Positions 1 to 34,079 of a stretch of DNA of 34,079 nt are shown one piece after another. The stretch comes from an uncultured Bacilli bacterium (lineage in GTDB: Bacteria > Bacillota_I > Bacilli_A > RFN20 > CAG-826). How positions within the stretch are numbered: the stretch's first letter is position 1; the number at the start of each line of letters is the position of its first letter. The translations under genes and the position numbers were made by a program. The DNA is taken from assembly GCA_944358755.1 (NCBI GenBank), contig CALVRY010000001.1, positions 1-34,079 of the forward strand, in the 5' to 3' direction. Below the pieces are notes generated by a model. The model searched no databases. It saw only the letters and a program-made list of their open reading frames with translations, and was not told the DNA's origin.

Positions 1-449
1 ATTTAGACCCAGAAGCAAACGAAAAATATGTCCCATATTGTATTGAACCAAGTTTAGGTTTAGACCGTTTATTCTTAATGATAGTGACTGATAGTTACGA
101 TGAAGAAGTATTAGAAAATGGTGAAACTAGAAAGATTATGCACTTAAAGCCATTCTTAGCTCCATATAAAGCAAGTATTTTACCATTAAGTAAACAGCTA
201 AACGATAAAGCTAAAGAAATTTTTGATTCATTAATTCCATTCTTACGTGTCAATTACGATACAACTGGAAGTATAGGCAAAAGATATAGAAGAAATGATG
301 AAATTGGAACTCCATATTGTGTTACAGTCGATTTTGAAACAGAAAACGATCAATGCGTTACTGTTAGAGAAAGAGACTCTATGAAACAAGAAAGAATTAA
401 AATAGCTGATTTAAGAAACTATTTATTAGAAAAAACTTTTTATAGATGA
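1..449 (+). CDS. glyQS: glycine--tRNA ligase, C-terminal fragment (5' end lies outside the window)
   Basis: The frame is open from position 3 (LDPEANEKYVPYCIEPSLGLDRLFL...). It carries the class II motif-3-like IEPSxGxDR and an anticodon-binding-domain tail. It ends at a TGA that overlaps the dnaG ATG (ATGA at 446-449). Confidence 0.85.
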   Translation, partial: LDPEANEKYVPYCIEPSLGLDRLFLMIVTDSYDEEVLENGETRKIMHLKPFLAPYKASILPLSKQLNDKAKEIFDSLIPFLRVNYDTTGSIGKRYRRNDEIGTPYCVTVDFETENDQCVTVRERDSMKQERIKIADLRNYLLEKTFYR

Positions 450-2305
450 GTGGAAATTTAATAGATTTAGCAAATGATATTTTAAGAAACGCTGATATAG
501 TCGAAGTAATTTCTCACTATATTAAAGTAGAGAAAAAAGGTAGAAATTATACTGGACTATGTCCTTTTCATGATGACAAATCTCTTGGAAATTTCTATAT
601 AAGTAAGGAAAAAGGGATTTTTAAGTGTTTTTCCTGCAATGCTGGCGGCAATGCAATCAATTTTGTTCAAAAAATCGAAAATCTATCTTATAAAGATGCA
701 GTTTTAAAAACAGCTGAATTAATTGGTTATCAAGATACAAGATTATTAAATTACCAAACAACAGTAAAAATTAATCCTGAAATTAAAGCAATCCAAGATT
801 GTTTAACAGAAATTAACAATTTTTATCAAAACAGTCTATTTTTTAGTGAAGATGGGAAAGATGCTTTAGATTATTTACATCATCGTGGATTAACTGATGA
901 TGTTATTAGATTTTTTAAGATTGGTTATGCTCAGTCAAAAGGTGAAAACATCATCGAATATTTAAAATCTAAGAATTTTTCGATTAAAACAATAGCAGAA
1001 ACAGGAATTATTCATTTAGAAACAACACCTTATAGAGATTTAAATGCTAATCGTATTACATTTGCAATTACTGATAGGAATAACCAAATTGTTGGTTTTA
1101 GTTGCAGAAAATTTAGAGATGGTGACACATCGAGTGCGAAATACGTAAATACATCTTCAACAAAATTATTTAATAAAGGAAATTTACTTTATAACTATTA
1201 CAACGCCTTGAACGAAGCTAAAAAATCTGGATATGTATATTTACTTGAAGGATTTATGGATGTTATTGCTTGCCATAGAGTTGGAATAAGAGCGGCAGTT
1301 GGATTAATGGGAACTGCATTATCTAAAGATAATTTGCAATCATTAAGATATTTCAATTGCGAAGTTCGACTTTGTCTTGATTTAGATGGTCCTGGACAGT
1401 TGAACATGAAAAAAATAAGCGATATTTTTGATGAATCAAATATTAAATATCGTCTAGTAAGTAACGAAGTAGACTTTCCAGAAAAAGATACTGATGAAAT
1501 TTTAAAAAAATATGGTGAAGATAAACTGAAAAGTTATCTTGCAAATCTTGTAAATAAGGGCGAGTGGTTAATCAAATACTTCAAAAAATCATTGAATTTA
1601 TCAACATTAGAAGGAAAAAAGCAAATTGTTAATAATTTAATACCCTATTTATCTACTTTAAAAGATGAATTAGAAATAGATTATTTTATTAATGAACTTT
1701 CTACTTTAAGTGGATATAGCTATCAAACAATTCAACAAGCTTTAAGAAGATATAACAAAAAATTAGATAAAAAGGACGAAGAAGCACTAAATGTTTTAAT
1801 TAAATCCAACAAAAGTGAGGCTCAAATTGTATTAAATAGGCTACAACTTGCCGAAAAGCAAGTTTTAAGATACATGTTGGAGAACAAAGATGTAATTGAG
1901 AAATATGACATTAAGTTAGGTTATTTTTCAACGCCTATTTATCGTGAAATAGCAAATGTAATCGAAGAATATGTTACACATATCCGAATAAACACTGATT
2001 ATAACATTAAAAATTTAATGACTTACTTATCCAGTGAAGATTTTGAAGCAAGAAATAAAGACAAAATCATGGCTGAAATTACTGATATTGCAGTCGATGA
2101 TTTCAAAGTGCCGCCTTATAGCGAGGAGCAATTTGATGATTTAATTCAAACCATTAACAAAGAAAGAGTTGAAAACCAAACTCTTGATGTTTATAAAAAT
2201 TCTTCTTTAAACAAAACCGAGATTGAGAAAGCAGAATACGCTAAAACATGTCTCGCTAAACTCAAATCGCTAATCGAAGAAGAAGATAAAAAAAGGAGGA
2301 ACTGA
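446..2305 (+). CDS. dnaG: DNA primase
   Basis: 619 aa. It has an N-terminal zinc-ribbon [26 protein letters not shown] and a TOPRIM region ([18 protein letters not shown]). It sits in the conserved glyS-dnaG-sigA order. Confidence 0.9.
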
Positions 2306-2307
2306 AT

Positions 2308-3585
2308 ATGGAAAGAAAAGTTAAAAAATCAACTAAGAAAAGCGAAGTAAAAATCGATGATATCGATACTAACGTCGAAGAAGTAAACATTGATGATTAC
2401 AATCCATCAGACGAAAAAGAAGATTTAATGACTTTAGATCAAATTGTTAAGAAATTTGAAGAAGCCAATAAAGATACAAAATTCATCGATCAAGATGAGT
2501 TTTTTGATGAAACTTCATATTTAGATTTAAGTGATCAAGATTATGAAAGAATATTTGATCATTTCAAAGAATTAGGCTACGAAGTTGCCGGCAGTAAAGA
2601 CAACGATTTAGAAAATGAAGATATGCCTGATGATTTTGATGAAAATGATTTAGAAAATGACGACACTTTCGATGATGATTTTGATAGCGATGAACAACAT
2701 CCTGAAAGTAACCTTGATATCAATAATTTAGATAACATCGAATCAAGCGATGTTAAAGTTAATGATAGCGTTAAACAATACTTAAAAGAAATTGGTAGAG
2801 TTCCTCTTTTAAAACCAAAAGAAGAAACTGAACTTGCAAAACGTATTGTTGCTGGCGATAAAAGAGCTAAAGATCAACTTATTAATGCTAATTTAAGATT
2901 AGTTGTTTCTATTGCTAAACACTACATTGGTAGAGGCATGCAATTCTTAGATCTTATTTCAGAAGGTAATTTGGGTCTTATTAAAGCAGTTGAAAAATTC
3001 GATTACAAAAAAGGATTCAAATTTTCAACATATGCAACTTGGTGGATACGACAAGCTATTACAAGAGCTATCGCTGATCAAGCAAGAACTATCAGAATTC
3101 CAGTCCATATGGTTGAAACAATCAACAAAATTACTAGAGTTCAAAGACAACTTGTCCAAGAATTAGGTAGAGAACCAACTGCAGAAGAAATTTCTAAGAA
3201 AATGGATAATGCTTTATCTCCAGATAGAATTAGAGAAATTACAACTTTAGCTTTAGAACCAGTTTCTCTTGAAAGTCCAATCGGTGAAGAAGATGACAGC
3301 CATCTTGGTGACTTCGTAGAAGACAAGGAATCAATTTCACCAACTGAATATACCAGAAAATCAATGAATCGTGATGCATTATTCAATGTTATGAACGATT
3401 TAACCGATAGAGAAGAAAGAGTTTTAAGATTAAGATATGGTTTAGATGACAATAGACCAAGAACTCTTGAAGAAGTAGGTAAAGAATTTGGTGTTACAAG
3501 AGAAAGAATCAGACAAATTGAAGCTAAAGCTATCAGAAAATTAAGACATCCAACAAGAACTAAAAAACTTGATGATTTACATTAA
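2308..3585 (+). CDS. sigA: primary RNA polymerase sigma factor (sigma-70/SigA) with a long acidic N-terminal region
   Basis: 425 aa. Region 2 is present ([30 protein letters not shown]), as is the region 4 HTH ([30 protein letters not shown]). A GGAGG SD lies upstream. Confidence 0.95.
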
Positions 3586-3591
3586 TTAATA

Positions 3592-4248
3592 ATGATTTCT
3601 GAGCGTTTAAAACAAATATCAAATTTTATTAATGATGACCATGATGTAGCTGACATTGGCAGCGACCATGGTCTTCTTTTGGTTTTATTATCTAATCGTA
3701 ATTTTTCGCATGAAGTATTAGGAGTAGAAAATAAAATCGGACCTTTTTCTAATTTAGAAAAGACCGTTAATAAAATTGCAAAAAATAATTTCAAATGCCT
3801 TTTATCAGACGGATTAAAAGATGTTAAAGGAAATTATAAAACAATTGTAATTGCAGGAATGGGTTATTCTAACTTAAAAAATATCCTTAATAAAGATAAA
3901 AATCTTAAATCTCGTGAAAAATTTGTTATCGATTGTCATACAAATCAAAAAGAAATTAGAAATTTATTTTATGAATTGGGATATAAAGTAGAGGATGAAA
4001 AAGTAATTTTTGAAGATTCAATATATTATGATGTCATTAAATTTGAAATAAATAATGATAATCAAACTTATAATTCGCTTGAATTAAAATATGGTCCATT
4101 AAATATAAAAAGAAAAGATGATATTTTTATTCAAAGATATAATAAACAATTATATAAAGTTAAAAATTTATGCAATTCTATTAGCAATCTTGAGCGTAAA
4201 AAAGAACTAGAGTTAGAAATAAAAGAATTGGAGGAAATTATTAAATGA
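3592..4248 (+). CDS. trmK: tRNA (adenine22-N1)-methyltransferase TrmK/YqfN family
   Basis: 218 aa with a DIGSDHG SAM-binding motif. It occupies the position after sigA, as in Bacillus. Its TGA stop overlaps the next ATG (4245-4248). Confidence 0.75.
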   Translation: MISERLKQISNFINDDHDVADIGSDHGLLLVLLSNRNFSHEVLGVENKIGPFSNLEKTVNKIAKNNFKCLLSDGLKDVKGNYKTIVIAGMGYSNLKNILNKDKNLKSREKFVIDCHTNQKEIRNLFYELGYKVEDEKVIFEDSIYYDVIKFEINNDNQTYNSLELKYGPLNIKRKDDIFIQRYNKQLYKVKNLCNSISNLERKKELELEIKELEEIIK

Positions 4249-5027
4249 AAACTAAGATTTTACTTAAAAAATTATCTAAATATTTTCCTAAATCACTCGC
4301 AGAAAGTTATGATCATGTTGGTTTACAATGTGGCAAACTTAAAGAAGAAACAAACACAGTTTTATTGTGCCTAGATTATGATGAAGATGTTTACGATTAT
4401 ATTCTTCAAAATCGTTTAGAGAATAAGCTTGATATGATTATTTCTCACCATCCTTTTATTTTTGGAACAAGAGCAAAAGTTCTTAAAAATGATCCTTTAA
4501 AAAAGGAATTATTTGATAAAACATCGGCTTTAAATATTCCTGTTTACAGCTATCACACCAATTTTGATGGCGGTAAAGAAGGAATGAATGATGCTTTAAC
4601 TCGTGAACTTGAGTTAATTGATATTAAACCACTAGAAAATGAGCCAATGGCAAGAGGCGGATATTTAAAAGAAGAGATGGAAATTCATGATTTTGCTAAA
4701 TATGCCGCAAAGAAACTTAATGTTAACTATGGAACTTTAATTAATAAAGGCACAAAAACGATAAAAAAAGTAGCCATCATTGGTGGAGGCGGTTGGAGTT
4801 CTTATCTTGCCGCCAAAAACGAAGGCTACGATATTTTTGTAAGTGGTGATATTCCTCATCATGGAAGAAGAGGAGTTGTCGCAAATAAATACAATTATTT
4901 AGATTTACCTCATGAAATTGAAAAAATATTCATGAAGCAATTTAAGAAAGTTTTACTTTCTATAGATTCTGAACTACAGATTTTACTTGTTGATCAAGAA
5001 GATCTCCCTGAATTCCTCTATATCTAA
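4245..5027 (+). CDS. Nif3-family dinuclear metal center protein (YqfO-like, short form)
   Basis: 260 aa with HHPFIF, YHTNFD and GDIPHH motifs typical of NIF3/GTP cyclohydrolase 1 type 2 homologs. A GGAGG SD is present. Confidence 0.85.
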   Translation: MKTKILLKKLSKYFPKSLAESYDHVGLQCGKLKEETNTVLLCLDYDEDVYDYILQNRLENKLDMIISHHPFIFGTRAKVLKNDPLKKELFDKTSALNIPVYSYHTNFDGGKEGMNDALTRELELIDIKPLENEPMARGGYLKEEMEIHDFAKYAAKKLNVNYGTLINKGTKTIKKVAIIGGGGWSSYLAAKNEGYDIFVSGDIPHHGRRGVVANKYNYLDLPHEIEKIFMKQFKKVLLSIDSELQILLVDQEDLPEFLYI

Positions 5028-5898
5028 AGTAATTATAAATATCTTCTATTGTCTTTCTTGAAACGCTACCATCTGAAGTAACATAAATTTTACGATGAAC
5101 TTCAATATTTAATGCAATAGCTCCTGGCACATCAGAAATAACAGCATAGGAGATATTTTTTTCATTTAAATGATAATATTCTTCAATATATTTATCAGTT
5201 TTTGTTGAACTACTGATAATTAATAAAACATCATTATCTTTTAATTTTTCTAATAATGTCTTCTTTTTGTCATAATTTTCATCACTAACTTCGTGATTAA
5301 TTACAGCTTTAGGTAAATAAGTTTTAATTTTATATAAAGCCATCGAAAGTGAATCGTTAGCGATTTCACTTTGATAAATAATTTGAGTGCTTTTTTTGTT
5401 GTTCTTTTTATTTAAGCAAATTGCATTAGAAGGTGAGTCTGTATTTAAATCGTAAAAGAAAAATCTATGATTAGTTGATTTTGCTAAATAGTTTTCTTCA
5501 ACCGTATTAATGTTTCCAACAAAAATAACTTTTTTACCAAATCTAGCCTTTTTAATAAGCTTTTCTTTGTCTAAAGTAGAAGGAGATGTTGCATCAAAAT
5601 AAACAATTTTTCTCTTTTTCATTATTTTGAATAATTTTTGTTCAGTTCCATAAGGTGATGTAATAATGATTGTTTCGCGATCTACTTTTTTAAGATAATC
5701 GGCAAAACCTTCATAAGGGATATCTAAAACGACGATGTTAAGTCTACTTAACTCGTTTTTAGCATGTTCGCCGTTTAATAATCCTCCTAAAAGAACAATA
5801 TTAGAGTTCCTAAAGCTTGTTCTTGCTTGATAAGCAACGTTTAATAAATTATTTAAAGTTTTTGAGTAACCACATGGTTCAATAATTTCGATATTCAT
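4960..5898 (-). CDS. ispH: IspH/LytB-family protein (HMBPP reductase homolog), degenerate: all three Fe-S Cys ligands are Ser
   Basis: 312 aa, collinear by hand alignment with B. subtilis and E. coli IspH. GYS aligns with GYC/GFC, FDATSP with DATCP, and HEVS with QEIC. It has the same position and orientation as B. subtilis yqfP, between yqfO and cshB. Confidence 0.7.
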   Translation of the reverse strand: MNIEIIEPCGYSKTLNNLLNVAYQARTSFRNSNIVLLGGLLNGEHAKNELSRLNIVVLDIPYEGFADYLKKVDRETIIITSPYGTEQKLFKIMKKRKIVYFDATSPSTLDKEKLIKKARFGKKVIFVGNINTVEENYLAKSTNHRFFFYDLNTDSPSNAICLNKKNNKKSTQIIYQSEIANDSLSMALYKIKTYLPKAVINHEVSDENYDKKKTLLEKLKDNDVLLIISSSTKTDKYIEEYYHLNEKNISYAVISDVPGAIALNIEVHRKIYVTSDGSVSRKTIEDIYNYFRYRGIQGDLLDQQVKSVVQNL

Positions 5899-5954
5899 GA
5901 AAGTATTTTAACATTTTTAATGAAAAAATGGGATAAATTATATAAAATGACTGC

Positions 5955-7316
5955 ATGCAATTTAAATCTTTTAATCTAAAACCAGAAATTATTAATGTTT
6001 TAAGTGACTTAGGTTACGTTAATTTAACAAAAATTCAAGAATTAGTGATTCCAAAAGCCTTAAAAGGAGAGAATATTATCGCTAAAAGTGAGACAGGGAG
6101 TGGAAAGACTCACGCTTTTATTGTTCCAATTATCAATAACATAGTTAGTGATAATAATTTACAAGCAATAATTATTAGTCCAACTAAAGAATTAGCTCAA
6201 CAAACATACTCATTTATCGTACAAATTGTAGAAAAATTAGAAAATATTACAGTAAAATTATTTTCAAGTGGTGAAGACACCACGAAAGACAGTAAATCTT
6301 TTTATAATGGTGCAAATATTATTGTTGCGACACCTGGCCGTTTATCATATTTATTAAATAACGTACAAATTGATTTATCAAATTTAAAAACAATCGTTCT
6401 TGATGAAGCGGATATGCTCATTGATAGAACTTTTATTGATGAAATTGATAAAATTTTTAGTATTGTCGACAAAAACAAGATTCAAATCGAAGTTTTTAGT
6501 GCAACAATATCGAATAATGTTAATGATTTTTTAAGAAAATATATTTCGCCTGACTATTTATTAACTGTTGATGACGAAAATAAAGCTTCAAAAAACGTTA
6601 AACATTTTTTCATCAACACCAAACACCAAGACAAATTCCAATTATTGTTAGATTTCATTAATTTAAAAAATCCTTATTTATTATTTGTTTTCGGTAATTC
6701 AAAAACTGAAGCCAAAAAAATATATGAATTTTTATCCGAAAATAAGTTTAAATGCGGATTTATTAGCGGTGAATTAGAAAAAAGAGAAAGAAGATCAATG
6801 CTTAGAAGAATCAAAAACGACCAATATCGTATTGTTGTCGGAACTGATTTGGCTGCAAGAGGCATTGATGTGGAAGATGTTAGTGATGTTTTAAACTTCA
6901 ACATTCCAAACAATTTAGAATATTATTATCACCGTGCAGGAAGAACAGGACGAATTGGCAAAAGTGGAAATTGCTATTCTTTTTATGATAACGATAATTT
7001 AAATTTGCCTTCAAAACTAATTAATGAAGGGCTGGAAGTGGAATACTTAAAATTTAACAATGGAGAATTAGTTAAAGATATTCCTTTAAATAAAGATATT
7101 AAAAAGAAAAAATCCAATGTTAATACAGATTTAGAAAGAGAAATCAAAAAAGCTAAATTTAAAGCAATGGGCAAAAAAGTTAAGCCTGGATACAAGAAAA
7201 AAGTTAAACAAGCAATTGATAAAGTCAAAAGAAAACATAGAAGAGAAGTCATTAAAAAAGACATTCGTAGACAAAGAGTCGAAAGATATAAAAACGAAGC
7301 CAAAAACAATATTTAG
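5955..7316 (+). CDS. cshB: DEAD-box ATP-dependent RNA helicase with a Lys/Arg-rich C-terminal tail
   Basis: 453 aa with Q-motif, GSGKTHAF, DEAD, SAT and HRAGRTGR. Its synteny matches B. subtilis yqfR (cshB), between ispH and ispG. Confidence 0.85.
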   Translation: MQFKSFNLKPEIINVLSDLGYVNLTKIQELVIPKALKGENIIAKSETGSGKTHAFIVPIINNIVSDNNLQAIIISPTKELAQQTYSFIVQIVEKLENITVKLFSSGEDTTKDSKSFYNGANIIVATPGRLSYLLNNVQIDLSNLKTIVLDEADMLIDRTFIDEIDKIFSIVDKNKIQIEVFSATISNNVNDFLRKYISPDYLLTVDDENKASKNVKHFFINTKHQDKFQLLLDFINLKNPYLLFVFGNSKTEAKKIYEFLSENKFKCGFISGELEKRERRSMLRRIKNDQYRIVVGTDLAARGIDVEDVSDVLNFNIPNNLEYYYHRAGRTGRIGKSGNCYSFYDNDNLNLPSKLINEGLEVEYLKFNNGELVKDIPLNKDIKKKKSNVNTDLEREIKKAKFKAMGKKVKPGYKKKVKQAIDKVKRKHRREVIKKDIRRQRVERYKNEAKNNI

Positions 7317-7373
7317 TGCTTAATTAGTATTTTATCAGTATATTATTAGTACATAATTAGTAGTAAATTAGTA
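7314..7373 (+). repeat. phased TAGTA array A (6 units, 11-bp register)
   Basis: The sequence reads TAGTGCTTAAT|TAGTATTTTAT|CAGTATATTAT|TAGTACATAAT|TAGTAGTAAAT|TAGTACATATC. It spans from the cshB stop to the ispG stop. Confidence 0.85.
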
Positions 7374-8420
7374 CATATCAATTAATTTATAAAGCTCGTT
7401 GAGAACATTTTCTTCATCTGTTGTTTTTAGTATTTTACCATGACTAAAGATTTGAAAAAGGCCATTACCGCCAGCAATTCCAATGTCAGCATTTTTTCCT
7501 TCACCTATGCCATTAACGATGCAGCCCATAACAGCAACAGTTAAATTTTTTTTATGTTGAATCATATATTCCAAAATTTTATCAGCTATTTGAGCAGTAT
7601 TTTTAACCATACATCGACCACATGTAGGACAGGTTATAATTGTTGGATAATTTTCATATAATCCAAGATCATGTAATAACCTTACACACGTTTTAATCTC
7701 TTTTTGAGGATTGTGCGTGAGAGAAATTCTAATAGTAGAACCAATTCCTTCAAGTAATAGAGGAGAAAGTGCACTCACAGATCTAATAATACCAATTTCG
7801 TCATAACCACTTTCAGTAACACCAATATGAAGAGGATAATTAGTTTTTTTACTCATTAAACGATAAGCTTTAATAGTTAGAAGTGGATTTGAAGCTTTTA
7901 CGCTTATAACGAGTTTAGAAAAACCATATTCTTCAAATTTTTTGATATATTTTAAAGCACTTTCAGTTAATTTTTCTTCTTCAGATAAATTAGATGAAGC
8001 TAAATCCTTTTCTAAAGAACCTTTATTAACCCCAATTCTAATTGCGACATCATACTTTTTAGCAACATCAATTATTCTTTTTAATTTCTCATCGCTTCCA
8101 ATATTTCCTGGATTTATTCGTATTTTATCAGCTCCATTTTCAATGGCTAAAATGCCTAAATTAGCATCAAAGTGTATATCAGCAACAATCGGAACGCTAA
8201 CTCTTTTTTTAATTTCTTTAATTGCATAAGCATCATCTTTATCTAAAATACTTACTCTCATCATTTGTGCGCCTAAAGCAGTGCATTCGTTGATTTCTTT
8301 GACAACTTCATGAATTTTAGAAGTTTTAATGTCGCACATTGATTGAATTATAACTTGATTATTTCCGCCAATTTGAATATTTCCTATTTTTACAGGAATT
8401 GTATTTTCTCTCGTACTCAT
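7368..8420 (-). CDS. ispG: 4-hydroxy-3-methylbut-2-en-1-yl diphosphate synthase (IspG/GcpE)
   Basis: 350 aa with VADIHFD, RINPGNIG and RIGVNKGSLEKDL. The Fe-S ligands are intact (CPTCGRC ... MGCIVNGIGEG). Confidence 0.9.
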   Translation of the reverse strand: MSTRENTIPVKIGNIQIGGNNQVIIQSMCDIKTSKIHEVVKEINECTALGAQMMRVSILDKDDAYAIKEIKKRVSVPIVADIHFDANLGILAIENGADKIRINPGNIGSDEKLKRIIDVAKKYDVAIRIGVNKGSLEKDLASSNLSEEEKLTESALKYIKKFEEYGFSKLVISVKASNPLLTIKAYRLMSKKTNYPLHIGVTESGYDEIGIIRSVSALSPLLLEGIGSTIRISLTHNPQKEIKTCVRLLHDLGLYENYPTIITCPTCGRCMVKNTAQIADKILEYMIQHKKNLTVAVMGCIVNGIGEGKNADIGIAGGNGLFQIFSHGKILKTTDEENVLNELYKLIDMY

Positions 8421-8476
8421 ATAAATATTATATGCTGATTTTTAGATTAAAATATATAGAAACACACGGTTAAATG

Positions 8477-8485
8477 TGATAAAAT
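8477..8485 (+). promoter_or_regulatory. candidate extended -10 promoter element (TGaTAAAAT) for rpmG
   Basis: The sequence TGATAAAAT lies 30 nt upstream of the rpmG ATG, and an AAAGGAG SD lies at 8502-8508. No good -35 element was seen. Confidence 0.4.
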
Positions 8486-8514
8486 CACGTATGCATTAAC
8501 GAAAGGAGTTTATT

Positions 8515-8664
8515 ATGCGTGATAACATTATTTTAAAATGTACAGTTTGTGGTGAAGAACAATATATCACTTCTAAGAACAAGAAAAACAATCCAGATAG
8601 AATTGAAAAGAAAAAATATTGTCCACATTGCCAAAAAGTTCAAGTTTTTAAAGAAAAGAAATAA
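8515..8664 (+). CDS. rpmG: 50S ribosomal protein L33 (zinc-ribbon form)
   Basis: This gene is not in the ORF track (49 aa). My own translation is [49 protein letters not shown]. It closely resembles B. subtilis RpmG and has a CxxC...CxxC pattern. An AAAGGAG SD lies 7 nt upstream. Confidence 0.9.
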
Positions 8665-8672
8665 TATTTCTT

Positions 8673-9332
8673 ATGATTAAAACTTTTAGATTTGAATCTG
8701 ATACTTCTGAATTTAGCGCGAATACATATGTAGTCGGAGATAAAGGCGGAAGATGTGTAGTAATTGATTTAGGAAGTACTCAACAAAGAGTTATTGATTA
8801 TATTAAAGAAAATCATACTTCCTGTTCAGGAATTTTACTTACACATGGTCATTTTGACCATATTAGAGGAATTGAGAAGTTTTTAGAAACATTCTCTTGT
8901 ACAGTATTTGTGCATGAGAAGGATCAAGAATTATTAGAGAATCCTAAACTTAATTGTTCGCATTTTTCCGAAAAAAAGGATATTTCGTTAAAACTTAGCA
9001 ATATATATCTTTTAGACGATGAAGATGAAATCGATTTTAAAAACGGATATATATTTAAAGTAATTGAAACGCCATTTCATACGAATGGAAGTGTTTGCTT
9101 TCTATGCGAGAAAGAAAATGCTTTATTTACAGGTGATACTTTGTTTAAAGGATCAATTGGTAGAACTGATTTACCAAAAGGTAATGAAAAACTCGTTATT
9201 TCTTCATTATCAAAACTTATTAAACTTGATGATAGTTTAAGAGTTTATCCTGGACATGGCGATGAAACAACTTTAGGTAAAGAAAAATCACAAAACGGAT
9301 TTTTATTAAATATAGAAAGGAATACAAAATGA
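8673..9332 (+). CDS. MBL-fold metallo-hydrolase (glyoxalase II-like)
   Basis: 219 aa with the THGHFDH motif and downstream H/D ligands (TPFHTNGS, GDTLF, PGHG). Confidence 0.8.
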   Translation: MIKTFRFESDTSEFSANTYVVGDKGGRCVVIDLGSTQQRVIDYIKENHTSCSGILLTHGHFDHIRGIEKFLETFSCTVFVHEKDQELLENPKLNCSHFSEKKDISLKLSNIYLLDDEDEIDFKNGYIFKVIETPFHTNGSVCFLCEKENALFTGDTLFKGSIGRTDLPKGNEKLVISSLSKLIKLDDSLRVYPGHGDETTLGKEKSQNGFLLNIERNTK

Positions 9333-9886
9333 ACGTCACAGAATTAAGACCTGGCAATTATTTCGAAGAAGAAGGTAATTTATACTACGTTATCGACATT
9401 TTACTTAACAAAACAGCTATGAGAAAAATGGTTGCTAAAGTTAAAGTTAAAAATGTTAGAACTGGCGCTATTACTGAACTTAGTGCTAATAGCGGTTATC
9501 AAGTTGAAACAGTTAGACTTGATAAAAAGAAAATGAATTATCTCTACGACAATGGCGATTTCTTAGTTTTCATGGATAATGAAACCTATGAGCAAGTAGA
9601 AATTCCAAAATCAAGATTAGAATGGGAAATCAAATTCTTAAAAGAAAACCAAGAAGTTGAAATTACTTCTTATGAAGATGAAATTTTAGGAATTAATCTT
9701 CCAGCTAAAGTTACTTTAAAAATTACTCACTGTGAACCAGCAGTTAGAGGCGATACAGTCAACAAAGCAATGAAAGATGCAGTAGTTGAAACTGGTTTAA
9801 AAATTAGAGTACCATTATTTATTAATGAAGGCGATAACGTACTTGTCAGAACAGATACTGGCGATTACGATGGCAGAGCTAACTAA
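9329..9886 (+). CDS. efp: translation elongation factor P
   Basis: 185 aa with the three-domain EF-P pattern (N-terminal RPGN..., C-terminal GLKIRVPLFINEGDNVLVRTDTGDY). Its ATG overlaps the preceding TGA. Confidence 0.9.
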   Translation: MNVTELRPGNYFEEEGNLYYVIDILLNKTAMRKMVAKVKVKNVRTGAITELSANSGYQVETVRLDKKKMNYLYDNGDFLVFMDNETYEQVEIPKSRLEWEIKFLKENQEVEITSYEDEILGINLPAKVTLKITHCEPAVRGDTVNKAMKDAVVETGLKIRVPLFINEGDNVLVRTDTGDYDGRAN

Positions 9887-9900
9887 TTTAGGAAGTTAAA

Positions 9901-10122
9901 ATGGTTGAAGCTTGGCAAGTTGCTCTTTATTGTATTCTCTGTTTAATTGTTGGATTAGTAATAGGCTATTTCGTAGCTCGTTACGTTTTCAAAAAACAAC
10001 TCGAGAAAAATCCACCTATTAATGAAAATATGATTCGTGTTATGTATCAACAAATGGGTAGAAAACCTAGTGAGGCGCAAATCAGACAAATCATGAATAG
10101 TGTTAAGAAGCAACAAAAGTAG
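9901..10122 (+). CDS. UPF0154/YneF-family small membrane protein
   Basis: 73 aa with one N-terminal TM helix followed by NPPINENMIRVMYQQMGRKPSEAQIRQIM, which is characteristic of YneF. Confidence 0.75.
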   Translation: MVEAWQVALYCILCLIVGLVIGYFVARYVFKKQLEKNPPINENMIRVMYQQMGRKPSEAQIRQIMNSVKKQQK

Positions 10123-10140
10123 TAATATCAAAAGTCAATG

Positions 10141-10168
10141 AAAAACGCGATAATAATCGCGTTTTTTT
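10141..10168. terminator. bidirectional rho-independent terminator
   Basis: The sequence is AAAAACGCGAT-AATA-ATCGCGTTTTTTT. It forms a 7-bp GC-containing stem flanked by an A-run and a T-run. It lies between the convergent yneF and plsY. Confidence 0.7.
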
Positions 10169-10202
10169 ATTATCTGTAAAAATTTTGTAAGTTTTCCACA
10201 TA

Positions 10203-10229
10203 TACTAGAAAACTACTAATTATCTACTA
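10203..10229 (-). repeat. phased TAGTA array B (3 units, 11-bp register)
   Basis: The minus strand reads TAGTAGATAAT|TAGTAGTTTTC|TAGTATATGTG. On the plus strand, TACTA occurs at 10203, 10214 and 10225. The array lies immediately 3' of the plsY stop. Confidence 0.8.
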
Positions 10230-10233
10230 ATTG

Positions 10234-10986
10234 TTATTTCATCCAATGAATTTTATTCTCTTCACCTTTTTTTAATTTGATTAGATTACCTCTATGTTTG
10301 AAAACCAATAAGACGTATCCAATTGAAAAGAAAACAGGTAAATAAATTGATACATGAGGTCCAAATTCAGAGAACATTAAATATCCTGAAATTGTAGGTC
10401 CACATGTTGCAAACACAATGTATACAATCCAAGAAAATAAAGTAATACAACCAGTTGTGATTATCGATGTAATAGAAACAATTTTAGTTTTCTTTAAACA
10501 TATAAAGAAAATAGCAGCGAAAATTGGAATTGCAGTCCATGAAGTAGCAAGAATAAATCCTGCAAAAGTAGAAACGATTTTTCCACCTTTAAAACCTAAG
10601 AAGCAGCTATAAGCATGACCAAACATGCAACCAAGAGCGACTAAATAATAAGTTAATTCAGCTAAAGTATTACCTTGGCCAAAAATGTTATATGTTAAGT
10701 CATCGCCAAGCATCAATTGAGCAGCAGGTTCAAAATAAGTAAATAGTGCAAAAATGCTTAAAAATGGGATTATTACCTTGAAAAAATCAAGTGCCATCGT
10801 TGCGACACCAGCTCCTTTTGAAATTGAGCGTCCAACATTTGTTCCTCCGGGATTATGACTTCCATAATCACGTGGATCTTTGTGATAAAAAATTTTACTA
10901 ATAATTACACTATTTGGGATACTTCCAAATAGGTAGCCTAATAGAAAACAACCAATAAGTATCAATGTTCTGTAAAAGTAAATCAT
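10234..10986 (-). CDS. plsY: glycerol-3-phosphate acyltransferase PlsY
   Basis: 250 aa, polytopic, with GSIPNS and HNPGGTNVGR motifs. Confidence 0.9.
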   Translation of the reverse strand: MIYFYRTLILIGCFLLGYLFGSIPNSVIISKIFYHKDPRDYGSHNPGGTNVGRSISKGAGVATMALDFFKVIIPFLSIFALFTYFEPAAQLMLGDDLTYNIFGQGNTLAELTYYLVALGCMFGHAYSCFLGFKGGKIVSTFAGFILATSWTAIPIFAAIFFICLKKTKIVSITSIITTGCITLFSWIVYIVFATCGPTISGYLMFSEFGPHVSIYLPVFFSIGYVLLVFKHRGNLIKLKKGEENKIHWMK

Positions 10987-11170
10987 ATAATGATTTTACT
11001 ACATAAACTCATCTTTTTGATATCTGCTTTTTATAAAACCGCTTTCATAGGATAAAAAGCAAGCCATAAAGTTAAACAATTTTGATAAAATATTGTAATT
11101 TCTCTCAAAAAATCATCATTTTTTAATGAAAAATATTTATTAAAAAGTAATTAATAAAACAATATTTTTT

Positions 11171-11179
11171 TGATACAAT
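11171..11179 (+). promoter_or_regulatory. candidate extended -10 element (TGATACAAT) upstream of parE
   Basis: The element ends 15 nt before the parE ATG with no SD in between. This implies a very short leader if it is used. Confidence 0.3.
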
Positions 11180-11194
11180 TAATTAGTTGAATTT

Positions 11195-13126
11195 ATGAGT
11201 AATTATGATGCAAGCAATATAGAATTATTGTCTGGTCTTGAGGGAGTTAGAAAAAGACCAGCCATGTATATTGGAAGTACCAATAGCATGGGTTTACACC
11301 ATTTAGTTTGGGAAATAGTTGATAACGCAGTAGATGAAGCTTTAAATGGATTCGGAAATAAAATTACAGTAACAATCCACAAAGATGGATCGGTTTCTGT
11401 TCTTGATGAAGGACGTGGAATTCCTTGCGATATCCATAAGCAAACAAAAATACCTGCGATTCAACTCATTTTCTCAACATTACATAGCGGTGGTAAATTT
11501 AACGATACCGCTTACAAATCCTCAGCTGGACTTCATGGTGTAGGAAGTAGCGTTACAAATGCGCTAAGTGTTTTTTGTGATATCACCGTTTATCGTGATA
11601 ACAAAATCTACCATTTGAGATTTGAAAATGGTGGCAAATTGAAAACACCATTAGAAGTTTTAGGCTCTACAATAAAACACGGGACTCTTGTTACGTTTAA
11701 ACCAGACGACAAGATTTTCTCAACTGTTGAATTTAATTACGATAGAATCGCTTCCCATCTTCAAGAAAGCGCATTTCTTCTTAAAAAAGTCCGTTTTATC
11801 TTAATTGATGAAAGAAACGGCAATAAAGATGAATTTTATTATGAACACGGATTAAAAGAATATGTCGAAGAAATGAATCAAAACAAGACCCCAATTGGTC
11901 CTGTTGTATCTTTCGAAGATGAAAGCAATAATATTTCTACTGAAATTGCTATCCAATATTGTTATAACGACTATAACGAAACAATTAGAAGTTATGTAAA
12001 TAATGTTCATACAGCTGATGGTGGTACCCACGAAGTTGGTTTTAAAATTGGCATCACAAGAGCAGTTAATGAGTACGCCGAAAATAACAGTTTATTAAGA
12101 AGTAAAACTAAACTTGATGGAAGTGATATTAGAGAAGGTTTAACAGCTGTTATTTCTTTACGTTTACCTGAATCAATTCTTGAATTTGAAGGTCAAACTA
12201 AGGGAAAACTTGGCACACAAATCGCTCAAAATATTGTTTCTAACCTTGTTTATACTAAATTTTCTTACTATTTAAACGAAAATAAAGAATTTGCTGTTCG
12301 ACTTGTTAAAAAATGTCAAGATTCAATGAATGCTCGTCTTGCTGCAAGAAAAGCAAAAGATGAAGCTAGAACTAAGAAAAAATCAAAAGACAGCATTATT
12401 TTAAGTGATAAATTAACTCCAGCTCAAAGTAAAGATTACGATAAAAATGAACTTTTCATTGTTGAAGGAGATTCCGCAGGTGGAAGTGCCAAAAAAGGAA
12501 GAGACCCAAAATTCCAAGCAATTCTCCCTTTAAGAGGTAAACCATTAAATACTGACTCACTTACAATGGAAAAAATTCTTCAAAACCAAGAATTCGCAAC
12601 AATTATTAACACAATTGGAGCGGGAGTTGGTCAAAATTTTGATGTAAGTGAATCTCATTATGGAAAAATCATCATTATGAGTGATGCTGATACTGATGGA
12701 GCTCACATTCAAACTTTATTATTAACTTTCTTCTATAACAACATGAGATCTTTAATTACCGAAGGCAAAGTTTTTATTGCTGTTCCACCTTTATATCGTA
12801 TTTTTAAAACTGATGCTAAAGGTAAAACAACCGAAACTTACGCTTGGGATGATAAAGGTTTAGAAGAAGGTAAGAAAAAGATTGGTGCCGGATATAAAGT
12901 TTCACGTTATAAAGGACTTGGAGAAATGAGTCCTCAACAACTAAAAGCAACAACTATGGACCCAAAAAATAGATTATTAATCCAAGTTAACATTGATGAT
13001 CCATTAGCAGTTGAAAATAAAGTTGCTGTTTTAATGGGAAAAGATGCTGATAAACGTAAAAAGTGGCTCGAACAAAACGTTGACTTCAACGAAGAAGATT
13101 CTTTTATCAAGGAGGTAAGACATTAA
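11195..13126 (+). CDS. parE: DNA topoisomerase IV subunit B
   Basis: 643 aa with GHKL ATPase and TOPRIM motifs (GLHHLVWEIVDNAVDE, EGDSAGGSAK, IMSDADTDGAHI). It is paired with a ParC-type A subunit. Confidence 0.8.
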   Translation: MSNYDASNIELLSGLEGVRKRPAMYIGSTNSMGLHHLVWEIVDNAVDEALNGFGNKITVTIHKDGSVSVLDEGRGIPCDIHKQTKIPAIQLIFSTLHSGGKFNDTAYKSSAGLHGVGSSVTNALSVFCDITVYRDNKIYHLRFENGGKLKTPLEVLGSTIKHGTLVTFKPDDKIFSTVEFNYDRIASHLQESAFLLKKVRFILIDERNGNKDEFYYEHGLKEYVEEMNQNKTPIGPVVSFEDESNNISTEIAIQYCYNDYNETIRSYVNNVHTADGGTHEVGFKIGITRAVNEYAENNSLLRSKTKLDGSDIREGLTAVISLRLPESILEFEGQTKGKLGTQIAQNIVSNLVYTKFSYYLNENKEFAVRLVKKCQDSMNARLAARKAKDEARTKKKSKDSIILSDKLTPAQSKDYDKNELFIVEGDSAGGSAKKGRDPKFQAILPLRGKPLNTDSLTMEKILQNQEFATIINTIGAGVGQNFDVSESHYGKIIIMSDADTDGAHIQTLLLTFFYNNMRSLITEGKVFIAVPPLYRIFKTDAKGKTTETYAWDDKGLEEGKKKIGAGYKVSRYKGLGEMSPQQLKATTMDPKNRLLIQVNIDDPLAVENKVAVLMGKDADKRKKWLEQNVDFNEEDSFIKEVRH

Positions 13127-13127
13127 T

Positions 13128-15761
13128 ATGGTTAGAAAAGAAATTGTTGAACCTATTTCCGAAAATGTTAGTGTTGAATCTCTTGATACTGTAATGGGTG
13201 ATAAATATGCGGTTTACGCAAAATATGTCATTCAAGATAGAGCTATTCCGGATGTTAGAGATGGTTTAAAACCAGTACAAAGAAGAATCATCTACTCAAT
13301 GTATCAAAACGGCAACACTTATGAAAAGCAAACTAAAAAGTGTGCCAAAATCGTCGGTGATGTTATGGGTAGATTTCACCCTCACGGTGACTCTTCAATT
13401 TATGAAGCATTAGTCAGAATGTCTCAACCTTGGAAAATGTCTGAACCATTAGTTGTTTTTCAAGGAAATAATGGTTCAATCGATAACGATCCAGCAGCTG
13501 CTTATCGTTACACTGAAGCAAAATTAAACGAATTTAGTGAAAATTTAATCGATGATATCGATAAAAATACAGTCGACATGTCTTTAAACTTTGATGATAC
13601 AGAGTTTGAACCAGTCGTTTTACCATGCCGTTTTCCAAATTTATATGTTAATGGAAGTGATGGAATTGCTGTTGCAATTGCAACTCAAATTCCGCCTCAC
13701 AATTTAAATGAAATGTGTAATGCGGTTATTTATCGTATTCAACATCCATCATGTTCACTTGATGAACTATTAGAAATTGTTCAAGGTCCTGATTTTCCAA
13801 CCGGTGGCGTTATCTATAAATCCCAAGGAATTAGAGATATTTATGAAACAGGTCGTGGAAAAATCGAAATTGCTTCGAAATTAACAGTTAATACATCAAA
13901 TAAGAACTTTAACGAAATAGTCATTACTGAAATTCCTTATGGTGTTGTTAAGCAAAACCTTGTTTTTAGTATTGATAAAATCAAAAAATCACACGAAATT
14001 GATGGAATAAACGAAGTTAAAGATCTTTCTAGTGGTGATAATATTGAAATTGTTATCGAAACCAAAAAAGAAGTTGATCCACAAATTATCATTGCTTATT
14101 TAATGAACAAAACTCAATTAAAGGTTTCTTATTCTTCAAATATTGTTGCAATTTGTGATAAACATCCAAAAACTTTATCTTTAACTGATTATTTAGATTA
14201 CTATATTACTTTCCAAGTTGAAGTAATTACTAGAAGAACTGAATTTTTACTTAAAAAAGCCAAAGATAGATTACATATTGTCGAAGGCTTAATTAAGGCG
14301 ATTAGTATTATTAATGAAGTTGTTGCTCTTATTAGAAAAAGTAAAGATAAAGCTGATGCAAAAATCAATTTACAAAAAGCATTTGGCTTTACCGAACCTC
14401 AATCTGAAGCAATCGTTTCAATGAGATTATATAGACTCACTAATACAGACGTCACGATTTATACAGTAGAAAGAGACAATTTAATTGCTCAAATTAAAGA
14501 TTTTGAAGAAACTTTATCAAATCCAAACAAATTAAGAAAAATTATTATTAATGATTTAAAAGAAATCGTTAAAAAGTTTGGAAGAGATAGAAGATCCATT
14601 ATTGAAGAAAAAGAAGAAGAAATTCAAATCGATAAGCGTGATCTCATTGCAAAAGAAGATGTTTATGTTGTTGTAACTCGAGATGGCTACATTAAACGTA
14701 GTAGTTTAAAGAGCTATAAATCTTCAAATGGCGCATTACCTGGAGTAAAAATTAATGACTCAATTGTAATGGCGGATATTGCAAATACTGTCGATTATGT
14801 CTTATGTTTTACCGATAAAGGCAATTATATTGTTTTACCAGTACACGAAATTTTAGAAGGTAAATGGAAAGATGAAGGAAAACACATTAACTACATTTGT
14901 AATTTACCTTTAAAAGAATCAATTATTAAATGTATTATCGTTAAAGATTTTAATATTGGTGTTACAATTTGTTCAGTTTCTAAACTTGGACAAATTAAAA
15001 AGACCTATTTAAGCGAATTTTATTCTCAAAGAACAAATAAACCAATTTGTTGTATGAAATTAACAAGCACAGATGAAATGGTTGATGTTTGTGTATTACA
15101 TGGTAATTCAAACATTTTAATCATGACAAAAGCTGGAAAAGCAACATATTTCAATGAAAATGATATTGCTGATACAAGATTAAAAACAAGCGGTGTTAAA
15201 TGTATAGCAACTTTAAGCGATTCGACAATTTGTTCAGTTACACCATTTGAAATTGGCGAAAGATGCAAGTTACTTTTCTTAACAAATTTGGGTATGTGCA
15301 AGATTTTAGATTCAAATACACTAAATTTACGACACAGATTAGAAAAATGTGATATGCTTCTTAAATCATTTAAAACTGAAATTCATGATTTAATAACACT
15401 TAAAAAAGTTACTAATGGTACTGATAAAGTAGTAATGGATTGCATTTTAGACAATTCTTCTAATTTAGAGCTTACTTTTGATGATTTCCATGTAACACCA
15501 TTAGAAAAATATTGCAGAAAGAATATTGATGCTCTTCCTGACGGTAGAAAGATTTCGTTTATTTTCAATTTTGAGGTAGAAAAAGTAGATGAAAAGACAA
15601 AAGTTGAAAAAAGAAGAGCAAGAAGCGTTTCAAAACCAGCTATTGATGATCAACAAGTTAAAGTTGTAAAAATCGATTATGAAGGCGAAATCGAACAAGA
15701 TTTACCTGAAGAAACTGGCAAAGTTGAACAAATTTCAATATTTGACGATATGGGCGATTAA
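13128..15761 (+). CDS. parC: DNA topoisomerase IV subunit A
   Basis: 877 aa. It has DGLKPVQRR (Q as in ParC, where GyrA has H) and an AAAYRYTEAKL active-site Tyr region. The C-terminal domain has no GyrA box (QRRGGKG). It carries an acidic C-terminal tail. Confidence 0.8.
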   Translation: MVRKEIVEPISENVSVESLDTVMGDKYAVYAKYVIQDRAIPDVRDGLKPVQRRIIYSMYQNGNTYEKQTKKCAKIVGDVMGRFHPHGDSSIYEALVRMSQPWKMSEPLVVFQGNNGSIDNDPAAAYRYTEAKLNEFSENLIDDIDKNTVDMSLNFDDTEFEPVVLPCRFPNLYVNGSDGIAVAIATQIPPHNLNEMCNAVIYRIQHPSCSLDELLEIVQGPDFPTGGVIYKSQGIRDIYETGRGKIEIASKLTVNTSNKNFNEIVITEIPYGVVKQNLVFSIDKIKKSHEIDGINEVKDLSSGDNIEIVIETKKEVDPQIIIAYLMNKTQLKVSYSSNIVAICDKHPKTLSLTDYLDYYITFQVEVITRRTEFLLKKAKDRLHIVEGLIKAISIINEVVALIRKSKDKADAKINLQKAFGFTEPQSEAIVSMRLYRLTNTDVTIYTVERDNLIAQIKDFEETLSNPNKLRKIIINDLKEIVKKFGRDRRSIIEEKEEEIQIDKRDLIAKEDVYVVVTRDGYIKRSSLKSYKSSNGALPGVKINDSIVMADIANTVDYVLCFTDKGNYIVLPVHEILEGKWKDEGKHINYICNLPLKESIIKCIIVKDFNIGVTICSVSKLGQIKKTYLSEFYSQRTNKPICCMKLTSTDEMVDVCVLHGNSNILIMTKAGKATYFNENDIADTRLKTSGVKCIATLSDSTICSVTPFEIGERCKLLFLTNLGMCKILDSNTLNLRHRLEKCDMLLKSFKTEIHDLITLKKVTNGTDKVVMDCILDNSSNLELTFDDFHVTPLEKYCRKNIDALPDGRKISFIFNFEVEKVDEKTKVEKRRARSVSKPAIDDQQVKVVKIDYEGEIEQDLPEETGKVEQISIFDDMGD

Positions 15762-16000
15762 GAAATCACTTGTATCGAATTAATAAACGTAACAATTAAG
15801 ATTATAGTTAGTGAAACAATGGCAATGATGTCAAAAACAAAAATGTGGAGTAGTGTAATGTTTTCTCTTTTAGAAGATAAAACAAGCGAAGGAACGAGAA
15901 ATAAATATCCAATAAATGGTATAAAAACTGAAATAATGACTCCAATAGTGCTTAAGCCAATACACAAATTTTGTCTAGTTTTGATATCTAATTTATCCAT
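15758..16000 (-). CDS. possible small two-TM membrane protein (hypothetical)
   Basis: 80 aa with two clear hydrophobic helices. Its stop overlaps the parC stop antiparallel (TTAA). No convincing SD was seen. The competing plus-strand ORF 15819-16055 looks non-coding. Confidence 0.35.
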   Translation of the reverse strand: MDKLDIKTRQNLCIGLSTIGVIISVFIPFIGYLFLVPSLVLSSKRENITLLHIFVFDIIAIVSLTIILIVTFINSIQVIS

Positions 16001-16059
16001 GTTTAAAATTACATTTCAAACCACCAAAAATTCAATCAAATTAGCAAAAAGTTGATAAT

Positions 16060-16097
16060 TAGTAGGTTCTTAGTAGTTTTCTAGTAAATAATAGGTA
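16060..16097 (+). repeat. phased TAGTA array C (3 units plus a slipped fourth)
   Basis: The sequence reads TAGTAGGTTCT|TAGTAGTTTTC|TAGTAAATAAT|AGGTATG. TAGTA occurs at 16060, 16071 and 16082. The array ends 8 nt before the yqeG ATG. Confidence 0.8.
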
Positions 16098-16104
16098 TGT
16101 ATTC

Positions 16105-16626
16105 ATGTTTAAAATATTCACGCCAACATATGTTGCAAAAAATGTTTATGAAATAAATGTCGATTTTTTTAAAAAGATTGGAATCAAATGTATCATCTGT
16201 GATCTCGACAATACACTTGATGCTTATTACGAACAATATCCAACAGAAAAAGCCATGGATTTCGTTAAAAAATTAAAAGAAGCAGAAATCGATATTTTTC
16301 TAACCTCAAACAATACCGAAACAAGAGTAAAACCATATGCCGATAAATTAAATATCAACTATATTTTTTCGTGCAGAAAACCTTTAGTTTTCAAGTTCAA
16401 AAAAGTATTAAAAAATTTCAAATATGATCGAAAAGATTGCTTAATCATTGGCGACCAAGTTTTTACTGATGTACTTTTTGCAAATAGACTAAAAATTAAA
16501 TCAATTTTGTGCGATAATTTAGTAAGTAAGGACCAATTCTTTACTAAAATTAATAAGTTCTTCGATAAATACATTAGAAGATACTTAAAAAAGCACAATA
16601 AATTAACCGATTGGAGGGAAATTTAA
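16105..16626 (+). CDS. yqeG: YqeG-family HAD phosphatase
   Basis: 173 aa with the DLDNTL HAD motif I and GDQVFTD motif. It is the first gene of the conserved yqeG-yqeH operon. Confidence 0.8.
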   Translation: MFKIFTPTYVAKNVYEINVDFFKKIGIKCIICDLDNTLDAYYEQYPTEKAMDFVKKLKEAEIDIFLTSNNTETRVKPYADKLNINYIFSCRKPLVFKFKKVLKNFKYDRKDCLIIGDQVFTDVLFANRLKIKSILCDNLVSKDQFFTKINKFFDKYIRRYLKKHNKLTDWREI

Positions 16627-16629
16627 ACT

Positions 16630-17778
16630 ATGGCTGAACTTAACAAATTACAAAGATGTTATCATTGTGGGGCTTTATTACAATCAACAGACCCTAAAAA
16701 AGAAGGTTACATTTCTCCAGATATTATCGAAAAATATCCTGAAGGATTATTGCTATGCAATAATTGCTATAAAACCGAAAGATTCACCAATATTCCAAAA
16801 GAAGCTAGCTTCGATGAAGAATATACTAAAATTCTTGATGTGATTAGAAGTAAAAAAGCTTTGGTTGTGTATGTTGTTGATTTATTCTCATTTGAAGGCT
16901 CATTTATCAATAAAATCATTACAATGCTCGAAGGTATCGACGTTTTAGTAGTTGCTAATAAAAGAGATTTATTGCCTGCAAATTTAGATGATAACGACTT
17001 AAAAGAATATGTCAGTCATAGATTAAGAGTTGCCAAATTTAACGTAATTGATACAGTCATTACCTCAACAAATAATGGTGGTTATAATCTTGACGAAATG
17101 TTTAAATTAATCGCTAAATATTCAGAAGGAAGAGATGTTTATTTCGTTGGTGCAAGTACAAGTGGAAAATCTGCATTAATCAGCGAATTCCTTAAACAAT
17201 ATCTCAACAATACTTCAAAAATGATTGTTACTTATACATTCAGCAATACAAATTTACGTGGTTTCAGAATTCCAATCACAAACAAAACTTATATCTATGA
17301 AACTCCTGGAACATCGACAGATAACTCCTTAATTTCCAAAGTTGAAAGATCAGTTTATAACCTAATTACTCCTAAAAAAGAAGTAAAAGGTAAGAAAATC
17401 ACTCTCACCAAAGGAACATGCTTATTATTTGGTTCACTTGCTTGTATTGAATTGCTTTCCAAAGAAAAAACAGTTTTATACGCTTATGTATCAGATAAAG
17501 TAGAGCTTAAATCACATAAATCACTTGTCGGCGATAACGCAAAATATGTTGCAAACATTTTCGAAAAAGGAAGTTTAAAGCCAGCTAGTGAAAGATTTAA
17601 ATCAATCAAAGACTTCGATGTTTATGAATTCCAAGTTACTGAAGATGGACAAAGAGACATAGGCATATTAGGTCTTGGATGGATAAATTTTGTTGGAAAT
17701 AAGCAAACATTTAGAATTTGTGTACCAAAAGGAGTCTACGTTTATACAACACGTAGTAAAGTAAAAAATGATTTCTAA
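16630..17778 (+). CDS. yqeH: ribosome biogenesis GTPase YqeH (circularly permuted GTPase)
   Basis: 382 aa with an N-terminal CxxC...CxxC zinc finger. The G motifs are in permuted order (ANKRDL before GASTSGKS). Confidence 0.85.
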   Translation: MAELNKLQRCYHCGALLQSTDPKKEGYISPDIIEKYPEGLLLCNNCYKTERFTNIPKEASFDEEYTKILDVIRSKKALVVYVVDLFSFEGSFINKIITMLEGIDVLVVANKRDLLPANLDDNDLKEYVSHRLRVAKFNVIDTVITSTNNGGYNLDEMFKLIAKYSEGRDVYFVGASTSGKSALISEFLKQYLNNTSKMIVTYTFSNTNLRGFRIPITNKTYIYETPGTSTDNSLISKVERSVYNLITPKKEVKGKKITLTKGTCLLFGSLACIELLSKEKTVLYAYVSDKVELKSHKSLVGDNAKYVANIFEKGSLKPASERFKSIKDFDVYEFQVTEDGQRDIGILGLGWINFVGNKQTFRICVPKGVYVYTTRSKVKNDF

Positions 17779-18073
17779 TAAAAATAAACAACAACTTAAA
17801 AAAATAGCACATAGTAGTGAAGTGCTTAAAATCAATATTGGTAAAGAATTATTAAACAATCAAGTAATTCAAAGTATTTTAAATGCTTTTAATACAAGAG
17901 AATTAATTAAGATTTCTTTTTTAAGAAGTGCAGTCGAAAGCGGTGATAAAAATACCATTATTCTAGATCTCACAAGTGCTTTAAAATGCGATGTTGTTCA
18001 AATTATCGGAAATACAGTATTAATTTATAAACCAAATCCTAAATTAAAAGACCATATTGTATTAGAAAAGTAG
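17768..18073 (+). CDS. yhbY: YhbY/YqeI CRM-domain RNA-binding protein
   Basis: 101 aa with the pattern KQQLKKIAH...INIGKELL...RELIKISF typical of YhbY. Confidence 0.8.
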   Translation: MISNKNKQQLKKIAHSSEVLKINIGKELLNNQVIQSILNAFNTRELIKISFLRSAVESGDKNTIILDLTSALKCDVVQIIGNTVLIYKPNPKLKDHIVLEK

Positions 18074-18078
18074 TTTTT

Positions 18079-18702
18079 ATGTCTTTAAATAAGAAAATTT
18101 ATTCACATTTTGAAATAAATAGTGGAAGTGACATAAAAATTGATGATTTTGTACTAGATTTATTAAAAAACACTATAAAAAGTGATAAAAGGGTGGCACA
18201 TTCCATAAGTGTTGCTAATTTAGCTTATAAAATAGCGCTTGGCAACAATTTGAATGACCCTTTTTATTATTACTTAGCAGGGCTATTTCATGATATAGCT
18301 AAAGGAATCGACAAAAAAGAAGCAGTAAAGCTCATGAATTTGCATTATAAAGAGTATTTAGATTTGCCTGCTTTCTCATATCATCAATTTTTAGGCGAAT
18401 ATTTAACCAAAAAACTAATTGGAATAGAAGATAATGCGATACTTGATGCGATTAAGTTTCATTGTACAGGAAAAGCAAATATGACGAGTTTAGACAAAAT
18501 CATTTACGCATCAGACAAAATCGATCCTTTAAGAGGTTATGATTCTAGCGACATGATTAATTCGATGCTAGAAAATCACGAAAAAGGTTTTTTATATGTC
18601 TTAGACGAAAATCATAAATTTCTTATAAATAAAACAAATGATTTAAATTCAGTTAATAATAGATTATCTAGAGAATGCTTCGAATATTATCTTAAAAAAT
18701 AG
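18079..18702 (+). CDS. yqeK: HD-domain protein YqeK (bis(5'-nucleosyl)-tetraphosphatase family)
   Basis: 207 aa with H...HD metal motifs (AHSISV, LFHDIAK, FHCTG). It occupies the Bacillus yqe operon position and ends in TAG TAG. Confidence 0.8.
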   Translation: MSLNKKIYSHFEINSGSDIKIDDFVLDLLKNTIKSDKRVAHSISVANLAYKIALGNNLNDPFYYYLAGLFHDIAKGIDKKEAVKLMNLHYKEYLDLPAFSYHQFLGEYLTKKLIGIEDNAILDAIKFHCTGKANMTSLDKIIYASDKIDPLRGYDSSDMINSMLENHEKGFLYVLDENHKFLINKTNDLNSVNNRLSRECFEYYLKK

Positions 18703-26150: not shown

Positions 26151-26583
26151 TTAAACATTTATCCAATATAGCGTTTACAAATTTATAATCTTTTTCGCCA
26201 CCATCACCAAATTTTTTTGCAAATTTGACGGCATTATTAATAATTACAGCTTTATCTGTATCTAAATCATCAAGAAAATATTCAACAACTGAAGTTATTA
26301 AAATCGCTTGAATGGTTGTATTTAATCTAGTAAAAGTCCAATTTTTCAAAAATTGTGATACATAATCAACAACTTTTTGTTTATTTTTAAGCGATTTGAT
26401 TAAAACTTCTTTTAAATATAAATCACAATCTGCATAAGGCAGTTTACATGCATCCTCAACCGATTCTTCAAAATTAATTGGGATATTTGTTTGTTCCAAA
26501 ATTAAGAAAGAATACATAAGTTGAACGATGAGTTCTTGAACTTTACTTCTACTAACTTCGTTTAAAATCTCGTTTTCCATCAT
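26119..26583 (-). CDS. nusB: transcription antitermination factor NusB
   Basis: 154 aa, all-helical NusB pattern. It sits in the Bacillus-like asp23(yqhY)-nusB-xseA-xseB order. Confidence 0.8.
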   Translation of the reverse strand: MMENEILNEVSRSKVQELIVQLMYSFLILEQTNIPINFEESVEDACKLPYADCDLYLKEVLIKSLKNKQKVVDYVSQFLKNWTFTRLNTTIQAILITSVVEYFLDDLDTDKAVIINNAVKFAKKFGDGGEKDYKFVNAILDKCLNGKGNSLLLD

Positions 26584-26901
26584 TAAGCGTTCTTTTCTAC
26601 AATTTTAATATGTGTTTCAAACGGCATTGAATCACAAATAAAATTCATGGTATTTGTTAAATTATCTTCAATTTGTTCTTTAATCGCTTCTTTATTGATA
26701 TTTTTCTTGATTGCAACATTAATTTTATAAACAACAGTATTATTTCTAACACTAATTGTAACTAAAGTCGCTGAATCTTTAACAAGAATTTCAGGAATGT
26801 TTTTTAAGCATCTTTCACCAATATGTTCAAAAACTTTGGTTGAGATACCTAACTTAACATTTGCTTTTCTAAAGTTATGTAAATAAACATATTTTGTCAT
26901 A
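26583..26901 (-). CDS. Asp23/Gls24-family (YqhY-like) protein
   Basis: The ATG at 26901 (MTKYVYLHN...) lies about 11 nt after an AAGGTGG SD. The track's GTG at 26915 sits inside that SD. Family assignment rests on the position before nusB and the size. Confidence 0.65.
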
Positions 26902-26920
26902 TCTATCACCACCACCTTAA

Positions 26921-28906
26921 TTAAATCATTTTTTCGACTTCAAGTGCAATTTTATCTGCTGTAAAGCCAAATTCTTTAATTACATCTTTTGCATTAGCAC
27001 TTAAACCAAATTCATCAATTCCAAAAACGTGTTTAGCATATTTATGAAGACCATAAGGTATGCTCATTTCGATAAATGCTCTCTTTTCATATCTATTTCC
27101 AAGAACACTAAATTGATAATTTAATGGTTGAGCATCGAATAATTCAACGCAAGGCATTGAAACAACTCTAATGCTATATCCTTTATCTTCAAGTATTTTT
27201 TTAACTCCAAGAGCCAAGCTAACTTCACTTCCGCTAGCAATCAAAGTGAAATTGAGATTTGGTTTGCTTTCTTTAGAGACAATATATCCACCTTTATTTG
27301 CTGCTTCAACATTACTATTATCAAGTAAAGGTAAATCTTGACGAGAAAGTATAATTGCTGAAGGTGTTTCAAGTGAATTAAATGCAGATTTATAAGCTGC
27401 AAATACTTCTCTAGCATCTGCAGGTCTAAAAACATTTAAGTTTGGTATAGAACGAAGCATTGCGAGTTGTTCAATAGGTTGATGAGTTGGTCCGTCTTCT
27501 CCAACCGCGATTGAATCGTGGCTAAATAGATAAATATTTGGTAATTTTTCTAAAGCAGACATCCTAATTGCAGCTTTGCAATAGTCAGCAAAAACCATAA
27601 ATGAGCCAACATATGGTCTTAAACCACCATGTAATAAAATTCCATTAGCTGCACTAGACATGAAGAATTCTCTAATTCCCCAATTAATGTTTTTGCCATT
27701 TCTATTTTTAGGTGTCCAGTCAGATTCACCTTTTAATGTGGTTTTAACACTTCCTGCAACATCGGCTGATCCACCAAATGTATTAGGCAAGACTTTTGCA
27801 AATAAATTTAAGATCTCACCAGATGTATTTCTAGTTGAATTCTTTTTAAGAATTGATTCAGGGAGAGGCAAATTGTTTACATATAATGAAACATTATTTG
27901 TGCTTAAAGACATAATTTCTTTAAATAAAGATGGTTTTGTCTTTTGAAGTTTAGCCATATTACTTTGATAATTTGAATAAGCTTCTTCGCCACGAGCAAT
28001 AAATGTTTCTTTGAAATTGTCGTAAACTTTTGTAGGAATTTCAAAATCAGGGAAATCATATCCGTAGGATAATTTAGCTTTTCTTCCATCTTCAACGCCA
28101 AGTGGAGCACCATGAACTTTTGAAGTTCCTTGATTTTTCGACCCTAAACCTATAATTGTTTTAAAAATAACAACTGTAGGCGCTTTTTTATTTTTTCTAG
28201 CTAGATTGATAGCTTTTCTAACTTTTTTATAGGAATTACCTTTTGTGCAATAAACAACGTTCCAATGACAAGCTAAGAAACGATTAATGACATCTTCATC
28301 ACTTGATTGAGCTAATGGACCATCAAGAGTTACATCATTTTTATCATAAAGAAGGATTAATTTATTTAATTTATGTAAACCTGCGAAAGAAATTGCTTCT
28401 TGAGAAATGCCTTCTTCTAAGCAACCGTCGCCACAAAGACAATATGTATAGTGATTGTAAACATTTTTTCCATACATTGCTTGAAGTTTGGTTTCAGCCA
28501 TTGCCATACCAACTGCTTGAGCAATTCCTTGTCCAAGAGGCCCACTTCCAGCATCAATTCCGTCAGTTAAACCATATTCTGGATGGCCTGGAGTAATTGA
28601 ATGAAGTTGTCTAAAATTCTTTAAATCATCAAGTGTGATATTATATCCAGCTAAATGAAGAATTGTGTAATAAAGCATACTTCCATGCCCACAACTCATT
28701 ACAAATCTATCTCGATTAATCCATTTTGATTGATATGGGTTAGCAACAAGGAAATCTTTAAAGAGTGAATATACGATTGGTGCGGCACTTATACACATTC
28801 CTGGATGTCCGCTTTTTGCTTTATTGATGCCGTCAATACAGGTTGCACGAATTGCAGCGATTGATAATTCATCAATATTTTTGAAATTATTTAGTTTTTT
28901 AGCCAT
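26921..28906 (-). CDS. tkt: transketolase
   Basis: 661 aa with a GHPG motif, the ThDP-binding GDGCLEEGIS, and a conserved Pyr domain (FGIREFxM-like GIREFFMS). Confidence 0.95.
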   Translation of the reverse strand: MAKKLNNFKNIDELSIAAIRATCIDGINKAKSGHPGMCISAAPIVYSLFKDFLVANPYQSKWINRDRFVMSCGHGSMLYYTILHLAGYNITLDDLKNFRQLHSITPGHPEYGLTDGIDAGSGPLGQGIAQAVGMAMAETKLQAMYGKNVYNHYTYCLCGDGCLEEGISQEAISFAGLHKLNKLILLYDKNDVTLDGPLAQSSDEDVINRFLACHWNVVYCTKGNSYKKVRKAINLARKNKKAPTVVIFKTIIGLGSKNQGTSKVHGAPLGVEDGRKAKLSYGYDFPDFEIPTKVYDNFKETFIARGEEAYSNYQSNMAKLQKTKPSLFKEIMSLSTNNVSLYVNNLPLPESILKKNSTRNTSGEILNLFAKVLPNTFGGSADVAGSVKTTLKGESDWTPKNRNGKNINWGIREFFMSSAANGILLHGGLRPYVGSFMVFADYCKAAIRMSALEKLPNIYLFSHDSIAVGEDGPTHQPIEQLAMLRSIPNLNVFRPADAREVFAAYKSAFNSLETPSAIILSRQDLPLLDNSNVEAANKGGYIVSKESKPNLNFTLIASGSEVSLALGVKKILEDKGYSIRVVSMPCVELFDAQPLNYQFSVLGNRYEKRAFIEMSIPYGLHKYAKHVFGIDEFGLSANAKDVIKEFGFTADKIALEVEKMI

Positions 28907-30665
28907 TATCCTTCTCCTTTATAACTTCAATTCCTAATTTATCTAATTGCTCTTTATCAACTTCATAAGGAGCATTGGAAACTGGATCAACTGCAGCTAA
29001 ATTTTTAGGGAAGGCAATAACATCACGAATATTATCTGTTCCACTCAAAATCATCGCTAGTCTATCTAAACCACAAGCAAATCCACCATGTGGAGGTGTG
29101 CCATATTTTAATGATTCAACGAAGAAACCAAATTTTTTATTGATATCTTCTTGAGTAAATCCAAGGACTTTAAATATCATTTCTTGAACTTTTTGGTCGT
29201 AAATTCTTAAAGAACCACCGCCAGCTTCATATCCATTAATGACAATATCATAAGCATAGCTATAAACGTTATATGGTTCGGTGAACAATTTATCTATATC
29301 TTCATCACATGGTCTTGTGAATGGATGGTGACAAGGTGTAATTTCGCCTGTTTCTTCGCTCTTTTCGAATAAAGGGAAATGTACAACCCAGAGCAAATCA
29401 TAAGTATTTGGTTTAATTAAACCTAATTCTTTAGCAAGTGTACTACGGACAGCACCTAAGCCGAAGTTAATATCTCTTAAAATATTACCGGTTGCAATAA
29501 TAAGTGCGTCGCCTTCATTAACTTCCATTGCTTTTTTTAGTTCTTCTTGAAGTTCAGGAGAAATAAATTTAGCAATACTTCCTTCAAATGCACCATTTTC
29601 ATATTTAAGGTATGCAAATTGTTTCATATTAAATTTTGGTGCAATTAAGTTGATAGTATCTTGTCTCTTTCTGCTTAAATCTTTAGCAAAATTTTCTACC
29701 TTGATCGCCTTAATATATTTGTTATCTTGATATAATTTGAATTCAGATCTACTAAGAATGTACTTAATATCTACTAGAAACATACTAAAACGTGTGTCTG
29801 GCTTATCAGAACCATATTTATTTACTGCTTCAAGATAATCCATTCTTCTTAAAGGTAATTTAACATCAAAATCGATAACATCTTTGAAAATTTTAGCGAT
29901 AAGTCCTTCTCCTAAAGATAAAATTTCATCTTGATTTAAAAAGCTTGTCTCAACATCGATTTGTGTAAAATCAGGTTGTCTATCTGCTCTTAAATCTTCA
30001 TCTCTGAAACATCTAGCGATTTGATAATATCTTTCAAATCCTGCAACCATAAGCATCTGTTTATAAAGTTGAGGAGATTGAGGTAATGCATAAAAAGAAC
30101 CTTTATGCACTCTACTTGGTACTAAATAATCTCTCGCGCCTTCTGGAGTTGATGGAGAAAGATAAGGTGTTTCAATTTCAATAAAATCATGCGAATCAAG
30201 ATATTCATGAGTAGCTTTAACGATTTTTGCTCTAATTTTAAAGCGGCGTTGCATACAGTTTCTTCTTAAATCAAGATATCTATATTTAAGACGAATATCT
30301 TCATTAGCATCAGTTACTTCTTGAGTTGAAATTGGAGGTTGCATTGCAGTATTAATTACTTTAATTTCACTTGCTAAAACCTCAACTTCTCCAGTTGCTA
30401 AATTTTTATTTGAAACATCTTTTTTACTAACAATCCCTTTAACTTGAAGAACATATTCGTTTCTAATATCAGGAAGCTTGATTTCATCAGTTTTTACGCA
30501 AATTTGAACATAACCTTCTCTATCTCTTAAATCGATAAAAAGAAGACTTCCTAAATTACGCTTTTTAGAAACCCAACCTAATAAAGAAACTTCTCTACCT
30601 ACATCTTTAAGACGTAAAGTTCCACAATAATCAGTTCTAACGAACTTTTCTTCAACGTTTTCCAT
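28899..30665 (-). CDS. aspS: aspartate--tRNA ligase
   Basis: I prefer the start at ATG 30665 (MENVEEKFVRTDYCGTLR). It gives 588 aa and leaves a 20-nt spacer after hisS. Class II motifs are present (FRDEDLRADRQPDFTQ, GGFACGLDR). Confidence 0.9.
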   Translation of the reverse strand: MENVEEKFVRTDYCGTLRLKDVGREVSLLGWVSKKRNLGSLLFIDLRDREGYVQICVKTDEIKLPDIRNEYVLQVKGIVSKKDVSNKNLATGEVEVLASEIKVINTAMQPPISTQEVTDANEDIRLKYRYLDLRRNCMQRRFKIRAKIVKATHEYLDSHDFIEIETPYLSPSTPEGARDYLVPSRVHKGSFYALPQSPQLYKQMLMVAGFERYYQIARCFRDEDLRADRQPDFTQIDVETSFLNQDEILSLGEGLIAKIFKDVIDFDVKLPLRRMDYLEAVNKYGSDKPDTRFSMFLVDIKYILSRSEFKLYQDNKYIKAIKVENFAKDLSRKRQDTINLIAPKFNMKQFAYLKYENGAFEGSIAKFISPELQEELKKAMEVNEGDALIIATGNILRDINFGLGAVRSTLAKELGLIKPNTYDLLWVVHFPLFEKSEETGEITPCHHPFTRPCDEDIDKLFTEPYNVYSYAYDIVINGYEAGGGSLRIYDQKVQEMIFKVLGFTQEDINKKFGFFVESLKYGTPPHGGFACGLDRLAMILSGTDNIRDVIAFPKNLAAVDPVSNAPYEVDKEQLDKLGIEVIKEKDNG

Positions 30666-30685
30666 ATATTTCATACCCCATTTCA

Positions 30686-32074
30686 TTAAGCTTTTTTGCA
30701 GCAACCATCATGATGATGACAGCAATGACCTTCTTCATGATCATGTTTGCATTCACAATCATCGCCTTCACAACATTCACATTCGTGGTGGTGATGTTCG
30801 CTCTCGCTATTAAAATATTTCCCTAAAAAATCATCTAAATCATCTAATTTGACACTAACTTGCTCTTTAGTATCTAATTTTTTAACAGTTACTGTTTCAT
30901 TAAGAATTTCATCATCTCCAATAATAAAGGCTAATTTTGAATTTCTTCTCTCGGCCTTTTTAAACATTTGACCCATTCCTTTTTGTTCGTAACAAACTTC
31001 ACAAGAATAGAATGCTTTTCTTAGTTGGAAAGCAAGTCCTACTGCAAAATCTCTTGCTTTATCACCCATTGGCATAATAAAGATGTCAGTTGTATTATCT
31101 AAATTAGGGAAAAGATTGTCATCTTCCATAACTTTTGCAAGTCTTTCAATACCAAATGCAAATCCAACACCTTCTAAATCAGGTCCACCAATTTCTTTAA
31201 TAAGATTTCCATAGTGGCCACCAGCGCCAATTGCGCCATAATTATTTCCGTTTTGTGAAGTATAATGGAATTCGAATACAACTCCAGTGTAATAATCAAG
31301 GCCTCTAACTAATTCTTGATCAACTTCAAACGGAATTTCTAATTTCGTTAAGTATTCTTTAACTTTTTCAAATCTTTCTTTAGCAGCATCAGTTAAATAA
31401 TCTTGAATTTTAGGAGCTCCATCAATAATTGGCCTATCAGCCGGATCTTTACAATCAAGAATACGAAGAATGTTTAATTTATAACGTTCTTGGCAATCAG
31501 AACACATATTTTCGATATGTTTTCCAAAATATTCTTTTAAAGCAGTTTTATAATTTTCTCTACTTTGTTCATCACCAAGTGTGTTAATTAAAAGTTTAAC
31601 TTTACCAAAATTAAGATATTTAAGCATTGTATATCCAAGAGCAATAACTTCAACATCTCGTTCAACAGTTGTTACACCTGTACATTCGATACCAAATTGA
31701 TTAAATTGTCTATATCTTCCTTGTTGTGGTCTTTCATAACGGAAGTTTGGTCCACAATAAAAAGCTTTAACAGGATAATCTTGAATAGCAAAAAGTTTTG
31801 CATTAACCATGCTTCTAATAATTCCTGCTGTCATTTCAGGTCTTAAAGTTATATTTCTTCCACCTTTATCTTCAAAAGTATACATTTCTTTTCTAACAAT
31901 ATCGCTACTATCGCCAACCGAACGTGTGAACAAATCACTGCTTTCAATTACAGGAGTTCTGAATTCTTGATAACCATAAATAACAGCGATATTTGTCATA
32001 ACTTCTTCGATATAAGAGTACTTCTTTGCTTCTTCTTTTATGACATCGTGTGTTCCTTTTACAACATTAAACAT
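30686..32074 (-). CDS. hisS: histidine--tRNA ligase with a C-terminal Cys/His-rich extension
   Basis: 462 aa with a canonical HisRS core (KGTHD, RPEMT, FRYERPQQGRYRQF, GGRYD-like GAGGHYGN). A 41-aa tail follows: NSESEHHHHECECCEGDDCECKHDHEEGHCCHHHDGCCKKA. Confidence 0.9.
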   Translation of the reverse strand: MFNVVKGTHDVIKEEAKKYSYIEEVMTNIAVIYGYQEFRTPVIESSDLFTRSVGDSSDIVRKEMYTFEDKGGRNITLRPEMTAGIIRSMVNAKLFAIQDYPVKAFYCGPNFRYERPQQGRYRQFNQFGIECTGVTTVERDVEVIALGYTMLKYLNFGKVKLLINTLGDEQSRENYKTALKEYFGKHIENMCSDCQERYKLNILRILDCKDPADRPIIDGAPKIQDYLTDAAKERFEKVKEYLTKLEIPFEVDQELVRGLDYYTGVVFEFHYTSQNGNNYGAIGAGGHYGNLIKEIGGPDLEGVGFAFGIERLAKVMEDDNLFPNLDNTTDIFIMPMGDKARDFAVGLAFQLRKAFYSCEVCYEQKGMGQMFKKAERRNSKLAFIIGDDEILNETVTVKKLDTKEQVSVKLDDLDDFLGKYFNSESEHHHHECECCEGDDCECKHDHEEGHCCHHHDGCCKKA

Positions 32075-32097
32075 ATTAAAAACCTCAATTCCTAATA

Positions 32098-32127
32098 ATT
32101 ATAAATAATTATTAACCCTTCTATCAA
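32098..32127 (-). promoter_or_regulatory. candidate sigma-A promoter for hisS-aspS
   Basis: The minus strand reads TTGATA-N18-TATAAT. A GAGG SD (32083-32086) lies downstream. Confidence 0.35.
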
Positions 32128-32137
32128 GTTAATAGCA

Positions 32138-34079
32138 CTAATGAATAACTCTTTTTACTTCGTAAATATCTTTTGTGCTAGTTAAAATACTTTCGACGTG
32201 ATTTAAAACGTTGGCATCACTAACATAAATTTGAGCATAAACGCTTGTTCTATTGGTATCTGGATGCATTTTAGCTGTCATTTCAGTACATTTAATCTTA
32301 TTTGAATTAAAGATATTTAAAATATCCGCAACTAAATTTTGACGATCTATACATTCGATAACAATATCAACTGGATATGATTTAATACCTAGATTTTCTT
32401 TCCAATGAACAGGAATTAATCTGTTTCTTAATCCTGTTACATTAGGGCAATTAATTCTATGAACTGTTATACCATTACCTTTTGTAACATAACCTACAAT
32501 GTTATCCCCTGGAATTGGCGTACAGCAATTTCCTAAGGTAATTTTAAAGCCAGTTTGACCATCAACAGTGACTGGGCAATTGTCGTCATCAAAGTTTTCT
32601 TTCTTAAAAAGTTTATTAAAATTATCGTCTTTCCTTTTAATTCCTAAAAAGTCTGCAATTTGACTTGGGTTAGGATTATGAGCACAAATTTGAATGAATA
32701 AGTCCTCAATAGTAGAAGATTGGTAGTTTTTTAGTACTTTTTCAGTATTTAATAAGTTCATCATTTCTCTTTCGTCGATACCTCTATCTTTGAAAAAGTC
32801 CTCTGCTATTTGTTTTCCTTGTCTAATTTTATCGTCTCTTAAATAGAGAGCGTTCTTCTTTTGTAAGAACTTTTTAATGTGACTTTTAGCACTATTTGTT
32901 TTAACAATATTTAACCAGTTTTCGTTTGGACCAGGTGATGTTTTTGAAGTTCTAATTTCGACGATATCACCTGTTTTTAAGACTGTATTTAATGGAACAA
33001 GATTTCCGTTAACCATTGCTCCTATTGCAGAATCACCAACTTTAGTATGAATTTTATAAGCTAAATCTAATGGGGTCGAACCATTTGGCAAATCGATGAC
33101 TTTTCCTTTTGGAGTAAAGACATAAACATTCGCTTCAAAAATATCTTTACTTAAAGATTCCATATATTCAGTCGCACTCTTATTTTGAGTTTCGCTATTT
33201 ATATGTAAGAAATCACGGAACCAATGAAGTTTTTCTTCAATTTCATGTTGCTCTTGTTTTGGACTATAATGACTTCCTTCTTTATATCTCCAGTGAGCTG
33301 CAACACCAGTTTCAGCAATTTCATCCATCTCTTTAGTACGAATTTGAACCTCAAAGATATTTCCATCACCTGCAATAATCGATGTATGTAAAGATTGATA
33401 CATATTTGGTTTAGGCATTGCGATATAATCCTTAAATCTACCAGGAATAGGTTTAAAATGTGCGTGAATCAAGCCTAAAATTTCGTAACAATTTAATTCT
33501 GTTTCGGTAATAATTCTTAAAGCTAAAAAGTCATAAATTTCATCAAATGTATGGCCTTTTAAATACATTTTCTTATAAATTGAGTAAATTGACTTAATAC
33601 GAGACTCAATTTCAAATTTTATATTTTGTTCAATTAAAATATCAGCTATTTTTTTCTTTAAATTGTTTAACGCTCTTGTTCTATTTTTAATTTTTTCATC
33701 AAGTTCGCGAGCTATTGCATGATATTCATCAGGTTTTTCGACTTCTAGAGATAAATCTTCGAGTTGACTTTCAACTCTATAAATACCTAAACGGTGGGCA
33801 ATTGGAGCAAAAACTTCAAGAGTTTCTTTAGCAAGAGCATGTTGTCTTTCAGGTTTAAGCGCCTTAACTGTTCTCATATTATGAAGTCTATCAGCAAGTT
33901 TAATAATAATAACACGAACATCTTTTGCCATACCTAAAAAGATTTTTTTATGATCTTCAGCTGCAAATTCCTCTTCGGTTCTATGTGAAAGTTTCAATCT
34001 TTGAATTTTTGTCAATGCATCAACAATTCATGCGCAATCTTCTCCATATAATTTCTTAATATCATCGATTGTGGTTTCA
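32138..34079 (-). CDS. relA: RelA/SpoT-family (p)ppGpp synthetase/hydrolase, 5'-partial, with an in-frame TGA at 34028-34030
   Basis: The 625-aa ORF carries the HD-domain end (DRLHNMRT) and the synthetase, TGS and ACT regions. The same frame continues upstream of a single TGA as ETTIDDIKKLYGEDCA*IVDALTKI. That segment aligns with the B. subtilis RelA sequence ...FGSEVAMLVDGVTKL. Confidence 0.8.

What the first reader, a model, noticed from the sequence alone, without database searches (positions are those of the whole stretch)
4960..5898. Syntenic IspH homolog with all three [4Fe-4S] cysteines replaced by serine
The 312-aa protein is collinear with IspH/LytB. It sits where B. subtilis ispH (yqfP) sits, between yqfO and cshB. 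The three cluster ligands are all Ser: GYS12 aligns with GYC/GFC, FDATS105P with DATCP, and HEVS205 with QEIC/DDIC. I verified S12 as a TCA codon at 5863-5865. Conserved substrate-binding residues are also changed: SAHG/TAHG becomes SPYG, GHxGHPE becomes GNINTVE, NQTT becomes YQSE, and SNNSNRL becomes STKTDKY. The ORF is nevertheless intact. IspG, 1.5 kb away, retains its Cys and Glu ligands. The protein therefore looks like a retained pseudoenzyme or a repurposed scaffold. If no second ispH exists, the MEP pathway would stall at HMBPP.
Basis: partly seen in the sequence, partly recalled or inferred. Interest (0 to 1): 0.65.

Follow-up and report, generated by a model that had tools for sequence, protein, structure and literature searches.

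The report
IspH enzyme relic without iron-sulfur site
A group of uncultured gut bacteria keeps an intact, well-conserved copy of the isoprenoid enzyme IspH that has lost every residue needed to hold its iron-sulfur cluster. It almost certainly no longer does the classical reaction and has been repurposed, which leaves open how these bacteria finish isoprenoid synthesis.

Summary
ORF 4960-5898(-) is a full-length, collinear IspH/LytB homolog: Pfam PF02401 scores 44 bits, and hhalign against canonical IspH gives 99.9% probability and E=1e-35. All three [4Fe-4S] cysteines are serine (S12, S105, S205). The diphosphate-binding His41, His74, His124 and Ser225/Asn227 are also replaced. Glu126, Gln166 and Ser269 remain.

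It is the syntenic ortholog, not a stray paralog. Canonical relatives carry Cys-IspH in the same nif3/cshB slot.

The Ser form defines a monophyletic clade of at least 8 species of uncultured gut "Mollicutes/Bacilli" MAGs. dN/dS is 0.04-0.10, like neighbouring housekeeping genes. The promoter is conserved. The former active-site positions are the most conserved part of the protein. ispG is intact next door in every locus long enough to show that slot.

A second, independent lineage (P0074) also has Cys→Ser at all three positions, and ispG is gone from that locus.

Best reading: this is a cluster-less, non-reductase IspH derivative kept for a new, non-redox function.

I could not test whether a canonical ispH, or the other MEP genes, exist elsewhere in these genomes. 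The "pathway stalls at HMBPP" idea therefore stays open.

I found no report of such a form, and I rate it a new variant of a known kind.

The parts
4960..5898 (-). 312-aa IspH/LytB-derived protein without cluster ligands (the Ser-type IspH)
   Evidence: Intact ORF. PF02401 44 bits. hhalign 99.9% against canonical IspH. AlphaFold2 pLDDT 87, and the top 12 Foldseek hits are all IspH structures, E down to 5e-16. dN/dS 0.037-0.10.
5863..5865 (-). Codon 12, TCA = Ser, in the column of cluster ligand Cys12
   Evidence: It is Ser in 10 of 11 diverse family members and Thr in one.
5584..5586 (-). Codon 105, TCT = Ser, in the column of cluster ligand Cys96 (FDATSP against FDATCP)
   Evidence: Invariant Ser in the family.
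5284..5286 (-). Codon 205, AGT = Ser, in the column of cluster ligand Cys197
   Evidence: Invariant Ser, encoded AGY in most lineages but TCT in L013.
5497..5499 (-). Codon 134, Glu, the retained equivalent of catalytic Glu126
   Evidence: Invariant in all Ser-type and all 122 canonical sequences. Coordinates computed from the start codon.
5905..5913 (-). Extended -10-like element TGTTAAAAT, 6 nt upstream of the ATG (leaderless-type promoter)
   Evidence: Sequence. The motif ...TTTTTCATxAxAAATGTTAAAAT... is conserved upstream of the gene in all Ser-type loci, including the 46-50%-identical ones. The same -10-next-to-ATG layout occurs at ispG, cshB and plsY. It is a consensus match, and function is inferred.
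5899..5954 (.). 56-nt divergent intergenic region shared with cshB
4245..5027 (+). nif3/yqfO (DUF34_NIF3), convergent, with its 3' end overlapping the IspH-like ORF by 68 nt (4960-5027)
   Evidence: The same overlap is seen in L002 and L022.
5955..7316 (+). cshB-type DEAD-box helicase, the divergent neighbour
7368..8420 (-). Canonical ispG (HMBPP synthase), found next to the gene in every Ser-type locus long enough to show that slot
   Evidence: NCBIfam NF001540 412 bits against a cutoff of 345. Present in L002-L013, L022 and L029. dN/dS 0.03-0.07.

Best explanation
The gene is the vertically inherited ortholog of ispH in a clade of uncultured, AT-rich gut Bacilli/"Mollicutes". These are probably RF39-like, which is my inference from the MAG names. 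On the stem of this clade the protein lost all three [4Fe-4S] cysteines and most diphosphate-binding residues in a burst of substitutions. It therefore cannot carry out the 2-electron reductive dehydroxylation of HMBPP.

It did not decay. It keeps the three-domain IspH fold and has been held under strong purifying selection ever since. The central pocket is new but tightly conserved. It is polar and acidic, made up of S12, S105 and S205 plus N42, Y83, T132, E134, Q176, S177, E178, D206, K233 and S278. The protein also has a conserved 20-aa C-terminal tail and a more basic overall charge.

I commit to the following reading: it now works as a non-redox protein that uses the old active-site cavity to bind a small polar or phosphorylated ligand, acting as a sensor, carrier or non-redox catalyst.

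Shown: the loss of ligands, the orthology, the selection and the pocket conservation.

Inferred: the absence of a cluster, the loss of reductase activity and ligand binding. The identity of the ligand is unknown. ispG stays next to the gene in every locus that shows that slot, so HMBPP or another MEP intermediate is the leading candidate.
For: (1) Column assignments place Ser in all three Cys columns.

(2) No conserved Cys exists in the family. Only C9 is common, and it is F or I in divergent members.

(3) The protein fails the IspH equivalog models: 43 bits against 276, and 36 against 188.

(4) Orthology. Canonical Cys-IspH of the nearest relatives sits in the same trmK-nif3 / cshB-nfo-ispG slot (L014, L015, L017, L018-21).

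(5) The Ser clade is monophyletic in 200 of 200 bootstraps. It covers 8 GTDB species genomes, 54 90%-identity clusters and 3 full-length 50%-identity clusters among 1.84 billion representatives.

(6) dN/dS is 0.037 for window-L006 (dS 0.42) and 0.08 for L002-L008. That is the same range as ispG, nif3 and cshB, and lower than trmK.

(7) The burst is specific to this gene. Against the canonical lineage L018, neighbouring genes are 40-86% identical but IspH is only 24%. Ser-Ser pairs at a similar divergence are 47-50% identical.

(8) Positions homologous to the IspH active site are the most conserved in the family. Entropy is 0.47 against 1.20 bits (Mann-Whitney p=1e-6). Invariant positions are 11 of 27 against 41 of 284 (Fisher p=0.0016).

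(9) The fold is retained: pLDDT 87, and the top 12 Foldseek hits are all IspH structures.

(10) An extended -10 element is conserved upstream in all members.

(11) The organism still makes Fe-S enzymes, since its IspG is canonical. The loss is therefore specific to IspH.

(12) An independent lineage (P0074, L016) also has Ser at all three positions and an intact ORF, although ispG is deleted from its slot.
Against: - No biochemical data exist. That no cluster is bound is inferred from the sequence alone.
- The ligand and the function are unknown. Nothing in Pfam, NCBIfam or PDB suggests a new activity.
- Glu126, Gln166, Thr167 (as Ser) and Ser269 equivalents are retained, so some HMBPP-related chemistry cannot be excluded.
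- ispG is co-retained under strong selection. The cell therefore makes HMBPP and presumably needs a reductase that I could not locate.
- The P0074 lineage lacks ispG at the locus. This argues that at least that scaffold does not need HMBPP.
- The Foldseek TM-score to the E. coli closed form is only about 0.6. The domain arrangement may differ, or the model may be imprecise.
Confidence: 0.6

Rival explanations
1. A second, canonical ispH exists elsewhere in these genomes, by duplication or horizontal acquisition, and completes the MEP pathway. The syntenic copy was freed from its catalytic duty and drifted to a new role. This agrees with the best explanation about what this protein is. It differs only on the pathway consequence: MEP would not stall.
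For: ispG is intact and strongly constrained in every Ser-type locus that shows its slot, so a downstream HMBPP reductase is expected. No alternative to IspH is known (my own knowledge). A published metabolic model of RF39/RFN20 gut lineages reports complete MEP pathways, uppS and peptidoglycan genes (PMC7301438).
Against: - Every canonical IspH of related lineages that I inspected lies in the syntenic slot, not at a second locus.
- Among 113 canonical homologs retrieved with the nearest canonical relative, none shares a contig-length fingerprint with a Ser-type contig. The single match, 85,107 bp, proved to be two different contigs. This is a weak negative.
- These genomes appear reduced, which makes paralog retention less likely. 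This point is an inference.
Confidence: 0.4
2. There is no HMBPP reductase in these organisms. The MEP pathway ends at HMBPP, or isoprenoid units are obtained another way. The Ser-type protein binds or handles HMBPP as a carrier, sensor or non-redox converter.
For: ispG and the Ser-type gene are adjacent in every locus of the main clade that shows the slot, across species as divergent as 46% identity. The catalytic Glu, Gln166, Ser/Thr167 and Ser269 are retained, along with a Ser/Thr/Lys-rich loop in place of the SxN diphosphate loop. In this window, ispA and dxs are not found after xseA-xseB, which is where B. subtilis has them (the B. subtilis gene order is from my own knowledge).
Against: - Three His are lost and E178, D206 and D235 are gained, which makes the pocket less suited to a diphosphate without a metal (inference).
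- The adjacency to ispG is ancestral, so it is not evidence of a functional link.
- Cells that make peptidoglycan need IPP for undecaprenyl phosphate.
- The independent Ser-type lineage (P0074) has lost ispG from the locus and still keeps its ORF.
Confidence: 0.2
3. The protein is still an HMBPP reductase. It would use a cofactor ligated by non-Cys residues, such as Ser, Asp or Glu.
For: Ser is the replacement at all three ligand positions, in two independent lineages. E126 is retained. ispG is co-retained.
Against: - No natural Fe-S cluster is known without any Cys ligand (my own knowledge).
- The His and SxN substrate-binding residues are also replaced.
- Scores against the IspH equivalog models are far below cutoff.
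- P0074 keeps its Ser triplet although ispG is absent from its locus.
Confidence: 0.03
4. The ORF is a decaying relic (a young pseudogene), or a sequencing or assembly artefact, with no function.
For: It lacks the catalytic machinery and has no Shine-Dalgarno sequence.
Against: - dN/dS is 0.04-0.10.
- The ORF is an intact 305-313 aa in full-length members across 54 clusters and at least 8 species.
- The identical protein occurs on at least 22 contigs.
- The promoter is conserved.
- The former active site is the most conserved region.
- About half of the genes in the window also lack a Shine-Dalgarno sequence.
Confidence: 0.02

Closest known systems
IspH/LytB, 4-hydroxy-3-methylbut-2-enyl diphosphate reductase (EC 1.17.7.4; PF02401, TIGR00216; e.g. 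E. coli 3F7T/3KE8)
   Same: It has the same three-domain fold, is collinear over about 285 columns, and occupies the same genomic slot between nif3 and cshB near ispG. It retains Glu126, Gln166, Thr167 (as Ser) and Ser269.
   Different: All three cluster Cys are Ser. His41, His74 and His124 are Asn, Tyr and Thr. Ser225, Ser226 and Asn227 are Lys, Ser/Thr and Asp. It has a 20-aa conserved C-terminal tail, a higher pI, and fails every equivalog cutoff. It is descended from the family but does not meet its defining catalytic features.
Cluster-less relatives of Fe-S enzymes that took on other roles, e.g. IRP2 and apo-IRP1 versus aconitase (analogy from my own knowledge)
   Same: The scaffold of an Fe-S enzyme is retained without the cluster and kept under selection for a non-catalytic or different function.
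   Different: It is unrelated in sequence and fold. An RNA-binding or regulatory role here is pure speculation. The only hints are the basic pI, the DEAD-box helicase neighbour, and the existence of IspH-S1 fusion proteins in other Firmicutes (model NF000907 listed).
IspH paralog pairs in bacteria with two copies, e.g. LytB1/LytB2 of Mycobacterium tuberculosis (my own knowledge)
   Same: They show that IspH homologs can diverge in role within one genome.
   Different: To my knowledge those paralogs keep the three Cys and the reductase activity. Here the syntenic ortholog itself is cluster-less, and no second copy has been demonstrated.
P0074 (L016), an independent Ser-Ser-Ser IspH found here
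   Same: It has Cys to Ser at all three ligand positions, an intact ORF, the same synteny and a basic pI.
   Different: It arose separately. It groups with canonical P0246-250 in 200 of 200 bootstraps. It keeps His124, QTT and Ser225. ispG is absent from its locus. It is known from a single contig, so selection could not be measured.

Membership tests
IspH/LytB HMBPP reductase (EC 1.17.7.4) | Homology and fold of the LytB family (PF02401) | tested here: met
   PF02401 44 bits against a cutoff of 24.5. hhalign 99.9%, E=1e-35. The top 12 Foldseek hits are all IspH structures.
IspH/LytB HMBPP reductase (EC 1.17.7.4) | Three conserved Cys (E. coli C12, C96, C197) ligating the [4Fe-4S] cluster | tested here: not met
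   S12, S105 and S205 occupy those columns. There is no alternative conserved Cys. In the 122 canonical relatives C96 and C197 are always Cys, and C12 is Cys in 121, with one alignment gap.
IspH/LytB HMBPP reductase (EC 1.17.7.4) | Diphosphate-binding residues His41, His74, His124, Ser225, Asn227, Ser269 | tested here: not met
   The residues here are N42, Y83, T132, K233, D235 and S278. Only Ser269 is kept.
IspH/LytB HMBPP reductase (EC 1.17.7.4) | Catalytic proton relay Glu126 / Thr167 | tested here: met
   E134 is invariant. S177 is Ser or Thr, and canonical relatives also show Ser or Thr there.
IspH/LytB HMBPP reductase (EC 1.17.7.4) | Score above the curated equivalog cutoffs (TIGR00216, NF002187 and others) | tested here: not met
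   36 bits against 187.85, and 43 against 276. All eight IspH models are far below cutoff.
IspH/LytB HMBPP reductase (EC 1.17.7.4) | Orthologous genomic position | tested here: met
   It occupies the same slot as canonical IspH in L015, L017 and L018-21.
IspH/LytB HMBPP reductase (EC 1.17.7.4) | HMBPP to IPP/DMAPP activity and Fe-S spectroscopy | not testable with these tools
   This needs purified protein or a complementation assay.
Pseudoenzyme / repurposed enzyme scaffold | Loss of residues essential for the ancestral catalysis | tested here: met
Pseudoenzyme / repurposed enzyme scaffold | Maintained by purifying selection across species | tested here: met
   dN/dS 0.037-0.10 for unsaturated pairs. 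The clade has at least 8 species.
Pseudoenzyme / repurposed enzyme scaffold | Demonstrated alternative function | not testable with these tools
   No informative domain or structural hit beyond IspH was found.
Decaying pseudogene | Frameshifts or stops, dN/dS near 1, patchy retention | tested here: not met
   The ORF is an intact 305-313 aa in full-length members. dN/dS is low. The upstream promoter is conserved.

The most novel reading that the evidence does not exclude
These gut bacteria have no HMBPP reductase at all. IspG is kept, so the MEP pathway ends at HMBPP, and the Ser-type IspH has become an HMBPP-binding or handling protein. That would make this clade natural HMBPP accumulators or secretors. 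HMBPP is the most potent known activator of human Vgamma9Vdelta2 T cells. It would also imply an unknown route to, or independence from, IPP/DMAPP.
Probability: 0.15. Interest if true: 0.85.

Novelty: new variant of a known kind. Interest (0 to 1): 0.62.

Why it matters
IspH is treated as an essential, universally Cys-ligated Fe-S enzyme of the MEP pathway. It is also an antibacterial and antimalarial drug target.

A whole clade of prevalent human- and animal-gut bacteria carries, at the ancestral locus, an IspH that cannot bind the cluster yet is as strongly conserved as housekeeping genes. This matters in three ways:
1. Pfam-domain-based pathway reconstructions could call MEP "complete" in these genomes when it may not be.
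2. The IspH fold supports a second, unknown function, and that outcome arose twice independently.
3. If no second ispH exists, these commensals would be natural HMBPP producers, with direct relevance to gamma-delta T-cell immunology.

It also gives a natural triple Cys-to-Ser variant for mechanistic work on IspH.

Tried and rejected
- Whole-genome check for a second ispH or for dxs, dxr and ispDEF. This was not possible.
- Contig-length fingerprinting as a substitute. I compared the longest-contig lengths of 113 canonical homologs with those of the Ser-type clusters. The one match, 85,107 bp for P0265 and P0003, was a coincidence: they are different contigs.
- Extending the window through HisS. 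The contig ended at the same place.
- The 661-aa thiamine enzyme in the window is transketolase, not Dxs.
- Literature searches found nothing on Cys-less IspH. The terms were IspH + pseudoenzyme, IspH-like/LytB-like/homolog/paralog, and lack or absence of ispH. Only a general RF39/RFN20 metabolic model was useful.
- The weak Pfam hit to the SIS domain (E=0.017, below cutoff) is best explained by a similar strand-loop-helix phosphate-binding motif. I did not use it.
- Rfam and tRNA scans of the window returned nothing.
- The sigma-70 consensus scan of the region was not enriched over shuffles. The promoter argument rests on cross-species conservation instead.
- dS is saturated for most inter-species pairs, so only the window-L006 and L002-L008 dN/dS values are relied on.
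- Database names for the family were all empty.
Full report
**What is there.**
The minus-strand ORF 4960-5898 encodes an intact 312-aa protein. It lies convergent to nif3/yqfO (4245-5027, with a 68-nt 3' overlap). It is divergent from a cshB-type DEAD-box helicase (5955-7316), with a 56-nt spacer. A canonical ispG sits 1.47 kb away at 7368-8420. The wider window has Bacillus-like gene order: glyS-dnaG-sigA-trmK-nif3 / ispH / cshB / ispG / rpmG-MBL-efp / plsY / parE-parC ... xseAB, nusB, tkt, aspS, hisS, relA. GC content is 29.5%.

**Checking the observation.**
- Pfam PF02401 (LYTB) matches at 44 bits against a cutoff of 24.5, over residues 6-290 and profile positions 4-265 of 267.
- All eight NCBIfam IspH models are far below their cutoffs, for example 43 against 276 and 36 against 188.
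- phmmer against PDB aligns FDATSP with E. coli FDATCP and "evSd" with "diCy".
- A MAFFT alignment with E. coli IspH and canonical relatives places S12, S105 and S205 in the C12, C96 and C197 columns.
- A profile-profile alignment does the same: hhalign probability 99.9%, E=1.1e-35, 285 collinear columns.
- C9 aligns with E. coli R9 and is not conserved. C161 lies in a variable insert.
- The codons are TCA (5863-5865), TCT and AGT.
- In the 122 canonical relatives tabulated, C96 and C197 are always Cys, and C12 is Cys in 121, the other being an alignment gap.
- The exact protein is present on at least 22 independent metagenome contigs.

**It is a family, and it is the ortholog.**
A search of 5.8 billion proteins found 54 clusters at 46-99% identity. 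Apart from two truncated entries (243 and 298 aa), they are 311-313 aa.

An exhaustive profile search of 1.84 billion representatives found only three full-length 50%-identity clusters of this type. The next hits were canonical Cys-IspH proteins of AT-rich organisms, at 137 bits or less.

Eight GTDB species genomes carry the gene. All are uncultured gut MAGs labelled "Mollicutes", "Bacilli" or "bacterium", for example UMGS238 and UMGS732. Canonical relatives include MAGs named "Candidatus Onthovivens" and "Mollicutes bacterium". I therefore infer an RF39-like lineage, but I could not verify the taxonomy.

The closest canonical IspH proteins sit in exactly the same slot, trmK-nif3 | ispH | cshB-nfo-ispG. 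These are P0059/L014, P0061/L015, P0250/L017 and P0265/L018-21. The Ser-type gene is therefore the vertically inherited ortholog.

A neighbour-joining tree gives 200 of 200 bootstrap support for monophyly of the Ser clade, nested among canonical sequences.

**It is under selection, not decaying.**
dN/dS by the Nei-Gojobori method is 0.037 for window against L006 (dS 0.42) and 0.08 for L002 against L008 (dS 0.08). This is the same range as ispG, nif3 and cshB, and lower than trmK.

Relative to the canonical lineage L018, neighbouring genes are 40-86% identical but IspH is only 24%. Ser-Ser pairs at a comparable species divergence are 47-50% identical. This pattern points to a burst of change on the stem of the clade, followed by constraint.

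Within the family, positions homologous to the canonical active site are the most conserved:
- Mean entropy is 0.47 against 1.20 bits (Mann-Whitney p=1e-6).
- Invariant positions are 11 of 27 against 41 of 284 (Fisher p=0.0016).

The conserved residue set is new: S12, N42, P82-Y83, S105, T132, E134, Q176, S177, E178, S205-D206, K233, G277-S278.

Further observations:
- AlphaFold2 gives a confident model (pLDDT 87, pTM 0.82). Its top 12 PDB Foldseek hits (all E < 1e-3) are IspH structures, with E down to 5e-16 and TM about 0.6.
- The proteins carry a conserved C-terminal tail of about 20 aa that the AT-rich canonical relatives lack.
- They are more basic than canonical relatives, with pI about 9 against about 6-8.7.
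- An extended -10-like element, TGTTAAAAT, lies 6 nt before the ATG. It is conserved in all Ser-type loci, including the most divergent.
- The same layout of a -10 element next to the ATG, with no Shine-Dalgarno sequence, occurs at ispG, cshB and plsY. This suggests leaderless transcripts. That is an inference.

**Context with ispG.**
Every Ser-type locus long enough to show it has an intact ispG next door: L002-L013, L022 and L029. The window's IspG passes the equivalog cutoff and has dN/dS of 0.03-0.07. The organism therefore still builds Fe-S enzymes and presumably makes HMBPP.

**A second, independent case.**
Among the representative hits, P0074 (291 aa, on contig L016) also has Ser at all three ligand positions, plus H41 to Q and H74 to S. 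It keeps H124, E126, QTT and S225.

It groups with the canonical proteins P0246-P0250 in 200 of 200 bootstraps. It never groups with the window's clade, in 0 of 200.

Its locus has the same synteny, but ispG is missing from the slot between rpmG and nfo. tblastn finds no ispG in 20.9 kb. The canonical sister L017 has ispG there.

P0074 is 47% identical to its sister. That falls within the range of its neighbours and is not accelerated relative to a canonical-canonical pair.

The Ser codons also differ between lineages. S205 is AGY in most but TCT in L013. S12 is AGT in P0074. This is compatible with separate single-step changes from TGY. Alternatively, selection may have held Ser in place.

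So retention of a cluster-less IspH scaffold has happened at least twice, once without ispG at the locus.

**Interpretation.**
The protein cannot ligate a [4Fe-4S] cluster in the canonical way, and it lacks most substrate-anchoring residues. I conclude that it is not an HMBPP reductase (an inference, held with high confidence).

It is nevertheless a functional protein whose old catalytic cavity is its most constrained part. I therefore favour a non-redox ligand-binding or catalytic role. The ligand is unknown. HMBPP or another MEP intermediate is the leading candidate in the window's clade, because ispG is always co-retained. The acidic remodelling of the pocket and the ispG-less P0074 lineage both argue for caution.

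**What could not be settled.**
I could not determine whether a canonical ispH, the upstream MEP genes, ispA/uppS or a mevalonate pathway exist elsewhere in these genomes. Only about 20-34 kb around the gene was readable.

Indirect checks:
- All inspected canonical homologs are syntenic orthologs from other species.
- No canonical homolog shares a contig with a Ser-type gene by contig-length fingerprint. The one match was a coincidence.
- The window's 661-aa ThDP enzyme is transketolase, not Dxs.
- xseA-xseB is followed by dinB rather than by ispA-dxs, the order found in B. subtilis (the B. subtilis order is from my own knowledge).
- A published model of RF39/RFN20 reports complete MEP pathways, uppS and frequent loss of ispA. 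It did not examine IspH residues (PMC7301438).

I put roughly 40% on a second reductase existing. I put 15-20% on a pathway that truly ends at HMBPP.

**Novelty and score.**
I found no paper describing a Cys-less IspH, and the public sources give the family no name. It is a new variant of a known kind: an IspH-derived pseudo-reductase. Interest is 0.62. The finding is clearly real and surprising for the field, and it makes a sharp question directly testable. The most exciting consequence remains unverified.

Noticed in passing
L016:10001-10876 (protein P0074; Logan ERR13731099 contig, 71.9 kb): This is a second, phylogenetically independent IspH with all three cluster Cys replaced by Ser. It sits in the same synteny, but ispG is deleted from its usual slot between rpmG and nfo. 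The canonical sister locus L017 still has ispG there.
   Followed up: partly
window 5899-5954, 8421-8440, 10987-11010: First genes of transcription units (the ispH-like gene, cshB, ispG, plsY) have a -10-like hexamer 6-7 nt upstream of the ATG and no Shine-Dalgarno sequence. This suggests leaderless mRNAs. About half of the genes in the window lack a Shine-Dalgarno sequence.
   Followed up: partly
window 7317-7367: In the window (and its 97%-identical relative L006), cshB is followed directly by ispG. Most relatives have an nfo-type AP endonuclease (PF01261) between the two. L002 and L022 have a 286-288-aa ORF with no Pfam hit in that place.
   Followed up: no
window 4960-5027: The convergent genes nif3 and the ispH-like gene overlap by 68 nt at their 3' ends. 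The overlap is conserved in L002 and L022, but it is only 4-14 nt in the canonical loci L017-L021 and absent in L003. It coincides with the extra C-terminal tail of the Ser-type protein.
   Followed up: no
window 30686-30810 (minus strand; C-terminus of HisS): Histidyl-tRNA synthetase ends in an unusual His/Cys-rich tail of about 40 aa (…SESEHHHHECECCEGDDCECKHDHEEGHCCHHHDGCCKKA). It looks like a metal-binding extension.
   Followed up: no
window 23506-26150: xseA-xseB is followed directly by dinB and xerD. The ispA-dxs pair that follows xseB in B. subtilis (my own knowledge) is not here, and folD is absent between nusB and xseA.
   Followed up: no
protein P0060 (272 aa): This is a chimeric protein. 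Its first 108 or so residues are Ser-type IspH, and the rest is an unrelated sequence. It could be a gene fusion, a truncation or a misassembly.
   Followed up: no
L013 codon 205; L016 codon 12: The Ser codon class differs between lineages at the former Cys positions: AGY against TCT at position 205, and TCA/TCT against AGT at position 12. Both classes are one step from TGY. This hints that some Cys-to-Ser changes happened separately in sublineages.
   Followed up: partly
L023:1872-2654: In one metagenome contig that carries the identical IspH-like protein, nif3 is split into two ORFs of 163 and 87 aa. This is either a frameshift or an assembly error.
   Followed up: no
window 1-34079: The whole 34-kb window has no Rfam family at gathering score and no tRNA gene. 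That includes no T-box leader upstream of hisS/aspS or glyS.
   Followed up: yes
window 18891-19442 and 20323-21357 (minus strand): A 183-aa ORF and a 344-aa predicted lipoprotein (LVSCGG lipobox) next to an ABC permease have no NCBIfam match.
   Followed up: no

Follow-up and report, generated by a model that had tools for sequence, protein, structure and literature searches.

Phased 11-bp TAGTA arrays past stop codons in uncultured gut Bacilli: a putative transcribed post-stop element

The spacer between the convergent genes cshB and ispG of an uncultured Bacilli bacterium is filled with a short sequence that is repeated with a strict period. It lies in a stretch of 34,079 nucleotides (metagenome contig CALVRY010000001.1 of assembly GCA_944358755.1), which was analysed as a whole and is called the window below. 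What kind of element is this repeat, and what could it do between two genes that end face to face? The array and its flanking genes are located as follows:

Positions 7314 to 7373, plus strand: array A1, six 11-bp units (TAGTGCTTAAT, TAGTATTTTAT, CAGTATATTAT, TAGTACATAAT, TAGTAGTAAAT and TAGTAC)
Positions 5955 to 7316: open reading frame of a cshB-like DEAD-box helicase with the Pfam domains DEAD and Helicase_C
Positions 7368 to 8420, minus strand: open reading frame with a GcpE domain, which identifies it as IspG

The pentamers TAGTG, TAGTA, CAGTA, TAGTA, TAGTA and TAGTA start at positions 7314, 7325, 7336, 7347, 7358 and 7369, respectively; the 11-bp step claimed in the original prediction is kept with zero slippage, and Tandem Repeats Finder returns periods of 11 and 22 for A1. 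The TAG at 7314-7316 in the first unit is the stop codon of the helicase gene, and the sixth unit overlaps the TTA at 7368-7370, which is the TAA stop codon of ispG on the opposite strand. A1 occupies the whole spacer between the two stop codons, again as predicted. The prediction had also seen no stem-loop terminator in this spacer, and this agrees with the folding of the spacer RNA, which revealed no significant structure compared with shuffled sequences on either strand (z-scores of -0.82 and +0.34), and with a terminator scan, which detected no terminator-like site at A1. An intrinsic terminator was rejected as the identity of the arrays, because A1 RNA folds no better than shuffles. Separate hairpins do follow two of the other arrays, A2 and A4. 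The notion that an 11-bp period places every pentamer on one face of the helix holds only approximately; at 10.5 bp per turn, the position drifts by about 17 degrees per unit.

According to the original prediction, the same kind of array is seen five more times in the window. This count is close, as there are four more intergenic arrays and two weaker intragenic ones:

Positions 10203 to 10229, minus strand: array A2, three perfect units (TAGTAGATAAT, TAGTAGTTTTC and TAGTA), beginning 4 nt past the stop codon of plsY (10234)
Positions 10192 to 10200, minus strand: DnaA-box-like site TGTGGAAAA, matching 8 of 9 positions of the reverse complement of the consensus TTATCCACA
Positions 10140 to 10167: bidirectional intrinsic terminator hairpin, common to a small UPF0154 gene and plsY
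Positions 16049 to 16097, plus strand: array A3 (AAGTTGATAAT, TAGTAGGTTCT, TAGTAGTTTTC, TAGTAAATAAT and AGGTA), ending 8-18 nt upstream of the yqeG ATG (16105)
Positions 18844 to 18881, minus strand: array A4 (AAGTAGATAAT, TAGTAGATTAT, TAGTAGATAAA and TAGTA), beginning 9 nt past the stop codon of an open reading frame of 183 amino acids (18891-19442)
Positions about 24717 to 24754, minus strand: array A5 (AAGTGAATAAT, TAGTAGATTAT, TAGTAGTTTTC and TAGTA), whose first unit contains the xseB stop codon
Positions 29750 to 29787, minus strand: weaker four-unit array in aspS, in sense orientation, with all TAGs out of frame and one unit reading AAGTA
Positions 32710 to 32747, plus strand: weaker four-unit array in relA, in antisense orientation (TAGTA, TGGTA, TAGTA, CAGTA)

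The DnaA-box-like site begins 2 nt beyond the last TAGTA of A2, and the stem of the UPF0154/plsY terminator shows compensatory substitutions between species. A second terminator hairpin is located downstream of A4 at about 18770-18808. A3 lies approximately 290 nt from the parC stop codon, and 5 nt separate the last TAGTA of A5 from the ATG of dinB (24711). The relatives retrieved for the aspS array all share at least 91% AspRS identity, so that selection is not readable from its conservation. Arrays are present in all three convergent spacers of the window and absent from three of its four divergent spacers, and their density is about one per 7-8 kb. The genes flanking them are all housekeeping genes with conserved synteny, and no replicon or Rep gene is present. 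Rfam gave no matches when the gathering threshold was applied, and relaxing the E-value to 1 added none at the arrays; tRNA genes were not found in the window.

Could such arrays arise by chance in AT-rich DNA? The pattern TAGTA-N6-TAGTA-N6-TAGTA with up to two mismatches has 18 matches in the window compared to 0.11 in dinucleotide shuffles. When the search is confined to intergenic DNA (1.2 kb of the window) and to at most one mismatch, five arrays stand against a shuffle mean of 0.014, and none of 500 shuffles reaches five; the finding therefore survives the comparison with shuffled intergenic sequence on which the original prediction had staked it. In the intergenic DNA of the clade, 91 same-strand TAGTA pairs are found at distance 11, none at distance 10 and one at distance 12, with further peaks at distances 22, 33 and 44. 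The arrays are non-random, and chance is excluded.

Related loci were collected by an IspG-based scan with one genome per species, which yielded 58 loci; the compared DNA consists of pieces of about 20 kb per genome, and genes in these loci are crude open reading frame calls. Arrays are carried by metagenome-assembled genomes (MAGs) that bear the label 'Candidatus Onthovivens', uncultured Bacilli or Mollicutes and whose IspG identity is at least about 54%. The outgroup loci L034-L060 lack arrays, and so do Catenibacterium, other Erysipelotrichales, Lachnospiraceae and the rest, even at similar G+C content; one array in a Coprobacillus locus (L031) is the exception on the outgroup side. Judged from these loci, the array family is specific to one lineage of uncultured gut Bacilli, the 'Candidatus Onthovivens'-like MAGs. 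Among 2.9 million viral contigs, 28 single matches were found, which resembles background. Nothing relevant was found in the literature on TAGTA or TAGTAG arrays or on a Bacteroidales repeat unit. A protein of 145 amino acids that adjoins a related array in Bacteroidales has no Pfam family, and its AlphaFold model is poor (pLDDT of 62).

Within the lineage, and down to an IspG identity of about 54%, arrays are kept at orthologous sites after plsY (about 20 species) and in the parC/yqeG (about 19 species), xseB/dinB and era/recO spacers. In locus L020, the parC/yqeG array begins 1 nt past the parC stop codon, which indicates that the array upstream of yqeG is a post-stop array as well. Additional sites are found between recO and glyQS, between glyQS and dnaG, downstream of uppS and of htpG, and where the yqeG operon ends. 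The era array covers the last eight codons of era, whose stop codon is supplied by the third TAG of the array. A4 is kept in the sister-species loci L209 and L210 (91% AspRS identity) with different spacers, and A5 is found again in L134, L209, L210 and L212, where its distance to the ATG is likewise 5 nt, with different spacers in sister species. The units have the consensus Y-TAGTA-G-W-T-W-W-Y and are arranged head to tail, with three to seven units per array. Across 183 units, positions 0-4 (TAGTA) are conserved to 91-100%, with G at position 2 in 99% of the units, position 5 favours G, position 7 favours T (78%), and the remaining positions are merely A/T-biased. The pentamer and the 11-nt register are thus under selection, while spacers drift and unit number changes, because divergence is confined to the spacers and a neutral minisatellite would behave otherwise.

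A1 itself has a narrower distribution. The adjacency of cshB and ispG is present in some species only; in most others, the neighbour of ispG is an endonuclease IV (nfo)-like gene. Pentamers and register of A1 are retained in the orthologous spacers of L003 (95% IspG identity) and L004 (83%), and in no other loci; the finding thereby also survives the second refutation proposed in the original prediction. The equivalent array of L004 is positioned 3' of a hairpin, L018 and L019 carry ordinary hairpins where A1 would sit, and the cshB/ispG spacers of L026, L028 and L059 are short and without an array. Since it is present only in the two closest relatives, A1 is a young member of an old family.

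The arrays are strongly oriented with respect to genes. TAGTA on the sense strand occurs 9-12 times per 10-nt bin in the first 40 nt past stop codons compared to about 1-2 times elsewhere; the same count for TACTA showed no enrichment past stop codons. At independent sites, namely the 3' ends of cshB, plsY, parC, the gene for the 183-amino acid protein, xseB, era, recO, glyQS, uppS and htpG as well as the end of the yqeG operon, all arrays are sense to the co-oriented upstream gene. Most of them begin 0-9 nt past its stop codon, and the plsY array is located 1-5 nt from the stop codon in nearly all species, despite about 100 nt of free spacer. Where convergent genes overlap, the array lies within the partner gene in antisense orientation, 120-250 nt past the stop codon of the sense gene, as seen for an array in ispH (120-145 nt past the nif3 stop codon in nine species) and for an array in cshB (about 250 nt past the ispG stop codon in L018 and L059). 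In L163, an array lies 110 nt from the htpG stop codon. Replication could impose a direction as well, and the window contains a candidate landmark:

Positions 18723 to 18750: dif-like site, matching 24 of 28 positions of the dif sequence of B. subtilis

This site is located exactly at the switch of GC skew and gene orientation. Four of the five window arrays point towards it; the array after plsY and those embedded in cshB downstream of ispG point away. Over the independent sites of the window and the related loci, gene orientation fits in 10 of 10 cases and replication orientation in 8 of 10, and on these numbers a KOPS/Ter-type replication orientation was rejected. Gene orientation is the better predictor of array direction, because the plsY and ispG-downstream arrays point off dif and yet follow the gene.

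Several known systems share features with the arrays; however, none of the known element classes explains them, and the original prediction was right in assigning no named class. The REP and BIME elements of enterobacteria are short, high-copy intergenic sequences past stop codons or between cistrons; they are co-transcribed with the preceding gene and influence how stable its cistron is and how strongly it is expressed. The arrays are likewise short and similarly placed, but REPs are imperfect palindromes that form hairpins and are spread by RAYT transposases, whereas the TAGTA arrays are unstructured direct repeats at orthologous sites, with folding z-scores near 0 and no palindromic hairpin; a REP/BIME-type repeat was therefore rejected. 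Mycobacterial interspersed repetitive units (MIRUs) are tandem, intercistronic and operon-oriented and overlap neighbouring stop and start codons, as the arrays do; however, MIRU units are 46-101 bp long, contain small open reading frames and lack the 5-bp box at an 11-bp period. The pho box bound by OmpR/PhoB-type proteins and the parC repeats of plasmid R1 bound by ParR consist of 11-bp head-to-tail units, which are occupied cooperatively on one face. The arrays resemble them in the 11-bp head-to-tail units with a conserved core and an A/T-rich spacer, but those sites are promoters or plasmid centromeres that serve small regulons or a single locus, in contrast to strand-biased arrays that occur past stop codons about once per 7-8 kb. 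TRAP and HutP bind as ring-shaped oligomers to UAG-containing repeats on unstructured RNA, which is how array transcripts would look, too; however, their repeats have spacers of 2-4 nt and are found in 5' leaders with terminator/antiterminator hairpins, whereas the arrays have an 11-nt period and lie past stop codons. The winged helix of Rok prefers the 5-bp sites TACTA and AACTA, the complements of TAGTA and TAGTT, which both occur in the arrays (PMC6212790). Rok acts on broad AT-rich islands for which no phased arrays have been reported and occurs in some Bacillus species only, whereas the TAGTA arrays are phased. Lastly, TAGTAG corresponds to two DnaA-trios, and the TnnT motif of the DnaD element is contained in its complement CTACTA (PMC8287927, PMC10201434); DnaA-trios are contiguous with a 3-nt period, number at least three and lie at the origin, whereas each 11-nt unit of the arrays contains two, and the arrays are spread over many sites near the terminus.

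The original prediction named three geometries: iterons, cooperative operator arrays and bent DNA. As stated, they are unsupported, because there is no Rep gene, the arrays lie past stop codons outside promoters, and the sense-strand bias is perfect, which neither pure double-stranded DNA geometry nor curvature would predict; cooperative head-to-tail DNA binding lives on as a rival explanation. Plasmid or chromosomal iterons (17-22 bp, with a Rep gene or an origin) were rejected, as the units have 11 bp and are flanked by housekeeping genes without Rep. A classical transcription-factor operator was rejected, too, given the placement past stop codons in convergent and intercistronic spacers and the three empty divergent promoter spacers of four. 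Shine-Dalgarno mimicry was rejected on base composition and sequence.

In our view, the arrays are best read as a transcribed post-stop element that provides putative binding sites for one oligomeric, sequence-specific factor, to which we assign a probability of roughly 0.35. A signal at the transcript level or on the non-template strand needs the fewest assumptions to account for the strand bias, for array positions close to stop codons, for arrays embedded in partner genes and for the lack of structure in the RNA. Three points of this reading are inferred: recognition of the signal in RNA or on the non-template strand, recognition by a single oligomeric factor, and a role at the 3' end. The arrays, assumed from the gene layout to be transcribed with the upstream gene, would come to lie in 3' UTRs or between cistrons, where the UAGUA boxes would be bound by the factor. 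This factor may label the end of the upstream cistron or shield it: it could obstruct 3' exonucleases or guide processing, or it could insulate or attenuate the next gene, or both kinds of action could be combined.

Some observations count against a transcribed element. The 11-nt spacing stays strict despite spacer divergence, which is expected from helical phasing on double-stranded DNA; in known arrays of RNA-protein sites, variable spacing is usually tolerated. A candidate factor was not found in the clade pieces of about 20 kb per genome. The L004 array 3' of a hairpin would be useless as an element of a mature 3' UTR, and the L163 array (110 nt) and A3 (about 290 nt) are far from stop codons. 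The proximity to stop codons could in part result from seeding by tandem TAG/TAA and slippage. Furthermore, plsY and the gene for the 183-amino acid protein each have a strong hairpin terminator beyond the array, which would make a simple terminator role redundant at these two sites. A bolder form of this reading, in which 11-nt UAGUA arrays past stop codons are a previously undescribed, hairpin-independent punctuation signal whose dedicated oligomeric factor acts strand-specifically and sets mRNA 3' ends or insulates genes, appears doubtful to us.

Nearly as likely as the transcribed element, and equally tentative, is a polar array that is read on double-stranded DNA. A protein of the winged-helix type would bind head to tail to TTAGTAG boxes on one face of the helix and serve as a nucleoid-associated protein or as a polar barrier, with orientation mattering relative to RNA polymerase; among the explanations considered, it is the closest to the cooperative operator array of the original prediction. 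It best accounts for the strict spacing, i.e., a period of exactly 11 bp that is maintained despite spacer turnover, and for the build of the unit from about seven conserved and four A/T base pairs. Direct repeats of the OmpR/PhoB type combine a conserved core with an A/T-rich spacer in the same way. The conserved DnaA-box-like site in fixed register beside the plsY array is in line with binding to double-stranded DNA as well. However, the perfect sense-strand bias and the stop proximity demand an extra assumption on polarity, promoter regions are avoided (three of the four divergent window spacers carry no array), and one array per 7-8 kb is too dense for an ordinary regulon. DNA-binding domains for TACTA or TTAGTA motifs do exist, as exemplified by Rok and by the FapR operator TTAGTACCTAGTCTTAA (PMC12281612), but no Rok homologue was detected in the clade DNA searched, which is a small part of each genome: with a query identical to PDB entry 5ZUZ, a word-based homology search retrieved Bacillus proteins only, and tblastn of the Rok C-terminal domain against the clade loci (pieces of about 20 kb) gave no match. 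It was also considered that the arrays are factor-dependent terminators or attenuators of sense transcription without a hairpin, acting either as a nascent-RNA signal or as a polar roadblock, thereby insulating neighbours and lowering expression of the next gene. The arrays in all three convergent window spacers, the missing hairpin at A1, the strand specificity of embedded arrays relative to the convergent partner gene and the L004 array, which resembles a back-up terminator 3' of a hairpin, fit this idea. The downstream genes that abut arrays (recO, dnaG, dinB and yqeG), which encode low-abundance proteins, mostly lack a Shine-Dalgarno sequence, which points in the same direction. Nevertheless, termination is an unlikely function: plsY, the most conserved site, has a conserved strong terminator 37-49 nt past the array, which implies redundancy, and arrays that abut the next start codon (yqeG operon of the window and dinB) leave no room for a promoter. 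Rho loading (rut) sites are C-rich, G-poor and unstructured, whereas the sense RNA of the arrays contains G and almost no C, and the antisense RNA of A1 is devoid of YC dinucleotides; a Rho loading site was rejected on these grounds.

It is quite unlikely that the arrays act without any dedicated factor, be it as slippage-prone minisatellites seeded by tandem stop codons, as curved DNA or as a stop barrier in all frames. Such origins would suit the variable unit number across species (3 to 7), the frequent start of arrays at a TAG or TAA stop codon and the placement of TAG in all three frames by the 11-nt period. However, divergence of a neutral repeat would affect all 11 positions, whereas here it is confined to the spacers, and the arrays are retained at orthologous sites across deep divergence. 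A stop barrier would allow TAA and TGA, yet position 2 is almost invariably G, and the variants AAGTA and CAGTA abolish the stop codon; the substitution pattern thus led to its rejection. Curvature cannot account for the strand bias, and A-tracts of four or more bases are absent from most array units. Very improbable, finally, is a replication motif, in which TAGTAG would serve as DnaA-trio or DnaD-recognition sequence, or in which the arrays would function as polar sites of the Ter or KOPS type in the terminus region. The window spans the dif-like site, to which four of five arrays point, and a DnaA-box-like site adjoins the plsY array. Moreover, the consensus of DnaA-trios, 3'-GAT-5', reads 5'-TAG-3' (PMC8287927), as in TAGTAG, and at the origin of B. 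subtilis, the unwinding strand is complementary to 5'-CTACTATTACTTCTACTA-3', i.e., TAGTAGAAGTAATAGTAG (PMC10201434). However, unwinding requires at least three contiguous trios (PMC8287927), and the arrays provide at most two per 11-nt unit. The plsY array is the only one with a DnaA box (TGTGGAAAA or TGTGGATAA) at most 16 bp from the trios, and A1 and every other array lack it; besides the window, 14 related loci have it at offsets of +2, +3 or +13, and all 15 array-adjacent boxes belong to the plsY site. A general link between arrays and DnaA boxes was rejected accordingly; the resemblance to a DnaA unwinding element is real, but the arrays fall short of the three-trio rule. Arrays after plsY and within cshB follow their gene and not dif, and the cumulative GC skew marks a terminus rather than an origin.

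If a factor reads the arrays, this lineage would possess its own genome-wide gene-end signal at about one site per 7-8 kb, and the arrays would represent a rare sequence-specific bacterial system for 3' ends or insulation that works without a hairpin. Should the punctuation reading be true, a third type of gene-end signal would stand beside intrinsic and Rho-dependent terminators. A factor that reads the arrays would also make them a clean model for the evolution of tandem site arrays, in which boxes and register are fixed while spacers and copy number turn over. On the practical side, the arrays can flag gene ends and strand in the annotation of these MAGs, and they may break assemblies.

The region of the replication terminus appears to lie inside the window, since a dif-like site, which occurs only once in this stretch, sits exactly at the point where the genes change orientation and the cumulative GC skew turns. 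The site and the other loci of note are as follows:

18723-18750, plus strand: dif-like site ACTTCGTATAATATCTATTATGTAAATT, which agrees with the dif sequence of B. subtilis at 24 of 28 positions
22625-23509: XerD-like gene
18891-19442, minus strand: conserved 183-aa ORF, which adjoins the dif-like site
15758-16000, minus strand: 80-aa ORF between parC and A3, the TAGTA array upstream of yqeG
30686-32074, minus strand: HisRS with a Cys- and His-rich C-terminal tail (…SESEHHHHECECCEGDDCECKHDHEEGHCCHHHDGCCKKA)
About 1700-4700 in L209-L212 (compared loci outside the window): conserved protein of 991-1009 aa, encoded between ruvB and recJ

Neither the 183-aa ORF nor the 991-1009-aa protein has a Pfam family. 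The 80-aa ORF, likewise without a Pfam match, is convergent with parC, with a 4-nt overlap at the parC stop, and is kept in most relatives, being absent from L020. The HisRS tail looks like a metal-binding extension.

The spacer that follows the plsY array (window 10130-10202, minus strand) is conserved block by block at the same place in related loci (L003-L023 and L208). A DnaA-box-like ATGTGGAAAACT is followed by around 20 nt, an A-run, a hairpin and TTTTTnATTGAC; the hairpin stem is altered by compensatory substitutions, and some species possess a second, inverted TTTTCCACA.

A separate family of 11-bp arrays was found in rumen and gut contigs of around 50% G+C, which look like Bacteroidales (L095, L123, L127, L131, L135-L137, L184, L213-L215 and others among L091-L201). 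These arrays open with TAGTAyGCGAT, continue with four to ten copies of TAGTAGGTKAT and close with a conserved tail of around 40 nt; the units contain a Shine-Dalgarno-like AGGTGAT. Many of the loci have a Bacteroidetes-type promoter (TAnnTTTG) on one side of the array and, on the other, a highly conserved hypothetical protein of 145 aa, which has no Pfam family. The TAGTAGGTKAT family itself had no match in Rfam and none in the literature. A third variant, in which four copies of GAGTAGGTGAT precede GGTGATTCCCGAATGGATAAC-like repeats, lies between genes in contigs of 51-54% G+C (L118, L171, L174 and L197). Many metagenome matches to the search pattern among L089-L208 are long satellites containing TAGTAG (e.g., L098, L125, L138, L160 and L186), which sit in DNA of low coding density. 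This DNA is probably eukaryotic, and the satellites appear unrelated to the bacterial arrays.

Most genes of the window carry AAGGAG, unlike the cshB-like helicase gene and parE, both of which lack a Shine-Dalgarno sequence (regions 5920-5957 and 11151-11197, respectively, plus strand). Because a -10-like TAAAAT upstream of the helicase gene ends only 6 nt before the ATG, and in view of the missing Shine-Dalgarno sequence, the helicase mRNA may be leaderless.

Follow-up and report, generated by a model that had tools for sequence, protein, structure and literature searches.

A stretch of 34,079 nucleotides from the genome of an uncultured Bacilli bacterium (referred to below as the window) carries five intergenic arrays of the motif TAGTA, with three to six units per array and a period of exactly 11 bp, that are clustered around a dif site at the replication terminus. 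Our preferred reading, which we hold tentatively, is that the arrays are phased sites on duplex DNA that are cooperatively bound by a putative protein and act directionally near the terminus.

An earlier note on this DNA had described an element of about 33 bp, composed of three phased units and present in three copies, B, C, and E. Each of these copies is real, and the positions obtained here (10199-10232 on the minus strand, 16057-16090 on the plus strand, and 24713-24746 on the minus strand, respectively) differ from those reported earlier by no more than 1-2 nt, with copy E displaced by 1 nt and copy B lying inside the interval 10197-10233 originally given for it. In the window, the 17-mer TTAGTAGTTTTCTAGTA was found three times with an exact match and ten times when up to three mismatches were allowed (0.43 matches expected), while a search for TAGTA-N6-TAGTA-N6-TAGTA with up to two mismatches returned 18 overlapping matches at seven loci (0.11 expected). 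Such match counts are far beyond chance, and the description of the element as non-random, dispersed, and built of three phased units is upheld. Distances between TAGTA motifs on the same strand of the window were equal to 11 bp in eleven cases, 22 bp in eight cases, and 33 bp in two cases; other distances were nearly absent, and no spacings of 10 or 12 bp were observed. Because the spacing is strictly 11 bp, we conclude that the real feature is an array of phased motifs and not a fixed 33-bp sequence. The three copies initially described exist, but at least five conserved arrays (A to E), with three to six units each, are present. Likewise, the near-identity of B, C, and E holds in this species, but their orthologues in sister species carry different spacers, so that conservation applies to the TAGTA core and to the 11-bp phase rather than to the 33-bp sequence itself. 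A matrix built from 149 units of this and related genomes gave the unit consensus WWYTAGTAGWT, with G in 148 of the 149 units, T at position +7 in 120 of them, and never a G at position -1.

The arrays, two array-like runs, and the elements next to array B are as follows.

7314-7373, plus strand: array A, six units (TAGTG, TAGTA, CAGTA, TAGTA, TAGTA, TAGTA)
10140-10167, both strands: bidirectional intrinsic terminator, serving the UPF0154 gene (plus strand) and plsY with array B (minus strand)
10190-10201, minus strand: invariant 12-mer ATGTGGAAAACT, directly after array B
10199-10232, minus strand: array B, three perfect units, cores at 10203-10229
16049-16097, plus strand: array C, three perfect units at 16060-16086 and degenerate in-phase flanking units
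18844-18881, minus strand: array D, four units, starting 9 nt past the orf183 stop codon
24713-24754, minus strand: array E, three perfect units at 24717-24743 and one degenerate unit
29750-29787, minus strand: array-like run F, inside aspS, of doubtful status
32710-32747, plus strand: array-like run G, antisense inside relA, of doubtful status

The DEAD-box helicase gene ends in the first TAG of array A, which serves as its stop codon, and the array occupies the gap to the convergent ispG gene, overlapping the ispG 3' end; no hairpin terminator was found at array A. Array B starts 1 nt past the plsY stop codon (TAA, 10234-10236) and is located, as originally proposed, between this stop codon and the bidirectional terminator. 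Array C lies between the divergent genes orf80 and yqeG and precedes the ATG of the latter by 18 nt; no Shine-Dalgarno (SD) ribosome-binding motif is present, and in sister species the array extends up to the ATG. In the distant locus L006, array C is also present, following parC. Array E fills the 33 nt that separate the stop codon of xseB from the ATG of dinB, with this ATG 5 nt past the last core; no SD motif was found before dinB. The number of units in an array differs by whole 11-bp steps (for example, three versus five in array C). Runs F and G are kept in some relatives and missing from one (L248); their status is doubtful because the coding constraint of the conserved genes that contain them suffices to explain their conservation.

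To follow the arrays in related genomes, four loci recovered through YqeH (L123-L126; ca. 76-80% nucleotide identity to the window) were compared with the window, as were two 21-kb loci from other genera (L254 and L255), which were fetched through HisS and were not selected for arrays. In L123-L126, arrays A to E are kept in position, strand, and phase (array A in L123, L124, and L126), and their spacers differ. Among more distant species, arrays B, C, and D are kept in L127, where array E is degenerate yet in phase; arrays C and D are kept in L251, where array E is again degenerate yet in phase and array B would lie beyond the end of the locus. Arrays C and D are also kept in L253, where array E was not detected, and array D is kept in L250. 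Array E is kept in four genera. Exactly one array per 21 kb is found in both L254 and L255, where it fills the xseB-dinB gap, and the same array is found after xseB in L004. For five arrays compared in three species, pairwise identity was 0.91-0.96 for AGTA, 0.43-0.61 for spacer positions +5/+6, and 0.68 for the flanks. The array cores are under purifying selection, and the spacers are free. The earlier note had made its finding depend on conservation in relatives, and such conservation is indeed observed, with arrays present at orthologous positions in other species.

The host of the window is a low-GC (ca. 29%) member of the Bacilli from a gut/rumen-type metagenome and has the standard genetic code; identity between its HisS and that of Candidatus Onthovivens is 64%. 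The left part of the window contains, in this order, dnaG-sigA ... DEAD, ispG ... efp, plsY, parE-parC, and yqeG-yqeH-yhbY-yqeK; the right part, which follows yqeK, contains orf183 ... deoB-xerD-dinB-xseB-xseA-nusB-tkt-aspS-hisS-relA. Both gene orientation and GC skew flip at ca. 18.7 kb. The features found around this point, in addition to array D, are listed below.

18723-18750, plus strand: dif, ACTTCGTATAATATCTATTATGTAAATT, identical to B. subtilis dif at 24 of 28 positions, with its XerD arm facing array D
18762-18807, minus strand: intrinsic terminator hairpin of orf183 (z = -3.9), between array D and dif
18891-19442, minus strand: orf183, coding for a divergent MazF/PemK-fold protein, with its stop codon 9 nt before array D

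The B. subtilis dif used for comparison was defined experimentally (PMC3025954). In sister species the dif sequence is invariant, and the spacer around it has diverged. In a relative that is 91% identical (L107/L250), homology breaks in the middle of dif, and a 5.5-kb insert with a gene for a Rep_OBD protein is bordered by two copies of the site, one a perfect dif and the other a hybrid dif. In L252, a Microviridae-type prophage coding for a Phage_F capsid protein and a gpII-like Rep is found at the dif position, together with tandem dif-like sites that retain the XerD arm. Based on the flip of skew and gene orientation, the match to dif, and the integrations at dif, we conclude that the replication terminus lies in the window, together with an Xer site that is active. 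The elements integrated at dif in the relatives are ssDNA elements.

The five conserved arrays of the window are located within -11.4 to +6 kb of dif, and no arrays were found in the next 10 kb rightward in the same species (L247). A scan of a genome collection returned at least 120 blocks of up to 8 kb, and, among the matches listed, window-like units were present in 17 blocks from MAGs of low-GC Bacilli/"Mollicutes". Dif or hybrid dif is present in four of these 17 listed, array-selected blocks (L004, L006, L107, and L121), while ca. 0.1 dif-containing blocks would be expected if arrays were evenly spread over a genome assumed to be ca. 1 Mb long. Dif-containing blocks carry several arrays: L004 and L121 have three each, those of L121 falling within 640 bp, and L006 has two; no second array was found in the 13 blocks without dif among the matches listed. 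When TAGTA is read in the 5' to 3' direction, arrays A and C on one side of dif and arrays D and E on the other point toward dif, and the same is true for all arrays in L004, L006, and L121. Array B reads away from dif and is on the same strand as its lagging-strand gene, plsY. Polarity toward dif is not absolute and is confounded with gene strand; analysis of GC3 skew revealed no replication-direction signal separable from gene strand.

The distance between the XerD arm and the first core of array D is 94 bp in the window and 93-95 bp in six species-level lineages, although on the opposite side the distance from yqeK to dif varies from 20 to 66 bp. Of ca. 94 aligned columns of the spacer between array D and dif, only 16 are invariant, in an alignment that needs compensating gaps. 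The array-dif distance is 115 bp in L121, 125 bp in L004, and ca. 105-116 bp in L006, where the range depends on whether a degenerate third unit is counted. The position of the orf183 terminator hairpin is retained in relatives, and conservation of the spacer length could partly reflect this enclosed terminator. This context, i.e., a dif site and a replication terminus flanked by the arrays, one of which is held at a fixed distance from dif, had escaped the earlier note.

In the 17 listed blocks and in the window, the arrays are intergenic. In ca. 13 of the 17 positional classes (matches listed and the window), the sense of the array is that of the preceding gene. The first unit is usually located 0-10 nt past the stop codon of the preceding gene, and in array A and L254 the first TAG doubles as this stop codon. 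Arrays stand alone between convergent genes in A, L036, and L084, and are placed between a stop codon and an intrinsic terminator in B, D, L032, L006, and L121. Since the latter arrays are sense-oriented and located upstream of hairpin terminators, they are expected to be transcribed as parts of 3'UTRs, where termination does not require them. For three arrays, only 0-5 nt separate the end of the array from the start codon of a gene that has no SD. Array E ends 2-5 nt before the dinB/dxs ATG, which lacks an SD, in every lineage where the array was detected (four genera), and array C abuts the yqeG ATG in L123, L124, and L127. Many genes of the window look leaderless, with TAnAAT located 6 nt before the ATG. 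Among the matches listed, arrays in L054, L073, and L100 are inverted relative to both neighboring genes, and a same-sense gene is located downstream of ca. 10 of 22 arrays. No common function was found among the genes that flank the arrays.

The 3' region of array B as a whole is predicted to fold (z = -4.4). The 12-mer ATGTGGAAAACT located there resembles a DnaA box (TTTTCCACA on the plus strand) and can also pair with GTTTTCTA of the last array B spacer, forming a 9-bp hairpin. The same 10-12-mer follows arrays in L004 and L006, where a DnaA-box-like sequence, ATGTGGAAAA, is found between the array and dif, while in the window genus the 12-mer is located after array B. The interval between array and dif in L121 contains two DnaA boxes, both perfect.

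The product of orf183, the gene that precedes array D, had no match in Pfam or NCBIfam, and a profile search against PDB sequences also gave no match. A full HMMER search revealed a family of 46 clusters, with proteins of 150-200 amino acids each. An AlphaFold2 model obtained with a 38-sequence alignment had a pLDDT of 82 (35 with seven sequences), and Foldseek aligned the core of this model with MazF/Kid toxins, with target-normalised TM-scores of 0.65-0.78; the best matches were MazF proteins of S. aureus, E. coli, and B. subtilis. The homologue from L006 matches Pfam PemK_toxin at 2.3e-8, which passes the family threshold. The window genus has K-C and C-P-I-Y at the motifs that hold the catalytic Arg and Thr in MazF, as a comparison with the L006 sequence shows. 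No antitoxin gene was found beside orf183, and the gene upstream of it codes for an ABC transporter permease. The arrangement in which the gene and its stop codon are followed by an array and then, after ca. 90-125 bp, by dif with the XerD arm nearest is found in the window genus, in L006, and in L004, where the orf183 homologue is weak (E = 0.019). We infer that the orf183 protein is a possible partner of the arrays; adjacency of the gene to an array is weak evidence, since it probably stems from a single ancestral event.

Several identities of the arrays were considered and rejected. A hairpin or a structured RNA is at odds with the fold z-scores of the arrays (-1.6 to +0.5) and with the lack of Rfam matches in the window. 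A consensus scan puts no sigma-70 promoters in the arrays, and no TAnAAT was found at the leaderless distance before dinB and yqeG. Stop codons in all three forward frames, to which the earlier note had drawn attention, are present, but they follow automatically from TAG repeated with a period of 11 and occur on the opposite strand as well (TAA in CTACTAAT), and so are not evidence of function; a role as fail-safe all-frame stops is rejected for the same reason, AT-rich DNA being rich in stop codons anyway. CTA/TTA sites of primase initiation are far too frequent to require arrays. To our knowledge, the boxes of Fur, CodY, FapR, MraZ, and CtsR match neither the core nor the direct-repeat geometry. 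In viral contigs, mostly perfect 11-bp iterons unrelated to the window arrays were found, with one window-like case (L232). No comparable phased TAGTA arrays were found in the literature searched, and searches with ATTAGTAG and TAGTAGGT produced nothing relevant besides work on DnaA-trios.

The arrays comprise three to six repeats spaced by about one turn of DNA, with a constrained core and a free spacer, as in phased direct-repeat binding arrays. Since the 11-bp period is close to one helical turn, all cores of an array are on one face of the DNA; together, the conserved core, the free spacers, and the one-turn period are a signature of cooperative head-to-tail binding on duplex DNA. A role at the level of DNA is also favoured by the presence of inverted well-formed arrays, by the clustering around dif, and by the fixed distance to dif. 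According to this model, several copies of one sequence-specific protein would dock head to tail, in a cooperative manner, and the array in its bound form would be a directional nucleoprotein block. The arrays might then block or guide machinery that moves along the DNA of the terminus region; the candidates are RNA polymerase, at the borders of transcription units, and perhaps also replication forks or FtsK/SpoIIIE-Xer at dif. Several observations weigh against this model. Array B reads away from dif, orientation toward dif is confounded with gene strand, 13 array-bearing blocks among the matches listed show no dif, and the constant length of the spacer between array D and dif may in part be due to the terminator inside it. 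In addition, the arrays mostly follow the sense of the preceding gene, in 3'UTRs, and the closeness of three of them to start codons of SD-less genes hints at a role in RNA. A more specific proposal, to which we assign a low probability, is that the arrays, the divergent MazF-fold protein encoded by orf183, and dif constitute a previously undescribed terminus system of an uncultured Bacilli clade. Such a system could trap forks, as a third type of independent origin, guide a translocase, or provide accessory sites for the control of Xer at dif, and the orf183 protein would recognise the TAGTA strand, thus conferring polarity.

Phased direct repeats are known from OmpR/PhoB-type boxes and from the ParR-parC system of plasmid R1, which has 11-bp iterons, and RepB of plasmid pMV158 binds three 11-bp repeats. 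The TAGTA arrays are similar to the sites of these three systems in having at least three direct repeats, an 11-bp period, a polar head-to-tail layout, a short conserved core, and free spacers. However, the TAGTA arrays have an unrelated core sequence and are not located at a promoter, a plasmid centromere, or a replication origin; they are dispersed over a chromosome, with conservation at the ends of orthologous genes. KOPS and SRS, which guide FtsK/SpoIIIE, are, like most of the arrays near dif, polar motifs that point toward dif on both chromosome arms; yet they are single 7-8-mers that are frequent genome-wide and occur also inside genes, whereas the arrays are 33-66 bp long and intergenic. 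REP elements and BIMEs are similarly dispersed, being found at gene 3' ends and between convergent genes, but REP elements are palindromic and form hairpins, while the arrays are direct repeats without predicted structure. The only known fork traps are Tus-Ter of E. coli and RTP-Ter of B. subtilis (PMC10331603, PMC13220808), whose Ter sites are either single 23-bp sequences or 32-bp sequences with A and B half-sites (PMC13220808). The arrays resemble them in that several polar sites are clustered around dif and the terminus, in what may be two opposed groups, and in that a small lineage-restricted gene is located beside the innermost site. They differ in showing no similarity to Ter sequences, in consisting of phased repeats instead of single sites, and in the wrong polarity of array B, and the MazF fold of orf183 is neither Tus-like nor similar to the winged-helix fold of RTP. 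For Rok, which acts in B. subtilis as a xenogeneic silencer, TACTA and AACTA are the 5-mers preferred by the winged helix (PMC6212790), and TACTA is the reverse complement of the TAGTA core. In the arrays, however, TACT is invariant and the last base is variable, whereas Rok needs ACTA; in addition, Rok is restricted to some Bacillus species, and phased arrays have not been described for it.

The arrays could instead function in RNA, as UAGUA repeats located in 3'UTRs and between cistrons, an explanation that appears somewhat unlikely to us. In this case, they would be binding or cleavage sites of a sequence-specific single-strand-binding protein, maybe a MazF-like one and perhaps a member of the orf183 family, and the 11-nt period would correspond to the stretch covered by each dimer of a filament. 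Through cleavage, 3' ends protected by a terminator could be trimmed, leading to autoregulation of orf183, and near-leaderless mRNAs of SD-less genes such as dinB and yqeG could arise. The MazF family recognises short single-stranded motifs; its enzymes cleave at short sequences rich in U and A, and leaderless mRNAs can result. In type III toxin-antitoxin systems, the ToxN toxin, which is Kid/MazF-like, is paired with tandem RNA repeats. In agreement with a function in RNA, the arrays are sense-oriented and start 0-10 nt past the upstream stop codon in ca. 13 of 17 positional classes, precede intrinsic terminators at B and D, and abut, in the case of E and C, the ATGs of SD-less genes in a window with many leaderless-looking genes. 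The MazF fold of orf183, the assignment of the L006 homologue to PemK_toxin, and the lack of a nearby antitoxin gene point in the same direction, as does the presence of an array after the stop codon of an orf183-family gene in the window genus, L006, and, with the weak homologue, L004. However, an RNase needs no strict 11-nt period, three or four well-formed arrays (those in L054, L073, and L100 among them) are inverted relative to both flanking genes, the catalytic residues of MazF are replaced in the window genus, and the adjacency of orf183 and the array carries little weight given its probable single origin; the clustering around dif and the fixed distance to it are left unexplained. The ToxIN/MazF parallel, which consists of a Kid/MazF-fold gene beside a tandem repeat and a terminator and of motif arrays near start codons, is also imperfect: ToxI repeats are 36 nt long, structured, and located upstream of the toxin gene, while the arrays have 11-nt units, are unstructured, and lie downstream of orf183, whose catalytic residues are not conserved.

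We consider it unlikely that the arrays are operators of an ordinary transcription factor, e.g., an OmpR/PhoB-type response regulator or a different head-to-tail binder whose small regulon would comprise, among others, dinB-xerD and the yqeG operon. Boxes of the OmpR/PhoB family are direct repeats of a 5-6-bp core with an 11-bp period, arrays C and E are located immediately upstream of genes, and the ca. 10 of 22 listed arrays with a same-sense gene downstream would suit such a role. Yet arrays A, B, D, L036, L084, and others are convergent or pre-terminator and have no gene downstream, the flanking genes share no functional theme, the link to the end of the upstream gene is stronger than that to the start of the downstream gene, and the clustering around dif is again left without explanation. 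An element related to DnaA, which would titrate or position this protein, is very improbable. TAGTAG corresponds to two DnaA-trios (PMC10316083), TGTGGAAAA or TGTGGATAA is found after arrays at B, L004, L006, and L121, and the order in which an array is followed by a 9-mer is that of trios and box at oriC. However, trios are contiguous, while the TAGTAG pairs are 5 nt apart, with an 11-bp period, and out of triplet register, and the arrays are at the terminus and not at oriC; an identity with the DnaA-trio is rejected because both register and location are wrong. Moreover, the box-like 9-mer is present at four arrays only, and at array B it can also be explained as one half of a hairpin. Finally, a selfish or neutral repeat, be it the end of a MITE or IS or a functionless minisatellite born by slippage, is barely credible. 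B, C, and E are near-identical within this species, and 11-bp tandem repeats containing TAGTAG are common in phage contigs, but the copies have positional orthologues in other genera as well as in species with ca. 76% nucleotide identity, no similarity extends past the array, and cores are kept while spacers have diverged. Alignments of arrays A to E with their orthologues and with each other revealed neither terminal inverted repeats nor target-site duplications. The end of a MITE or IS, which the earlier note had named as an outcome that would undermine its finding, is thus excluded by the orthologous positions and by the lack of similarity extending beyond the array.

The arrays represent a conserved, polar, and phased cis-element that is clustered around dif in widespread uncultured gut/rumen Bacilli, with one copy located at a fixed distance from the XerD arm, beside an orphan MazF-fold gene. 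There is a realistic chance that they mark a new terminus system, which is what they would be if bound by a protein with an effect on forks, translocases, or Xer. With a function in RNA, they would represent a novel type of motif that delimits cistrons in a genome where leaderless mRNAs seem to abound. In both cases, the simplicity of the motif lends itself to direct tests with synthetic DNA or RNA and heterologous proteins.

The dif site lies at 18723-18750 of the window and matches the B. subtilis dif at 24 of 28 positions in a sequence comparison. Gene orientation and GC skew converge or switch at ca. 18.7 kb, coinciding with this site; the replication terminus thus falls within the window. 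The xerD gene is located 3.9 kb from dif, in the same operon as dinB. In relatives, the exact dif position serves as the integration point of mobile elements:

L250 14.8-20.2 kb and L107 from 6100: 5.5-kb mobile element with a gene for a Rep_OBD (pMV158 RepB-type) protein
L252 14.8-19.7 kb: prophage of Microviridae type that encodes a Phage_F capsid protein and a gpII-like Rep

Each element is bounded by dif or hybrid dif sites that retain the XerD arm (the half facing TAGTA array D).

A gene of the orf183 family adjoins dif in three lineages:

window 18891-19442, minus strand: orf183
L006 46-690, plus strand: orf183-family gene
L004 422-913, minus strand: gene for a weak orf183 homologue

The family comprises 46 clusters without annotation and has a MazF/PemK fold, with helices at the N- and C-terminal ends of the proteins and with the catalytic residues mostly lost. 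No antitoxin gene was found with orf183-family genes.

TAGTA arrays are followed by a DnaA-box-like motif, ATGTGGAAAACT or TGTGGATAA, in four lineages, in three of which it is placed between the array and dif:

window 10190-10201, minus strand: motif after array B (the array that follows plsY)
L004 ca. 349-360, minus strand: motif
L006 738-748, plus strand: motif
L121 123-140, plus strand: motif

At array B, the motif pairs with the last spacer to form a 9-bp hairpin. The near-identity of arrays B, C, and E over 33 bp is limited to the window species when compared with its sister species (L123 and L124). The spacers GATAAT and GTTTTC turn up again in other genera, in the arrays of L032, L046, L084, and L100, a recurrence that suggests, at the sequence level, preferred spacers or concerted evolution.

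Phased, array-like TAGTA runs are also present inside two coding sequences:

window 29750-29787, minus strand: run inside aspS, sense
window 32710-32747, plus strand: run inside relA, antisense

These runs are kept in some relatives but are not conserved in the relative L248, a pattern that is probably accounted for by coding constraint.

Tandem 11-bp GATTAGTAGGT arrays with 3-8 units form a separate, abundant family in Bacteroidales and Paludibacteraceae (at least ca. 40 loci among the matches listed, within L003-L122). Examples are:

L005 253-318: GATTAGTAGGT array
L061 3377-3453: GATTAGTAGGT array

Among the matches listed, these arrays are usually located 90-170 bp 5' of a same-strand gene, many loci contain a conserved tail of ca. 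70 nt (TATAATCGGTATCATC...GGA...) 3' of the array, and at least two arrays (L074 and L101) precede a 16S rRNA gene by ca. 2.8 kb.

A window-like array, TAGTAGATAATTAGTAGATTATTAGTAG, was observed on a phage contig (L232, 32% GC; 3095-3130, minus strand), in a 700-bp intergenic region separating gene modules.

Window gene calling used an ORF-length cut-off that exceeds the length of one small gene:

window 8515-8664, plus strand: rpmG (ribosomal protein L33, 49 aa), between ispG and the MBL-fold gene

Many window genes have no Shine-Dalgarno motif, and a TAnAAT sequence ends 6 nt 5' of their ATG (upstream of ispG, plsY, and the lytB-like, DEAD, MBL-fold, and ABC permease genes); other internal cistrons start no more than a few nucleotides from the preceding stop codon. 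The TAnAAT-type starts suggest, as far as sequence can indicate, that leaderless mRNAs are widespread in the source organism.

Follow-up and report, generated by a model that had tools for sequence, protein, structure and literature searches.

SlyD, an FKBP-type PPIase of Escherichia coli and Helicobacter pylori, has a C-terminal tail that binds several Ni, Zn or Co ions, and the protein cooperates with HypB in hydrogenase maturation. Aminoacyl-tRNA synthetases, for their part, often gain appended domains with new functions. In HspA, the GroES of H. pylori, a His/Cys-rich C-terminal extension binds Ni in vitro; cells in which this extension is deleted are viable, contain less Ni and are more sensitive to it (PMC3856676). 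The extension is dispensable for the core function of HspA and acts in Ni storage and delivery (PMC3856676).

Here, a tail of comparable composition was analysed at the C-terminus of a bacterial histidyl-tRNA synthetase (HisRS). Like HspA, this HisRS is an essential housekeeping protein with a terminal, apparently unstructured extension rich in His and Cys. The two hosts, a co-chaperonin and an aminoacyl-tRNA synthetase, share no sequence homology; compared with HspA, the HisRS tail contains more Cys and more acidic residues, its metal binding is only putative, and it occurs in hundreds of species, while the HspA extension is found in one genus. The SlyD and HisRS tails are both C-terminal, disordered (in HisRS by prediction), roughly 40-50 residues long and rich in His, Cys, Asp and Glu, but the host folds differ, and the resemblance is one of composition, not of homology. 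To our knowledge, the HisRS tail has no partner of the kind that SlyD has in HypB. With metallothioneins (bacterial SmtA/BmtA and eukaryotic) the HisRS tail shares CxC, CC and CCC motifs, ca. 20% Cys, small size and a scarcity of aromatic and aliphatic residues, and tails of relatives with up to 24 Cys (L034 and P0057) resemble fused metallothioneins. Unlike classical metallothioneins, the tail has far more His and Asp/Glu, is fused to an enzyme rather than free-standing, and matches no Pfam family. A literature search of incomplete coverage found no account of a metallothionein-like, SlyD-like or His/Cys-rich tail on a bacterial HisRS, in keeping with an earlier sequence-only reading of this DNA, which knew of none. 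The novelty would thus plausibly lie in the host: an aminoacyl-tRNA synthetase carrying a His/Cys-rich tail of the putative metal-binding type.

The gene lies in a 34,079-nt stretch of DNA from an uncultured Bacilli bacterium of low GC content that lives in the gut; this stretch was analysed as a whole and is referred to below as the window. Its relevant features are as follows.

30686..32074, minus strand: hisS coding sequence, histidine--tRNA ligase, 462 aa plus TAA (open reading frame, TIGR00442, 1qe0)
31139..32056, minus strand: class II catalytic core, aa 7-312 (PF13393 tRNA-synt_His, 2.2e-41; AlphaFold2 confident over most of its length)
30824..31087, minus strand: anticodon-binding domain, aa 330-417 (PF03129, 1.4e-17)
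30689..30811, minus strand: tail of 41 residues rich in His, Cys, Asp and Glu, aa 422-462 (DNA read directly)
30666..30685, minus strand: hisS-aspS spacer, 20 nt, with a GGGG Shine-Dalgarno-like run (DNA read)
28899..30665, minus strand: aspS, aspartate--tRNA ligase, 588 aa, downstream partner of hisS (open reading frame; equivalent in L081)
32075..32137, minus strand: rel-hisS spacer, 63 nt, without a T-box leader (Rfam scan of the window)

On the evidence of profile and structure matches, the hisS product is a histidine--tRNA ligase, a class IIa aminoacyl-tRNA synthetase, and not HisZ, the ATP-PRT regulatory subunit. The hisS equivalog profile TIGR00442 scored 453.6 bits (cut-off 286.75) over aa 4-409, and Staphylococcus aureus HisRS (1qe0) aligned to residues 1-417 with E=7e-109; the hisZ profile TIGR00443 scored 171.8 bits, under its cut-off of 271.65, and the protein has the anticodon-binding domain. 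Its core is orthologous over the full length to the canonical bacterial enzymes (S. aureus 1qe0, E. coli 1kmm). In these the chain stops no more than a few residues from the final helix of the anticodon-binding domain, whereas the window HisRS extends 41 residues further. Since the core profiles and 1qe0 all end by aa 417, residues 422-462 are extra, and the sequence-only reading was right to place the tail after a complete anticodon-binding domain.

The 421 residues of ordinary HisRS, which end in ...LDDFLGKYF, are followed by NSESEHHHHECECCEGDDCECKHDHEEGHCCHHHDGCCKKA, a 41-residue sequence with 10 His, 9 Cys, 8 Glu and 4 Asp. Ten of the 14 His codons of hisS fall within these last 41 codons. 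The frame is uninterrupted down to the TAA stop at 30688-30686; the open reading frame and a direct reading of the minus strand agree on this and on the 10 His and 9 Cys, as had been claimed. A separately translated tail peptide was considered and rejected, since no in-frame ATG, GTG or TTG lies ahead of the tail in the window. The aspS gene starts with ATG at 30665 (ATG GAA AAC...), 20 nt past the hisS stop. In L081, a 92% identical relative, an in-frame stop interrupts the ATGs upstream of this position, so that the ATG at 30665 is the true start, and the 20-nt distance given in the sequence-only reading stands. The aspS gene of L081 is called at the equivalent ATG, and its product has domains PF01336, PF00152 and PF02938.

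On the other side of hisS, rel, which codes for a RelA/SpoT homologue, contains an in-frame TGA (window 34028-34030, minus strand; ...GEDCA*IVDALTKIQRL). The matching codon in L081 is CGA (Arg), and Rel of L081 is intact (754 aa). Rather than recoding, the TGA looks like a single C-to-T nonsense change, which would be either a sequencing error or the mark of a pseudogene at strain level.

The HisRS tail is real and not an assembly artefact. The 90% identity cluster of the window HisRS has 28 members; the 15 listed members share a length of 462 aa and derive from a variety of contigs and samples, and none of them differs at any of the 9 Cys positions. It is this recurrence of one 462-aa protein, on dozens of contigs assembled independently, that speaks against an artefact. 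In two adjoining species-level clusters (468 aa, 169 members; 472 aa, 86 members), tail length is likewise fixed, and a single singleton Cys change was seen in each. Nor is the composition due to chance: with the frequencies found in the cores of relatives (1.2% His, 1.7% Cys), a 41-residue stretch would include 19 or more His/Cys with a probability of ca. 8e-19. A six-frame scan of the 34-kb window revealed no second coding-frame stretch equally rich in His and Cys, and in 547 kb around hisS from 80 relatives a stretch of this kind occurs in hisS only. A general His/Cys bias was therefore rejected as an explanation.

Absence of the tail from close relatives, which the sequence-only reading had named as fatal to the finding, was not observed. 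Comparison with orthologues, as it had proposed, revealed an acidic tail with His and/or Cys, 8-90 residues long, in all 120 best database relatives (58-99% identity), at least two His being counted in each. The tail is a clade-wide feature, versions of which are carried by hundreds of related gut Bacilli; with the Erysipelotrichaceae included, it is found in hundreds of species-level clusters from gut and rumen. The shortest extensions read EEHHHE (429-aa forms, including MAGs labelled Candidatus Onthovivens and Mollicutes), and the longest among these 120 relatives, that of P0057, has ca. 90 residues with 24 Cys and 17 His. The pooled composition of 46 distinct tails is 21% His, 19% Cys, 20% Glu, 14% Asp and 9% Gly. 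These five amino acids make up 84% of tail residues, and aliphatic and aromatic residues are almost absent; relative to HisRS cores, His is enriched roughly 18-fold and Cys 11-fold. Of the 46 tails, 27 have five Cys or more. Orthologous HisRS carry tails with His only, with Cys only or with both; His-only tails are common, and the P0028 and P0011 tails have 9-10 Cys with zero or one His. Among the 150 best HisRS representatives at 50% identity, only seven have at least five His/Cys in the last 30 residues (among them P0121, P0122, P0123, P0125, P0129 and the fragment P0197). Another HisRS representative, P0186, is 1029 aa long and has an AspRS-like C-terminus (...IAFPKT...), which points to a fused hisS-aspS gene product or to read-through in the gene call.

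A tree of 80 species-representative loci was built from core columns only (quick IQ-TREE, SH-aLRT supports). A clade of 40 rows (support 100), made up of uncultured gut and rumen Bacilli, contains only HisRS with an acidic extension, 7-99 residues long. The window belongs to a 31-row subclade (support 95), in which 21 rows have at least three His+Cys; outside the 40-row clade this holds for only three of 40 rows, all of them Erysipelotrichales. In the nine basal rows of the 40-row clade the acidic tails contain at most one His, and those of two inner sublineages (L015-17 and L009-14) are nearly devoid of His/Cys (at most one Cys). In Acholeplasmataceae, Clostridia and Peptostreptococcaceae, HisRS ends 0-6 residues past the last helix. 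Judged from this distribution, the His/Cys tail appears to have developed from a C-terminal extension that is older and acidic, and the function of the acidic tail is probably the ancestral state.

The separate Erysipelotrichales branch (L039, L042 and L073) has His-rich tails too. A search with L042 revealed at least four His/Cys in the last 28 residues of 94 of 119 relatives, including proteins that NCBI names Amedibacillus sp. and Longicatena sp., and an H-x-CTCG-x3-CTCG-HHH motif recurs in many of them. The deep nodes of the tree lack resolution, so it is compatible with both a single and a separate origin of the Bacilli and Erysipelotrichales tails. Three rows of the tree call for separate comment. 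The hisS genes of L038 ('Bacteroides uniformis') and L032 ('Lachnospiraceae bacterium') nest in the uncultured Bacilli clade, L038 being almost identical to L026, and these two bins are probably mislabelled or contaminated. HisRS of L018 has no tail and breaks off abruptly (...IKNMRTRAI) within the final strand of its anticodon-binding domain; its hisS may be a frameshifted or truncated gene in the MAG.

The window and L081 were also compared by the Nei-Gojobori method. The core gave a dN of 0.024, a dS of 0.392 and an omega of 0.062, and the tail a dN of 0.059, a dS of about 1.0 and an omega of 0.057, the tail values being based on small counts (9.5 synonymous and 6.5 non-synonymous differences). 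Of the changes that affect the 19 His/Cys codons, seven are synonymous (TGT/TGC, CAT/CAC) and one is a replacement (His to Gln). These values place the tail under purifying selection. A scaffold, E-H-x-H ... C-x-CC-(E/G)G-xxC-x-C ... variable (DC)n ... EEG-HCC-HH-x-x-C-x-KA, can be aligned among the eight nearest genus-level relatives, and the frame and composition of the tail are kept across all indels. A clear case of tail growth is seen in L034 (4353-4532): its 99-residue tail contains a Cys-rich unit of 32 residues that is repeated as a result of a tandem duplication of 96 nt (1.9 copies, 90% match). No DNA tandem repeat was found in the tail of the window, and a recent slippage origin was rejected for it on this ground. 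Because indels and tandem duplication resize the tail over the acidic extension, only its composition and a few CxC, CC and HHH motifs are kept at long range. As these alignments present it, the tail is conserved within species and genera and is remodelled between genera with its composition retained; it is a fast-evolving yet selected feature of the clade.

In a metal-free AlphaFold2 model built from a 25-sequence alignment, the core is confident, the last helix of the anticodon-binding domain spans residues 410-426, and pLDDT is 27-29 for residues 424-462. The tail is thus predicted to be disordered, at least in the metal-free state. A Pfam scan of five tails, with E up to 10, produced no match, metallothionein profiles included. 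A search of PDB chains with the tails yielded nothing significant, the sole weak match (3mml_B, E=0.39) being on the His-rich part, and a protein-database search with residues 422-462 alone recovered only the window's own cluster, as the word index cannot reach low-complexity relatives. As far as these searches reach, the likeness to known metal-binding tails is compositional, not homologous. The window tail has the composition by which metallothioneins are operationally recognised (22% Cys, 9/41; CEC, CC and CxC motifs; no aromatic residues in 422-462). As in SlyD, HspA and Hpn, it is a terminal extension, predicted to be disordered, that follows a complete core and is dominated by His, Cys and carboxylates. 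Its composition also agrees with that of the HypB tail, and on this point the sequence-only reading is supported.

We propose, with a probability of roughly 0.6, that the tail is a disordered multidentate metal-binding appendage of the SlyD/HspA/Hpn/HypB/metallothionein type, placed on the C-terminus of HisRS. Between lineages, His and Cys interchange while hydrophobic residues stay excluded. Such replacement fits metal ligation and counts against His-codon sensing and redox-only roles; metal ligation is favoured because it is the sole property that would explain the interchange of His and Cys beside carboxylates in a disordered tail. Each tail offers 19 soft or borderline ligands, which makes 38 in the HisRS dimer; these would chelate several divalent ions, with Zn, Ni or Co as candidates and Cu(I) or Fe as further possibilities. 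Metal could be buffered or handed over by the tail or, by conjecture, stored in it, in gut Bacilli that are anaerobic and have small genomes, and the host offering its free C-terminus for this would be an abundant, essential and dimeric housekeeping enzyme. HisRS catalysis is probably independent of the tail, because sister lineages lost or never gained its His/Cys content. The sublineages without His/Cys (L009-L017) further indicate that the function of the tail is dispensable or replaceable.

Several other explanations were weighed against metal binding. It is possible, though clearly less probable, that the tail acts as a switch, metal loading or thiol oxidation altering tRNA-His binding, the dimer state or the stability of HisRS and so coupling charging to metal or oxygen. 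A sensor of this sort, in contrast to a passive metal store, would tie translation and, through uncharged tRNA-His and the neighbouring rel, the stringent response to Zn/Ni availability in a large group of uncultured gut Bacilli, an extension that we regard as equally tentative. The tail leaves the last helix of the anticodon-binding domain directly in the AlphaFold2 model, is strongly acidic, and has HisRS specifically as its host across two large clades; histidine, moreover, is a major metal ligand in the cell. Tail length, however, ranges from 8 to about 100 residues, and few positions are conserved from one genus to another, which is difficult to square with a precise allosteric contact; in addition, some sublineages lack His/Cys. 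A role in redox chemistry only is disfavoured, as His-only tails are common. Rather less likely still is an acidic tail that serves tRNA discrimination or solubility, a polyanion near the anticodon-binding site in which His and Cys are secondary. The acidic extension is indeed present throughout the 40-row clade, and His/Cys are missing from it in nine basal members and two inner sublineages, but the ca. 18-fold enrichment of His and 11-fold enrichment of Cys, and purifying selection on exactly these codons, would be left unaccounted for. Rapid change in tail length between genera and the duplication in L034 are what a functionless low-complexity expansion by replication slippage would produce, and an assembly or frameshift artefact was considered together with it. 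Both are largely refuted, and we hold them very improbable: the tail omega is 0.057, the Cys positions do not vary among 15 independently assembled cluster members, the window tail has no tandem DNA repeat, frame and composition survive all indels, and AT-rich drift would have produced the opposite composition.

The abundance of His codons at the 3' end of hisS could also be read as a translational histidine sensor, in which ribosomes stall at low His-tRNA, tune hisS-aspS expression and replace a T-box. The 10 of 14 His codons in the last 41, the start of aspS just 20 nt downstream and a hisS without a T-box in the window are all in its favour. T-boxes were searched for with Rfam in the window and in the loci of 60 relatives. 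At the gathering threshold, the whole window gave no match, so no T-box lies ahead of hisS, and the RF00230 element that would define a T-box-regulated hisS-aspS operon is missing upstream. Directly upstream of hisS, T-boxes (RF00230, 97-151 bits) were found in four tail-bearing loci (L037:2352-2552, L039:2755-2952, L042:2763-2961 and L073:2751-2950), and they also precede tail-less hisS in L043, L063 and L068; most of the other 53 loci scanned, tailed and tail-less alike, lack one. Loss of the T-box is patchy across these Bacilli. Substitution of the tail for a T-box was rejected, since L037, L039 and L042 have both of them and many outgroups have neither. An RNA element in the tail-coding region was rejected as well, the fold z-score being +0.48. 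A histidine sensor is therefore hard to credit, and we give it very little weight: a T-box and a His-rich tail occur together in three loci, many tail-less outgroup hisS genes also lack a T-box, so that there is no anticorrelation, orthologous tails with 9-10 Cys contain 0-1 His (P0028 and P0011), the RNA of the region is structurally ordinary, and the conservation of Cys would not be explained.

If the tail does bind metal, an essential enzyme of translation would also serve the metal economy of organisms with reduced genomes. Tailed HisRS would be expected among the proteins that co-purify in IMAC, and metalloproteomic surveys could be distorted by it. Experimental access to the question is offered by cultured Erysipelotrichaceae, in which related tails occur. 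Downstream of hisS-aspS in one Erysipelotrichaceae MAG (L042:6084-6190), a match to 6S RNA was observed, with a score of 48.4 bits that is barely over the gathering score.
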